DNA from: the human T2T-CHM13v2.0 reference genome, Homo sapiens
Direction: 5' to 3' (one strand)
DNA: 64,000 nucleotides
NCBI RefSeq assembly: GCF_009914755.1
Contig: NC_060935.1
The notes under the pieces were generated by a model. That model made no database searches. It was not told where the DNA came from and saw only the letters and a program-made list of their open reading frames with translations. The first letter of the stretch is position 1. Each line of letters opens with the position of its first letter. This document shows, one piece after another, positions 1 through 64,000 of this stretch. A program made the translations under genes and the position numbers.

Positions 1-790
1 CAAAGCTGGAACAATCTGAGTAAGAAAATAAAGTAGTATTGGATTATAATCCAAAGTATTAAATAAATATCCATTAATTCATACTGATATAAATGATTGA
101 ATAAATAAGTAAATGGCAGAGAAGAGGCAAATCTCTAGGTAGGACTCCAAATAATTTATGTAGATACTCCACCCTCAAGGGTGGACATAGTGACTTCCTT
201 CCAAAGAGTACAGTATGGAAAGGGAGGACACACTAGCTTCACAGTGGAGAAATCTGAATAATACCTTAGCTAAGTGATCAAGATTAATATTAACAAAGAT
301 AAATCGCCCTTGATTTTAAATACCCTTGATATGATGTGACGATAATGGTACTTTACCTCTGTGGTCTTTCTCCCAAAAAAACTATGACCCCAGTCTCATC
401 CTGAGAAAAACATCAGAAAAATCCCCATCGACAGACATTCTACAAGATACCCAACCAGTATTTCTCAAGACCGTAAGGTCATCAAAAACAAGGAAAGTCT
501 AAAAAACTATCACAGCTAAGAAGAGCCTAAGGGGGCATGGCAGCTAAAGGTAATATGGTATCTTGTGTAAGATCCTAGAACCAGAAATGAACCTTTGGTA
601 TATACAAATGAAATCTGAATTAAGTGTAAATTTTAGTTAATAATAATCTATCATTATGGGCTCATTAACTGTAGCAAATGTACCAAAGTATAGTCAAGTG
701 TTAAGGAAACTGGTGTGGGATATGTGGGAATTCTCTGTACCATCTTCATAATTTTTCTGTAAATCTAAAACTTATAAAAAATAAATTTTA
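1..790 (+). mobile_element. Old L1 (L1MC/L1MD-type) 3' region
   Basis: Characteristic 3'UTR motifs (gactt ccttccaaagagtacagtatggaaaggg; aaatctgaattaagtgtaaattttagttaataataat; gaattctctgtaccatcttc) ending in an A-rich tract. Confidence 0.7.
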
Positions 791-804
791 CCTAGAAAAC
801 TACA

Positions 805-955
805 AACCTAATGATGTGCATACTATTACTACTCCCACTTTATAGGGGAGGAAACCAAATCATGGAGAAAATAATTACCTCCTCACAGCTGCCAGAGCTG
901 GGATATGAACCAGTCTGATTGCTGAATCTGTGTTCCCACCCACTATACTCCACTG
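805..955 (-). mobile_element. MIR fragment
   Basis: Core resembling cccattttacagatgaggaaactgag and gagctgggatatgaacc. Confidence 0.55.
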
Positions 956-976
956 CCTCAAAAAGGAACTTGCTTC

Positions 977-1280
<304 letters not shown>

Positions 1281-1984
1281 GGAACTTGCTTCTTTCCCCA
1301 TGTTTACTAAAGGCTGTAATGACATCAGGGAAAGGGATCTAGTGAGCGCTTTCTCTCTTTCTCTGCTGGTATCCTCCCCACCCACTACCAGCTTTGGGCC
1401 AGGAAGGCCGAAGTAGAAAGGGAGCCGAAAGTACTGGAAGTTCCTGCTTGGCTGGTAACTGGAAACGACTGTAAGTTGGCATCAGGCTCTCTGGGTCCAA
1501 CATGCTTAAAGCTGAAGGTGTTTCCATGGGCTCTTTGGAGGCTGCTTGTGGGGCTCCAACCAAGGTCCCAAAAAGTAGGTATTTTTCTCCATATCCCCTC
1601 AGCTCTGGCTCTTGGCAGTTTATGTCCTGCCAGGCTGTTCCCTAAGGCAGGACATAAACAACTCTACCCCATCAGCACCAACAGCTGAAAGTCCAGAGAA
1701 ACACACAATACTAGACTCTCTACTCTCTCTTTGCTGCCATAGCAGCCTTAGATATCTGAGGTGTTCTCTACCTGCAAGGAACACACAGTGTGCACTTTTA
1801 ATCACCTGAAGCCCCTCTCCTCCCCCTCCCCTCCCCTCCAATTAGGCTGGCAGGGAGGAAGCAGGTGCATTAACACACACACACTCTCTCTCTCTCTTTT
1901 TCTCTCTCTTACTCTAGGGTCAAAGCTCAGCTTTCTCTAGTGAAATCCTGTGCACAAAATCTAATCCTCATACTTTGCACTTGA

Positions 1985-2401
<417 letters not shown>

Positions 2402-2444
2402 TGAAACTTGAACTTTAATGCCCTGGGCTTTTTTTATTGTTATT

Positions 2445-2782
2445 GCTTTTTAACTGTTACTTTAGGCTCAGGAGTACAGGTGAAGGTTTGCTACATAGGT
2501 AAACTCATGTCATGAGGTTTGTTGTACACATTATTTCATCACCCGAGTATTAAACCCAGTACCCAATAGTTATCTTTTCTTCTCCTCTCCCTCCTTCCAC
2601 CCTCCACTCTCAAGTAGACCCCTCAAGTTGTTCCCTTCTTTGTATTCATAAGTTCTCATTTAGCTCCCACTTATAAGTGAGAGCATGCAGCATTTGGTTT
2701 TCTCTTCCTGCATTAGTTTGCTAAGGATGATGGCCTCCAGCTCCAATCATTTTCCCACAAAAGACATGATCTCGTTCTTTCC
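2445..2782 (-). mobile_element. L1PA-type 3' end (older primate L1)
   Basis: gtttgctacataggtaaactcatgtc ... tttagctcccacttataagtgagagcatgcag ... atggcctccagctcc. Confidence 0.85.
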
Positions 2783-4016
2783 TGAGTTAATGTCCTGTTA
2801 TGTATGTATATAAGCACATATTCAGGGACCAAGAAATACTTGTGAGATAGCTTAGTCATTAGACAATGCTAAAGATAAACCTATAACTTTTTATGTTACC
2901 TCCCTAACTAGATTATAACCTCCTCTAGTGTTATAGTCACATCTTCTACATTTTTGCAGTGCATACACACATACACACACAAACACACAGGTATAGAAAC
3001 ATAATTCTATCCTAAAATTGACTCAAGAAATCCTGGTAGTTGATTTGATGATGTATCTCTGTATACTTAATTCTACAAAAGCAATCAAGCATGAATCTGA
3101 GGTTAGAAACACATACTTTGGAGCCAGAACTTGGACTGCTGGGTTTCCAGCTAAGTCACTAGTAACCACCTGCAAAGCTGGCTTGGTTTATCATCAGCCA
3201 CAGATTCAGACTAGCCAACCCTGAATATTAAATCAATGGAATGCCAAATGTTGCATCCAGAGCAAACTGAACACCCAAATATACATCATAATACATCATC
3301 CAGGTCAAATATTGTTTTTTACCTTATAATTTAACTGAATCTGTAAAAATAATATTATCAACTGGAAGATTAGCTCCTCTAAAATTGGCAGCGACAGAGC
3401 TTAAAATTCAGGTGAAATGCATCATTTTCACTCACAAGCTAGAAAATCAGCTGTGTTCACTAAATATGTAACAATGGGAGTATACCCATGGCTTCCCTGG
3501 TTTAAAGAAAAATCTTTTGTTTCTGAACGCTTCTGAATCGTTCTTCCTTGGCCAGCGATGCAGTTTTGCTTTCATAGCTCCTCCTTTACACAAGTGTGTC
3601 AAGTTTCTCATCTTCTATGTAGGGCCTTACAGGGATCCAGCACTGTAGTACAACAGGCTGTGCATGGACAATGGATGGATTGGTGGGTACTAAGGACCAA
3701 CCACTTGCTCCATCCCCAGTCCTCACCAAGCCTAGATTTTTTCCCTCCTCATTGCGAACACTCCCATCTGCATTGTTTCTCTACCTCCTCTTTTTCTTCC
3801 CTATTCACTAGCTCCAGGCTTACCTGCCTTTGGGGATGGAAAACTCTAGCTAAATATAGGCATGCATCAGTTTTCTTTTCTCCTGTTAGGCCAGGGGCTC
3901 TTAAGTATGTTTCTGCTTCCGTACAGTTTGTGGAGGGGAAGACAGCCCCCAGGGCACCCATGAAAGCAGAGAGAGAAAGATATGCTAAACTTGGAAAACT
4001 CACAGATGAATACTCT

Positions 4017-5445
4017 TGAGAGGTGACAGCGTGCTGGCAGTCCTCACAGCCCTCGCTCGCTCTCGGCGCCTCCTCTGCCTGGGCTCCCACTTTGGCGGCA
4101 CTTGAGGAGCCCTTCAGCCCACCGCTGCACTGTGGGCGCCCCTTTCTGGGCTGGCCAAGGCCGGAGCCGGCTCTCTCAGCTTGCAGGGAGGTGTGGAGGG
4201 AGAGGCGCGAGCGGCAACCGGGGCTGCGCGTGGCGCTTGCGGGCCATCTGGAGTTCCGGGTGGGCGTGGGCTTGGCGGGCCCCGCACTCGGAGCAGCCGG
4301 CAGGCCCTGCCGGCCCCGGGCAATGAGGGACTTAGCACCCGGGCCAGCGGCTGCGGAGGGTGTACTGGGTCCCTCAGCAGTGCCAGCCCACCGGCGCTGC
4401 GCTCGATTTCTCGCCGGACCTTAGCTGCCTTCCCGCGGGGCAGGCCTCGGGACTGCAGCCCGCCATGCCTGAGCCTCCCCCCGCTCCGTGGGCTCCTGTG
4501 CAGCCGGAGCCTCCCCGACCAGCGCCGCCCCCTGCTCCACGGCGCCCAGTCCCATCGATCACCCAAGGGCTGAGGAGTGCGAGCGCATGTCACGGGACTG
4601 GCAGGCAGCTCCACCTGCAGCCCTGGTGCGGGATCCACTAGGTAAAGCCAGCTGGGCTCCTGAGTCTGGTGGGGCCTTGGAGAACCTTTATGTCTAGCTC
4701 AGGGATTGTAAATACACCAATCGGCACTCTGTATCTAGCTCAAGGTTTGTAAACACACCAATCAGCACCCTGTGTCTAGCTCAGGGTTTGTGAATGCACC
4801 AATCCACACTCTGTATCTAGCTACTCTGGTGGGGCCTTGGAGAACCTTTGTGTGGACACTCTCTATCTAGCTAATCTGGTGGGGACCTGGAGAACCTTTG
4901 TGTCTAGCTCAGGGATTGTAAATGCACCAATCAGCGCCCTGTCAAAACAGACCACTGGGCTCTACTAATCAGCAGGATGTGGGTGGGGCCAGATAAAAGA
5001 ATAAAAGCAGGCTGCTGGAGCCAGCAGTGGCAACCCGCTCGAGTCCCCTTCCACACTGTGGAAGCTTTGTTCTTTCGCTCTTTGCAATAAATCTTGCTAC
5101 TGCTCACTCTTTGGGTCCACGCTGCTTTTGTGAGCTGTAACACTCACCGCGAAGGTCTGCAGCTTCACTCCTGAAGCCAGCGAGACCACGAGCCCACCGG
5201 GAGGAAGGAACAACTCCAGACGAGCTGCCTTAAGAGCTGTAACACTCACCGCCAAGGTCTGCAGCTTCACTCCTGGAGCCAGCCAGACCACGAACCCACC
5301 GGAAGGAAGAAACTCTGAACACATCCGAACATCAGAAGGAACAAACTTCAGACGCGCCACCTTAAGAGCTGTAACACTCACCGCGAGGGTCCGCGGCTTC
5401 ATTCTTGAAGTCAGTGAGACCAAGAACCCACCAATTCAGGATACA
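4017..5445 (+). mobile_element. Solo LTR12C-type (ERV9) LTR
   Basis: Begins TGAGAGGTGACAGCGTGCTGGCAG and ends ...CCACCAATTCAGGATACA. Has a CpG-rich U3, 41-bp CCAAT repeats (4717, 4758, 4799, plus 4927), AATAAA near 5086 and U5 repeats (gctgtaacactcaccgc). Flanks are CTCT/CTTT, a degenerate 4-bp TSD. Confidence 0.95.
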
Positions 5446-6220
5446 CTTTGACCTATAGCTGCACCATAAATGCTTTCCAATCTGTGTCTTCTCCTCTTCG
5501 CAAAAACTGCTCTCCTTGTTCACCTCCCATGTTGTGTTCTTTAAAGGCAAAATGGTTTGAAAACAAAAAGTGACACAATTTGAACATGTTTAACGAAGCT
5601 AGACAAGAGATTAATAAACAGAGGCAGGATCATGGCCAAACAAGAGAATTTCATGTGAGGCTATGTTGAGACCATGGTCAGGGACAGTAGAAAAGGGAAT
5701 CTTAGAGTTAAGACCACAGTTGGTGGCCAGTGACCAGGCAAGGAAAGTAATCGTCAGCCAAGGGAAACCATGCCTGGTGCCATCCACAAGGTGGTAATCT
5801 ACAACAGCTAGCTACATTTTTCCTGATTGGGAGAGGAAAAGGTACTAAAGCTCTATAGGAATTCATCAGATCCAAAAGAATGAATTGGAGCTCCTCTAGG
5901 TTGAATATGTGAACCAAATCAGTCAAGATGGAAATAAATTCTAGAATAGCTCCATAGATGTTCCAATACCTATGTCTGGTCTGAGAAGGTTTCAATAGAC
6001 ATGATTTTTTGGATTCTTCGTGGACTTTGAGTTTACTCTAAGAAGGCAATCAATAATCCTACATCTTCATCTCTAACTCTCATTTCAAAGTGCATAAAAA
6101 TCTATAAAGACCCAACACCAAGTGATTTTTATTATTTGTTTCTGATTAAGATAGCACCTGATTAAGGTATTAGGAAAAATCTATGTTTTCATCCAGAAAC
6201 TTCTACAACTTCTTACTGAT

Positions 6221-6306
6221 AAAAGTAATTATCAGTTATAATTATAATTATAAATATAAATATAAAACATAAAATATAATTATAATTATAACTGATAATT
6301 ACTTTT
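6221..6306. repeat. Perfect inverted repeat with 32-bp arms and a 22-nt spacer
   Basis: 6221-6252 AAAAGTAATTATCAGTTATAATTATAATTATA is the exact reverse complement of 6275-6306. Confidence 0.92.
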
Positions 6307-6395
6307 GCCTTTACTCTCCTTGTTCACCTCCCACGTTGTGTTCTTTGAAGGCAAAATGGTTTGAAAACAGAAAATGGCACAATTTGAACATGTTC

Positions 6396-6504
6396 AAAGG
6401 GACACTTACGTCCTTAAAAGAAAAGTTTATCATGTAAAAGTAATTATCAGTTATAATTACTTTTATACGATAAACTTTTCTTTTAAGGACGTAAGTGTCC
6501 CTTT
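6396..6504. repeat. Near-perfect palindrome with 52-bp arms (50/52) and a 5-nt loop
   Basis: 6396-6447 versus the reverse complement of 6453-6504. Loop is CAGTT. Confidence 0.92.
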
Positions 6505-6707
6505 TGGAACAAATCATGTTCCAGAGGCTTGTAACCAGTATATTGCTCTGTCTCAACTCAATGGTGTATGAACACAAAGCAGTTTCATTTTTCTCTAATG
6601 TAATTACTCCTTCACTGAAGCTCAATCAAATCTGCCCTTTGCATCCTTAATTGCATCCTAGGAAGATTTCAAAACTTTGTCCTTTATTTTCTATTATTAA
6701 AAGTCAG

Positions 6708-8930
6708 TCCACCACAGCTAACATCTTACTGAAAGGGGAAAAGCTGAAAGCCTTTTCTCTAAAAACTAGAACAAGGATGACCACTCTCACCACTCATTCA
6801 ACGTAGGACTGGAAGTTCTAGTCAGAACAATTAGGCAAGAGAAACAAATAAAGAGCATCCAAATTAGACAGGAGAAAGTCAAATTGCCATTGTTTGCAGG
6901 TGACATAATTTTATAGACAGAAAAACCTAAATATTTGACCAAAGAACTCTTAGAACTGCTAAACGAATTCAGTAAAGTTGCTGAATACAAAATTGATACA
7001 CAAAAATTAGTAGCACTTCTGTACATGAACAAATTAACTAGGTGAAAAAGAAATCAAGAAGGCAATCCCATTTATAATAGCTACAAAAATAATACCTAGG
7101 AATAAATTTAACCAAGGAGGTAAAAGACCTTTACAAGGAAAACTACAAAACACTACTGAAAGAAATTGAAGAGGGTACAAACAAATAAAAAGACATCCCA
7201 TGCCCATAGGACAGAAGAATTAATATTGTTAAAATAACAATACTACCCTAAGCAATCTAGAAACTCAATGCAATCCCTATAAAAATACCAATGACGTTTT
7301 TCACAGAAATAGAAATAAAATCCTAACACTTATATGGAATCACAAAAACCCCAAATAGCCAAAGCAACCCTGAGCAAAAAGAACGAAGCCAGAGTTATCA
7401 CAGTTCCAGACATCAAAATATACTACAAAGCTGTAGTAACCAAAACAGCATGGTGCTGACATAAAAACAGGCACATAGACTGATGGAACAGAACAGAGAA
7501 CCCAGAAAGTAATCCACATATCTGAAGCCAAATGATTTTTGACAAAGGTGCCAAGAACACTCATTGGGGAGAAGATAGTCTTTTCAATAAATGGTGCTGG
7601 GAAAACTGGATATCCATATCCAAAAGAATGAAACTAGACTCCCCACATGTCACCCTTTACAAAAATCAACTCCAAATGGATCAAAGACCTAAATGTAAGA
7701 CCTGAAACAATAAAATTACTAGAAGAAAACATAGCACAAATGCTTCAAGACTTTCATCTGAGAAAAGATTTTATGAATAAGACCTCAAAAGCAAAGATAA
7801 CAAAAGCAAAAATAAACAAATGGGATTATAGCAAACTAAAAAGCTCTGCACAGCAAAGGAAATAATCAATACAGTTAAAAGACAACCTACAGAATGGGAG
7901 AAAATATTTGCAAATTCCTTATCCAAAAGGGGATTAATCTCCAGAATCTATGAAGAACTGAAATATCTTCTTAGCAAAAAAAAATCCAATGGATCTGAAG
8001 AGACATTTCTCAAAAGAAGATATACAAATAGCTGAAAAATATATGAAAAAAAATGTTCAGCATTACTAATCATCAGGGAAATTCAGAGCAAAACCACAGT
8101 TATCGCTATTATCAAAAAGATGAAAAGTAACAAATGCTGATGAGGATGCAGAGAAAGGGGAATTTTTATATACTGTTGGTGGGAATGCCAACTAGTACAG
8201 CCACTATGCAGAACAGGATGGAGGTTCCTAACTACAAATAGAACTACCATATGGTCTCACAATCACACTGCTGGGAATTTATCCAAAGGAAAAGAAATCA
8301 TTATATTGGAGAGACATCTGCACCCCCATGCTTATTGCAGCCCTATTCACAGTAATCGAGATATGGAACCAAGCTTGGTGTCCAACAACAGATGTGTGGA
8401 CAAAGAAAATGTGATATATGTACACCATAGAATATTATTTGGCATTAGAAGACAATGAAATCCTGTCATTTGGGGCAACATGGATGGAATTAGAGGACAT
8501 TATGTTAAGTGAAGTAAGCCAGAAACAGAAAGTTAAATACCTCATGTTCTCACTCATGTGAAAGCAGAAAAAAAGCTTATCTCCTAGAAGTAAAAAGTAG
8601 AACAGAGGATACTAGAGGCTGGGAAGGGTAGGAGGAAGGAAGAGATAGGAGAGATTTTTTTAAAGGATACAAAATTACAGCTAGATAGGAGGAATCAGTT
8701 CTAGCTTTCTACACCACTGTAGGATAACTGTAGTTAATAAAGTAGAGTTTCAAAGAGCTAGAAGGAGGAAATTGAATATTCCCAACACAAACAAATAGTA
8801 AATGTTTAAGATGAACATGCTGATTACCTTGATCTGATCACATTATGTATATTGAAACATCAATATGTACTTCATGAATATGTAGAATTATTATTAGTTG
8901 ATTAAAAATATGTAATTACATTTTTAAAAA
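6708..8930 (+). mobile_element. 5'-truncated L1 (L1MA1/2-like): decayed ORF2 C-terminal part plus 3'UTR
   Basis: RT-region remnants (ttgtttgcaggtgacataatt = LFA(G)DII; ORF 7647 [27 protein letters not shown]) with many stops, followed by an L1MA-type 3'UTR. Confidence 0.92.
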
Positions 8931-9790
8931 GCAGTGTGGAAGAGAAATCAAGGCCTCAGATATTGTGAAGCAGAGGTAGGCTACCCACATCCACACTGGG
9001 CCTTGTCCAAATTTGTGAACCAGAGAATCTGTGAGCAAAGTAAGATGGTGTTTGTTTTACTCTACTAAGTTTGGAGTGGTTTGTTATGACTTGGAGGTTG
9101 TTGTTTGTGTATGACAGCTGGAACTGTGGTTGCCACCTGGGGACCTTGAGGTAGCGAGAGTAAGAATCAGCCAACGGAATTGGAAAGGACCTTATTCCCC
9201 AGTGACATTATTGAATAAATTAATTGACCAGTCCAAGAACTGCTCTGCCTACTGACCTTTTATTATATGTGATTATAAAGTCATTTTTGTTTTGGTCACT
9301 TGGGGGAAAAAAACTACTCCAATTAAAACTTTAATCTCAAACTTGATTAACACGTCATGTCCTCTCCTCCTGTGAGTACGGTTTGTTTAAGCTAAGACTT
9401 GGGCGTAAAGGCTCGGAGGTGCTTCCTCCACCCACTCTTCAAGGCCTGCTTTCTTCAGTTGGTCAGCAGGAAGGAGGCAGAGGGCTGGAAGGAGGTGTCT
9501 CTTACAACTGACTGCTATGGTTCCTCTCCCCATAGGTTACTCTGCTTCTCAGGGAAGCATGGACTAGCTCTAAACACCTTCAATGTGGTTGGTGTTCAAA
9601 TCCCTGCTCTTTCAAGGAGCCCATGTGAGAGTTCTCCTCAGGGCTCCCAGGCCCCAGCATAGTACACTTCCCTGACCCAGGAGACTTGTCTCTGGTCCTA
9701 CCTCTCGGCTCCCCATAGCTTCCACCTCTAGGGGTACTTGTGACAGCACCATGACAACTCATTGCCAGAGTCCCCTTCTCATCTGGAAGC

Positions 9791-10089
<299 letters not shown>

Positions 10090-10459
10090 AGAAGCTATCT
10101 GAAGTGGCTCAAGCTACCTTCCCCTGTGACCTCTAGGCCCATGGGTGACATGTTCATACTTGCCTTGGTCACACCCCCACCCTGCCCTGCCATCTCTCAG
10201 TTCTCTTTCTCCTGCTTAGTGGGGCCCAGAGCAGATCAGCAAGTCATCCAACTGGGGGCCAAGATGTCAGCCTCCCTTTCCAAGGCACCTCTAATTTCTA
10301 CAAGTAATTTTCTTGGAGCCTCGCCTCACTGGGCTGGCTGGGGGTGAGAGGGTGGGGATATAAATTTCACCTCAGGGGGAAGAGAAGAAATAATTTCTCA
10401 ACACAAATGCCTCACACTCATGGCTTTCTTCCCCATTCCTCCTTCTTCACACACCCCCA

Positions 10460-10839
10460 TCCTAGTTGATTCCTGCTGCTGTAACAAACTATCTTAGACT
10501 TAGACTAGGTAATTTACAAAGAAATTTATTTCTTACAGTTCTGGAGGCTGGGAAGTCCAAAATCAAGGCACCAGCATTTGGTGTCTGGTGAGGGACTTCT
10601 TACTCCATCTTCACATGGCAGAAGGGGCAGTGTGTCCTCATATGGCATAAGGCAGAAGGGCAAAAAGAGCTGAGTTAGTTCCCTTGAACCCTTTCACGAG
10701 GGCCCTAATCTCATTTCCGAGAGTGGAGCCCTCGTGGCCTAATCACCTCTGAGAGGCCCCACCTCTTGATACTATCACATTGGGTCTTAGGTTCCATCAT
10801 AATGAATTTTGGGGGAACACACAGATTCAAACCATAGCA
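10460..10839 (-). mobile_element. MaLR LTR (MST-like)
   Basis: tttatttcttacagttctggaggctgggaagtccaaaatcaagg ... cagattcaaaccatagca. Confidence 0.8.
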
Positions 10840-12279
10840 CCCCCTTCCTAGTTTTCTTATGTAGACTTGCGAGAGGGATACAAGTGGCTAATGGTAGAAG
10901 GAGCTACTCGTTACCTCCTAACCAGTCTGGGTGGGGGTGGCTTCCAGGGACCTCCAGGGCTTGGTGGGTCTCCTTACAATGGAAGATAGTTCACACCTCT
11001 TGTTTCCAGCTATGGCCCTAGTGCCCATTTAGGGATATCAGGAGAAGGACCACTCAACATCCTTCAGCAGCCTTCAACAAAAAATGGGCAAGCTTTAATA
11101 AAAGAAAAAAAAAAAACAAAATATTTTCACCACAGAATCCAAGGCACAAATCTGTTTGTCAGGGATGAGTGAGACTATGTATATCTTTTGTGTGTAGACA
11201 CAGAAATCCTCTCCTGACCAAAAGGTTCAGCTCCTGCGTGAGCCGGTCAGGAAGAAAGGGCTAGTTCTCCAGCTGAGGAAATCAAACAGCTGTTTAGCGG
11301 CAGGGAACGGCTCCCAAGACTTCAAGACCCTGACACCTGAGGGGGATCATCTCAAAAATCCTCAGCTCGTGGAAGATTTTATTTTCCCCATTATCCAGTC
11401 CTCACTTACCCCCAACAGTCAGTCAAGAAGCCACTAACTGGAGGACAAATTGGAAGGACATAAAGCACAAACAGTTCAGAGAAGTCGGAGAGGCCAAGAG
11501 TTGTTATCAATAGAGTAGAGGTTATTCTCTTAGTGATTTTCAGAGTAAGCCCCTAAGAAGATGGGAATTTCATTTTAAACTTAATAAAGAATAGAGGACT
11601 ACTGTATCCAGGGGGCTGACTGTGTTCTCTCCCTTCACAGCTCCGTGCATCCAATAGTTGGCCAGTGAACCAATGACTTTGCAGTCCCTACTGTTTGCAA
11701 TGTGGAGACAGACAGGAGAGCCGGTTCCCACCCCTAGACTGCTGGGAGGGAAGACACGCACTCCAGTAACAATGCCCAGCAGATACAAAGCATATTGGCA
11801 CAGTACCTGGCTATAAGAATCACTGAATAAATGATTTTATACCAAACTGATTTCAAAGGTTTTATATCAGAGTACCCAGAAATGTAAACCAGAACAAAAG
11901 TGCCAAGTTAGATGCACAATGGTTACAAGGGAAGGGAGTGCCGAGAGCAAGCTGATTGTGGGCAGGATGTTGGGGGCGGGGCAGCCAACTTTGAGTTGGA
12001 ACGCTGGAGTTACAGTGTAGGGGTTCTGCCTCCCACAGAAAAAAATTCAAGGCCAGGGGAGCAGATTACCAATCTTGTGTCAGCTTTGTGGTCAGAAGGA
12101 GAAGTAGCGTTCTCTCAGTCCTGGAAGGAGGAGGCATACCAAGTATCCTTCTTAGAAGACTAGAAAAGATGTGGGCTCGTATTTTATCGTGAGGGCCAGG
12201 AAGATGGCAAATGGAGCCTACCAAGGACCAAAGTTTGCTTGGTTTCATCTAGTGTCTAACTGGATCAAATAAATCTAGT

Positions 12280-12475
12280 GCTAATAAATAACAGCTACAT
12301 CATTACAATGGAACAATCCTGAGACAGGCCAATGTCTTTCTCCCCATTTCTCAGATGAGGAAACTGAGGCACAGAGAAGCTATGTGACTCGCCCATGTTT
12401 ACATCATTTGTAAGTGGAGCCGGGATTCAAACCTGGCCCTATAGATTCAGAGCCTGTGCCCTTAACCACATGGCT
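12280..12475 (-). mobile_element. MIR
   Basis: ccccatttctcagatgaggaaactgaggcacagagaag ... gagccgggattcaaacc. Confidence 0.8.
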
Positions 12476-12786
12476 TTCCCACCTGTGGTAAACTAGAGAG
12501 TTCTGCATGCCCAGACCGCTCAGAGAAAGAGGCACCTCCTCTATGTGCCATGCTATGTAGTGATCCACAGCAAAGCGTAGGGGAAAGAATTGGAGGGATA
12601 GGCAGGGAAGGTCGGGAAATGGATTCCTTCTCTGCAACCAGTCATGGAAGGAGCATTTCAGGTTGATGTCCGCGATTTTCAGGAAGAAAAGAGTACATTC
12701 CTTCCAGGTCACTGCAGTTCCCAAAAAAATCCTCGCTCTTGCCCAGCTGCCGGGGCAAGCCCTTTTGGCGAGCTGCGGATAGGGTT

Positions 12787-12806
12787 GAGGCACCACCTAG
12801 TGGCTT
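12787..12806 (-). promoter_or_regulatory. Candidate CTCF site
   Basis: The minus strand reads GCCACTAGGTGGTGCC, close to the CCASYAGRKGGCRS core. It lies in a non-repeat patch that retains several CpGs (12660-12960). Confidence 0.5.
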
Positions 12807-12842
12807 AAACTGAAAATACTCCCAAATGAATGTCCCTGGTGA

Positions 12843-13358
<516 letters not shown>

Positions 13359-15034
13359 TAGTAGGTCAGGTCAATGGATTTCAACACCCCCAAAAGAACT
13401 GTAGTCTAGATTAGGCATGTGAATAAGGAGAGTTAGGGAAAGGAGGGCAGATAGGAGATTCAGTCTGAGGGAAGAGGTTTAAATACAGCTTCTAGAACTC
13501 TGAGCAATGTTCATACATTGGTGTCAGGTGCAGATGAGGCTGTCAACTGGTGAAGTCAATTCAGGATGGTTGATAAGAAGGGTTTGTGCCAGGGTCCAAC
13601 CTCAGGAAACTAGGCAGCTGATTGGGCTCCCTCACTCCACCTCTAGAAACCTGGGGAGATGGGGAAATTTCAAGCATTCAAAGGATCAGACAGGAGAGGT
13701 GGAAAACAGACAAAATCAGATTCAGGAAGTGGCCAAGTTTAGTGTCAATTTATGCCAGGTTGAATGATGGTCAGTCTGTACAGATTTGGTCCCAAGTCTG
13801 TTCAGGTTAGCAGCGTGCAAGGTGTGATGGAACCCTTGACCCTGCAGGCATTGATATTCTGTTATGTTTTCTAAGAATGATACTCTAGATGTTTCTCTCT
13901 GCCCCTGGGCTTTGTTACATCTGCTCTCCAGGCACCCCAGCCCCAGCAACCCCTCAGTATTCAGACCAAGGCAGAGGATGGCATTTCTTCTATTTGACCA
14001 TCAAGGACTTGCCCTTCGGGCATATCAGGACTGACACTGCAACTCACTCCTTCACCTTTCCTTTAGCCTCTGTAACTCAGCTCCCTAGAGTTTCAGGCTC
14101 CCCTGCCCCGTTCTCTCTTTTCTATTTTGACTCACCTTTATTTTCACTTTTTAATGTTGACTCTATCCTTGAGTGAAGTGTGACTTCACCTTTTGTTCTA
14201 AGCTGAGCTCAGGGCTCAGTCTCACTAGCGGTCAGATGGTTTTGCTGGTCAGAGTCGTGTCAGGAGCCTCTCCACTTGATCTCAGATTCCTGCCACAGCT
14301 GCCAGACTGCTGTTTCTCCTTATTGCAAAAGCTCAAGCCATTGAAGAGCTCCCTAAACTTATGTAGGCTAAAGGGATCTCCCTTGGGTCTTTATTTATTT
14401 ATCATACGGAACTGATCATCCCCAGGGATCAATGAATGAATGAGCCTTCCTATGTCTATATTAGTGATGTATTTATGTCATAACATACTTAACATAGTCG
14501 TGTTTCCAATTGTATATGCCTGAAAGGCTAAACTGCTGTAACAGGCCCTGAGTTACAGTGTCTTCAAAATAAAGTTTATTTATCTCTCATGTTACAGTTC
14601 AGAAAAATATCAAGCAATTTTTCTGGACTCAGTCATTCAGTGACTCTTCCATTTTATTTCCTCACCACCTTTCAGAGAATTTCCCTATGTTCAGTAAATA
14701 TTTGAGCACTTACTATTTAAAAGGTTCTGGGTCACATTTTACAGGAGATAGGTAGTTCAGCCTTCTCAGAACTCAAGATCTAATGGGAACACAAAGCAAG
14801 TAAAGGAATAAGTATAGTTGAGAGAAGAAAAACAAACACAATAGAGAGATCTGCAGGGATCAAATGAGGAAGGAATCACCTTCAGTTCAGGGACAACAGG
14901 AAAGTCTTCACAGAGGACATGTGTATAAGATAAGATTTGAAGGATAAATAAAATTTTAGTAAACAACAGAAGAAAATGTTACCAGTGGAGAAAACAGTAT
15001 GAACCAAAGTTTGAGGATTAAAATATATATAGAA

Positions 15035-16035
15035 ATGCTCCTAAATGTCCATCAATGATAAATTGGATAAAGAAAATGTGGTACATTGGTTTCACCGTGT
15101 TGGCCAGGATGGTCTCCATCTCTTGGCCTCACGGTCCGCCCACCTTGGCCTTCCAAGGTGCTGGGATTGCAGGCATGAGCCACTGTGCCTGGCCTTCATT
15201 TTTTCTTTGAGTCAGAATCTCACTCTATCACCTAGTCTGGTGTGCAGTGGTGCAATCATGGTTCACTGCAGCAAACTCCTAGGCTCAGGGAATCCTCCTG
15301 CCTCAGCCTCCCAAGTAGCTGGGACTACAGGCACATGCCACCATATCTGGCTAATTGGTTTTTATTTTTTGTAGAAATGGGGTCTCACTATGTTGCCTAG
15401 GCTGATCTCAAACTCATGGCCTTAAACAATGCTCCTGCCTCTGCCTCTTGAGTTTCTTGGATTACAGGCGTGAGCCACTGCACACAGATATGGTTGTTAT
15501 CTTTATTATACTGATGCTTTCATGGGTATATGTCAAAACTTAGCAAATTGTACACTTTAAGTGTGCAATTAATTGTATGTCAACTATACCTCAATGAAGG
15601 TATTCAAAAAACTGCACACACAAAAAAAGAAAATGTGGTACATATACACCATGGAATACTATGCAGCCATAAAAAGGAACAAGATCATGTCCTTTGCAGG
15701 AACATGGATGGAGCTGGAAGCCATTATCTTCAACAAACTAAAGCAGGAACAGAAAACCAAACACCACATGTTCTCACTTATAAGTGGGAGCAGAATGATG
15801 AGAACGCATGGACACATGGTGGGAACAACACACACTGGGGCCTGTCGGAGGGAGTGGGAGGAGGGAGAGCATCATAAATAATAGCTAATGGATGCTGGGC
15901 TTGATACCTAGGTGATGGGATGAGCTGTGCAGCAAACCACCATGGCACACGTTTACCTGTCTAACAAACCTGCACACCCTGCATGTGTACCCCTGAATTT
16001 AAAATAAAAGTTGGAAATCTAATAAATAAATAATA
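15035..16035 (+). mobile_element. L1PA 3' end interrupted by a composite insertion (15087-15625)
   Basis: L1 3' sequence ...ggataaagaaaatgtggtacat resumes at 15626 (KMWYIYTMEYYAAIK) and ends in (AATA)n. The insert holds an antisense Alu fragment (15087-15194), an antisense AluJ-like copy (about 15196-15492) and an old L1M 3' end. Confidence 0.85.
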
Positions 16036-16059
16036 ATTTTACCAAAAAAATTTAGGAAG

Positions 16060-16960
16060 AAATGAGGATAACAGAATAAGGCATAAGGAGAATACAGTTT
16101 TGAGAGAAGTTAGAGCCTCATTGTGGAGGACTTGGATGACAGGTGAGGAACCAGTTCTTCACTGGTGGGCCAGGGGCAGTCATCTGAGATTTGTAGTTGG
16201 GGAGGAAATGATCAGAGCTCTAACATTAATTGAGATGGACTAAAATGGAGATGCTGAGCACGGGAAAACTAACAGAAAACTACCGTAAGTCAAGGAGGAC
16301 ACAGCACAGACTGGATTCAGGTCGTAGGTTCAGAGAAGGGGCCTGAAGAGAAACCCACGATGAAGGCAAGACCGACAGCTGTGGAATGCTGGAAATGAAA
16401 GGGGGAAATAAAGCATAACTCAGAGTTTTCAAGGTTTATACACTCAAAAAATGGTGATGCTATTAACTGAGATATGGAAGTCAGAGCATGATCTGAGGTT
16501 GGGTGAGGGTGGGAGGGTGACGAGTTCAGTTCCAAACATTAAGTTTAAATTCCTAGCAGACTCAGACACAGCTTTCTAGAAGCAGCTCAAAATGTATATC
16601 CGAAGCTGAGAAGGTAAAGTTGTTTCTTGTATAAGATATGGATTTAAAAGTAGTCTGTAGGGAAAGAGACATGAAGAGGAAAGAGGTCGCCAAGAAAGAG
16701 AACATAGAGCAAGGGGCTGGCGGAACATTAGAAAACTCACACGCCTTAATTGTAGGGGAAGAAGCTTCAGGGAAAGAAGAAGGAAGAAGACATATCTGAA
16801 AAGCTAAAAAACCAGGAGTGTGCAGTGTCCTGGGAGATAAAAAGAATTCTCAACAAGGTCCAACTATATCAGAAACAAAGAGAACTGATGAGGCAGATGG
16901 AGGAAAAAATATTGAATTTGATAAGTAGTTTGTAAGTTACAACTTTTAGGATGGTAGTTT
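16060..16960. mobile_element. L2-like decayed fragments
   Basis: Purine-rich L2-type motifs (gatgctattaactgagatatgg; gagttcagttccaaacattaagttt). Confidence 0.55.
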
Positions 16961-17161
16961 GGTACGCTGAGAGGGATAAAAACGAACAAATTAAACAGTG
17001 GTTTAGGGAAGTTAGGAAACAAATATGGAAATTTAGGAAAGGAGCAACAAAATAAAACAAAAGGAAGTAGAAGTGAAGGATTAATAAAGCACAGATTAAT
17101 GAATTAGAAAATAACACTAATAAATACAAAAGCTGTATTTAAAAAAATGAACTATTAGCTA

Positions 17162-19870
<2,709 letters not shown>

Positions 19871-20829
19871 GAATGAGTACGTAGACTTTTAATTATATCT
19901 CAAAACACGGGTGCACACATGTATGCACACATATACACGCATCTTGCAAGACTCAGCTGAAATGCCAACTCCTCTAAAAGACCTTCCTCCTTTCTGAACC
20001 CCTTTTCTAGGCCATTTATAACTCCCTGGACATTTGTGCCATATTAGGGCTCCTGCACTCTTTGTATTGCCTTAATTTGTGCAGAACTAGAACAGTGATT
20101 TGAAGAAGGACAAATAGAAGGAGGACAAGAAAACATGAAGAGCAAGAAGCCACTTTCTGAATCTTTAGGAGGAGGAGATTTTAATGTTTATCAAAAAGAA
20201 ACATGAATTTTTAAATGATTGAGAAATACTACACTGATATAAACACTTAGGGGGCTGGGATAACAGTCTCCAAATGGCACTTCTCACACTGCATTCTAAT
20301 CATTCATTTATGCCTGTCTTCCCCACTAAATCATCCGCCCCTTAAGAGAATGGATTTTGCAATTTCCTCACACACTGTAGGTGATCCATTTGAAAGACTG
20401 AATGAGAATTAACTTCTATTCCTTACTAGAGGAAAGGGATGGCAGCTTGAGAAAAATGAACACTCAGGCACATCAATTTTGGAAAAGTTCTTCCTTATCC
20501 TATGGACAGGAATATACCTATGTTTTTACATAGGTATCTTTTACTACATTCAGTGTCTCTGAAATGGAGTTGTACCCATAGTCGCTGTTGTTCAAGCAAT
20601 GGTTGTGGTGTAGTTGTGACCGCCCACATCATGACAACTTAGACATAGCTGTTTATGCTGTCACCTCCATTGAGGTATGTGCAAGACGACCACATAATTT
20701 TATCCTCCAAAGCCACACTCTTTTGAGAATGAAAAGGGACACTAACCAGATGGGACACCATGACAAGAGCAAACCTAGACTGTCGCAGGCAAATGTGGAC
20801 AGATGAGGTGCCTTGTTAGTACTGCCTAC

Positions 20830-21352
20830 GATGGATTTAAATGTCATTCCAAATGTCTTCAAAAAGAGTGCACTATGATAAGCATTTAAATGAGAAATGA
20901 CCACATCCACAAAAAGCACAGAAACAGCTGTGAACATAAATTTGGGAATGGTAAAACAAATATTCATTTTTGGAGGAATGGTCACAATTCTGTGTTTCCT
21001 TACAAAGCAAACACCTAGTATTCATGGAACCTTAAGTAAATACTTACAGGTATACAAAGGTGTTTTACATCATTTTGATAGGAAATATGCAAAAGGGTTG
21101 CCTTTTAAATGCCAGACAAGGCAACTGAAAGCAGGAGAAATTGCCAAGTCCCTCAAAATTGATTTACAAAAAAAAAAAAAAAAAAAAAAAAACTCCAAAG
21201 TAAGGAGAGGCGCTGTGACTAATCTATGTTTCAGGGGTATTGCTAGGCATTATGGTATAGTCTAAAGCAGCTTTTTCCTTCATTCTCAGTGATACATAAA
21301 GTCACGGTGTGTCTAACAATCAGTGGCACCTTACCTTCAATGAGATACCATA
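20830..21352 (+). mobile_element. Decayed Tc1/mariner-superfamily (pogo/Tc2, Kanga-like) DNA transposon fragment
   Basis: ORF 20897 contains GLPFKCQTRQLKAGEIAKSLKID, resembling a CENP-B-type HTH. The end ttcaatgagatacca resembles a Tc2-type TIR. Confidence 0.5.
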
Positions 21353-21807
21353 TTTTGTCTAGATCAATGAGAAAGAACCCTTCTCATCAATGCATACCCG
21401 GCTGTATCTGGATAAAGACTATTTCTGAAGGTGGTTTTATCACATCCCCTCGGTTCTTCCTGGAGATGTGCTCAAGCCAGGCTTCAAGCCAAGCCTCCAG
21501 CCAGAAAGCAAGAATCCCTGAATGGACTTGGCTAGCTCTTTTACCCAGATATGTTTGCTAAAACTCTAGCAGAATTAAAAGATTGTAAAAGCTGTCTTTA
21601 GCAAGTCATAACATCTGAATCTAACATCTGGACCTGGGTACTATTTCATGTTACACCACCAGTACCATTGCCCATAGGTTACATAATAATGACACCAACA
21701 AACACAGCCACTCTGCAATTATGGAGTTATGAGAAGTCTGTGGACACAAGGGGTCAGCTATTTACAATGTCACAATGTTGCAGAGTGGGTGAGCACAACA
21801 CATCTAG

Positions 21808-22204
<397 letters not shown>

Positions 22205-22274
22205 AAAATCTCTATTTCAATAAAATTACTTAAATCTGTTTCTTGACTTACATAGTCAAAATCTTCAACTGTCA

Positions 22275-22540
22275 TATTAAGTTATACACACATACACATA
22301 TACATACATATACATATGTGTATGTATGTATAATACATACACATATACATACATATACACATATATGTATGTGTATGTATGTATAATATACATATTATAC
22401 ATAGTTATACATATATACACATACACATATATACACATGTTATATACACATATATACATATGTTATACATATATACACATGTTATACATACATATATACC
22501 CATACACATATGTATATACACATTCCTGAATATATATATA
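22275..22540. repeat. (TA/CA)-rich low-complexity tract
   Basis: Degenerate tatacacata repeats. Confidence 0.9.
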
Positions 22541-25038
22541 GGAAACTTATTATTCTAAAATCCTGGCATTTTTGATAATCCAGGACTAACTCATAGTGGG
22601 GAAGAGGGTTTCTTTATGTCCCTAGCATCTCTGCTTCTTTCCCTCATGACACCATAGTTAAAGGGTCCAGAGGCAGACTCTTTACCAAAGGAAGAAGTAT
22701 TAGAGTCGAGATAGAAATGAGCAGGCAGGCATTCACCTTCAAGACCACCAGCCCAGCTCACTCAGCTTTTTTACCAATCTCTAAAACTCCTTCTCTCCTG
22801 AATTCTGGGAATGGGCTTGGGAAACTGACTGATTTCTCTAAGTGTGAGGCTGATGGACCAAGGCCCTACACACTGCTTAGAAATAAATCCAGCCATCTTC
22901 CCTGCCCCAAAGAAATACTTTCAGCACTCTCATTGCTTTCTGGAGGGCACATTGGGTGTCACAAAATGGTGTACCCTAAGAAGTAAAATAACTGCATCCC
23001 AAAGGCTTCCCCAGCCCATTTCATCCATCCTCTCCCGTGGTTACGGGCCAGCCACTCCCTGGAGCATGTCTTACCACCAAAGCCATACCCCTCAGGTGGG
23101 GACTCTAGACCCCCAAATGTCTGTAGCTCCAATGTAACCAAACAAAATGCCAGGGTCAATTTAACCATTTCCCCAGTGCTGGTGATTTACTCTGATCCAG
23201 CAGACCTAGGACTGGGTTTTCTCCCATGTAAACAAGGGAATGTAAGCTGTCGGATCTCAAGTGCCCCTCCCGGTGGAAACAGTCTCTCATCCACATTTTA
23301 TTCTCCAACTGAACTTCCATATGCCCAGATGCCATGGTATTGGCAAGACAGCTGTTTTCAGATTCAAGGGAAAGCTGGTGGCCACAAAACTGACCACACG
23401 TAGAAAGATCCAGACAGTAAGTGCCCAGCTCATCCCATTCCAAATCCCAGGGCAGGTCTCTTTAAGTAACAGTTTAGTTGGCCTGGAGTAGCCTCTCTGG
23501 TACCTTTCCTGCCCTTTGCTGTACCCCGGGTCAGCCACTGGCTCTGTCCTCAAGCCATCTTCACTTCTGCATGCAAACTGTGGTGGACAAGCCTCTTCCT
23601 TCTGCTCATCCTTCACCAGAGGTCACTGTGCACCCCTCAAAGAAGCATGCGGTCAACGGAGCAGACCCAGAAACTTGAGTTTGTGTCACTGGAGCAGACA
23701 CAGCAACCTTTTTGGGGGTTCCTGAATCAAACAGCTCTTCACATCTCTCCGGTGTAGGGAGGAGAGAAACTTGCATCTGCATGTGAGGATATACCATAGG
23801 CATATATGTATAAGAAAAAACATGGTGCATATGGGGTTAGGTACCATCTATGGTTTCAGGAATCCACTGGGGGTCTTGGAACATATCCCCTGTGGATAAA
23901 GTGGGACTACTGTACTCATGGTCATGTTTCTTTACCATGAAAAATAATGGACTCCCCCTTGATATACTTTATCATTTGTATATTGCTGCTTGTTCATGCC
24001 CATTCTGTTCTCCATTTGAGGGCATCTCTTGTGTCACCAGCACATTTCTCCTCTGCCTCCTCATGGATCCTGTCTCACCTGCTCCTAGGCCCCCCATGTA
24101 CTGTGCCAATGGAGCATAGCGTCAGCCCACACCACTGAGCAGCCCTACCTGCTCCTTCCACTGCCCATATAGACAGGCCTGGGAAATAGCGAAGCCTTAG
24201 AACAAAGGCAGGATAAGGGAAACAGAAGGTGCCTTAGTTCCCACCCTAGTGTGCCTGCTTCAGGGTCCCTCACACCTGCCCTCCACACCTTTACCTTCAT
24301 TGTATCTACCTTTTAGCAAACTTGTCGGCAAAACCCCTGCCAAGTCATCAGGAGCTACACAACCCGAAGAGCAGGTGCCCAGTCCTGGAATGAATAAGGA
24401 GGCTGATATAAAAACGTTGTGGTTTGGAGTATCTGAGGGGTGTTCCCAATACCAGATAAAGGAAAAACTACCAATCATTTCTCTGCTCTATAGATGTGTG
24501 TTTATTCTACCCAAACTTACCCTTGTTTTCCCTCCTTGTTAACAGGGTGCCCCAGACCATCATCAGACCTTGCTATGACCCAGCAACCTGCCTGATAACA
24601 CAGGTACCAGGTTTTTGAATCCCTCAGCAACTGAAGCAAACAGCCAAAGCCACATGCATCCAGCAGAAACCATCCCCCCAGTTCTATGGAAGACTTGCGT
24701 CCTTGGTATAAGAAAACAATCTTTTCTGAGATTTTAAGAAATATATTTAATCATGTGTAATCAATTTGGAGTGAGTAATTGCATCTGAGCAAATGCAGCA
24801 CGTGTACTAGAGGGTATTTTGAAGAACAGGCAAGTGTTTATTGCAAATCAGTTTCTCAGTTTCAAAGCACTTCAGCTCTTCCAATGACGTCTCATATCTC
24901 AAATGCTTCTACAGGGCACTAAATATTTCTACATCAAACTTCATTACATCTTTGAATTTCAGACATAGTCCAGCCCACAGGGAGATGGGTAGAAACTCTT
25001 CGGTGCTCTGTTTGGTTTGTGGAAAGACAAATATTATG

Positions 25039-25347
25039 CAGTAATTCCCCCTTATCCACAGTTTGGCTTTCCAAGATTTCAGTTACCCATAGTCAACTTC
25101 GATCCAAAAATGTTATATTTTGAAAGAGAGATGGAGACCACATTCACATAACTTTTATTACAGTACATTGCTATAATGAGTTATTATTGTTAATCTCTTA
25201 CTGTGCCTAATTTGTCAATTCAACTTCACTATAGGCATATATGTATAAGAAAAAGCATAGTGTATATGGGGTTTGGTACCATCTATGGTTTCAGGAATCC
25301 ACTGGGGGTCTTGGAACATATCCCCTGTGGATAAGCTGGGACTACAG
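25039..25347 (+). mobile_element. MER44-type (Tigger7-derived) MITE
   Basis: TIRs cagtaattcccccttatccac ... gtggataagctgggactacag(ta). Confidence 0.85.
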
Positions 25348-26497
25348 TACTCACGGTCATGTTTCTTTACCATGAAAAATAATGGACTCCTCCTTGATAT
25401 ACCTTATCATTTATATATTGCTACTTACCCAGAAGCCATCATCTCTGATGCATTCTGCGGAGGGTTCAGCATGGCTGGCCCTCACTGGGGCCCTACTGTG
25501 TGCACAGCACCATAAACACAGTGCAGTGCTGTGGGACTATAGAGAAGAAAAGAGAGAAAGAGACAATACAGTTGGAGCTGGGGGATGGATATGCAAACCA
25601 CTGACAAGAATGGAAAGCAGCATGAAATCAGTTCTATTACAGATTCATGCAAGGAGCACCACGAAATGGGCTATTAACTCAATCTTGGTGAATATACAAG
25701 CAAATTACAATCTACGTGAAGAAGGTAGCATTTGTGCTGAATCTTGAAAGATTTGTAGTACTTTACTCTTGCCACTAATCTGGCTTGCTTCAAACACAGG
25801 TTATCTGGCATGATAACCAGATATTCTGATTCAGTCAGTCTGGGGTAGACTGAATTTTATAAGCATTGCAGGTGATTCTGAGGCAGGTGGCCCAAGACCA
25901 CACTATGAAAAACCTACACCAGGGCACAGGCTGCCTGGAAGGAAGCAAGCACAGATGAGGTAGAAAGGTAGGATGGGACCAGGTCACGGGGAGCCTTAGG
26001 TGCCATGCTGTGAGGGTTCGTCTTTATTCTATCAGCAATGGGGAGTCACGTCTGTTTTTAAATGGTTCCCTTTTCTGCTTGAAAGGTTTAAAAAGTTCTA
26101 GCCTCTTTTAAAAGCACAGTATTTAGAAGAATCCACATGCTTCTCAGGTATCTACAAAGAAATTGTGACTAGTTCACTTAATAATGTTATGTTTCATTTG
26201 AATATAGAGCTTTTGGTATGAAGAGTTAGCAAGAACAGATTGGGATGACTCCTAGGGCTCCCCTGCTTGGAAAAAAATACAAGTCTTGGTGGCTGCCGGG
26301 TCAGCGTGACTACGCTTTCCTTGTCTTCTCATTTGCCTAAAAGGAGTGAAGGAAATGGTACAGGAAGCTGGGAAATTGAGTCAAATGTATTTTGGTATTC
26401 TTGTATAAATGTGGAAAGCACAAGTGCAGACACCTTCAGATTTGTGCATTAGAATGCCCTAGAACCTCATTTAAACTACGGATGTCCCTCTTGAGAA

Positions 26498-26995
26498 GCA
26501 GTTCCCAAACATTCCCGTTTCAGGACTCCTTTATTCTCCTATAACTTATTGAGGACCCCCAAGAGCTTTTTTACTTAATATGAGTTATAGCCATATTATG
26601 TTAAAAATCAAAACTAAGAATTTTAAAACGATTCATTTAAAAACAATAATAAATCATTATGTTAACATTAATAAACTTTTATTTAAAAAATATATTTCCC
26701 AAACCAAAACAAAAATTGAATGAGAAGAGTGGAACAGCTTTGCATTTTTGTAAACTTTCTTAATGACTAACTACATAGAAAACAGCTGGATTTTCATATC
26801 TGTTTCTCCAATATCAGATATCACAATCTGTTGTGATATCGCTGTTTTCTCTAGAAAACTCTCCTGTACCTTCATGAGAGAATGGGAGAGTAGAAGGCAA
26901 ATGACTGACTAGTTTTATTGTGAAAATAGTTTGGACTTTTGCAAAACCCCTCAACCAGTCTCCAGGACTCCAGAGTCTCTAGAACATATTTTGAT
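26498..26995. mobile_element. hAT-Charlie-like DNA transposon remnant
   Basis: cagttcccaaac...tcaggactcctttattctc...ttattgaggacccccaagagc. Confidence 0.5.
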
Positions 26996-27639
26996 TCTAG
27001 ATTCCATTGGTCTGACATCGGGCAAGAGTACCAGAGGCACAGCTAAGCTTGAGAACCACTAGATGATACCCACTGGAAGTCCTGAAATGCCACGTGTTGT
27101 ACAAATCTAGAATGCCTAGGAAGATGTCCATGAACTCTAACTCTGTTTAGAACTGGGAGGTAGAACCAAAATTAGGTTAAGCAGCAATCGTGAGTAGTTG
27201 AAGATGAATGAGAGGAATGTCAGAAAGTACCTAAAAATTGGTTTTTAAAAATTTTTTGCTCTAGAAGAGTTGACAACACTATGTATCAAAAAGACTCTTT
27301 TTTAAAAAAATGAGAAAGCTTGTTTTAAAACATAACTATTCAGGCCCTACTTCAAAAGATTCTGAATTCCACAGCAGTGGGAGCTGGACAAAGATATTTT
27401 TAACCAGCTTCACAATTGATTCTGATGTACTAATAGGATTAGGGACCTCAGCTATACATCATATATTTATGTTTTAGACATAATAAAATGGCAAACCAAT
27501 TGTATTAAAGTGACATTAATTGTGATTCCTATTCCTAATTGAAAACATTTTCTTAGAATTTTCATCTCCACCTGCAAGATGCCCATCTCTTAAAAATCAT
27601 GTACCCATAACCTAAGTACTATAGGCATAGTACCTACTG

Positions 27640-28081
27640 GCAAATATGGGCTTTTGCATGCATACATATATACATACATTTTTTTTAAATATAACTCTAA
27701 ATTAAAGAGGGTGGAAAATTCCACTGTTATTCATAAAAGAAATAAGAGATTCCTTTTTTTCATAATAAACTTTTAAGAGAGTTTGTTCCTAATGGAAATT
27801 CATTCATGGGGAATAAAAATCTTCATGGGGAGGGAAAAAGTACCTTCATATATCATCTACATTGAGGATGCAAATTGTAGAGAAACACACACCAAAGGAT
27901 TTGCATTTAATCAAATCTAGAGCAAGTCATTTCAGAAGCATCACTACCGTGTGCAGAAGGCTTTCCCACCAGGGTCAGGCTGAGCTTTCTAGCAGACCAG
28001 GACCCCTTACCAAGGAGTGAACACCATTCACAAGAAATTCTGCACTGCTGTTAAGAAGGAAATCCACCAGAAACATCCAGA
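27640..28081 (+). promoter_or_regulatory. Putative POU2AF2 promoter and 5'UTR with paired octamer motifs
   Basis: ATGCAAAT at 27868-27875, ATTTGCAT at 27899-27906 and a variant TTTTGCAT at 27652-27659. No ATG seen between 27907 and the start codon. Non-repeat sequence with no CpG island. The exact TSS cannot be read from sequence. Confidence 0.65.
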
Positions 28082-28091
28082 ATGGAAAGTG
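28082..28091 (+). CDS. POU2AF2: POU2AF2 (OCA-T1/C11orf53) coding exon 1: M-E-S plus the first base of V
   Basis: ccagaATGGAAAGTG|gtaagt. Strong Kozak context (A at -3, G at +4) and a consensus donor at 28092. Phase 1 joins in frame to exon 2 (G|TC = Val) and matches the recalled N-terminus MESVPGDYSK. Confidence 0.88.
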
Positions 28092-28909
28092 GTAAGTCAA
28101 CATCAATTATTATAATTTAAAAAAACTTTAATCCTAATTTTTATTTTTGATAACACAAAGTCATAACATAAAACAAAGGTTAAGGAGAAATCTCCTAACT
28201 CTGGCATAGAACATATAAAAATATAAAACACAGATCAAGGACTACCTATTTAGAACTCTTGGTAACATTTTCCTAATTCTAGTTACATTTAATTACTAAT
28301 TGTTTGATTTTGTTTTGCTTTATAGAGTTTACAGAGATATTCTGAAAGATCAACTCAGTTGAACATTATTTTCATAAAATAAGTACTTGAATATCAAAGC
28401 CTTCTTTTCCAATATATAGTGAAATTTTATTTTAGCAAATTTCAGTAAGCTCTCAACTATAGAGAAAGTGCAGAAGAAGAATTCACATTCATATAGAACC
28501 TGAAACATCTTTTATTCATGCATCTTGTTTTAGGCTTTTAAGGCTAAGAAGTAAGGTCATTCTATTTACATATGATAAGGAAGAGTCTGGGCTGTTATTT
28601 CATGAATCTAACTAAATATAGATCTTTCCCCGGATGTTCATCCTGAGATACAAATGTGAATAGTCAACAGAGAGCAAAGCCCACCTGTTCGCGAACAAAT
28701 TTAAGATTGAAAAAGTCAGCACTTTAAATGTTAACAAATGATGACAGAGGGAGCATTTCAAAAATGCCTTGTAAAGTACCTTAAAAGAAAAATTAATATT
28801 TTTTAAATGCTGCAATTCTTCAAAGTCTGATCTCAAAAGGTAAGAAGATAGAAAGAGCTCTAAGAGCATCTATCTTCTGCAGCATAAAATTGGTTATTAG
28901 CTGTGACAA

Positions 28910-29403
28910 TTTTTAAAAAATAATAAATTGTATTGTGTATACTTGAGATTCACAGCATGTTATTATATAGATACAGATAGTAAAGATGGTTACTATAGTG
29001 AAACAGATTAATATATCTATCATGTCACTTAGTTACTTTTTTGTGACAAGAGCAGCTAAAATCTACTTATTTAACAAAAATCCCTAAAGCACTGCAATGT
29101 TATTAACTGTAGTCCTTATGTTGTACATTATATCTCTAGAGTTTCATCCTACACACTGGCTACTTTGTATTTTCTGATCTACATCTCATTTCCTCCCCCA
29201 CCTCAATCCTACCTATGGTGACCAGTTTTATTCTTTATATACTTGACCTTTTTTTTCCCTAGATTCCACATTCAAGTGAGATCATGCAATATTTTTCTTC
29301 CCTGTCTGGCTTGTTTCACTTAGCATAATGTCCTCCACTTCCAGCCAAGTTGTGGCACATGGCAGGATCTCCTTCTTTTTAAGTCTGAATTTTATATATT
29401 CAT

Positions 29404-29451
<48 letters not shown>

Positions 29452-29585
29452 TATTTCTTTATTCATCCATCAACAGATGGCTGTTTAGGTTGTCTCTGTA
29501 TCTTGGCTATTGTGAACAATGCTGCAATGAACATGGGAGTGCAGCTATTTTTACAAGGTGTTAATTACAGCTTCTTTGGGTATTG
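28910..29585 (-). mobile_element. L1MA-type 3' end in intron 1
   Basis: agattccacattcaagtgagatcatgcaatatt ... gcaatgaacatgggagtgcag, with an internal (GA)n. Confidence 0.85.
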
Positions 29586-29733
29586 GATTCAGCTATGAAG
29601 GTACATTGGGAGGAGTTTGTGGATACCTACAGTGTGGGCAAATCAAACTTCAACAAAATCCTAATATGTTAACTGATTTGACCTAGCATCTTTAAAAGTT
29701 AGTCTTTATTTCAAGTTTAAGATTTCATAAATA

Positions 29734-30048
<315 letters not shown>

Positions 30049-30106
30049 TTAATAATATTTTGAATATTTCAAGATTAGTTTATGAGCTTGGAGACTATAA
30101 GTGGCC

Positions 30107-30358
30107 TTTTTTTTTTTTTTTTTTTTAGACGGAGTCTCGCTTTGTCGCTCAGGCTGGAGTGCAGTGGTGTGGCGCGATCTCCGCTCACTGCAAGCTCCGC
30201 CTCCCGAATTCACGCCATTCTCCTGCCTCAGCCTCCCGAGTAGTTGGGTCTACAGGCGCCCGCCACCACGCCCAACTGATTTTTTTGTATTTTTTTAGTG
30301 GAGACAGGGTTTCACCGTGTTAGCCAGGATGGTCTCGATCTCCTGACCTTGTGATCCG
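30107..30358 (-). mobile_element. 5'-truncated AluY-like element
   Basis: Antisense with gcaagctccgcctcc. TSD gtggcctttt. Confidence 0.92.
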
Positions 30359-31769
30359 TGTGGCCTTTTCTTGTATTCTCCTGGAGGTTTTCCACAATAT
30401 AACTAACATATCATCTCCCCAGATTAGAAGTGAAACCACTAACCCTGAGTTCCTAGTGGGCGTAAGGCTTACTATTCATTCCTAATGGGTATCTGCCTTC
30501 CCTTCTGTGACAGGAGTCTGATTCTCAGTAATGTGGACTGAGCTGGGATAGTGGGGTGAGGGGAGGGATGCCCACAGCACCAGAGCTGGTACCTGAGCCA
30601 GACGCTGACCCAACACACTATATTGCCATTGCACTGTCCAGGACCTGATTCTTGGCATCTCCCTGACAGGCAGTGAATGGACCAAATATAGATCCATCCA
30701 CCAATGACCCGTTCTGGATTTTAATTCTACTCTGTCTTGAGTGACAGTGTGGCTACATTCTAGTGTCAAGAGGGAGTGTAATTCGGAGAGACATTCTCTA
30801 CCATCTTAATTGTGTCATTGTCTATCACATAACTCAGAATATAAATTCTTTATTTCTAAAGTTATGGGATGATTTTGCTTTTTCTTTCTTTTTCTTTGTT
30901 TGAACTATCTCTTTATTCCCTTACGTAAAGTCACAAAAACCTGCTTAAAAACATTAAATAATTTAAAAGCAGTAACAGGTACCTCAGAGAATGTCATCAA
31001 AAATAGTAAAAATAAGAAGGTGCTTTAAGTGCCATAAGTGTATTTGATATTTAATAACTAAAACAGTTTAAAAATCACCTGTATTTTAAATGACAAATTG
31101 ATTTCAGAATACGTGTTTGATTTGATAGAGAAAACGTTTAATTTTGAAAAACAATCTTAAGGTAACATCACCATTAAGTCTACTATAGACTAAATTCTTC
31201 GTCATTAAAGTAAATGAGAAGGAGATGACATGACTGAGACAATTTGTTGCATGGACACAAACACAGTCCTACAGTGCAAAAAAACATCTTTTTCCAAATT
31301 CTAAAGGATGAGTCGATTCCTATTAAATTTGCTTGTGCTTTCTTTCCGGAAGCACACGTCTTTGTTTTCTCAACAACTGATCTGAATGCAAGTTTGTATC
31401 TAGAGTATTTGAATAAAAACTCTTAAGCTCTCCTGGTGTATGCAGGTGTGGATTCTTTAAATAGACACAATGCACAGGGGAAAAAAATGTTTTGGAGTAG
31501 GAATCCTGGTAAAATTTTTAAACTCTAAATATCATTCCTCTCCAAAAAAAAGAAGGTGGGAGGTAGGATAAGTTATGAAACTTTCAGAATTCTCAAAAAC
31601 ATGAGGAATACTCAGCATATTTTAAAGAATTTGTACCAGTTTCCATTGCTTTGTTCAAATTTACTTTAATTCACCTTTTGTGCTGTTGCAAAATGTAAGC
31701 ATTCACTTACCTGTACCCCTGCTTCAGAGCTTGGTTATCCCATTAGTCCTGGTTTGTCACCACCCAAAC

Positions 31770-34700
31770 TCCCATGAAACCCCAGAGAAAGATTTCACCC
31801 TCACATCTTAGGAAACTGCTCTTTCCCATTTTCTAAAGACCTCCACCTTCCCAAACTCGACTGTCTTTCTTACCTTCGTTTTCCTCAACTTCTCTAAGGC
31901 GTTTCATTTATTTCATAAGCATTTATTGAGCAACTACTAAATACCAGATACTTGACAACACTGATTGTTCCTTTTTCTCTCTAACCCTCTTTCTTTCATT
32001 TTCCTGATGCTACTACTCTGGTATATTCCTACATTTCTGGCCTCTCCTCCGTGCACCCCTACCGCTTGAAGTCCTTCTCCAGCCCCTCTCTTCCCCTGCG
32101 CATCAGAATGGTAGCATTTCCCAAGACTTCAGGCTTGAATTTCTACTCTTCTCTTGCTACAAAGTCTTCCTTGGAGAACTTTACTTTCTTAGCTTCAATT
32201 ACCATAATTCTAAAGATGCTTCTTAGATGTACAGTTTTTACCAGGTCCAGGTTCTCATATCTCCAGAATATTTTTATTTTTTATTTTATCATGTCACCAC
32301 AACCTCAAAGCCAACATATTAAAAACTGCATTCTTCTTCCCCATCAAAACCGACTCTTTCCCCGACCTTCTTGACTTCTCTTATTAATCATAGTGCTGTT
32401 TTGGGGGGGTTGGGGGGTGTGTGTGTCTTTTCCCTTGAAAGGTCTCTTAAATATGTCCTTTCCTTGTCATTTCCAGTATTTCTGGCTAGCCTCTGTTTTA
32501 CCATTTCCCATCCTCTCAGTTTCCTCATCCCCAGCCCATTCTAGAATCTATCCTCAGACTGAACTTCCAAAAAATATAAGAGTCATAGTACTCTTCTGTC
32601 CAAAAAATTTAGTGGTTTCCATACGTTACAACATAAACTGTAAATTTTTGCAGCCAAGTTTTTAAGACCTTTAACATGTCCATTATTTTCAACCAAAAAC
32701 AAATTGTTTTCAACAAATATTTACTGAAAGCTTCCTGTGTTCCAGGCACTAGCACTTGGGATGCATGCATGAGTAAAAACAAGCAAAGCCCCCACTTCGT
32801 GGAGCTTACATTCTAGCAAGAAGCAGACAGACAATAAACAATAGATGTACTCCATAAGGAAATGATATAGGACATAATAGAATGGCAAGTGCTACACAGA
32901 CAGAAAAACTAGAATAGAGTAAGGGGATCAGGAGTATTTTCTGGGGAGGATGCAACTTGAAATATGTTCTCCTTGAGAAGATGACATTTGAGCCAAGACT
33001 TGAAGTAGACAAAATCATTTAGCCATGTGGATAATGGGGAAAAGAGTACTCCAGACAGCAGAGACAGCCAGCGCAAAAGTCTTAAGGCAGAAGTATTCTT
33101 GGGGCACTTCAGAAACGCTGGGGTACAGTAAGCAAGGAGATGAGTCTTAGGAGATGAAACCCTGTTTCAGGGAACAGGGTCATGTAAAGCCATTATGAGG
33201 ACTTTGGTTCTTCCTGTGAGCGTCATGGTGGACCATTGTAGGGTTTAGAGCAGATCAGGGACACAATTGAACTTGCGTTTTCAAAGGATCATCCTGTCTA
33301 CTGTGTTGAAACTAGACTAGGGCAGGGTGGATGTGGAAGCAGGAAAAACAGTTGGAAGGCTGCCACAGTAATCTACATTACTGTAGAAATTGCCCTGGAT
33401 GGAGCCTGGATATTATCAGAAGAGTAAAGAAAAGTCAGCAGACTCTGGATGTATTTTGTAGGTAGCACCATCAGGAATTGCTAAAGAATAGGCTGTGAAA
33501 GATGAGACAGAGGAGCCTAGAATGACTCTACAGCTTCAGGACTCAGTCACCACAAAGACAGGCTGCCATCAACTGAGATAGGAAAAGTTTCAGATAAAAC
33601 AAATGTGGAAAGGAAGAATGGAGTTCATATTTGGATGTGTGGAGTTTGAGATGTCTACTAGACATCCAATCATAAATGGATATCCAAGACTGAAGTCCAC
33701 GTCTGGGCTGGAGATACCCATTTGAAACTCGATTACATCTATATGGCATTTAAATCTAGTATCTCCAATTGTACTCATTCCTTACCACTGCACACATCTT
33801 TTCTGCTTCCTGTCTCTTTGTTCTTGCTCACAGATGCCTGCTGTCTACAAGGTCATTCTCCTTCCTCCTAACCTGTCCACATGCTTCTCATTCCAGCTTA
33901 AGTCCCATCCCTTCCCACAAAACTTTCATCAACAATCCAAAGTGTACTCTTCCCCCTCCCCTGCTCTTTCACATGTGAATGTCTGATTTCTCTCACTAAA
34001 ATAAGATCTCTTTGAGGACATCTGCTATATGTTCTAAAGTTATTTTGCATCCCCTGTGGCATATAGCCCCGTGCTTTGCACTAAGTCAGTGCCAACTGGT
34101 ACATAAGACTGATTGTTTTATGACAAAACTTCAGAAGTTTTGATCTGGATATTTGCCATCTCATGAACTTTATTCCTCTATTAATCACCATGTGGTTATT
34201 TGTTAAACTTATTTAGAATAGGTGTATTTCCCCTAGGCTTTTTGGCATACACATAAAGTATAGATTGCTAATTCAGATAAAAATCATCAATTAAAAAGCA
34301 CTTTAAAAAGCAAAGTAGAGACAGTCTGCAAATATACAAAGGATCCAGCCTGGACCTCCTCAATTCCCAGGCCCTCCTCCTTCCCAGAGTTGTCTAAGTC
34401 CACATCGACCTCAGTCAGTCAGATACTCCCCCTCTTGCTCAGCCAGGACTGCGTAGATTAGAGTTGACCACCCCACCTCCACAGGAACCTTCTAAAGGCC
34501 TTACTCATATGTATATCTGTGGTTCTCCAACGTCAGAGAGCATCAGAATCACCTGGAAGGCTAGGCCCCACCCTAGGGTTTCTGATTCGGTACATTTGGA
34601 GTAGGGTCGGCGAATTTGCATTTCTAGCAAGTTCCTAGACAATGCTGATGCTGCTGGTCCAGGGATCACATTTGAGAATCACCGACGTATATTCTTTGAC

Positions 34701-36360
34701 TTGTCTGTCTGGCTTTGACCCCTGCCTGGTTCTGCCCAGTTTTGAATTGCTCTCCTATGCCAGCCTGCTTGATGTGCACTAGAGCGGTCGTAGTAACTGG
34801 CCATACCACCACCCCGCCCACACCCTGACTTTCTGTATTTCAGTCTCAGAAGTTGAGGGTCAATTTGTGCCCTTGACCTTAATTTCTTTCTGCCTTTTCA
34901 AGACCTCTTTCCATCATTCTGTCCCTCTCTTCTAAGCCATTAGTCTTCCCTCTGTCCTCTTCAAATATTTTCAACTCTCTCCCACTCATAAATGCATAAA
35001 TAGATATAAGAACATAAGCAAACCTCTCCTTGACACCATAATTCTCTCTAATTATCACTCAATCTCTTGTTTCCCTTTCTCATTCAAACTTCAAGAAGAA
35101 ATAGTCTCCCCTTCCTGTGTCTACCTCCTCCATTGACATTATTGTCTGGCTTCCAGCCACCCCGCACTTCTGAGTTATTCTTGGTAAGCTCAATGCCAAC
35201 CACTGAATTGAAAGTAAGAGATGTTTTTCTGTCTTTATCTTCCTGAACTACTCTGTTGCCTCTGATTTTTTTTAATTTCTTTCTTGAAATCTCTTCCCCA
35301 GAATTCTAGGATGCTTTATTCCCCTGGTTTTTCCTGTTTCTTCTCCAATTAGTCTTCCCTTATCTTCTTCATAGGGTTCTCCTCTCCTCCTCTGACAACC
35401 ATTCAAATGTCACTGTTCCCCAGGCTTCCATCTTTAATCATTTAGTCCACAGCTTCCAAACCTGTGTGTCAGAAATCAGTGTTATAGGCATTCCAAAGAT
35501 ACTGATCCTCTTAGCTCTTGGAAGTAGCCTGACCTGTTTACCCCAGTATGCCAGGTGCTCATTATTCTTTTCTATGTGTGCCACCATGTGACTTTATCTT
35601 TCAATCACTCCCCCAAGGGATTTCATCCTCTTTCTTGGTTTCATTACCATCCACATCACGATGGTTCTGAAACTTATGTACTGAGAGCAATTCCATGGTG
35701 GAAACTTGAGATTCACCCTTGAATCTTCTTCTCTCTCATGTTTAAATAATGTTCAAACCTGTCTGATCCTTGCCCTCCCATCCACCACTACTCAGTCCCC
35801 ATCAGCTCTTGCCTGGATTATTCTAGAACCCTCCTGACTGATCTTCCCGCAGCTTTGTGATTCTCAAAACCACCTTCCTCTCAGCTGCCAGAAAAGTCTA
35901 TATAAAATGCAAATCAAACCAACATCACTGTCTTTCTTAAAAGCCCCCAATGGCGTATGGCCTAGAGGATGCATTCCAAACTCTTCCCTATACCAGAAAC
36001 ATCATGATTGACCCCTACTCATTTCCCCAGCCTCACTTCCTGCCACTTCCTCTTTCTGTCCTTGCCTCCAGGACTTTGCCCGTGCTGTCTTCCTACCTAT
36101 TTTGCCATCACCACACACACCCTACCTTGCTTTAAGCCCCAACTCAGGTATCACCCTGCCTTCCCTGAGTCTCTCTCCCCGCTACAAGGAAGTGATGCGT
36201 TCTGGGTTTCTCTGACTATCCTAGGTGTATTTCTGTTCTTGCACTTAGCACGTTTGCATCACAATTATTTTATTTTAAAGTATTTCTCTCCCCACTAGAT
36301 AGCCATGTTCTTTTGTATCCCCAGTTCTGACACACAGAAAACACTCAATCAATAATCAAT
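31770..36360. mobile_element. Cluster of L2 fragments in both orientations, with a MER5A at about 34520-34685
   Basis: L2 3' motifs (caacaaatatttactga; tttggatgtgtggagtttgagatgtct; ctcaatcaata). MER5A gtggttctcc...catcagaatcacctgg...tttgagaatcac. Confidence 0.65.
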
Positions 36361-37409
36361 AAATCAATGTGACCTTAGGCTTTTCCAAAAGTAGAGCATC
36401 ACACACAATTCTAGAAGCAACATTTAGATTCCTTTGGAACAATCATAAGATCAGTAAGCTTTAAATTTGAGGCTGATTTCAAAGAAGTATTTCAAGCTTC
36501 TTTAATTATAGCATATATGGACCAAATCCTGTCAAAATTAGACACAAATGATGATTCAAATAACTTTGTTTTGCTGAAATAAGGCTGCATGTGGCTTTAC
36601 TTGAATTAAATAATACATTGTCTTGGAACCTGGATTTGTTTTTCTTCTTCATTTTGTATCGGTGTTTTGTATGAAGCTTGTTAGCTTTCAAGGAATTTTC
36701 ACATGTATATCCTATTTTTGCCTTCTAATCCTCTGAAGACAGCTAAGAAGAGGTGATTATACCCATTTTACACATGAGGAAAATGGAACTGAGAGATTAT
36801 TATTGTTCCAAGCCAGTGACTAATGTGTAACTGTGATTACCAGCAACCTCTTTTCTCCAATGCACCATACTACCTCTGGTTGTAGCTTTAATTTCTTCCT
36901 TTCTTCCTTCCTTTCATTCTTTTTACAATCCAATTTGACTCACAAATCAAATATATTCTGGACTATCTACAAATTCAACCAGATTAGAGAATAATTTTGG
37001 TTATGTGCCTCATACATACATTTGTTTTTATATTCTGCCATACACACTGATGCTGAATTCTGTACCAGCTGAATTTGCTGGTAAGCCAGCAACACCTCAA
37101 CTATCATGTATTTAATTTTAATTAAATGGAAGTTGTCTAACCTACTACAGAACAACAATTATAATAATTATAGTTAGAAAACATCTTAGAATTCCTCTAG
37201 TGGAACCACTAATACAGTGTATAAATGCTTTCTAGAATAGGCCAAACAAAAGGTTCTCTTATTATTTCTTCACCATCCTCAGTAATAAGGTTCTCACTAT
37301 CCCTAGAAGCAATGCTGTCAATTTTAGAACCTTGGGGAAACGTTTTACTCTATAGTCTGTTATCTCTCTGTAATTCCCTCATGGTGAAAACAGCATATTT
37401 TTCTGGTTG

Positions 37410-37622
37410 TTGATACTACAAACTGACCTAAGTCTGGATTCCAGCTCTATTGCTTATAAGTAGCTGTGAGACCTTGCAAATAATTTAGTCGCAGACCTCA
37501 GTTTCCCCATCTGTAAAACAGATCAAATGAAGCAATACATGTAAATTGCCAAGCACTACAACATCTTCAGGAAGTGAATATAGTAAGTGCTCAATAAATA
37601 TTTGTTAAATGAATGAATGATT
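37410..37622 (+). mobile_element. MIR / L2 end
   Basis: agctgtgagaccttgcaaa...cctcagtttccccatctgtaaaa; taagtgctcaataaatatttg. Confidence 0.7.
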
Positions 37623-38211
37623 CCTTATTTATCCTCGGCCTTATTTTGAAGCAGTAACTCCTCATGTTGAATCACCGATTTTCAAAAACAAAACATTTAT
37701 TTAGTGCAGTAAACCAATAACAAACAACTTTCTTCTTAGGAACGTAATCTTCTTAAAACTCCTGCTGACCTGCTCACTCCCATCAGGTATAATAGGGCAG
37801 GAATACTGTTATGCTGTAACCTGAATCATACAAATCTAACTTCTACCTCATGTATTTAGAAGCATCATTTCAAGTTGCATCCAATCCTTGGACTTGTGAT
37901 TAAAGCATAATTTGTAAACCTTGCCAGAGTAAATCTTGACAAGTCAGAGTACAAGGAAGGGACTTTGAAGAGCTGTTGTGTAGATGATGGAACAGTGTTT
38001 CTGTCACTTAGTAGAGCTTAGATGAGTCTCTATCAAAGATCAGGAGACACGGCTCTATTGAAGCTACTCTATCAAAGCCACTTCAAATCCAGGAATTCTA
38101 TCATTCTATCAAGAAAATGACATCACAATGATCAGCCCCCTAAACATGTCCTTTGGGAGCTTAACCTAATGATTCCATCCACATTCGTTGTGACTATTCC
38201 ATTTGCTTAAG

Positions 38212-38321
38212 TCCCAGGAGACTACAGCAAACGAGTGTATCAAGGAGTGAGAGTGAAGCATACAGTCAAAGATCTCCTGGCAGAAAAACGATCCGGGCAG
38301 ACAAGTAACTCAAGACTTAAT
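38212..38321 (+). CDS. POU2AF2: POU2AF2 coding exon 2 (110 nt) encoding the OCA motif: (V)PGDYSKRVYQGVRVKHTVKDLLAEKRSGQTSNSRLN
   Basis: Acceptor ttgcttaag| at 38211 and donor AAT|gtaagt at 38322. YQGVRVKHTVKDLLAEKR aligns with the OCA-B motif YQGVRVKEPVKELLRRKR. Overlaps ORF 38235..38468. Confidence 0.95.
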
Positions 38322-38567
38322 GTAAGTCCCAATTTAATATATTCTGAGGTGCTTGCAGGTTCTCTCTCCTCTCCCTTTATCCACACACCAATCACCTACT
38401 TCCTGGGTCTGGTATTCTCAAAACAAAGCCTTCCTTTAACTGGCACGCAGTATAGAATTATTCTGTGACAGACAATCTTTCTCTCACTTAGTGGTGCCAG
38501 CATTTACACCTTAACTTACACTCCCTCTACTTCAATCTCATCCTAGTCTATTTAATGCTGGTTTTCC

Positions 38568-38613
38568 TGCCCTTTTTGAAAGAGTTTTCATGCCCTTTTT
38601 GAAAGAGTTTTCA
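38568..38613. repeat. Perfect 23-bp tandem duplication
   Basis: TGCCCTTTTTGAAAGAGTTTTCA x2. Confidence 0.9.
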
Positions 38614-39474
38614 TGCTTTGTTCATCTGCTATTGACTATATGCCCTTGGAAACAGAATTCCTATTCCCTCATAACTGGATGTCATGTAAATCACATAAAT
38701 CACAGTCAATAAATGCTGGTGCTCCTCCTGACTGAGGAGCCTGATGGAGTGGAGGAACACCAGTAGAGAGGGGCCCTGGCCCTTGCCGGGAACCAGTCAT
38801 GTGGCCCTGGGAAAGTCATTTTACTCTTCTGGACCCAATATGAAATGAGTTAGGCAAAATGACCTCTGGGGTCCCTTCCAGCTGTAAATATCTCTAATCA
38901 TGGCACGTCTGTTAGCAGCCAGCAGGCGCGCCAGGAGCTCTGTGATCTTACTGGCTGGCTACTGTAGTTCATGGCAATTAAAAGATGGTGTGTCCTGACT
39001 TTTTCATTTCCCCAAGCCATGGATTACCAAGGGCTTGGTTGGTGGGAATAATACTCACCTTCATCCACGTAATTGTTACTCTAAACCCAACAGAGATAAC
39101 TTAAAAAAAATCTTCTGTGTAACATGCAAAATCAGATTTTAAAATCCTAGTAGGAGATGTTCTGAGTCTAAAATCTTTATCTGCCATCCATGTCTTTATA
39201 AATAGTTCTACTGTATACCCCAAATGTTTAAGTAGTTGCACCAGATCTCCAGAAATGATTCTAAAATGGCAATATCATTTGGTTACCAAGATCAGCATAT
39301 AAACACCTATTCTATCAAGTAAAATATAATCACATGAATGTCAGGCATCTGTTGGCACCTGCTGGGTGCAGAGCATGAGAGCAGATGAACAGAAATAAAT
39401 GAGACAACCATGTCCAGTACCTAGTGCAGGGGCTGATACGCAGCAGGTACTGGTTCTTCCAGCATGTATGCTGA

Positions 39475-39901
<427 letters not shown>

Positions 39902-40063
39902 GTTATCCTTTCTTTTAAACCACCACCTCTCTTCTAGTTAAATAAATGGAGCTTATCTGCTACAGAGAAGTCTGAATAATTGGCTCCTTGTCTGCTCCTA
40001 GTTCAGTGCTTCTCACAGTGCCTGCTCAGAATCACCTGGGGTGTGTGATAAAAATATCAATAC

Positions 40064-40370
40064 AGCAGGGCACAGTATCTCATGACTGTAATCCCAGCAC
40101 TTTGGGAGATTGAGGCAGGCAGATCACTTGAGGCCAGGAGTTCCAGACCAGCCTGGCCAACATGGTGAAACCACATCTCTACTAAAAATACAGAAATTAG
40201 CCCGGTGTAGTGGCTCATGCCTGTAATGTCAGCTACTCAGGAGGCTGAAGTGGGAGGATCATTTGAACCTGGGAGGCAGAGGTTGCAGTGATCTGAGTTC
40301 GTGACACTGCGCTCCAGCCTGGGCAACACAGTGAGACTCTGTCTCAAAAAATAGTAATAATAATAAAAAT
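40064..40370 (+). mobile_element. Alu
   Basis: Sense Alu with TSD aaaatatcaat. Confidence 0.92.
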
Positions 40371-41519
40371 AAAATATCAATCCAAATCTAGTCTCTTGAG
40401 AGAGAGAGAGAGAAGGAATTCAGAATCTACTTAAAATGAACCACAGCTTCAAGTGGAAGTCACGCGGGTTGCTTGACCACAGTAACTGCAACTAACATGA
40501 GACAGCAACTAAATTATGAATGTTGATGAAAGTTTCAGGCAAACTATCAATTGGAAAGGCAAGAGTTGCACATATGGGTAATATCCATTGTCAGGGAATA
40601 AACATGGTGTCTGCCCAGGGTGAATGAGTGTGTAACTCACACCTTGTATCATTATCAATGCCTGTATACAAATGATAAGGCACTATACCAGAGTTATAGA
40701 AAAAGAAAAGTTACATTAAAGGGCATGAAGGCATATATCCAAATGGCGGACATACTTTTTTCTTTAAAATTTACCTAATATGACTTCTTGCTCAAGATCT
40801 GTGACTATCAAGTCACGGATTTTGTTTCTTTTCTTTATTTTTTGGTGAGTTTTTACTTTTTATAAAATGAGACAATGTAGACATAATTAATTATAAGCCA
40901 TATTATTTTATTTCATTTTAAAATACAGATCCCTGGACCTGTCCCATGTCTACTATTATTGGGTTGGAGCCAAGGCATGGTCATTGTGTCATTTTTTTTA
41001 CAAGCTCCTTGGATGGTGCCTTTGCACTTCATTGTTTGAGAACTTTGCCATAGAATAAAGAGCAAGTGTCTAAGCCTCACATGTCACAGCCAAGGTTTTT
41101 ATCTCTCTTCAGATAAGAACTTGCTGAGGTCTTGCTATTGACCCAGTGACAGTGGGTCTTTTATGGAGAAAGTGGATACAAGAAACACATGTAATATATA
41201 GTTTGTGCCATTGGACACCAAATAACCTGGTGAAAAGAAAAAATACTTACACATTTGAAAAATACAACAACTTAGCAACCAAGCCCTAGACTGAAACTGA
41301 AGACAAAAGACCAGGCAGCATAGACATGTAATATGAAGACTATAATAACATGTATGTAAGGACAGTTTAAAGGGCACTTTCTCATGTGTTGTTTCATTTG
41401 ATAGACACACTAACCCCGAGATTGATATTTACAGTTTCCCAGTTTACAGATGAGTGCATTGAGAACAAGAGAAGCGAAGTAATTATTTCAAAGCTGCACA
41501 GTTTACAAGTAGCAGATGA

Positions 41520-41856
<337 letters not shown>

Positions 41857-42552
41857 TAAAGGGAATGGCCAAAGGGGACTAGAATAGAATAATCGCTGAT
41901 ACAAGCAAACAAACGGGTTTTTTAAAAAGAAATATACCACGTAGAGATAACTTCTAGAACAAAAAAAGTACGCACCGGTTCTAACCATGGTAGCTATTCT
42001 CAGGCATCAAGTGCATAGATGATATGAACTCATCTTTAACTTCCTGTCCCCATCATATTACCCAGCATCTCAACACTAGTATCTTACGCTCATCCTCACT
42101 TCACTGACTTTTTGAATTCAGATAATTAAATGCATAAAGTCCCAAAATGCGGTTATTTGGACTTTAGACATTTGCATGAATTGCCCTTACTGTCCACCTA
42201 CTGATGTTTCATCCTCTTAACCACTACTCTAGAATATCTGTAAATCTCAAGGATATCATATGCATTAGTCATTGACTCTTGAGGACCTATTTCTGTCCCT
42301 GTTGCAAACGCAATCCAATAAGAAAGAATCATGGACCATCATGTTACGGGAGACACTGTGGGGCTCTGATTTGATGGCTCATACTGAGACCACCTCCCCT
42401 TTTTCATACCAATGCACTAGGACACAATGATTCTCATATATCGAGTAAGTTAAGTTAGAGAAGTCATTCATTAGACATGCTCAAAATTTGCAGCTGACAG
42501 CATGAGTAATGACCAGTCAGAGGCCCTACCATGTGGTTTACCATAAATGCAT

Positions 42553-43042
42553 TGTAATAGGTTAAAAAAAAAATGGGAGCCCCAAAGATCCCATGCCAAA
42601 TCCCTGGGACCGGTGAGTTCTGCTTTATACGGCAGAATCTGTGGTTAAGTGAAGTATCTTTAGAAGAGGCCCTTACCTGGCATTATTTAGGTGAGTTCTC
42701 AGTATAATCACATGTATCCACAAGTATCCTCCCTCACAAGGGGGAGTTTTGAGAGAGAAACACACACACCGGGGAGAAGATACACAAAAGATGAGGAGGC
42801 AATGTGACCACTTAAGCAGAGATTGGAGTGATGAGGCCACAGTCAAGGAATATCTACCAGTAGCCACCAGAAGCTTGAAAAAGCAAAGGCAAATTCACCC
42901 CTAGAGTCTGGAGGGCACACAGCCCTGCCAACACCTTGATTTTGGACTTCTGGCCTCCAGAATTATGAGAGAATCAATGTTGCTAGTTTTAACCCACCCT
43001 GTTTGTGATAATTTGTTACAGCCATCCTAGAAAACTAATACT
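42553..43042 (+). mobile_element. MLT1D-like MaLR LTR
   Basis: cagagattggagtgatgaggccacagtcaaggaa ... ggacttctggcctccagaattatgagag ... aaactaatac. Confidence 0.82.
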
Positions 43043-43487
43043 CACATATTCTGCATATTCTGAAAACTATGTCCCCCGCCGGATAGGCATACTTCAGGAA
43101 GTATCTATTGGATGCCCAAATTGCTGCTCTTTTATTTGTGACGACACTGATAAATTTACACAAGACTCTGTTGATCCATCTTTACCGCAGCTTCCCTCAT
43201 GAACATCTGTTTTTGATACCATGAAATGTTTTTCACATCTTTGCAGTAGGAACAAGAAAAAATATCCCTTGCATCAAAAGAGACTTTTACCAAAGACTAG
43301 AAATTAAAACCACTTCTATACATTTTAGCTACAATTCTGTGGTTTCACAACTATTGCTATGTATGTCTATTTTTAAATAATGGTTTTTCTTTTTTCTTTC
43401 TTGAATTTTTCTGTTATTCTTTACCACACTACTAGATCTTCTACCAAGATATATAAATGTGAGCCGTTCACCACCATCTAGTACCAA

Positions 43488-43489
<2 letters not shown>

Positions 43490-43518
<29 letters not shown>
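43490..43518. repeat. (CA)n microsatellite
   Basis: About 14 CA units. Confidence 0.9.
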
Positions 43519-43520
<2 letters not shown>

Positions 43521-45004
43521 ATTAAGTTCTGATTGCTGCTTTTTTTGAACTACACTATTTCAATTGAGTTCTATAAAAGCTAAACATCGAATTATTTTCA
43601 AATAACATCATAAAATTCAATAACCTCTTTATTATATGTAGAAAAAAGGCAATAAACCTAATAGTCACAATTTTTCAGTTTTGTTTTGAAAGTTGGTGAG
43701 TGATTTTCAGATCATTGTTCCTTTTAATCAAGTTTTTCTTAAGCTATCTTATGGATTTATTTAAAATTGTTGAATATACATCAGCTGACATGAGGGGGGA
43801 AAAATGTAAAACTTGCTGTGTAGGAAAAGAAATCAGCTTGGAATTGAAACTGTTGGGGAGATGGGGAAGTGTCGTGTAGTGTAGGGGAAGCTAAGATTGA
43901 GCCTAGGAATCAGGATTTGATGTTCAATTTATTTGTTGATTTATGAACAAAGTAACAGCTCTTTTGCTCGGCTCATTCATCAAAATGCTATAGCCAGGAA
44001 CAGTAAGAAAATAGACATGAAAATTCCTTCAAGTTAATATCCTACATAAACCTAAGGAAAAATAAATGAAGATTTCTGGCTCTGTTTTTAGAAGGTCTGA
44101 ATTGAGTAAAATGTTAAAGAGAAATATCCCAAGTGAGAAATGTATTTAGATAATAACAGCCTTGATTTTTACATGCTCTACATATAGAGACCAAAAGTGA
44201 ACTATTTCCACACAGCGTGATTCTTGCATGCCAATCTCAAGTGTTTGCTTTTCAAATCAGTATTACTTACAGTTATTTTCTTTCTGTACATTATCCTAAA
44301 TTCTTACATTTAAATTATTTCACTGCTAAAATCTCTACATCAAGGGCATACAGGATAAGGCAATATTGTCAGCTGGGTTTCTTGGTTAATAATCTTTCCT
44401 AATTATTTTGGAGGGTTAATATTACAAGCAACGGATAGAAGTATGACAATAGTACGTATTTGATGGGAAATTTTGGGGGAACAGAAGGTGAATAGGCACC
44501 ATTTGGTGTGTTTATGACATAGAGCAATTGCCATAAAGTTGGGCAGACTTTAACTGTAGAACAGATGTGCATTGTCTATCTTAGTCGCTAAAACCGCCTG
44601 TCCTTCCAGCAAGACTGCTAGTTGGACGTTTGTTTAGTTACACATTCAGCTGCTGCTTTGCTATACCAATTGTGCACAATTCAGTTACCACAAGTGTAAA
44701 CATCATGACATCTAGATCTGTGATTTGCATTTGGATTTCTTGTGAAGTATTAAGAGGAAAAAATACATGCAATTGGAAGCTGCATATTCTATCATCTCAA
44801 AGTTTCTTTGATTTCCATGAAACTTTGGGTAACACATCTCTCCTCCACCAAAAGAGAAGCTGCTCCTTCTTTCGTCTGTTTGAACCCCTCCTTCTGGCTA
44901 CAAATGGTCTTGGGTAATTCCCTTCTCTTCTCTGAGCCTCAGTGTCCCTGTCCATAAAAGCAGAGAGTTGGGCCATGCGTCTAAGATTTCTCTAGTTTCT
45001 GTGC

Positions 45005-45405
45005 TTATTTTTTTCAGATAAATTTTACTGTGTATAACTGATGTTTGCAACATGACCTTATGGGATACATATATATAGTAAAATTTCCACTATAGTGAAG
45101 CAAATTAATACATCTCCTATCTCATCAGCCTTGATTTATATATACTGTACAAGTACAGACCAAAATTTAACTATTCCAAGTGGTCTGTTTTTTTCATTCC
45201 AACCTCAAGTGTTTGCTTTTCAAATCATTATTACTTACTGATACTTAGTTACTTTTTGTGGCAAAAGCTGCTAAAATCTACTTATTTAACAAAAATCCCT
45301 AACACAATTCAACTTTATTAACTATAGCCCTCATGTTGTATGTTGGATGTCTAGACTTGTTCATCCTACATATCAGCTACTTTGTAGATTCTGAGCTACA
45401 TCCCA
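45005..45405 (-). mobile_element. L1MA-type 3' end carrying an internal templated insert
   Basis: Same family as 28910-29585 (gctaaaatctacttatttaacaaaaatccctaa). Interrupted at 45126-45238. Confidence 0.8.
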
Positions 45406-45651
45406 GTATTCACTTTTAAGACTTAAATTTTTTAAAGTTTATTCCATTTATTTATCTTTGTTATTTTCATTATTTATACTTCAAATATTTCCATTTCTTT
45501 AAATATTTAAATCCTAATCTCATTGTTTAGGATTTAAAATAGACCTGAGTCTCAGACAACTAGCTCTTACCCAATTTGAAGCACCATTGAGCTGATGTTT
45601 CAGATTACTCTGTTGTCTGGGAACCTACAACACTCAGGTTTACTGAAGTTC

Positions 45652-45954
45652 TTTTTTTTTTTTTTTTTTTTTTTGAGACGGAGTCTTACTCTGTCATCCA
45701 GGCTGGAGTGCAGTGGCATGACCTTTGCTCACTGCAACCTCCACCTCCTGGGTTCAAGTGATTCTTCTGCCTCAGCCTCCTGAGTAGCTGGGAATACAGG
45801 CGAGTGCCACCATGCCCAGCTAATTTTTGTATTTTTAGTAGAGACAGGGTTTCACCATATTGGCCAGGCTGGTCTCGGACTCCTGACCTCGTGATCTGCC
45901 CACCTCGGCCTCCCAAAGTGCTGGGATTACAGGCGTGAGCCACTGTGCCCAGCC
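45652..45954 (-). mobile_element. Alu
   Basis: Antisense Alu with TSD tgaagttc. Confidence 0.93.
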
Positions 45955-46368
45955 TGAAGTTCATATTCTAAGACATAGAAAACACAGCATAGCGAAGAGT
46001 TTGGGCTCTAGATCCAGATGACCTGAATTCAAATCCCAGCTCTGCCATTTGCCAACTGTGTGGTAACAGTAAAGTTACTTAACCTTGCTGCTAAAGGAAG
46101 ATAATAACATCTACCTTGCAAGGTTATCATAAGGATTACATTTAATATTTGCCAAGGGCTTGGCACATGGTAGGTGCTCAATCAATGCCATTGCTATTAA
46201 ACACTCAACTGCATGTGAGGAGTGATGTTTGTTAGAATTCAAAACAATATAAGAAATTCATTGCCCTTAAGAAATGTACTGCTCAGTTGTGGGGTAAGAA
46301 ATTATAAGTGATTAAAAATAAAAAGATGGCTTTGCTCCAAGTGCCAAAAGAGTTGAGTGTGACCATCA

Positions 46369-47259
<891 letters not shown>

Positions 47260-47639
47260 CTAAGCTTTGAAGGAAGAAGATGACCCAGGTGAGCAGTGAG
47301 CAGGAGTAGAATCCAAGCAGAACACACGAAAGGGGCAAAGGCACAGGGGAAAGGAAGCAATTCCCTGTGACGTGCAGCGGATGAACCAATTTTGTCTGCA
47401 GCATAGAGAAGTGAAAGAGAAGGTTGGGAGGCCTGCACAATCCTTCAAAATTCAGTTCTCATCTTGCCTGTTAAGGTCTCCCAGACACTCCCCTCTGCTC
47501 CCAAAGCCTCCGGAATATTTTTCTGCTAAAATATTCTTACATTGCACTGTCACTTCTTGTTTTCTTAAATCTGTCCCTCAACTGGCTAACATCTTGCCAT
47601 TTCTGTTTGTTCCTTTCGGAGCCTCCAGCCCAGGAAGAA

Positions 47640-47855
47640 TAATAGTGTGGTAAAGTGATTAAGTGCCTGAATATCAGAGTCAGACAGACCAAGGTTCTGA
47701 CTCTTGTGTGTGAAATTGATCTCACTTCTCTGGGCCTCAGTTTCCTCCTATGTAAATGGGAACGGTGATAGCTACCATGGAAGGTGTTGTGAAAGTGAAA
47801 TTTGATAATGTCTACAAAGCACCTGGTATAGCATATGGCATGCTGTAAATGCTCA
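47640..47855 (+). mobile_element. MIR
   Basis: ctctgggcctcagtttcctcctatgtaaatggg. Confidence 0.75.
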
Positions 47856-50588
47856 GCATATGGCAGCTTTTATGGTTTTTACAATATCTGGTACATAGCG
47901 GTACTTGATAAATGTCTCAGCAAAGGTGTGCCACACTAAGGTAGATAGGCACTGGATTATAGGGAGCTCTGGATAGCAGCCTTGAAAGTTAGATCCTCCT
48001 GTCATCACTACTATTAATTTTAATATAATATACATAAGTGAAACCATTAGAAAGGCTACTGGGTAACTTTTGTAGGTTTGAAAACTTTATTCCTAGGAAT
48101 AAATTAAAAAAAAAAAAAGTGGAAGCTGTAGTTACCCACATGCTGATTGAGCTATACCACTGTCCTCCATTCTTCCAGTCGAGATGGCTAGAGTTGAAAC
48201 TCCAACCTGGTGCATTTCATTAAGATAATTTCAACTGCTCCCATTCTGTAGTACTAAATATCCAAAAACTCAATCAGTTTAGGATAACAAACCTATAATT
48301 ATACTTATCCATCACGAACTGCCAATTTAAAAAAAAAACAGCTTCAAATGACAAGAAGAAAGAAATGAAAGTCTGAATATTTTGATCAGGATTTGCCACC
48401 AATTTGCTGACCTAACAAGTGATGTGACTTTCTGAAGCCTGCATTTCCTGAATTTAAAAAATCTTCTGAGGGGTGCAGATGGGAGAGGGTCAGCATTCAG
48501 TGTTCTCCGTGTGTTTCCCCCGCTGGGTGCAGCTGTTTCTCCTCCTGACTCAGTAGATTTTCCCAGACCTCAGAACGTGTCCCACCCACTGGCACCCCTA
48601 CCCCCAACATCCAAGGCCAAGCTGAACCCCCTCTGTAATCTGAAAAAGATAAATTCCCTTTTCTCTGATTCAACTAGAGTTTTGCAATCTGAGTTAGCCA
48701 GGAATATAGGGAATAGAAAAGACACATAAAGCAGAAGAATGATTATGTAGCCTCCAAAAGTTCTGATGCTAACGTTAATATTGGGTCAAAGATGAGCATG
48801 GGGGTACAATTGAGTTGACGTTCAGACCTGAGTCCCCTTCCCACCTGTTCAGTTCTCTCTGGGATAAATAGTAATGAATAATAACAATAATTATCACTTA
48901 CCACTGGGCTCTGAAATAGGAAATTTACAAATAATTTCATTTATCTATTTTAAAATATATTTCATGTATCAACACAAGCATGGCAGCTTTCAGAGGGTGG
49001 TACCCATATCTGTTTTTGAGATCAGAAAAATAAGAATCAGGTTGAAAGTAGTGAGGCTTAGATTTGGAACTAGGTTTGTGGGACTCCAGGTCTTCACTTC
49101 ACCCACCCTATTGCCCTCTTACATTATGATTCCAGCCCAAGGATGGGTGAGCTTTGGAGTGGTCACTCTGCTTCAGGCCCTCCTGCTCAGCTCTCATGTC
49201 ACCCTCCAGATTTCCTGTGTGATGGGTGGCCCCAATTATGACTTTTGCTCCCTCTCGGGAACACATTTGTCTCCCCAATCAGCCCCACAGTGTGCCTGTA
49301 GACTGTTCAAGAGATGATGCCACACCCAGCCCAAACCAGTACCAGGACCTTCCTTTCCTACGATACTCAGACATCTTAGAAGACACTGGACCCAAGAAGT
49401 TTTCAATTTCCTTATAGAATTTATCTCCAGTTCTATCCCAGAACCTGCTTTCTGTCCCAGAAACAGCTGCATCCAGTGGGGGGAATATATGGAGAACACT
49501 GAATAGAGTCCCTCTTGGTCATTCTCCACCACTCCTGGACCCCCTGGCCTCGTAGGGCTCTATGTGGCACCTGGCCCTCTCTGTCTGAGAGGAAATCGCT
49601 TCCTGAACCGGAGTCAGAGTGTGCCGTCCTGACCTTGCAGAAGCCTCTTTTCTGTTCTCTAGAGACCTCTGGGGCCTACTCACATGACCCATTTCTCTCT
49701 GAGCTTTTCTTCTTACCTGAAGCTTACTCCCCTGGCATGTCTTTGGATTTCTTTTCTGAATATCGGCAAGTTATTTGAGAGGCTGGCATCCATGGCTCAC
49801 TCATGGGACTGGATGCAGAATGCCACTTCTTCCACTTTAGAAGGCAGAGACAATATCAGCCCCCTTTCGAGGGCTGGAAGAGATTCCTGAGCCCAGTGAA
49901 ACATAGAGTTTACCAGATCAATTGACCTGCTGTCTCTGGTGACCCACCCCTTCAATGCTCTCCCAGCCCCCGTGGTGTCTGGAATTCTCTCATAGTTGTA
50001 CACACTGTGGAGCCTTACATATATTCTCAATAAATATAACAGCTGATAAGGAAAGGGGAGAATACTTTCCTTAAGGCTTTACCTTCTTATGAAATATGAG
50101 AAAACATGGGGAGAGGAAGACTACCAATGCCCTCATTTCCTAGATACTAAGCCAATTATTAGTATTCCATGCTAGAAACAGATAGAACCCTTTACTAATG
50201 TAGAAATCTAATACCATACTACTGCTCTTTGGCATTCTAATGGTGGTGCTAAACAACAATGAAAATGCCAAAAGAAGAAGAAGTCGAATACAGGTAAGAG
50301 CAAAAACTGGTACACAGGCCTTAAAATTAAGGAGTTGGTCATACATAAATCCAAGGAAGAAATCACAGCCTCCACAACCATCAGCATATTGTCACACCTG
50401 AGAACATAACATGTGGATAGTATATTGAATCTGTGATGGGAAAAAGGGTAAGCTTTGGACCGAGGCATCCCGAGCTCTGCAGGTATGAGTGCCAAACAGT
50501 TGGCACCACTGCAATTACAGGAAATACGGTCTTCTCTGATTTCTTAAAATTTACCATAAAAATTATTTTTCACCTCTTCAACTCATAA

Positions 50589-51033
<445 letters not shown>

Positions 51034-53208
51034 TCTTTACTTTTCTTTTCTTCTCTTAGCTTTTTATTTCTTTCCATATTATCTTTATTTTTCTTAAATT
51101 TTTAGAAATCCCTGTTGTTCTCTTTGTGTTTGACTGCTAAGGCTCTTAAGAAACCTGCAATTTTCCTTTAATAAATATATCTTATTTATCCTTGCTACTT
51201 TTTCATGAATGCCAGCAGAAGAATCTATTTCTCATTTGAAATTTTGCAAGGTTATTGATAAAGGGAATCAGTATTCACCCTGGGAACATCTCCCTATACC
51301 TTTTGCTCCATCTCATAGCACAGTGCTTTGCATATTGCTTGTTAACACGGCCAGCTAACCCCCTCCACGAGCCTACAAAGAATTTAAAAAGAAAAAAAAA
51401 CATTTTCCGAGGAGGCAGTGTCTAGTAAACTCAAAACACCAATGTTTGAATACAGAGGTACACACTATATTCTTGGCATTCATTTGAATGAATGCTTTAC
51501 TAAGGCTTTCTAAATGGCCTATTGTCTGACTTTAATTAGCCCACTGTCCTGCCCTGTTTAGAGATCTGAACCACATTCCCAGTGCTTTCTGTGTTCCCCA
51601 CCCAACCACCTGCTCCCTCACAATCACAGAAATTTTTAAAATAATAATAAAGGCAAACCTTTTGCAAGCAACTTATTTTTTCAGCTGCTCTATTGGTTCT
51701 GCAGGGTTTTTTTAATGTCATAAAATTTAAAATAATTCCTGGTGGTGAATTCTTTCATGCAGCTTGCAAAAATAATCAGTTTTTGCAGCGGAACAGCCGT
51801 GGCAAGTCCATCTGGCAGGGATGTAGTTCTGCAGATTCTGTTCTGACCAAAGTGCATCTCAGTGACTCCTGTTGTTCTAACTTAGCTACATAAATACAAA
51901 TAGCATTCCAAAGGCATGCCAAGATCCAGGGGTAAAAAATATGTTTCATTTTGTAACTTAGGCAACAGAAATCACTTTCTCACAGAGACAGCCTGAACAT
52001 TATTTTGTGCCAAGCAGGAGAGTTTTAACAGTAAAATTTTAAGAAATTATCTGAAAATGGGAATTCTGCAACCATCTGAGCTTTCCAAATGACATAAAAT
52101 AGTTTATATCCCAGCAATTGAAGACAGTTGACATCACAGTTTTCAAAAGATTTGAGATTTGCAATAAATATATGACCTAAAGTCTATTTATTAATTTTTG
52201 TTAAATAGTTGCTTTAATTACAAAAGAAATTCAGTGTAAAATTTCAGACAGAATAAGAGTTAAAGTGAAAAGCAGAAGCTCACTGAAGTCTTCCCTGTCC
52301 CCAGTTCTCTTGTCCTACATCCCAAAGGCCACCCCAGTGAGTTTCATGTAAATTCTCCCAGAAAATTTGCTATGGCATTTTATTAAAGAGAAATTAAGTT
52401 GTTGCACCAACAAGTTAATGAATACCAAAATTTGTTAGATAATTACATGCACTATTACAAAAAATGCATAAATTAATGTTTTTGTGGCAAAATCCCTTCC
52501 TGAGAGAGAATTTAAACATGGCTTTTAGTTTTCATTTTACCCCTACACATTTGAAAGCCTTGAGCAAATCACTTAATCTTTTTATGTCAATAACATAGCC
52601 CTTACTGTCACCTAAGGCTGGTGATAATGAGACAGGGTGCACAAAACCAGATGAACTCTTTCTTTGTAAGATAAATCCCCTATAACCTAGGCTTTGTAGA
52701 AACAGGTAAATGCTTTTGAGGATATATGTTTCAATATTCCCTCCTCAGTCAAAAATTCTTCTTGGCCTTAGAATTGGGCCTATACCATGCCCCATTAAAT
52801 TAAGTCATATAAAAAGTAGGGTTTTTTTATTTGTAAATATGTCAGTATGAGGAAGACCTGCCAGCCGCCTCTCATACAGGTATCAGCAGTAAGGTTGGTG
52901 ATAACAAAGAAAAGAGGAAGAGAGCCCTGGAAATTGTACAGCATCCAGGACAGGTGGCCAGCAGTCCTCAGCACCTATGGGAGAGTATCAGCCCTTGTTG
53001 ATAATCCTCTAAAAGGAGGCCAAATAGAAGTGAGTAGAAATGGCACCTGCTGGCCTTCTGAAATCCCAGCCCTACTGAGGGCCATCAGACCCTCATCACT
53101 GGGCTCTATTCACCTATAACAACCCATACACTCACCCCACCAGTCATTTCCAACCTGTCATTTTAGCACCAGATTAAATTTCCTCGAGCAATATTTTCAC
53201 CATGTCTA

Positions 53209-54212
<1,004 letters not shown>

Positions 54213-56727
54213 GAACTTTATAACCTGGTTCCTGCATCTTCCTCCAGCTTCTCTTCAGCTTTCTTGTCTTCACACTTCCTGCCCACATTTCCAGGTATGT
54301 GACATGCAGTTCCTCACATTTTGAGCCTTTGCTTCTCCCTCCAGCAACAATAGCCCTTAAACTGATTTCCTTTTATCTAGCCTTCAGAACCAGACTCAGA
54401 TATCATCTATGTTTTGATGTGCTAAATCACATTCCCCCAGGACAGTAAATCACCTCATCACCACCCCAAACTTCATCCCTGCCCCCACCCCCATACCTGC
54501 ACTAAATCACATTTAGAATTCAGGCTATGTCACTTAGCAGCTTTGTGACCTTGGACAAGTCCTTCAGAAGTATCTATTAGTTTTCCCATCAATAAGCTAG
54601 GGATTATAACAATCTATCTCATTGGTTAATGGTGATGATCTAATGAAATAATGCATGTAAATCATCTCACACTCTACAGAGTACATAAAGAACCCAGACA
54701 TTAGTTGTCACTAAAAATGATCACACAGACACACTAACATATGTAAAGTGCCAGACACAGAGTCTGGCGGGAAGTGGCACCAGGAAATGCTAGTCTTCTC
54801 AACCACAACCCTTATTTCTATTATTGCACCAATTACATATATATTTATGCACCTGTTTTTGCGATGAAACTGTGTGCTGTCGAGAATAGAATCTATGTCT
54901 TACTCCTCTTTGTATTTCTGGAAACTACCACAATCCTGGTGCAGAGTAGGCACAGAATACATTTTAATAGAATGAATGAAATGAAACTTCTGCTCTAGAC
55001 AAGCCAACTTGCTTATTATTCCCTGAAGAAGAGCTGTGCTTTCCCACCTTGTGTTTGGTTCACAAAATTCCTCCTTCCTGGGAGCTTCCTTTCTCCTGTC
55101 TGCATCCTCTCAGCCTTCAGCACCCAATTCAAATCCTCCACACATTGATTTGCCCCTTTTCTGATGCATAGTAGATGCTTATAACTGTAGTTTATATTCA
55201 TTATAGAGTATTTTTCTTATTTACAATCAAATATATAACTCAGATAAGTGGCCTATAAATCAAAACCTGTTTCAAACTTTACAAAAGTAATAAGATTTAT
55301 AAGATATGTTTGAGATAGTTTAGCCAACACACCAGATTTCACACCAACCGAAATGCCCTTGGTTCTACTATATACTTCTCCTGTTAACTAAGGCATGTAA
55401 ATCTCTATATCCATTTTTTTTTTCTGGGGAGATGTTACAACCTAACATCAGTGCCCATTTAAAGACTAACTGTGTTAACATCCAGCATTAACCTTCCTTT
55501 AATTCCAAAGTTGGAGGAAAACCACATGACCTATGGTGGATCTAAATGTAGACATTAAAATGTGGTGTCAGATGTTCAATATGGTATCATCAGCTCCACC
55601 TGCCTCACAACCATAGAAATGATGACAATGAAAAATTAAATGTATAAAATACTATGAATATCTCAAAGAGGGATATCACCTGTTCACAAGTGGCTATGAT
55701 TATTATTACTTAAGCATTAGTAGCAATATCTTTAAGTTTGAAGACTTATTTTCTAAACTAAATTTTATCTCAATTTGAATTAAGAAATAAAATTATACAG
55801 CAGTATGAAACATGTCATGCTAGTCAGACATCACTTCCTTAGTACATTTCAATATGTCCTTCAACTAGGTTGGCACCTAAAAATATTATTATAGGATAAT
55901 AAAATGACTATAAATGTACTCAAGGGAAACTCCTAATCTTATCACTTTACTACCTTGGTGACCTATTAGTTCAAATTAACTCATTTTCATGGAGGGGCTT
56001 TGGGGGCAGCTGTGAGCCTGCCGTGTTAGCTGCAGGAAGTTGCAGGCTGGCAAATTTCATTCAAATATAAACCTCTAAATTTGGCTAGCTGGCATTGCAG
56101 GATCCTGTTGTTTGCAGTATGCAAAATAAAAATTATATACCATCTCGCTTGGTCAAAAGTTATGGGCTCTTCAATGTTAATTTCAATGTTATTTTTTGGA
56201 GGATTTGCAGGATAAGAGGCAACTGTGTGAATACAATATATTGAACCAAGAAAGAAATGTAAGATTTCCCTTCACGTAGGAAATGACAATTGAGTGCACA
56301 TGCTGAAGGACCCTGGCTTAGGCTTTTCTCTCCTGACCCGTGAAATCTGGAAATGGGATGGAGAAGCAAGTGGTAGCTCTGAAATCTTACCAGTGGCACC
56401 CTTCCCAGCCCCATGCAGGCCCTTTAGGAGTCTTCTAGGGTCTGTGATACCAACTGAAGAGGTCCATTATCACTGACTTTTGTGTTTATCCATCAAAATA
56501 TTTCCCAGGTCACCACAGAGGGGGCAGCATTAATTATATATATAAACTGACTAGTCTGATGAAAATGTTTTACATCATGATTGTGGTGATAGGTCACAAG
56601 TGTTCATCAAATTTTGCCAAAATTCATCAAATTGTACCCTTAAATTTTGTGAATTTTATTATATGTAAATTACATCTCAATAAAGCTGACCCCTTCAAAA
56701 GTAGAATGTCACTCAAAGGATTAAGGA

Positions 56728-56886
56728 TGTGTGTGTGTGTGCATGTGTGTGTGTAAGAAAGAAAGAGAGAGAAAGAGACAGAGACAGATAGACAGACAGA
56801 CAGACAGGAAAGCACCCCACCCGATCCTCTTTGTGAGCTTTTATATAATTTATATAATATATAAATTTATATAATTTATATAATAA
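56728..56886. repeat. Compound (TG)n/(GA)n/(GACA)n and AT-rich simple repeats
   Basis: Read directly from the sequence. Confidence 0.85.
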
Positions 56887-57379
56887 ATGATCTCTCTGGA
56901 TGTCCCTAAGTCTCCATTATACTAAATTTTTTCAAACTAGGATGCTTTTCTATTTTTAATTGTTGAGTTATTAAAATGCTTCCAAAGCAGACTGGTGCGG
57001 TGGTTAAGAAACAGGCTCTGATATCAGAAAGGCCCTTGTCTAATTCCACCGACTACCACCATCGCCACAACCAATCCTCTCCTAGAAGGGAAATCAGGTT
57101 ATTCTCTCTATGCTTAGGTTCCCTCACTGGCAAAATGAGAATAATATTACTTATCTTCTGGGATGGTCGTGAGACTTAAATGAGATGATACATATAACAC
57201 AGTTGACCATAGCAATGGCCAACAGTGTGTTTATGAAATTACTATAAGTAAGTGCTTATGAATTACTTCTGTTATAATTTAAATGTCTGCTGGAAAATGT
57301 TGGGAGTCATGGAAAAATAAAAGCTTTGTGCTGTGTTAAAACCAGGAAGGTATCTACGTCTAGGCTCAATATTTACAGA

Positions 57380-59470
<2,091 letters not shown>

Positions 59471-60564
59471 AGTAATAAATAAAATCCACTAGACCTTTAA
59501 TTGTGAAATCTTTGTAGAGTCTTCTGGTATAAAAATTGGGCTGGGGAGGAGTCGGTACTGTCAGTTCCACAGTAATAATTAGGCCTGGGCAGAAGATGGA
59601 GGAGGCATCGTAGAAGATGCTGGAGATTGCTGGCAGTAGAGGAGAAAGACAGAAAAACTTTTAGAGCAGATATGTCAAAAGGTGAAGGAGCTGTGTCAGC
59701 CACAATGACATAGACTGGGCTCTCTCCCTGCCTGGGGCAGAGGCAGGAGGCAGAGCCACTCCAGCTGATAAATAAATGGCTAACATGCTGAGGGCAAATA
59801 GGGTGCTGATGCTGATGCTCATCGGATTGGGCATGTGTGCTGTGTCTCACAGGGGCCTTGATCCTGGCCCCAGCCTTGGCCAGAGCAGTTTAAGGGAAGC
59901 AGGCAGGAAGAGAAGGTGGGAGAAGAACAATGGGACATCTCCCTGGGCGGCACCCAGGACAGCTACCACCCCCTGGCACATCCTACTTAACCTGGAAGGA
60001 GGCTGAGGCTGAAGCCAGAAGACATATGTGTTGGCACAGATCTTCAAGGAAAGACCCAGCCACACCACAGAGCTGAAAATGGGAGGGTAACACTGGATAA
60101 CATGGGCGCCTGCTACATGGGAATATGTGCCCAAATACAAGTGCATCTGTGATTTAATCACTGCCCCTTTCCTTCTCATAGAAATATTAAGGGACCTACT
60201 TCTGACCATTACATGCCCGAGAGTTCCCTTCTGCCACTTAAAAGTGTTAAAATATTAAACAGGAAAACCCATAAATCAAAAGGTTTGGAGAAATATACCA
60301 CAGATTTGAAGGAACCAACAAATGCATAATAGTAATAATAGCTAAGGCACATATGCTGTTTACCATGTGGCAGACACTATTCTAAGTGCTCGATGTAATA
60401 ATCTCATTTAATCTTCATGTGCCCAAGATCCCACAGCTAATAAGAGGTAGAGCTGGGATTCAAATGTAGTCACTCTGGTTCCAGAGGCTTTACTCTTAAT
60501 TACCATGCTGCTTCTGAGTTGTTGGAAGATATTTTGCCTGGAGAAGTTCGAACTCGAGGTTGAT

Positions 60565-60738
60565 ATTACAGATTGCAATTGCACGTTTGCATTCCCCTAA
60601 AATTCAAATGTTGAGGTGCTAATCCCCTGTGTGATGGCATTTGGAGAAGGGGCCTTTGGGAGGTAATTAGATCTTGCAGGTGAATCCCTCTAATGGGATT
60701 AGTGTCCTTATAAGAAGAGACACCAGAGAGATGATCTC

Positions 60739-60779
<41 letters not shown>

Positions 60780-60932
60780 CATGTGAACACACAGTGAGAA
60801 GCCAGCTTTCTGCAAACCAGAAAGAGGGCCCGCACTAAAAACCACACCTAGATCTCAGACTTCCAGTCTCCTGAACTGTGAGAAATAAATTTTTGTTATT
60901 TAAGCCATGCAGTCTATGGTATTTTTCATAGG
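60565..60932 (+). mobile_element. MST/MLT1A-like MaLR LTR with (TC)n
   Basis: ggggcctttgggaggtaattag ... cagacttccagtctcctgaactgtgagaaataaat. Confidence 0.8.
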
Positions 60933-61506
60933 CTTGTCTTCAGATATTTGAAGGGCTGTGTATGCAAGAAGTGTTAAACTTATTCTATAAAGACCAAAGG
61001 GATTAGAACTAGAAAGTTATTCTTTCCAGCCAACTTTGTAATTGGTAAAAGTTCCTAAAGAAGAAATGGGTTTCCTCAGAGGGTGCTAAGTTCTCTGTGC
61101 CTGGATATTAGATGCACCTGGTGTTAGTAATATGGAGAGAATGTAATCATTGAATGAGACTCTATAAAATTTCTTCCAACTCTTGAGAGTCTATAGAATC
61201 ATTAAAGTCACTGCAAAAGAGCTCGGATTCAATGAACTGGATGTTGAGGATTCTTAACTTCCACAGAAGCTACACCCTCTCCACTTACTTTGCTCCAGGA
61301 CATCTCGGAGCCATGATTTGCGTATTTTAAGACTCTACACGCCTAGATACTCTTCCTTCAGAGGTCAGCTTAGGCACTGCATCCTGCAAGATGTGTCTCC
61401 CACCCCATTCTTGACACCAGTTTAGGTGCCCGCATCACCCCATCTTTCCCTGACCCTGCCACTTCTCATACTACACCGAATATTCTGTTTTGTCATCAAT
61501 CACCCC

Positions 61507-62229
61507 TGTATTGGTGTCTTAGGGCTGCAGTAACAAGTTACCACAAATGGGATGACTTACAGCAACAGAAATGTATCATCTCATAGATAGCTCTAGAGGC
61601 TAGAAGTCCAAAATCAAGGTGTCAGCAGGGCCATGCTCCCTCTGGAGCCTCTGGGGAGAATCCTTCCTTGCCTCTTCCTAGCTGGCAGTTGTCACTGGTG
61701 ATCCTCGATGTTCCTTGGCTTGAGGTTGTATCACTCAAACTGCTGCCTTTGTCTTCACATGACCTTGTCCCATCTGCATCTGTGTCTTTGTGCGTCCCTC
61801 TCCTCTTCCTATTAGGACATCAGTCACATGAGATTTAGGACCCACCCTAATTTAATATGACCTCATCTTAATTTAAGTAGTTACATCTTTAACAGCCCTA
61901 TTAGCAAATACCGTCACATTCACAGGTATCAGGGATTAAGGTATCAATATAACTTTGGGTGGCTTATGCCTGAAATTCCAGCAATTTGGGAGGCCGAAAC
62001 AGGTAGATCACCTGAGGTCAGGAGTTCGAGACCAGCCTGGCCAACACAGTGAAACCCATCTCTACTAAAAATGCAAAAAGTAGCCAGGTGTGGTGGTGCG
62101 TGCCTGTAATCCCAGCTACTCAGGAGACTGAGGCAGGAGAATCACTTGAATCCGGGAGGTGGAAGTTGCAGTGAGCCGAGATCGTGCCATTGCACTATAG
62201 CCTGGGTGAGAGAGTGAGACTCCATCTCA

Positions 62230-62263
<34 letters not shown>

Positions 62264-62300
62264 TCTTTTGGAGGGGGCACATAATGCAACCCACCACATT
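61507..62300 (-). mobile_element. MLT1B/C-like LTR interrupted by a sense Alu (61958-62247)
   Basis: agggctgcagtaacaagttaccacaaa ... ggctagaagtccaaaatcaaggtgtcagcaggg. The Alu has an A/(TA)n tail. Confidence 0.8.
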
Positions 62301-62539
62301 CCCCAACCTCTCCCTGCTCTCTAGCCTGTGGGTTCTTTGAAGATTGTGTCTTCATTCCACATATTTTTCTTACGTCTATTATGAACTACACCCTGTTCTA
62401 GGCACTGAGGGCACATCACAGTCAAGGTCCCTACAGTTGGTGGAGCTTCTTCCTCCACATGGATTCAGACAGTAAACATTGAAGTGGCCCTTCAGTGCTG
62501 AAGCCAAACACTAAGTGCATGTATGCACATACACACATA

Positions 62540-63251
62540 CAGTAGGCGCCCCTTAGCCATGGTTTCCCTTTCTGAGGTTTCAGCTACTCATGGTTAACTG
62601 CAGTCTGAACATACTAAATGCGAAATTCCAGAAATAAACAATTTCTAGATCTTAAATGGCATGCCTTTCTCAGTGGTGTGATGAAATTTCATTCAGTCCC
62701 ACTCTGTGCTGCCCAGGACTTGAATCTTACCTTTGTCCAGCCAATCCACACTGTCTACACCACCTGCCCGTTAGTGTCTCAGTAGCCGACTCAGTGATTG
62801 GATCACCTGTCTCTGTATGGCAGTGCTTGTGTTCAAGTCACCCTTATTGTATTTCACAATGGCCCGAAAGCACAAGAGTAGTGACACTGGCAATTTAGAT
62901 ATGCCAAAGAGAAGCCGGAATGTGCTTCCTTTAAATGAAAAAGTAAACGTTCTCAACTTAATAAGGAAAGAAAAAAAATGTATGCTGAGGTCAGACATTG
63001 GTATGGTAAGAACAAATCTTTTGTCTGTGAAATTGTGAAGAAGGCGAAAGAAATTCATGCGAGTTTTGCTGTTGCACCTCGAACTGCAAAACTGTGGCCA
63101 CAATGCATGATAAATTCTTAGCTAAGATGGAAAAGGCATTGAGTTTGTGGGTGGAGGACATGATGGCAATCAGGTGTGGTGCTATCCTCAGTTTTAGGAA
63201 CCCACTGGGGAGTCTTGGAACATATCCCTCGTGGGTAAGGGGAGGCTACTG
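62540..63251 (+). mobile_element. MER44C/D (Tigger7 deletion derivative)
   Basis: TIRs cagtaggcgcccctta ... taaggggaggctactg. ORF 62817 DMPKRSRNVLPLNEKVNVLNLIRKEKK is a transposase N-terminal HTH remnant. Confidence 0.85.
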
Positions 63252-63580
63252 GATATGCGTATATATAGTCACTTAATATATATTGGATGAGGGAATGTTA
63301 ACTGGAACAGTAGAAGATGAAGGATAAATTACTACATTTCATCCAGCCAGTGCTTTCTGGCATGTTTATCAAAATGTAAAAGTGTGGTTGCTCTTTGTCC
63401 CTTGTAAAACTTTGTTCTATGGTACTTGAATTCTTATTCTCAGTTGACCTGAGGGTCAACCCAACTCCCCAGATAATACTTCTGAATATCATAAAACCAA
63501 GCTTATAAGGTGTATTCCTAATTTTTATTAAATTCAAACTTACAACTAAAGAAAACACTTGAATTCTGTTTACCTTCCAG

Positions 63581-63623
63581 GGCAGCGTCAGTTCCTCTCA
63601 GTCTCCATTTGTGCAGATGCCAG
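63581..63623 (+). CDS. POU2AF2: POU2AF2 coding exon 3 (43 nt): GSVSSSQSPFVQMP(G); the gene continues past the window
   Basis: ctgtttaccttccag|GGCAGC...ATGCCAG|gtgagt. Phase 0 matches exons 1+2 (120 nt = 40 codons). Contains the internal ATG at 63617. Confidence 0.9.
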
Positions 63624-64000
63624 GTGAGTACTTTAATTCAATAAGCAATTATTCCCTTTTGAATTTAAATCAAGCATCTGGGCTTCCATTCTTTCATAAC
63701 GACCTTACAACACTTCCAAAACTCTGCTCCTTTAAAATAGTTTTGTCTAAAATACAAAATCAGCGAAGGACAGAACTCATGCAGTAATTTCTGAATTTAA
63801 AATTCATTTTGTCTTGAAAGCAGCCCTTTTATCCCAAGCTTTTGGGGCAAAGGCAATATAAATTATGCCCTTGATACAGTTTTAAATTGTCTAAAGTTCT
63901 GACACCATGATCTGATAGATGAGGCATCTGCTTTCAAACAGAAAGGGGAAAGCGGTCTGCGAGCAGAGGGAGTCAGGCATTTGGTTCAGTATTTTGAATT

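What the first reader, a model, noticed from the sequence alone, without database searches (positions are those of the whole stretch)
27850..27915. Two perfect inverted octamers just upstream of the OCA-T1 start: a candidate positive feedback loop
Seen: AGG-ATGCAAAT (27868-27875) and AGG-ATTTGCAT (27899-27906), 23 bp apart and about 180-210 bp upstream of the ATG, plus a variant at 27652. A perfect octamer is expected only once per several to tens of kb, so two within 40 bp at this promoter is striking. Both keep the position-5 A that OCA-B needs for ternary complex formation. Inference: POU2F3 with OCA-T1 drives OCA-T1's own promoter, a self-sustaining switch for tuft identity.
Basis: partly seen in the sequence, partly recalled or inferred. 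Interest (0 to 1): 0.75.

Follow-up and report, generated by a model that had tools for sequence, protein, structure and literature searches.

The report
Twin octamers at the OCA-T1 promoter
Two perfect octamer DNA motifs sit just upstream of the start of the human tuft-cell co-activator gene POU2AF2 (OCA-T1); they are likely where its partner POU2F3 binds to boost the gene's own expression, a feedback loop already suggested in print but not yet pinned to these bases.

Summary
Perfect octamers lie at 27868-27875 (+) and 27899-27906 (-), 23 bp apart, at -85 and -54 of the RefSeq start of POU2AF2. A close pair is rare: 1,958 in 3.1 Gb, about 1e-4 for a given 200 bp; 12 of 40,000 local shuffles hold two sites. 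The stretch is single-copy and the inverted match stops at the 8-mer. Exon 1 supplies the only annotated ATG ahead of the POU-binding peptide in exon 2, and neither downstream start has a perfect octamer. So these sites would drive the functional isoform only.

The loop is not new as an idea. A preprint reports POU2F3 and OCA-T1 ChIP peaks assigned to POU2AF2 and proposes positive feedback; another cites mutual loss after knockout. I found no paper mapping it to these bases, and could not test occupancy or conservation. Against a simple switch: NCI-H1048 depends on POU2F3 with OCA-T2, not OCA-T1; B-lymphoma cells drive the gene through TCF3/SET1A; intronic octamers could carry the peaks. The position-5 A argument adds nothing, since any perfect octamer has it.

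Verdict: a likely cis-element for a suspected loop; modest novelty.

The parts
27868..27875 (+). Perfect octamer 1, -85 to -78 of the RefSeq start of POU2AF2
27899..27906 (-). Perfect octamer 2, -54 to -47; inverted relative to site 1; 23-bp spacer; position-5 adenines 30 bp (about 2.9 helical turns) apart
27792..27799 (+).
27652..27659 (-). One-mismatch octamer at -301, beside a short TA/CA-rich run; background-level evidence only
27953..28091 (+). POU2AF2 exon 1 (RefSeq NM_198498.3): 129-nt 5'UTR without upstream ATG, start codon at 28082, GT donor at 28092
   Evidence: annotation supplied with the finding
38212..38321 (+). Exon 2; encodes the OCA peptide (about R11-R30 at 38232-38291) and holds no ATG of its own, so the peptide needs the exon-1 start codon
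   Evidence: residue numbers agree with Y13, V16, R17, V18, L25, L26, K29, R30 in PMC12755459
27569..27574 (+). Single E-box at -384, E2A/ASCL type by recalled consensus; possible non-POU input, not tested
   Evidence: TCF3 ChIP at the mouse Pou2af2 promoter in 10.64898/2026.08.30.748132

Best explanation
The two perfect octamers lie in the proximal promoter of the only annotated POU2AF2 start that yields the POU-binding form of OCA-T1, and they likely bind POU2F3, which would recruit OCA-T1 itself and so raise the gene's own transcription in tuft cells. Shown by sequence: the sites, their position, their rarity, and that exon 1 supplies the ATG for the OCA peptide. Shown in papers, at gene level only: POU2F3 and OCA-T1 peaks assigned to POU2AF2, and loss of its mRNA when the complex is removed. 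Inferred: that these bases carry the binding; that two independent monomers bind (the spacing is too wide for a PORE or MORE dimer); that the bound complex opens this CpG-poor, TATA-less promoter with SWI/SNF. The loop would maintain expression rather than start it. Another input must open the promoter first.
For: Rarity of about 1e-4 at the promoter of an octamer-dependent co-activator. It is the top octamer cluster of the 64-kb window under a simple count score. The 601-bp stretch is single-copy and the inverted match ends at the 8-mer on both sides, so it is not a duplicated or hairpin relic. No perfect octamer within -500..+200 of the exon-2 start or the alternative first exon. OCA-T1 needs an octamer with A5 to bind POU2F3 (PMC12755459). 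[quoted passage not shown] Deleting Pou2af2 lowers Pou2f3 'and vice versa' in lung cancer lines (10.1101/2022.10.19.512785, citing Wu 2022). C11orf53 sgRNAs lower its own mRNA by log2 -3.5, like POU2F3 (-3.5), AVIL (-3.3) and GFI1B (-2.4) (PMC9534498 Table S2). C11orf53 is a 'P element' gene, nearest to POU2F3-linked H3K27ac (PMC6075037). SWI/SNF inhibition lowers accessibility at the locus and its mRNA. Ig promoters depend on an upstream octamer.
Against: No peak coordinates were visible. The published peaks are nearest-gene assignments, and four more perfect octamers lie in the introns (34614, 35907, 42170, 44723). The feedback sentence is absent from the peer-reviewed Gut version (0 hits for 'feedback'). 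The fall in its own mRNA after CRISPR cutting can be nonsense-mediated decay or collapse of the tuft state. In lung cancer lines OCA-T1 binds mostly distal sites. NCI-H1048 depends on POU2F3 and OCA-T2 but not OCA-T1, attributed to differential expression. In mouse B-lymphoma cells the promoter input found was TCF3/SET1A, and POU2F2 knockdown is described as moving OCA-T1 to the cytoplasm, with no loss of expression mentioned in that section. Perfect octamers can stay unbound (Syk intron) or exclude the co-activator (CD36, title only). Conservation is untested.
Confidence: 0.58

Rival explanations
1. The sites are functional but generic class-II POU elements. OCT1 or OCT2, with or without any OCA co-activator, would support the promoter, while tuft or B1-cell specificity comes from other inputs (TCF3/SET1A, distal enhancers). 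There would be no OCA-T1-specific loop at these bases.
For: POU2F1 and POU2F2 are expressed in NCI-H526. POU2AF2 is expressed in B1 cells and some lymphomas, which have little POU2F3, and there it partners OCT2, mostly at promoters. TCF3 occupies and induces the mouse promoter. One E-box lies at -384 in human.
Against: HEK293T cells express no C11orf53 although OCT1 is ubiquitous, so OCT1 alone is not enough. Expression tracks POU2F3 in lung tumours and is reported to fall with POU2F3 loss (second-hand).
Confidence: 0.2
2. Feedback is real but runs through intronic or distal enhancers of the 11q23.1 cluster; the twin octamers are redundant or a chance pair in an AT-rich promoter.
For: Most OCA-T1 peaks and P elements are intronic or intergenic. 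A second octamer cluster lies at 44565-44818. Pou2af2 and Pou2af3 isoforms are co-regulated, which the authors ascribe possibly to distal enhancers. About 1,958 such pairs exist genome-wide, and the exact 23-bp spacing is at background, 8 against 263/31.
Against: Chance at this place is about 1e-4 to 3e-4. The older gene model spans 30.4 kb, matching exon 2 to the gene end, so this promoter would have been scored as a distal element 10 kb upstream in older analyses (inference).
Confidence: 0.17
3. The octamers mediate repression or damping: POU2 factors without OCA-T1, or with OCA-T2, would hold the promoter off, which could explain the mutually exclusive use of OCA-T1 and OCA-T2.
For: Class II POU factors can repress, and POU2F3/OCA-T1 also supports Polycomb repression (PMC10920751). 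Site 2 ends 47 bp before the start, close to the core promoter.
Against: All perturbation data seen point to activation at gene level.
Confidence: 0.05

Closest known systems
Immunoglobulin promoter octamer (OCT1/2 with OCA-B)
   Same: Perfect octamer upstream of the start, read by a class II POU factor and an OCA co-activator (PMC13043367).
   Different: Two sites rather than one; no consensus TATA box in -450..+140; the target is the co-activator gene itself; function untested.
POU2F3/OCA-T1 target elements (AVIL, GFI1B, SOX9, POU2F3 itself)
   Same: Same motif and likely the same complex; autoregulation of POU2F3 is already suggested.
   Different: Known elements are mostly distal enhancers; this one is promoter-proximal.
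Positive feedback at POU2AF2 proposed in 10.1101/2023.08.24.554659
   Same: Same loop and same proteins.
   Different: Gene-level peak assignment with no sites named; the sentence is not in the Gut version.
Syk exon-2 alternative promoter selected by Oct2
   Same: A perfect octamer beside one of two alternative promoters biases which start is used (PMC3960507).
   Different: Single site; B cells; not autoregulatory; there binding was shown by ChIP.
POU2AF1 (OCA-B) promoter
   Same: Paralogous co-activator in the same cluster.
   Different: Driven by CREB/ATF, NFAT and NF-kB in the passages read; no perfect octamer in 8 kb around its start. The twin octamer is not a shared feature of the cluster's promoters.
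PORE and MORE dimer elements
   Same: Inverted arrangement of POU sites.
   Different: Those are compact overlapping half-site palindromes (recalled; named); here two full octamers are 23 bp apart.

Membership tests
Octamer cis-element read by POU2 factor plus OCA co-activator | Perfect octamer with adenine at position 5 | tested here: met
   Both sites perfect; requirement stated
Octamer cis-element read by POU2 factor plus OCA co-activator | Lies in a promoter or enhancer position | tested here: met
   -85 and -54 of the RefSeq start; the start is taken from the annotation, no CAGE data seen
Octamer cis-element read by POU2 factor plus OCA co-activator | More than chance would give | tested here: met
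   About 1e-4 to 3e-4
Octamer cis-element read by POU2 factor plus OCA co-activator | Occupied in cells at these bases | tested here: inconclusive
   Peaks assigned to the gene; tracks are images and no coordinates were found
Octamer cis-element read by POU2 factor plus OCA co-activator | Flanks permit the ternary complex | not testable with these tools
   The CD36 paper on co-activator exclusion is not held; site sequence matters
Octamer cis-element read by POU2 factor plus OCA co-activator | Conserved across mammals | not testable with these tools
Positive autoregulatory loop | Own mRNA falls when the activator complex is removed | tested here: inconclusive
   log2 -3.5 after its own sgRNAs, confounded by decay; POU2F3-knockout table S6 lies beyond the part of the file held; second-hand statement
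Positive autoregulatory loop | Mutation of the sites lowers expression | not testable with these tools
   Needs editing or reporter assays
Bistable switch | Hysteresis or self-sustained on state after a transient input | not testable with these tools
   No data; NCI-H1048 can be read either as an off state or as insufficiency
PORE/MORE dimer element | Compact palindrome of half-sites | tested here: not met
   Two separate octamers, 23-bp spacer, no symmetry beyond the 8-mer; definition recalled
Repeat-derived or duplicated element | Other genomic copies or a masked repeat | tested here: not met
   1 of 1 match is the locus itself (the tool skips very common words); not among the longest masked stretches listed in the annotation

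The most novel reading that the evidence does not exclude
The twin octamer is an isoform-selective amplifier. POU2F3-OCA-T1 feeds back only on the exon-1 promoter, which alone makes the POU-binding form, giving a threshold that locks in tuft identity. The strain differences in full-length to short Pou2af2 ratio would then be partly a read-out of the loop rather than its cause. OCT2-OCA-T1 could reuse the same two sites in B1 cells and lymphoma.
Probability: 0.25. Interest if true: 0.6.

Novelty: new member of a known kind. Interest (0 to 1): 0.36.

Why it matters
OCA-T1 is needed for tuft cells, is a dependency of tuft-like small cell lung cancer and of some lymphomas, and is tied to colorectal cancer risk at 11q23.1. 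What sets full-length isoform transcription is stated to be unknown. These 39 bases give a precise target: two base edits would test whether the suspected feedback is direct and promoter-borne. A positive result would confirm an expected circuit and surprise few specialists. The isoform selectivity is the fresher point.

Tried and rejected
Repeat or duplication origin: rejected; single copy, no symmetry beyond the 8-mer. A recurring 23-bp composite element: rejected; 8 genome-wide, the background rate per spacing. 'AGG' as part of the motif: rejected; opposite sides in motif orientation. Position-5 A as evidence: rejected as circular. Shared octamer promoter across the cluster: not found; no perfect site within -1500..+500 of the POU2AF3 5'-most start or the POU2AF1 start, one at -830 of COLCA1 (other POU2AF3 starts were not examined). 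STAT6-type site at +74: 19 in the window against 25 expected, so not significant. The genome search's reversed-pattern control contains CG and is not a fair control; I did not use it. The bacterial promoter scan is irrelevant here. Peak coordinates sought without success: PMC12755459 supplements, PMC10920751 file 4 of 4, PMC12013567 12 of 16 files, with Fig. S4 as images, PMC9534498 tables cut within Table S2. Wu et al. 2022 and Shore et al. 2002 are not held. Supplements of bioRxiv preprints were not seen; those and Wu 2022 may already show a peak on this promoter.

Full report
OBSERVATION. The window is human chr11 (T2T-CHM13) and the finding lies just upstream of POU2AF2 exon 1. Perfect octamers sit at 27868-27875 (+) and 27899-27906 (-), 23 bp apart. 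They are at -85 and -54 of the RefSeq start (27953), and 214 and 176 bp before the ATG at 28082. One-mismatch sites lie at -161, -301 and -395, but these occur 1.7 per kb in the window (109 sites) and mean little. The promoter is 33% GC, with one CpG in 700 bp and no consensus TATA box.

IS IT CHANCE? The window holds 6 perfect octamers against 4.4 expected, so single sites are ordinary. The pair is not. Markov models give 6e-5 to 1e-4 for two or more sites in a fixed 200 bp. Of 40,000 shuffles of the 300 bp upstream, 12 have two or more. The genome holds 263 + 327 + 680 + 688 = 1,958 pairs with a 5-35 bp spacer (possibly lower bounds), about 1.3e-4 per 200 bp. The motif is the one this gene's product reads, so the test is close to a prior prediction, though the scan reads many windows. 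The exact spacing is not special: 8 genome-wide. The stretch is single-copy. The inverted match does not extend past the 8-mer on either side. Under a simple count score it is the best octamer cluster in the window; the next is at 44565-44818.

Any perfect octamer has the position-5 A, and 107 of 109 near-matches keep it. The 'AGG' flanks are on opposite sides in motif orientation. A perfect octamer need not be bound: Oct2 bound one at the Syk exon-2 promoter but not adjacent intronic sequence (PMC3960507, passages). The CD36 octamer is reported to exclude OBF-1 (title in reference lists only).

ISOFORM CONTEXT. Exon 1 codes for three residues and one base. The OCA peptide is in exon 2, which has no ATG, and its numbering matches the crystal-structure paper. 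Neither the exon-2 start nor the alternative first exon at 50233 has a perfect octamer within -500..+200. In mouse a short isoform starting in exon 2 lacks the peptide, the full-length fraction tracks tuft cell number, and its control is called unknown (10.1101/2022.10.19.512785, passages). Feedback at these sites would therefore favour the functional isoform; this is inference. The older human gene model spans 30.4 kb, which fits exon 2 to the gene end (30.4 kb) and not exon 1 to the end (40.6 kb). Older peak annotations would have called this promoter a distal element.

WHAT IS IN PRINT. A preprint re-analysing GSE186614 found POU2AF2 and POU2F3 binding at POU2AF2 and POU2AF3 and proposed a positive feedback loop (10.1101/2023.08.24.554659, passages). 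The Gut version lacks the word 'feedback' (PMC12013567, passages), though its Fig. S4 legend still lists reads at POU2AF2 (the panels are images). Deleting Pou2af2 lowers Pou2f3 'and vice versa' (citing Wu 2022, which is not held). In NCI-H526, C11orf53 sgRNAs cut its own mRNA by log2 -3.5, POU2F3 by -3.5, AVIL by -3.3 and GFI1B by -2.4 (PMC9534498, parts 2-3 of 5 and Table S2 rows). C11orf53 is a P-element gene (PMC6075037, passages and table row). SWI/SNF inhibitors close the locus and lower its mRNA (10.1101/2024.01.21.576304, passages; PMC10849552, section 6). A search for six phrasings of 'POU2AF2 promoter' found one paper, on lymphoma, with no mention of 'octamer'. Searches listed no title or abstract on these sites. 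The library lacks most subscription journals, so absence from print is not established.

EVIDENCE AGAINST A SIMPLE SWITCH. NCI-H1048 depends on POU2F3 and OCA-T2 but not on OCA-T1, and the two co-activators are described as mutually exclusive (PMC9576728, part 1 of 2). POU2F3 with a co-activator is thus not enough to switch the gene on, unless the loop needs OCA-T1 itself. In mouse B-lymphoma cells the promoter is driven by TCF3 and SET1A, OCA-T1 partners OCT2, and OCT2 knockdown is described as relocating the protein (10.64898/2026.08.30.748132, passages and section 7). Which mouse start TCF3 binds was not visible. OCA-T1 peaks in lung cancer lines are mostly distal, and four intronic perfect octamers could carry the reported peaks.

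MECHANISM. Most likely (0.58) each octamer binds one POU2F3. Each then docks OCA-T1 through its N-terminal peptide at A5 (shown structurally on a generic octamer). The complex would recruit SWI/SNF (interaction reported) and keep the exon-1 promoter open. The two A5 positions are about 2.9 turns apart, so both complexes would face roughly the same side; cooperativity is speculation. The loop would maintain a state started by another input. Rivals: generic OCT1/OCT2 sites (0.20), distal feedback with incidental sites (0.17), repression (0.05).

COMPARISON AND VERDICT. It works like an immunoglobulin-type octamer promoter (PMC13043367, passages). It meets the sequence criteria of a POU2/OCA element; occupancy, conservation and necessity are untested. 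It is not a PORE/MORE element. The paralogous POU2AF1 promoter has no perfect octamer in 8 kb and uses CREB/ATF, NFAT and NF-kB (PMC3575799, passages). The finding is a real, improbable motif pair that gives a candidate address for a loop others have already suggested. Novelty: new member of a known kind. Interest 0.36.

Noticed in passing
window 27860-27865: A SOX/HMG-like hexamer abuts octamer 1 with a gap of about two bases. SOX9 is a tuft-lineage gene. By recall, the spacing differs from the canonical cooperative SOX-OCT composite. Not tested.
   Followed up: no
window 28027-28036 and 27550-27558: A STAT6-type site in the 5'UTR (+74) and a GAS-type site at -403. IL-13/STAT6 drives tuft expansion, so these could be the starting input, but STAT6-type sites are at background (19 seen, 25 expected).
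   Followed up: partly
window 44565-44818: Second octamer cluster in intron 2: one perfect and four one-mismatch sites within 250 bp. A candidate POU2F3 enhancer and an alternative home for the published peaks.
   Followed up: no
window 34614, 35907, 42170: Three further single perfect octamers in introns 1 and 2.
   Followed up: no
L006:4052-4059: A perfect octamer about 830 bp upstream of the COLCA1 start, inside the POU2AF3 gene span; another at L006:1828. May relate to the binding reported at POU2AF3.
   Followed up: no
PMC9534498 Table S2: POU2AF1 mRNA rises (log2 +2.6, from a very low level) when OCA-T1 is knocked out in NCI-H526, hinting at cross-regulation or enhancer competition in the cluster.
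   Followed up: no
G000 genome-wide: Several direct octamer pairs recur with near-identical 14-bp purine-rich spacers (e.g. C1:13905249, C1:14662923, C1:51004524, C1:70655217), suggesting a repeat family that carries twin octamers. Unrelated to this locus.
   Followed up: no
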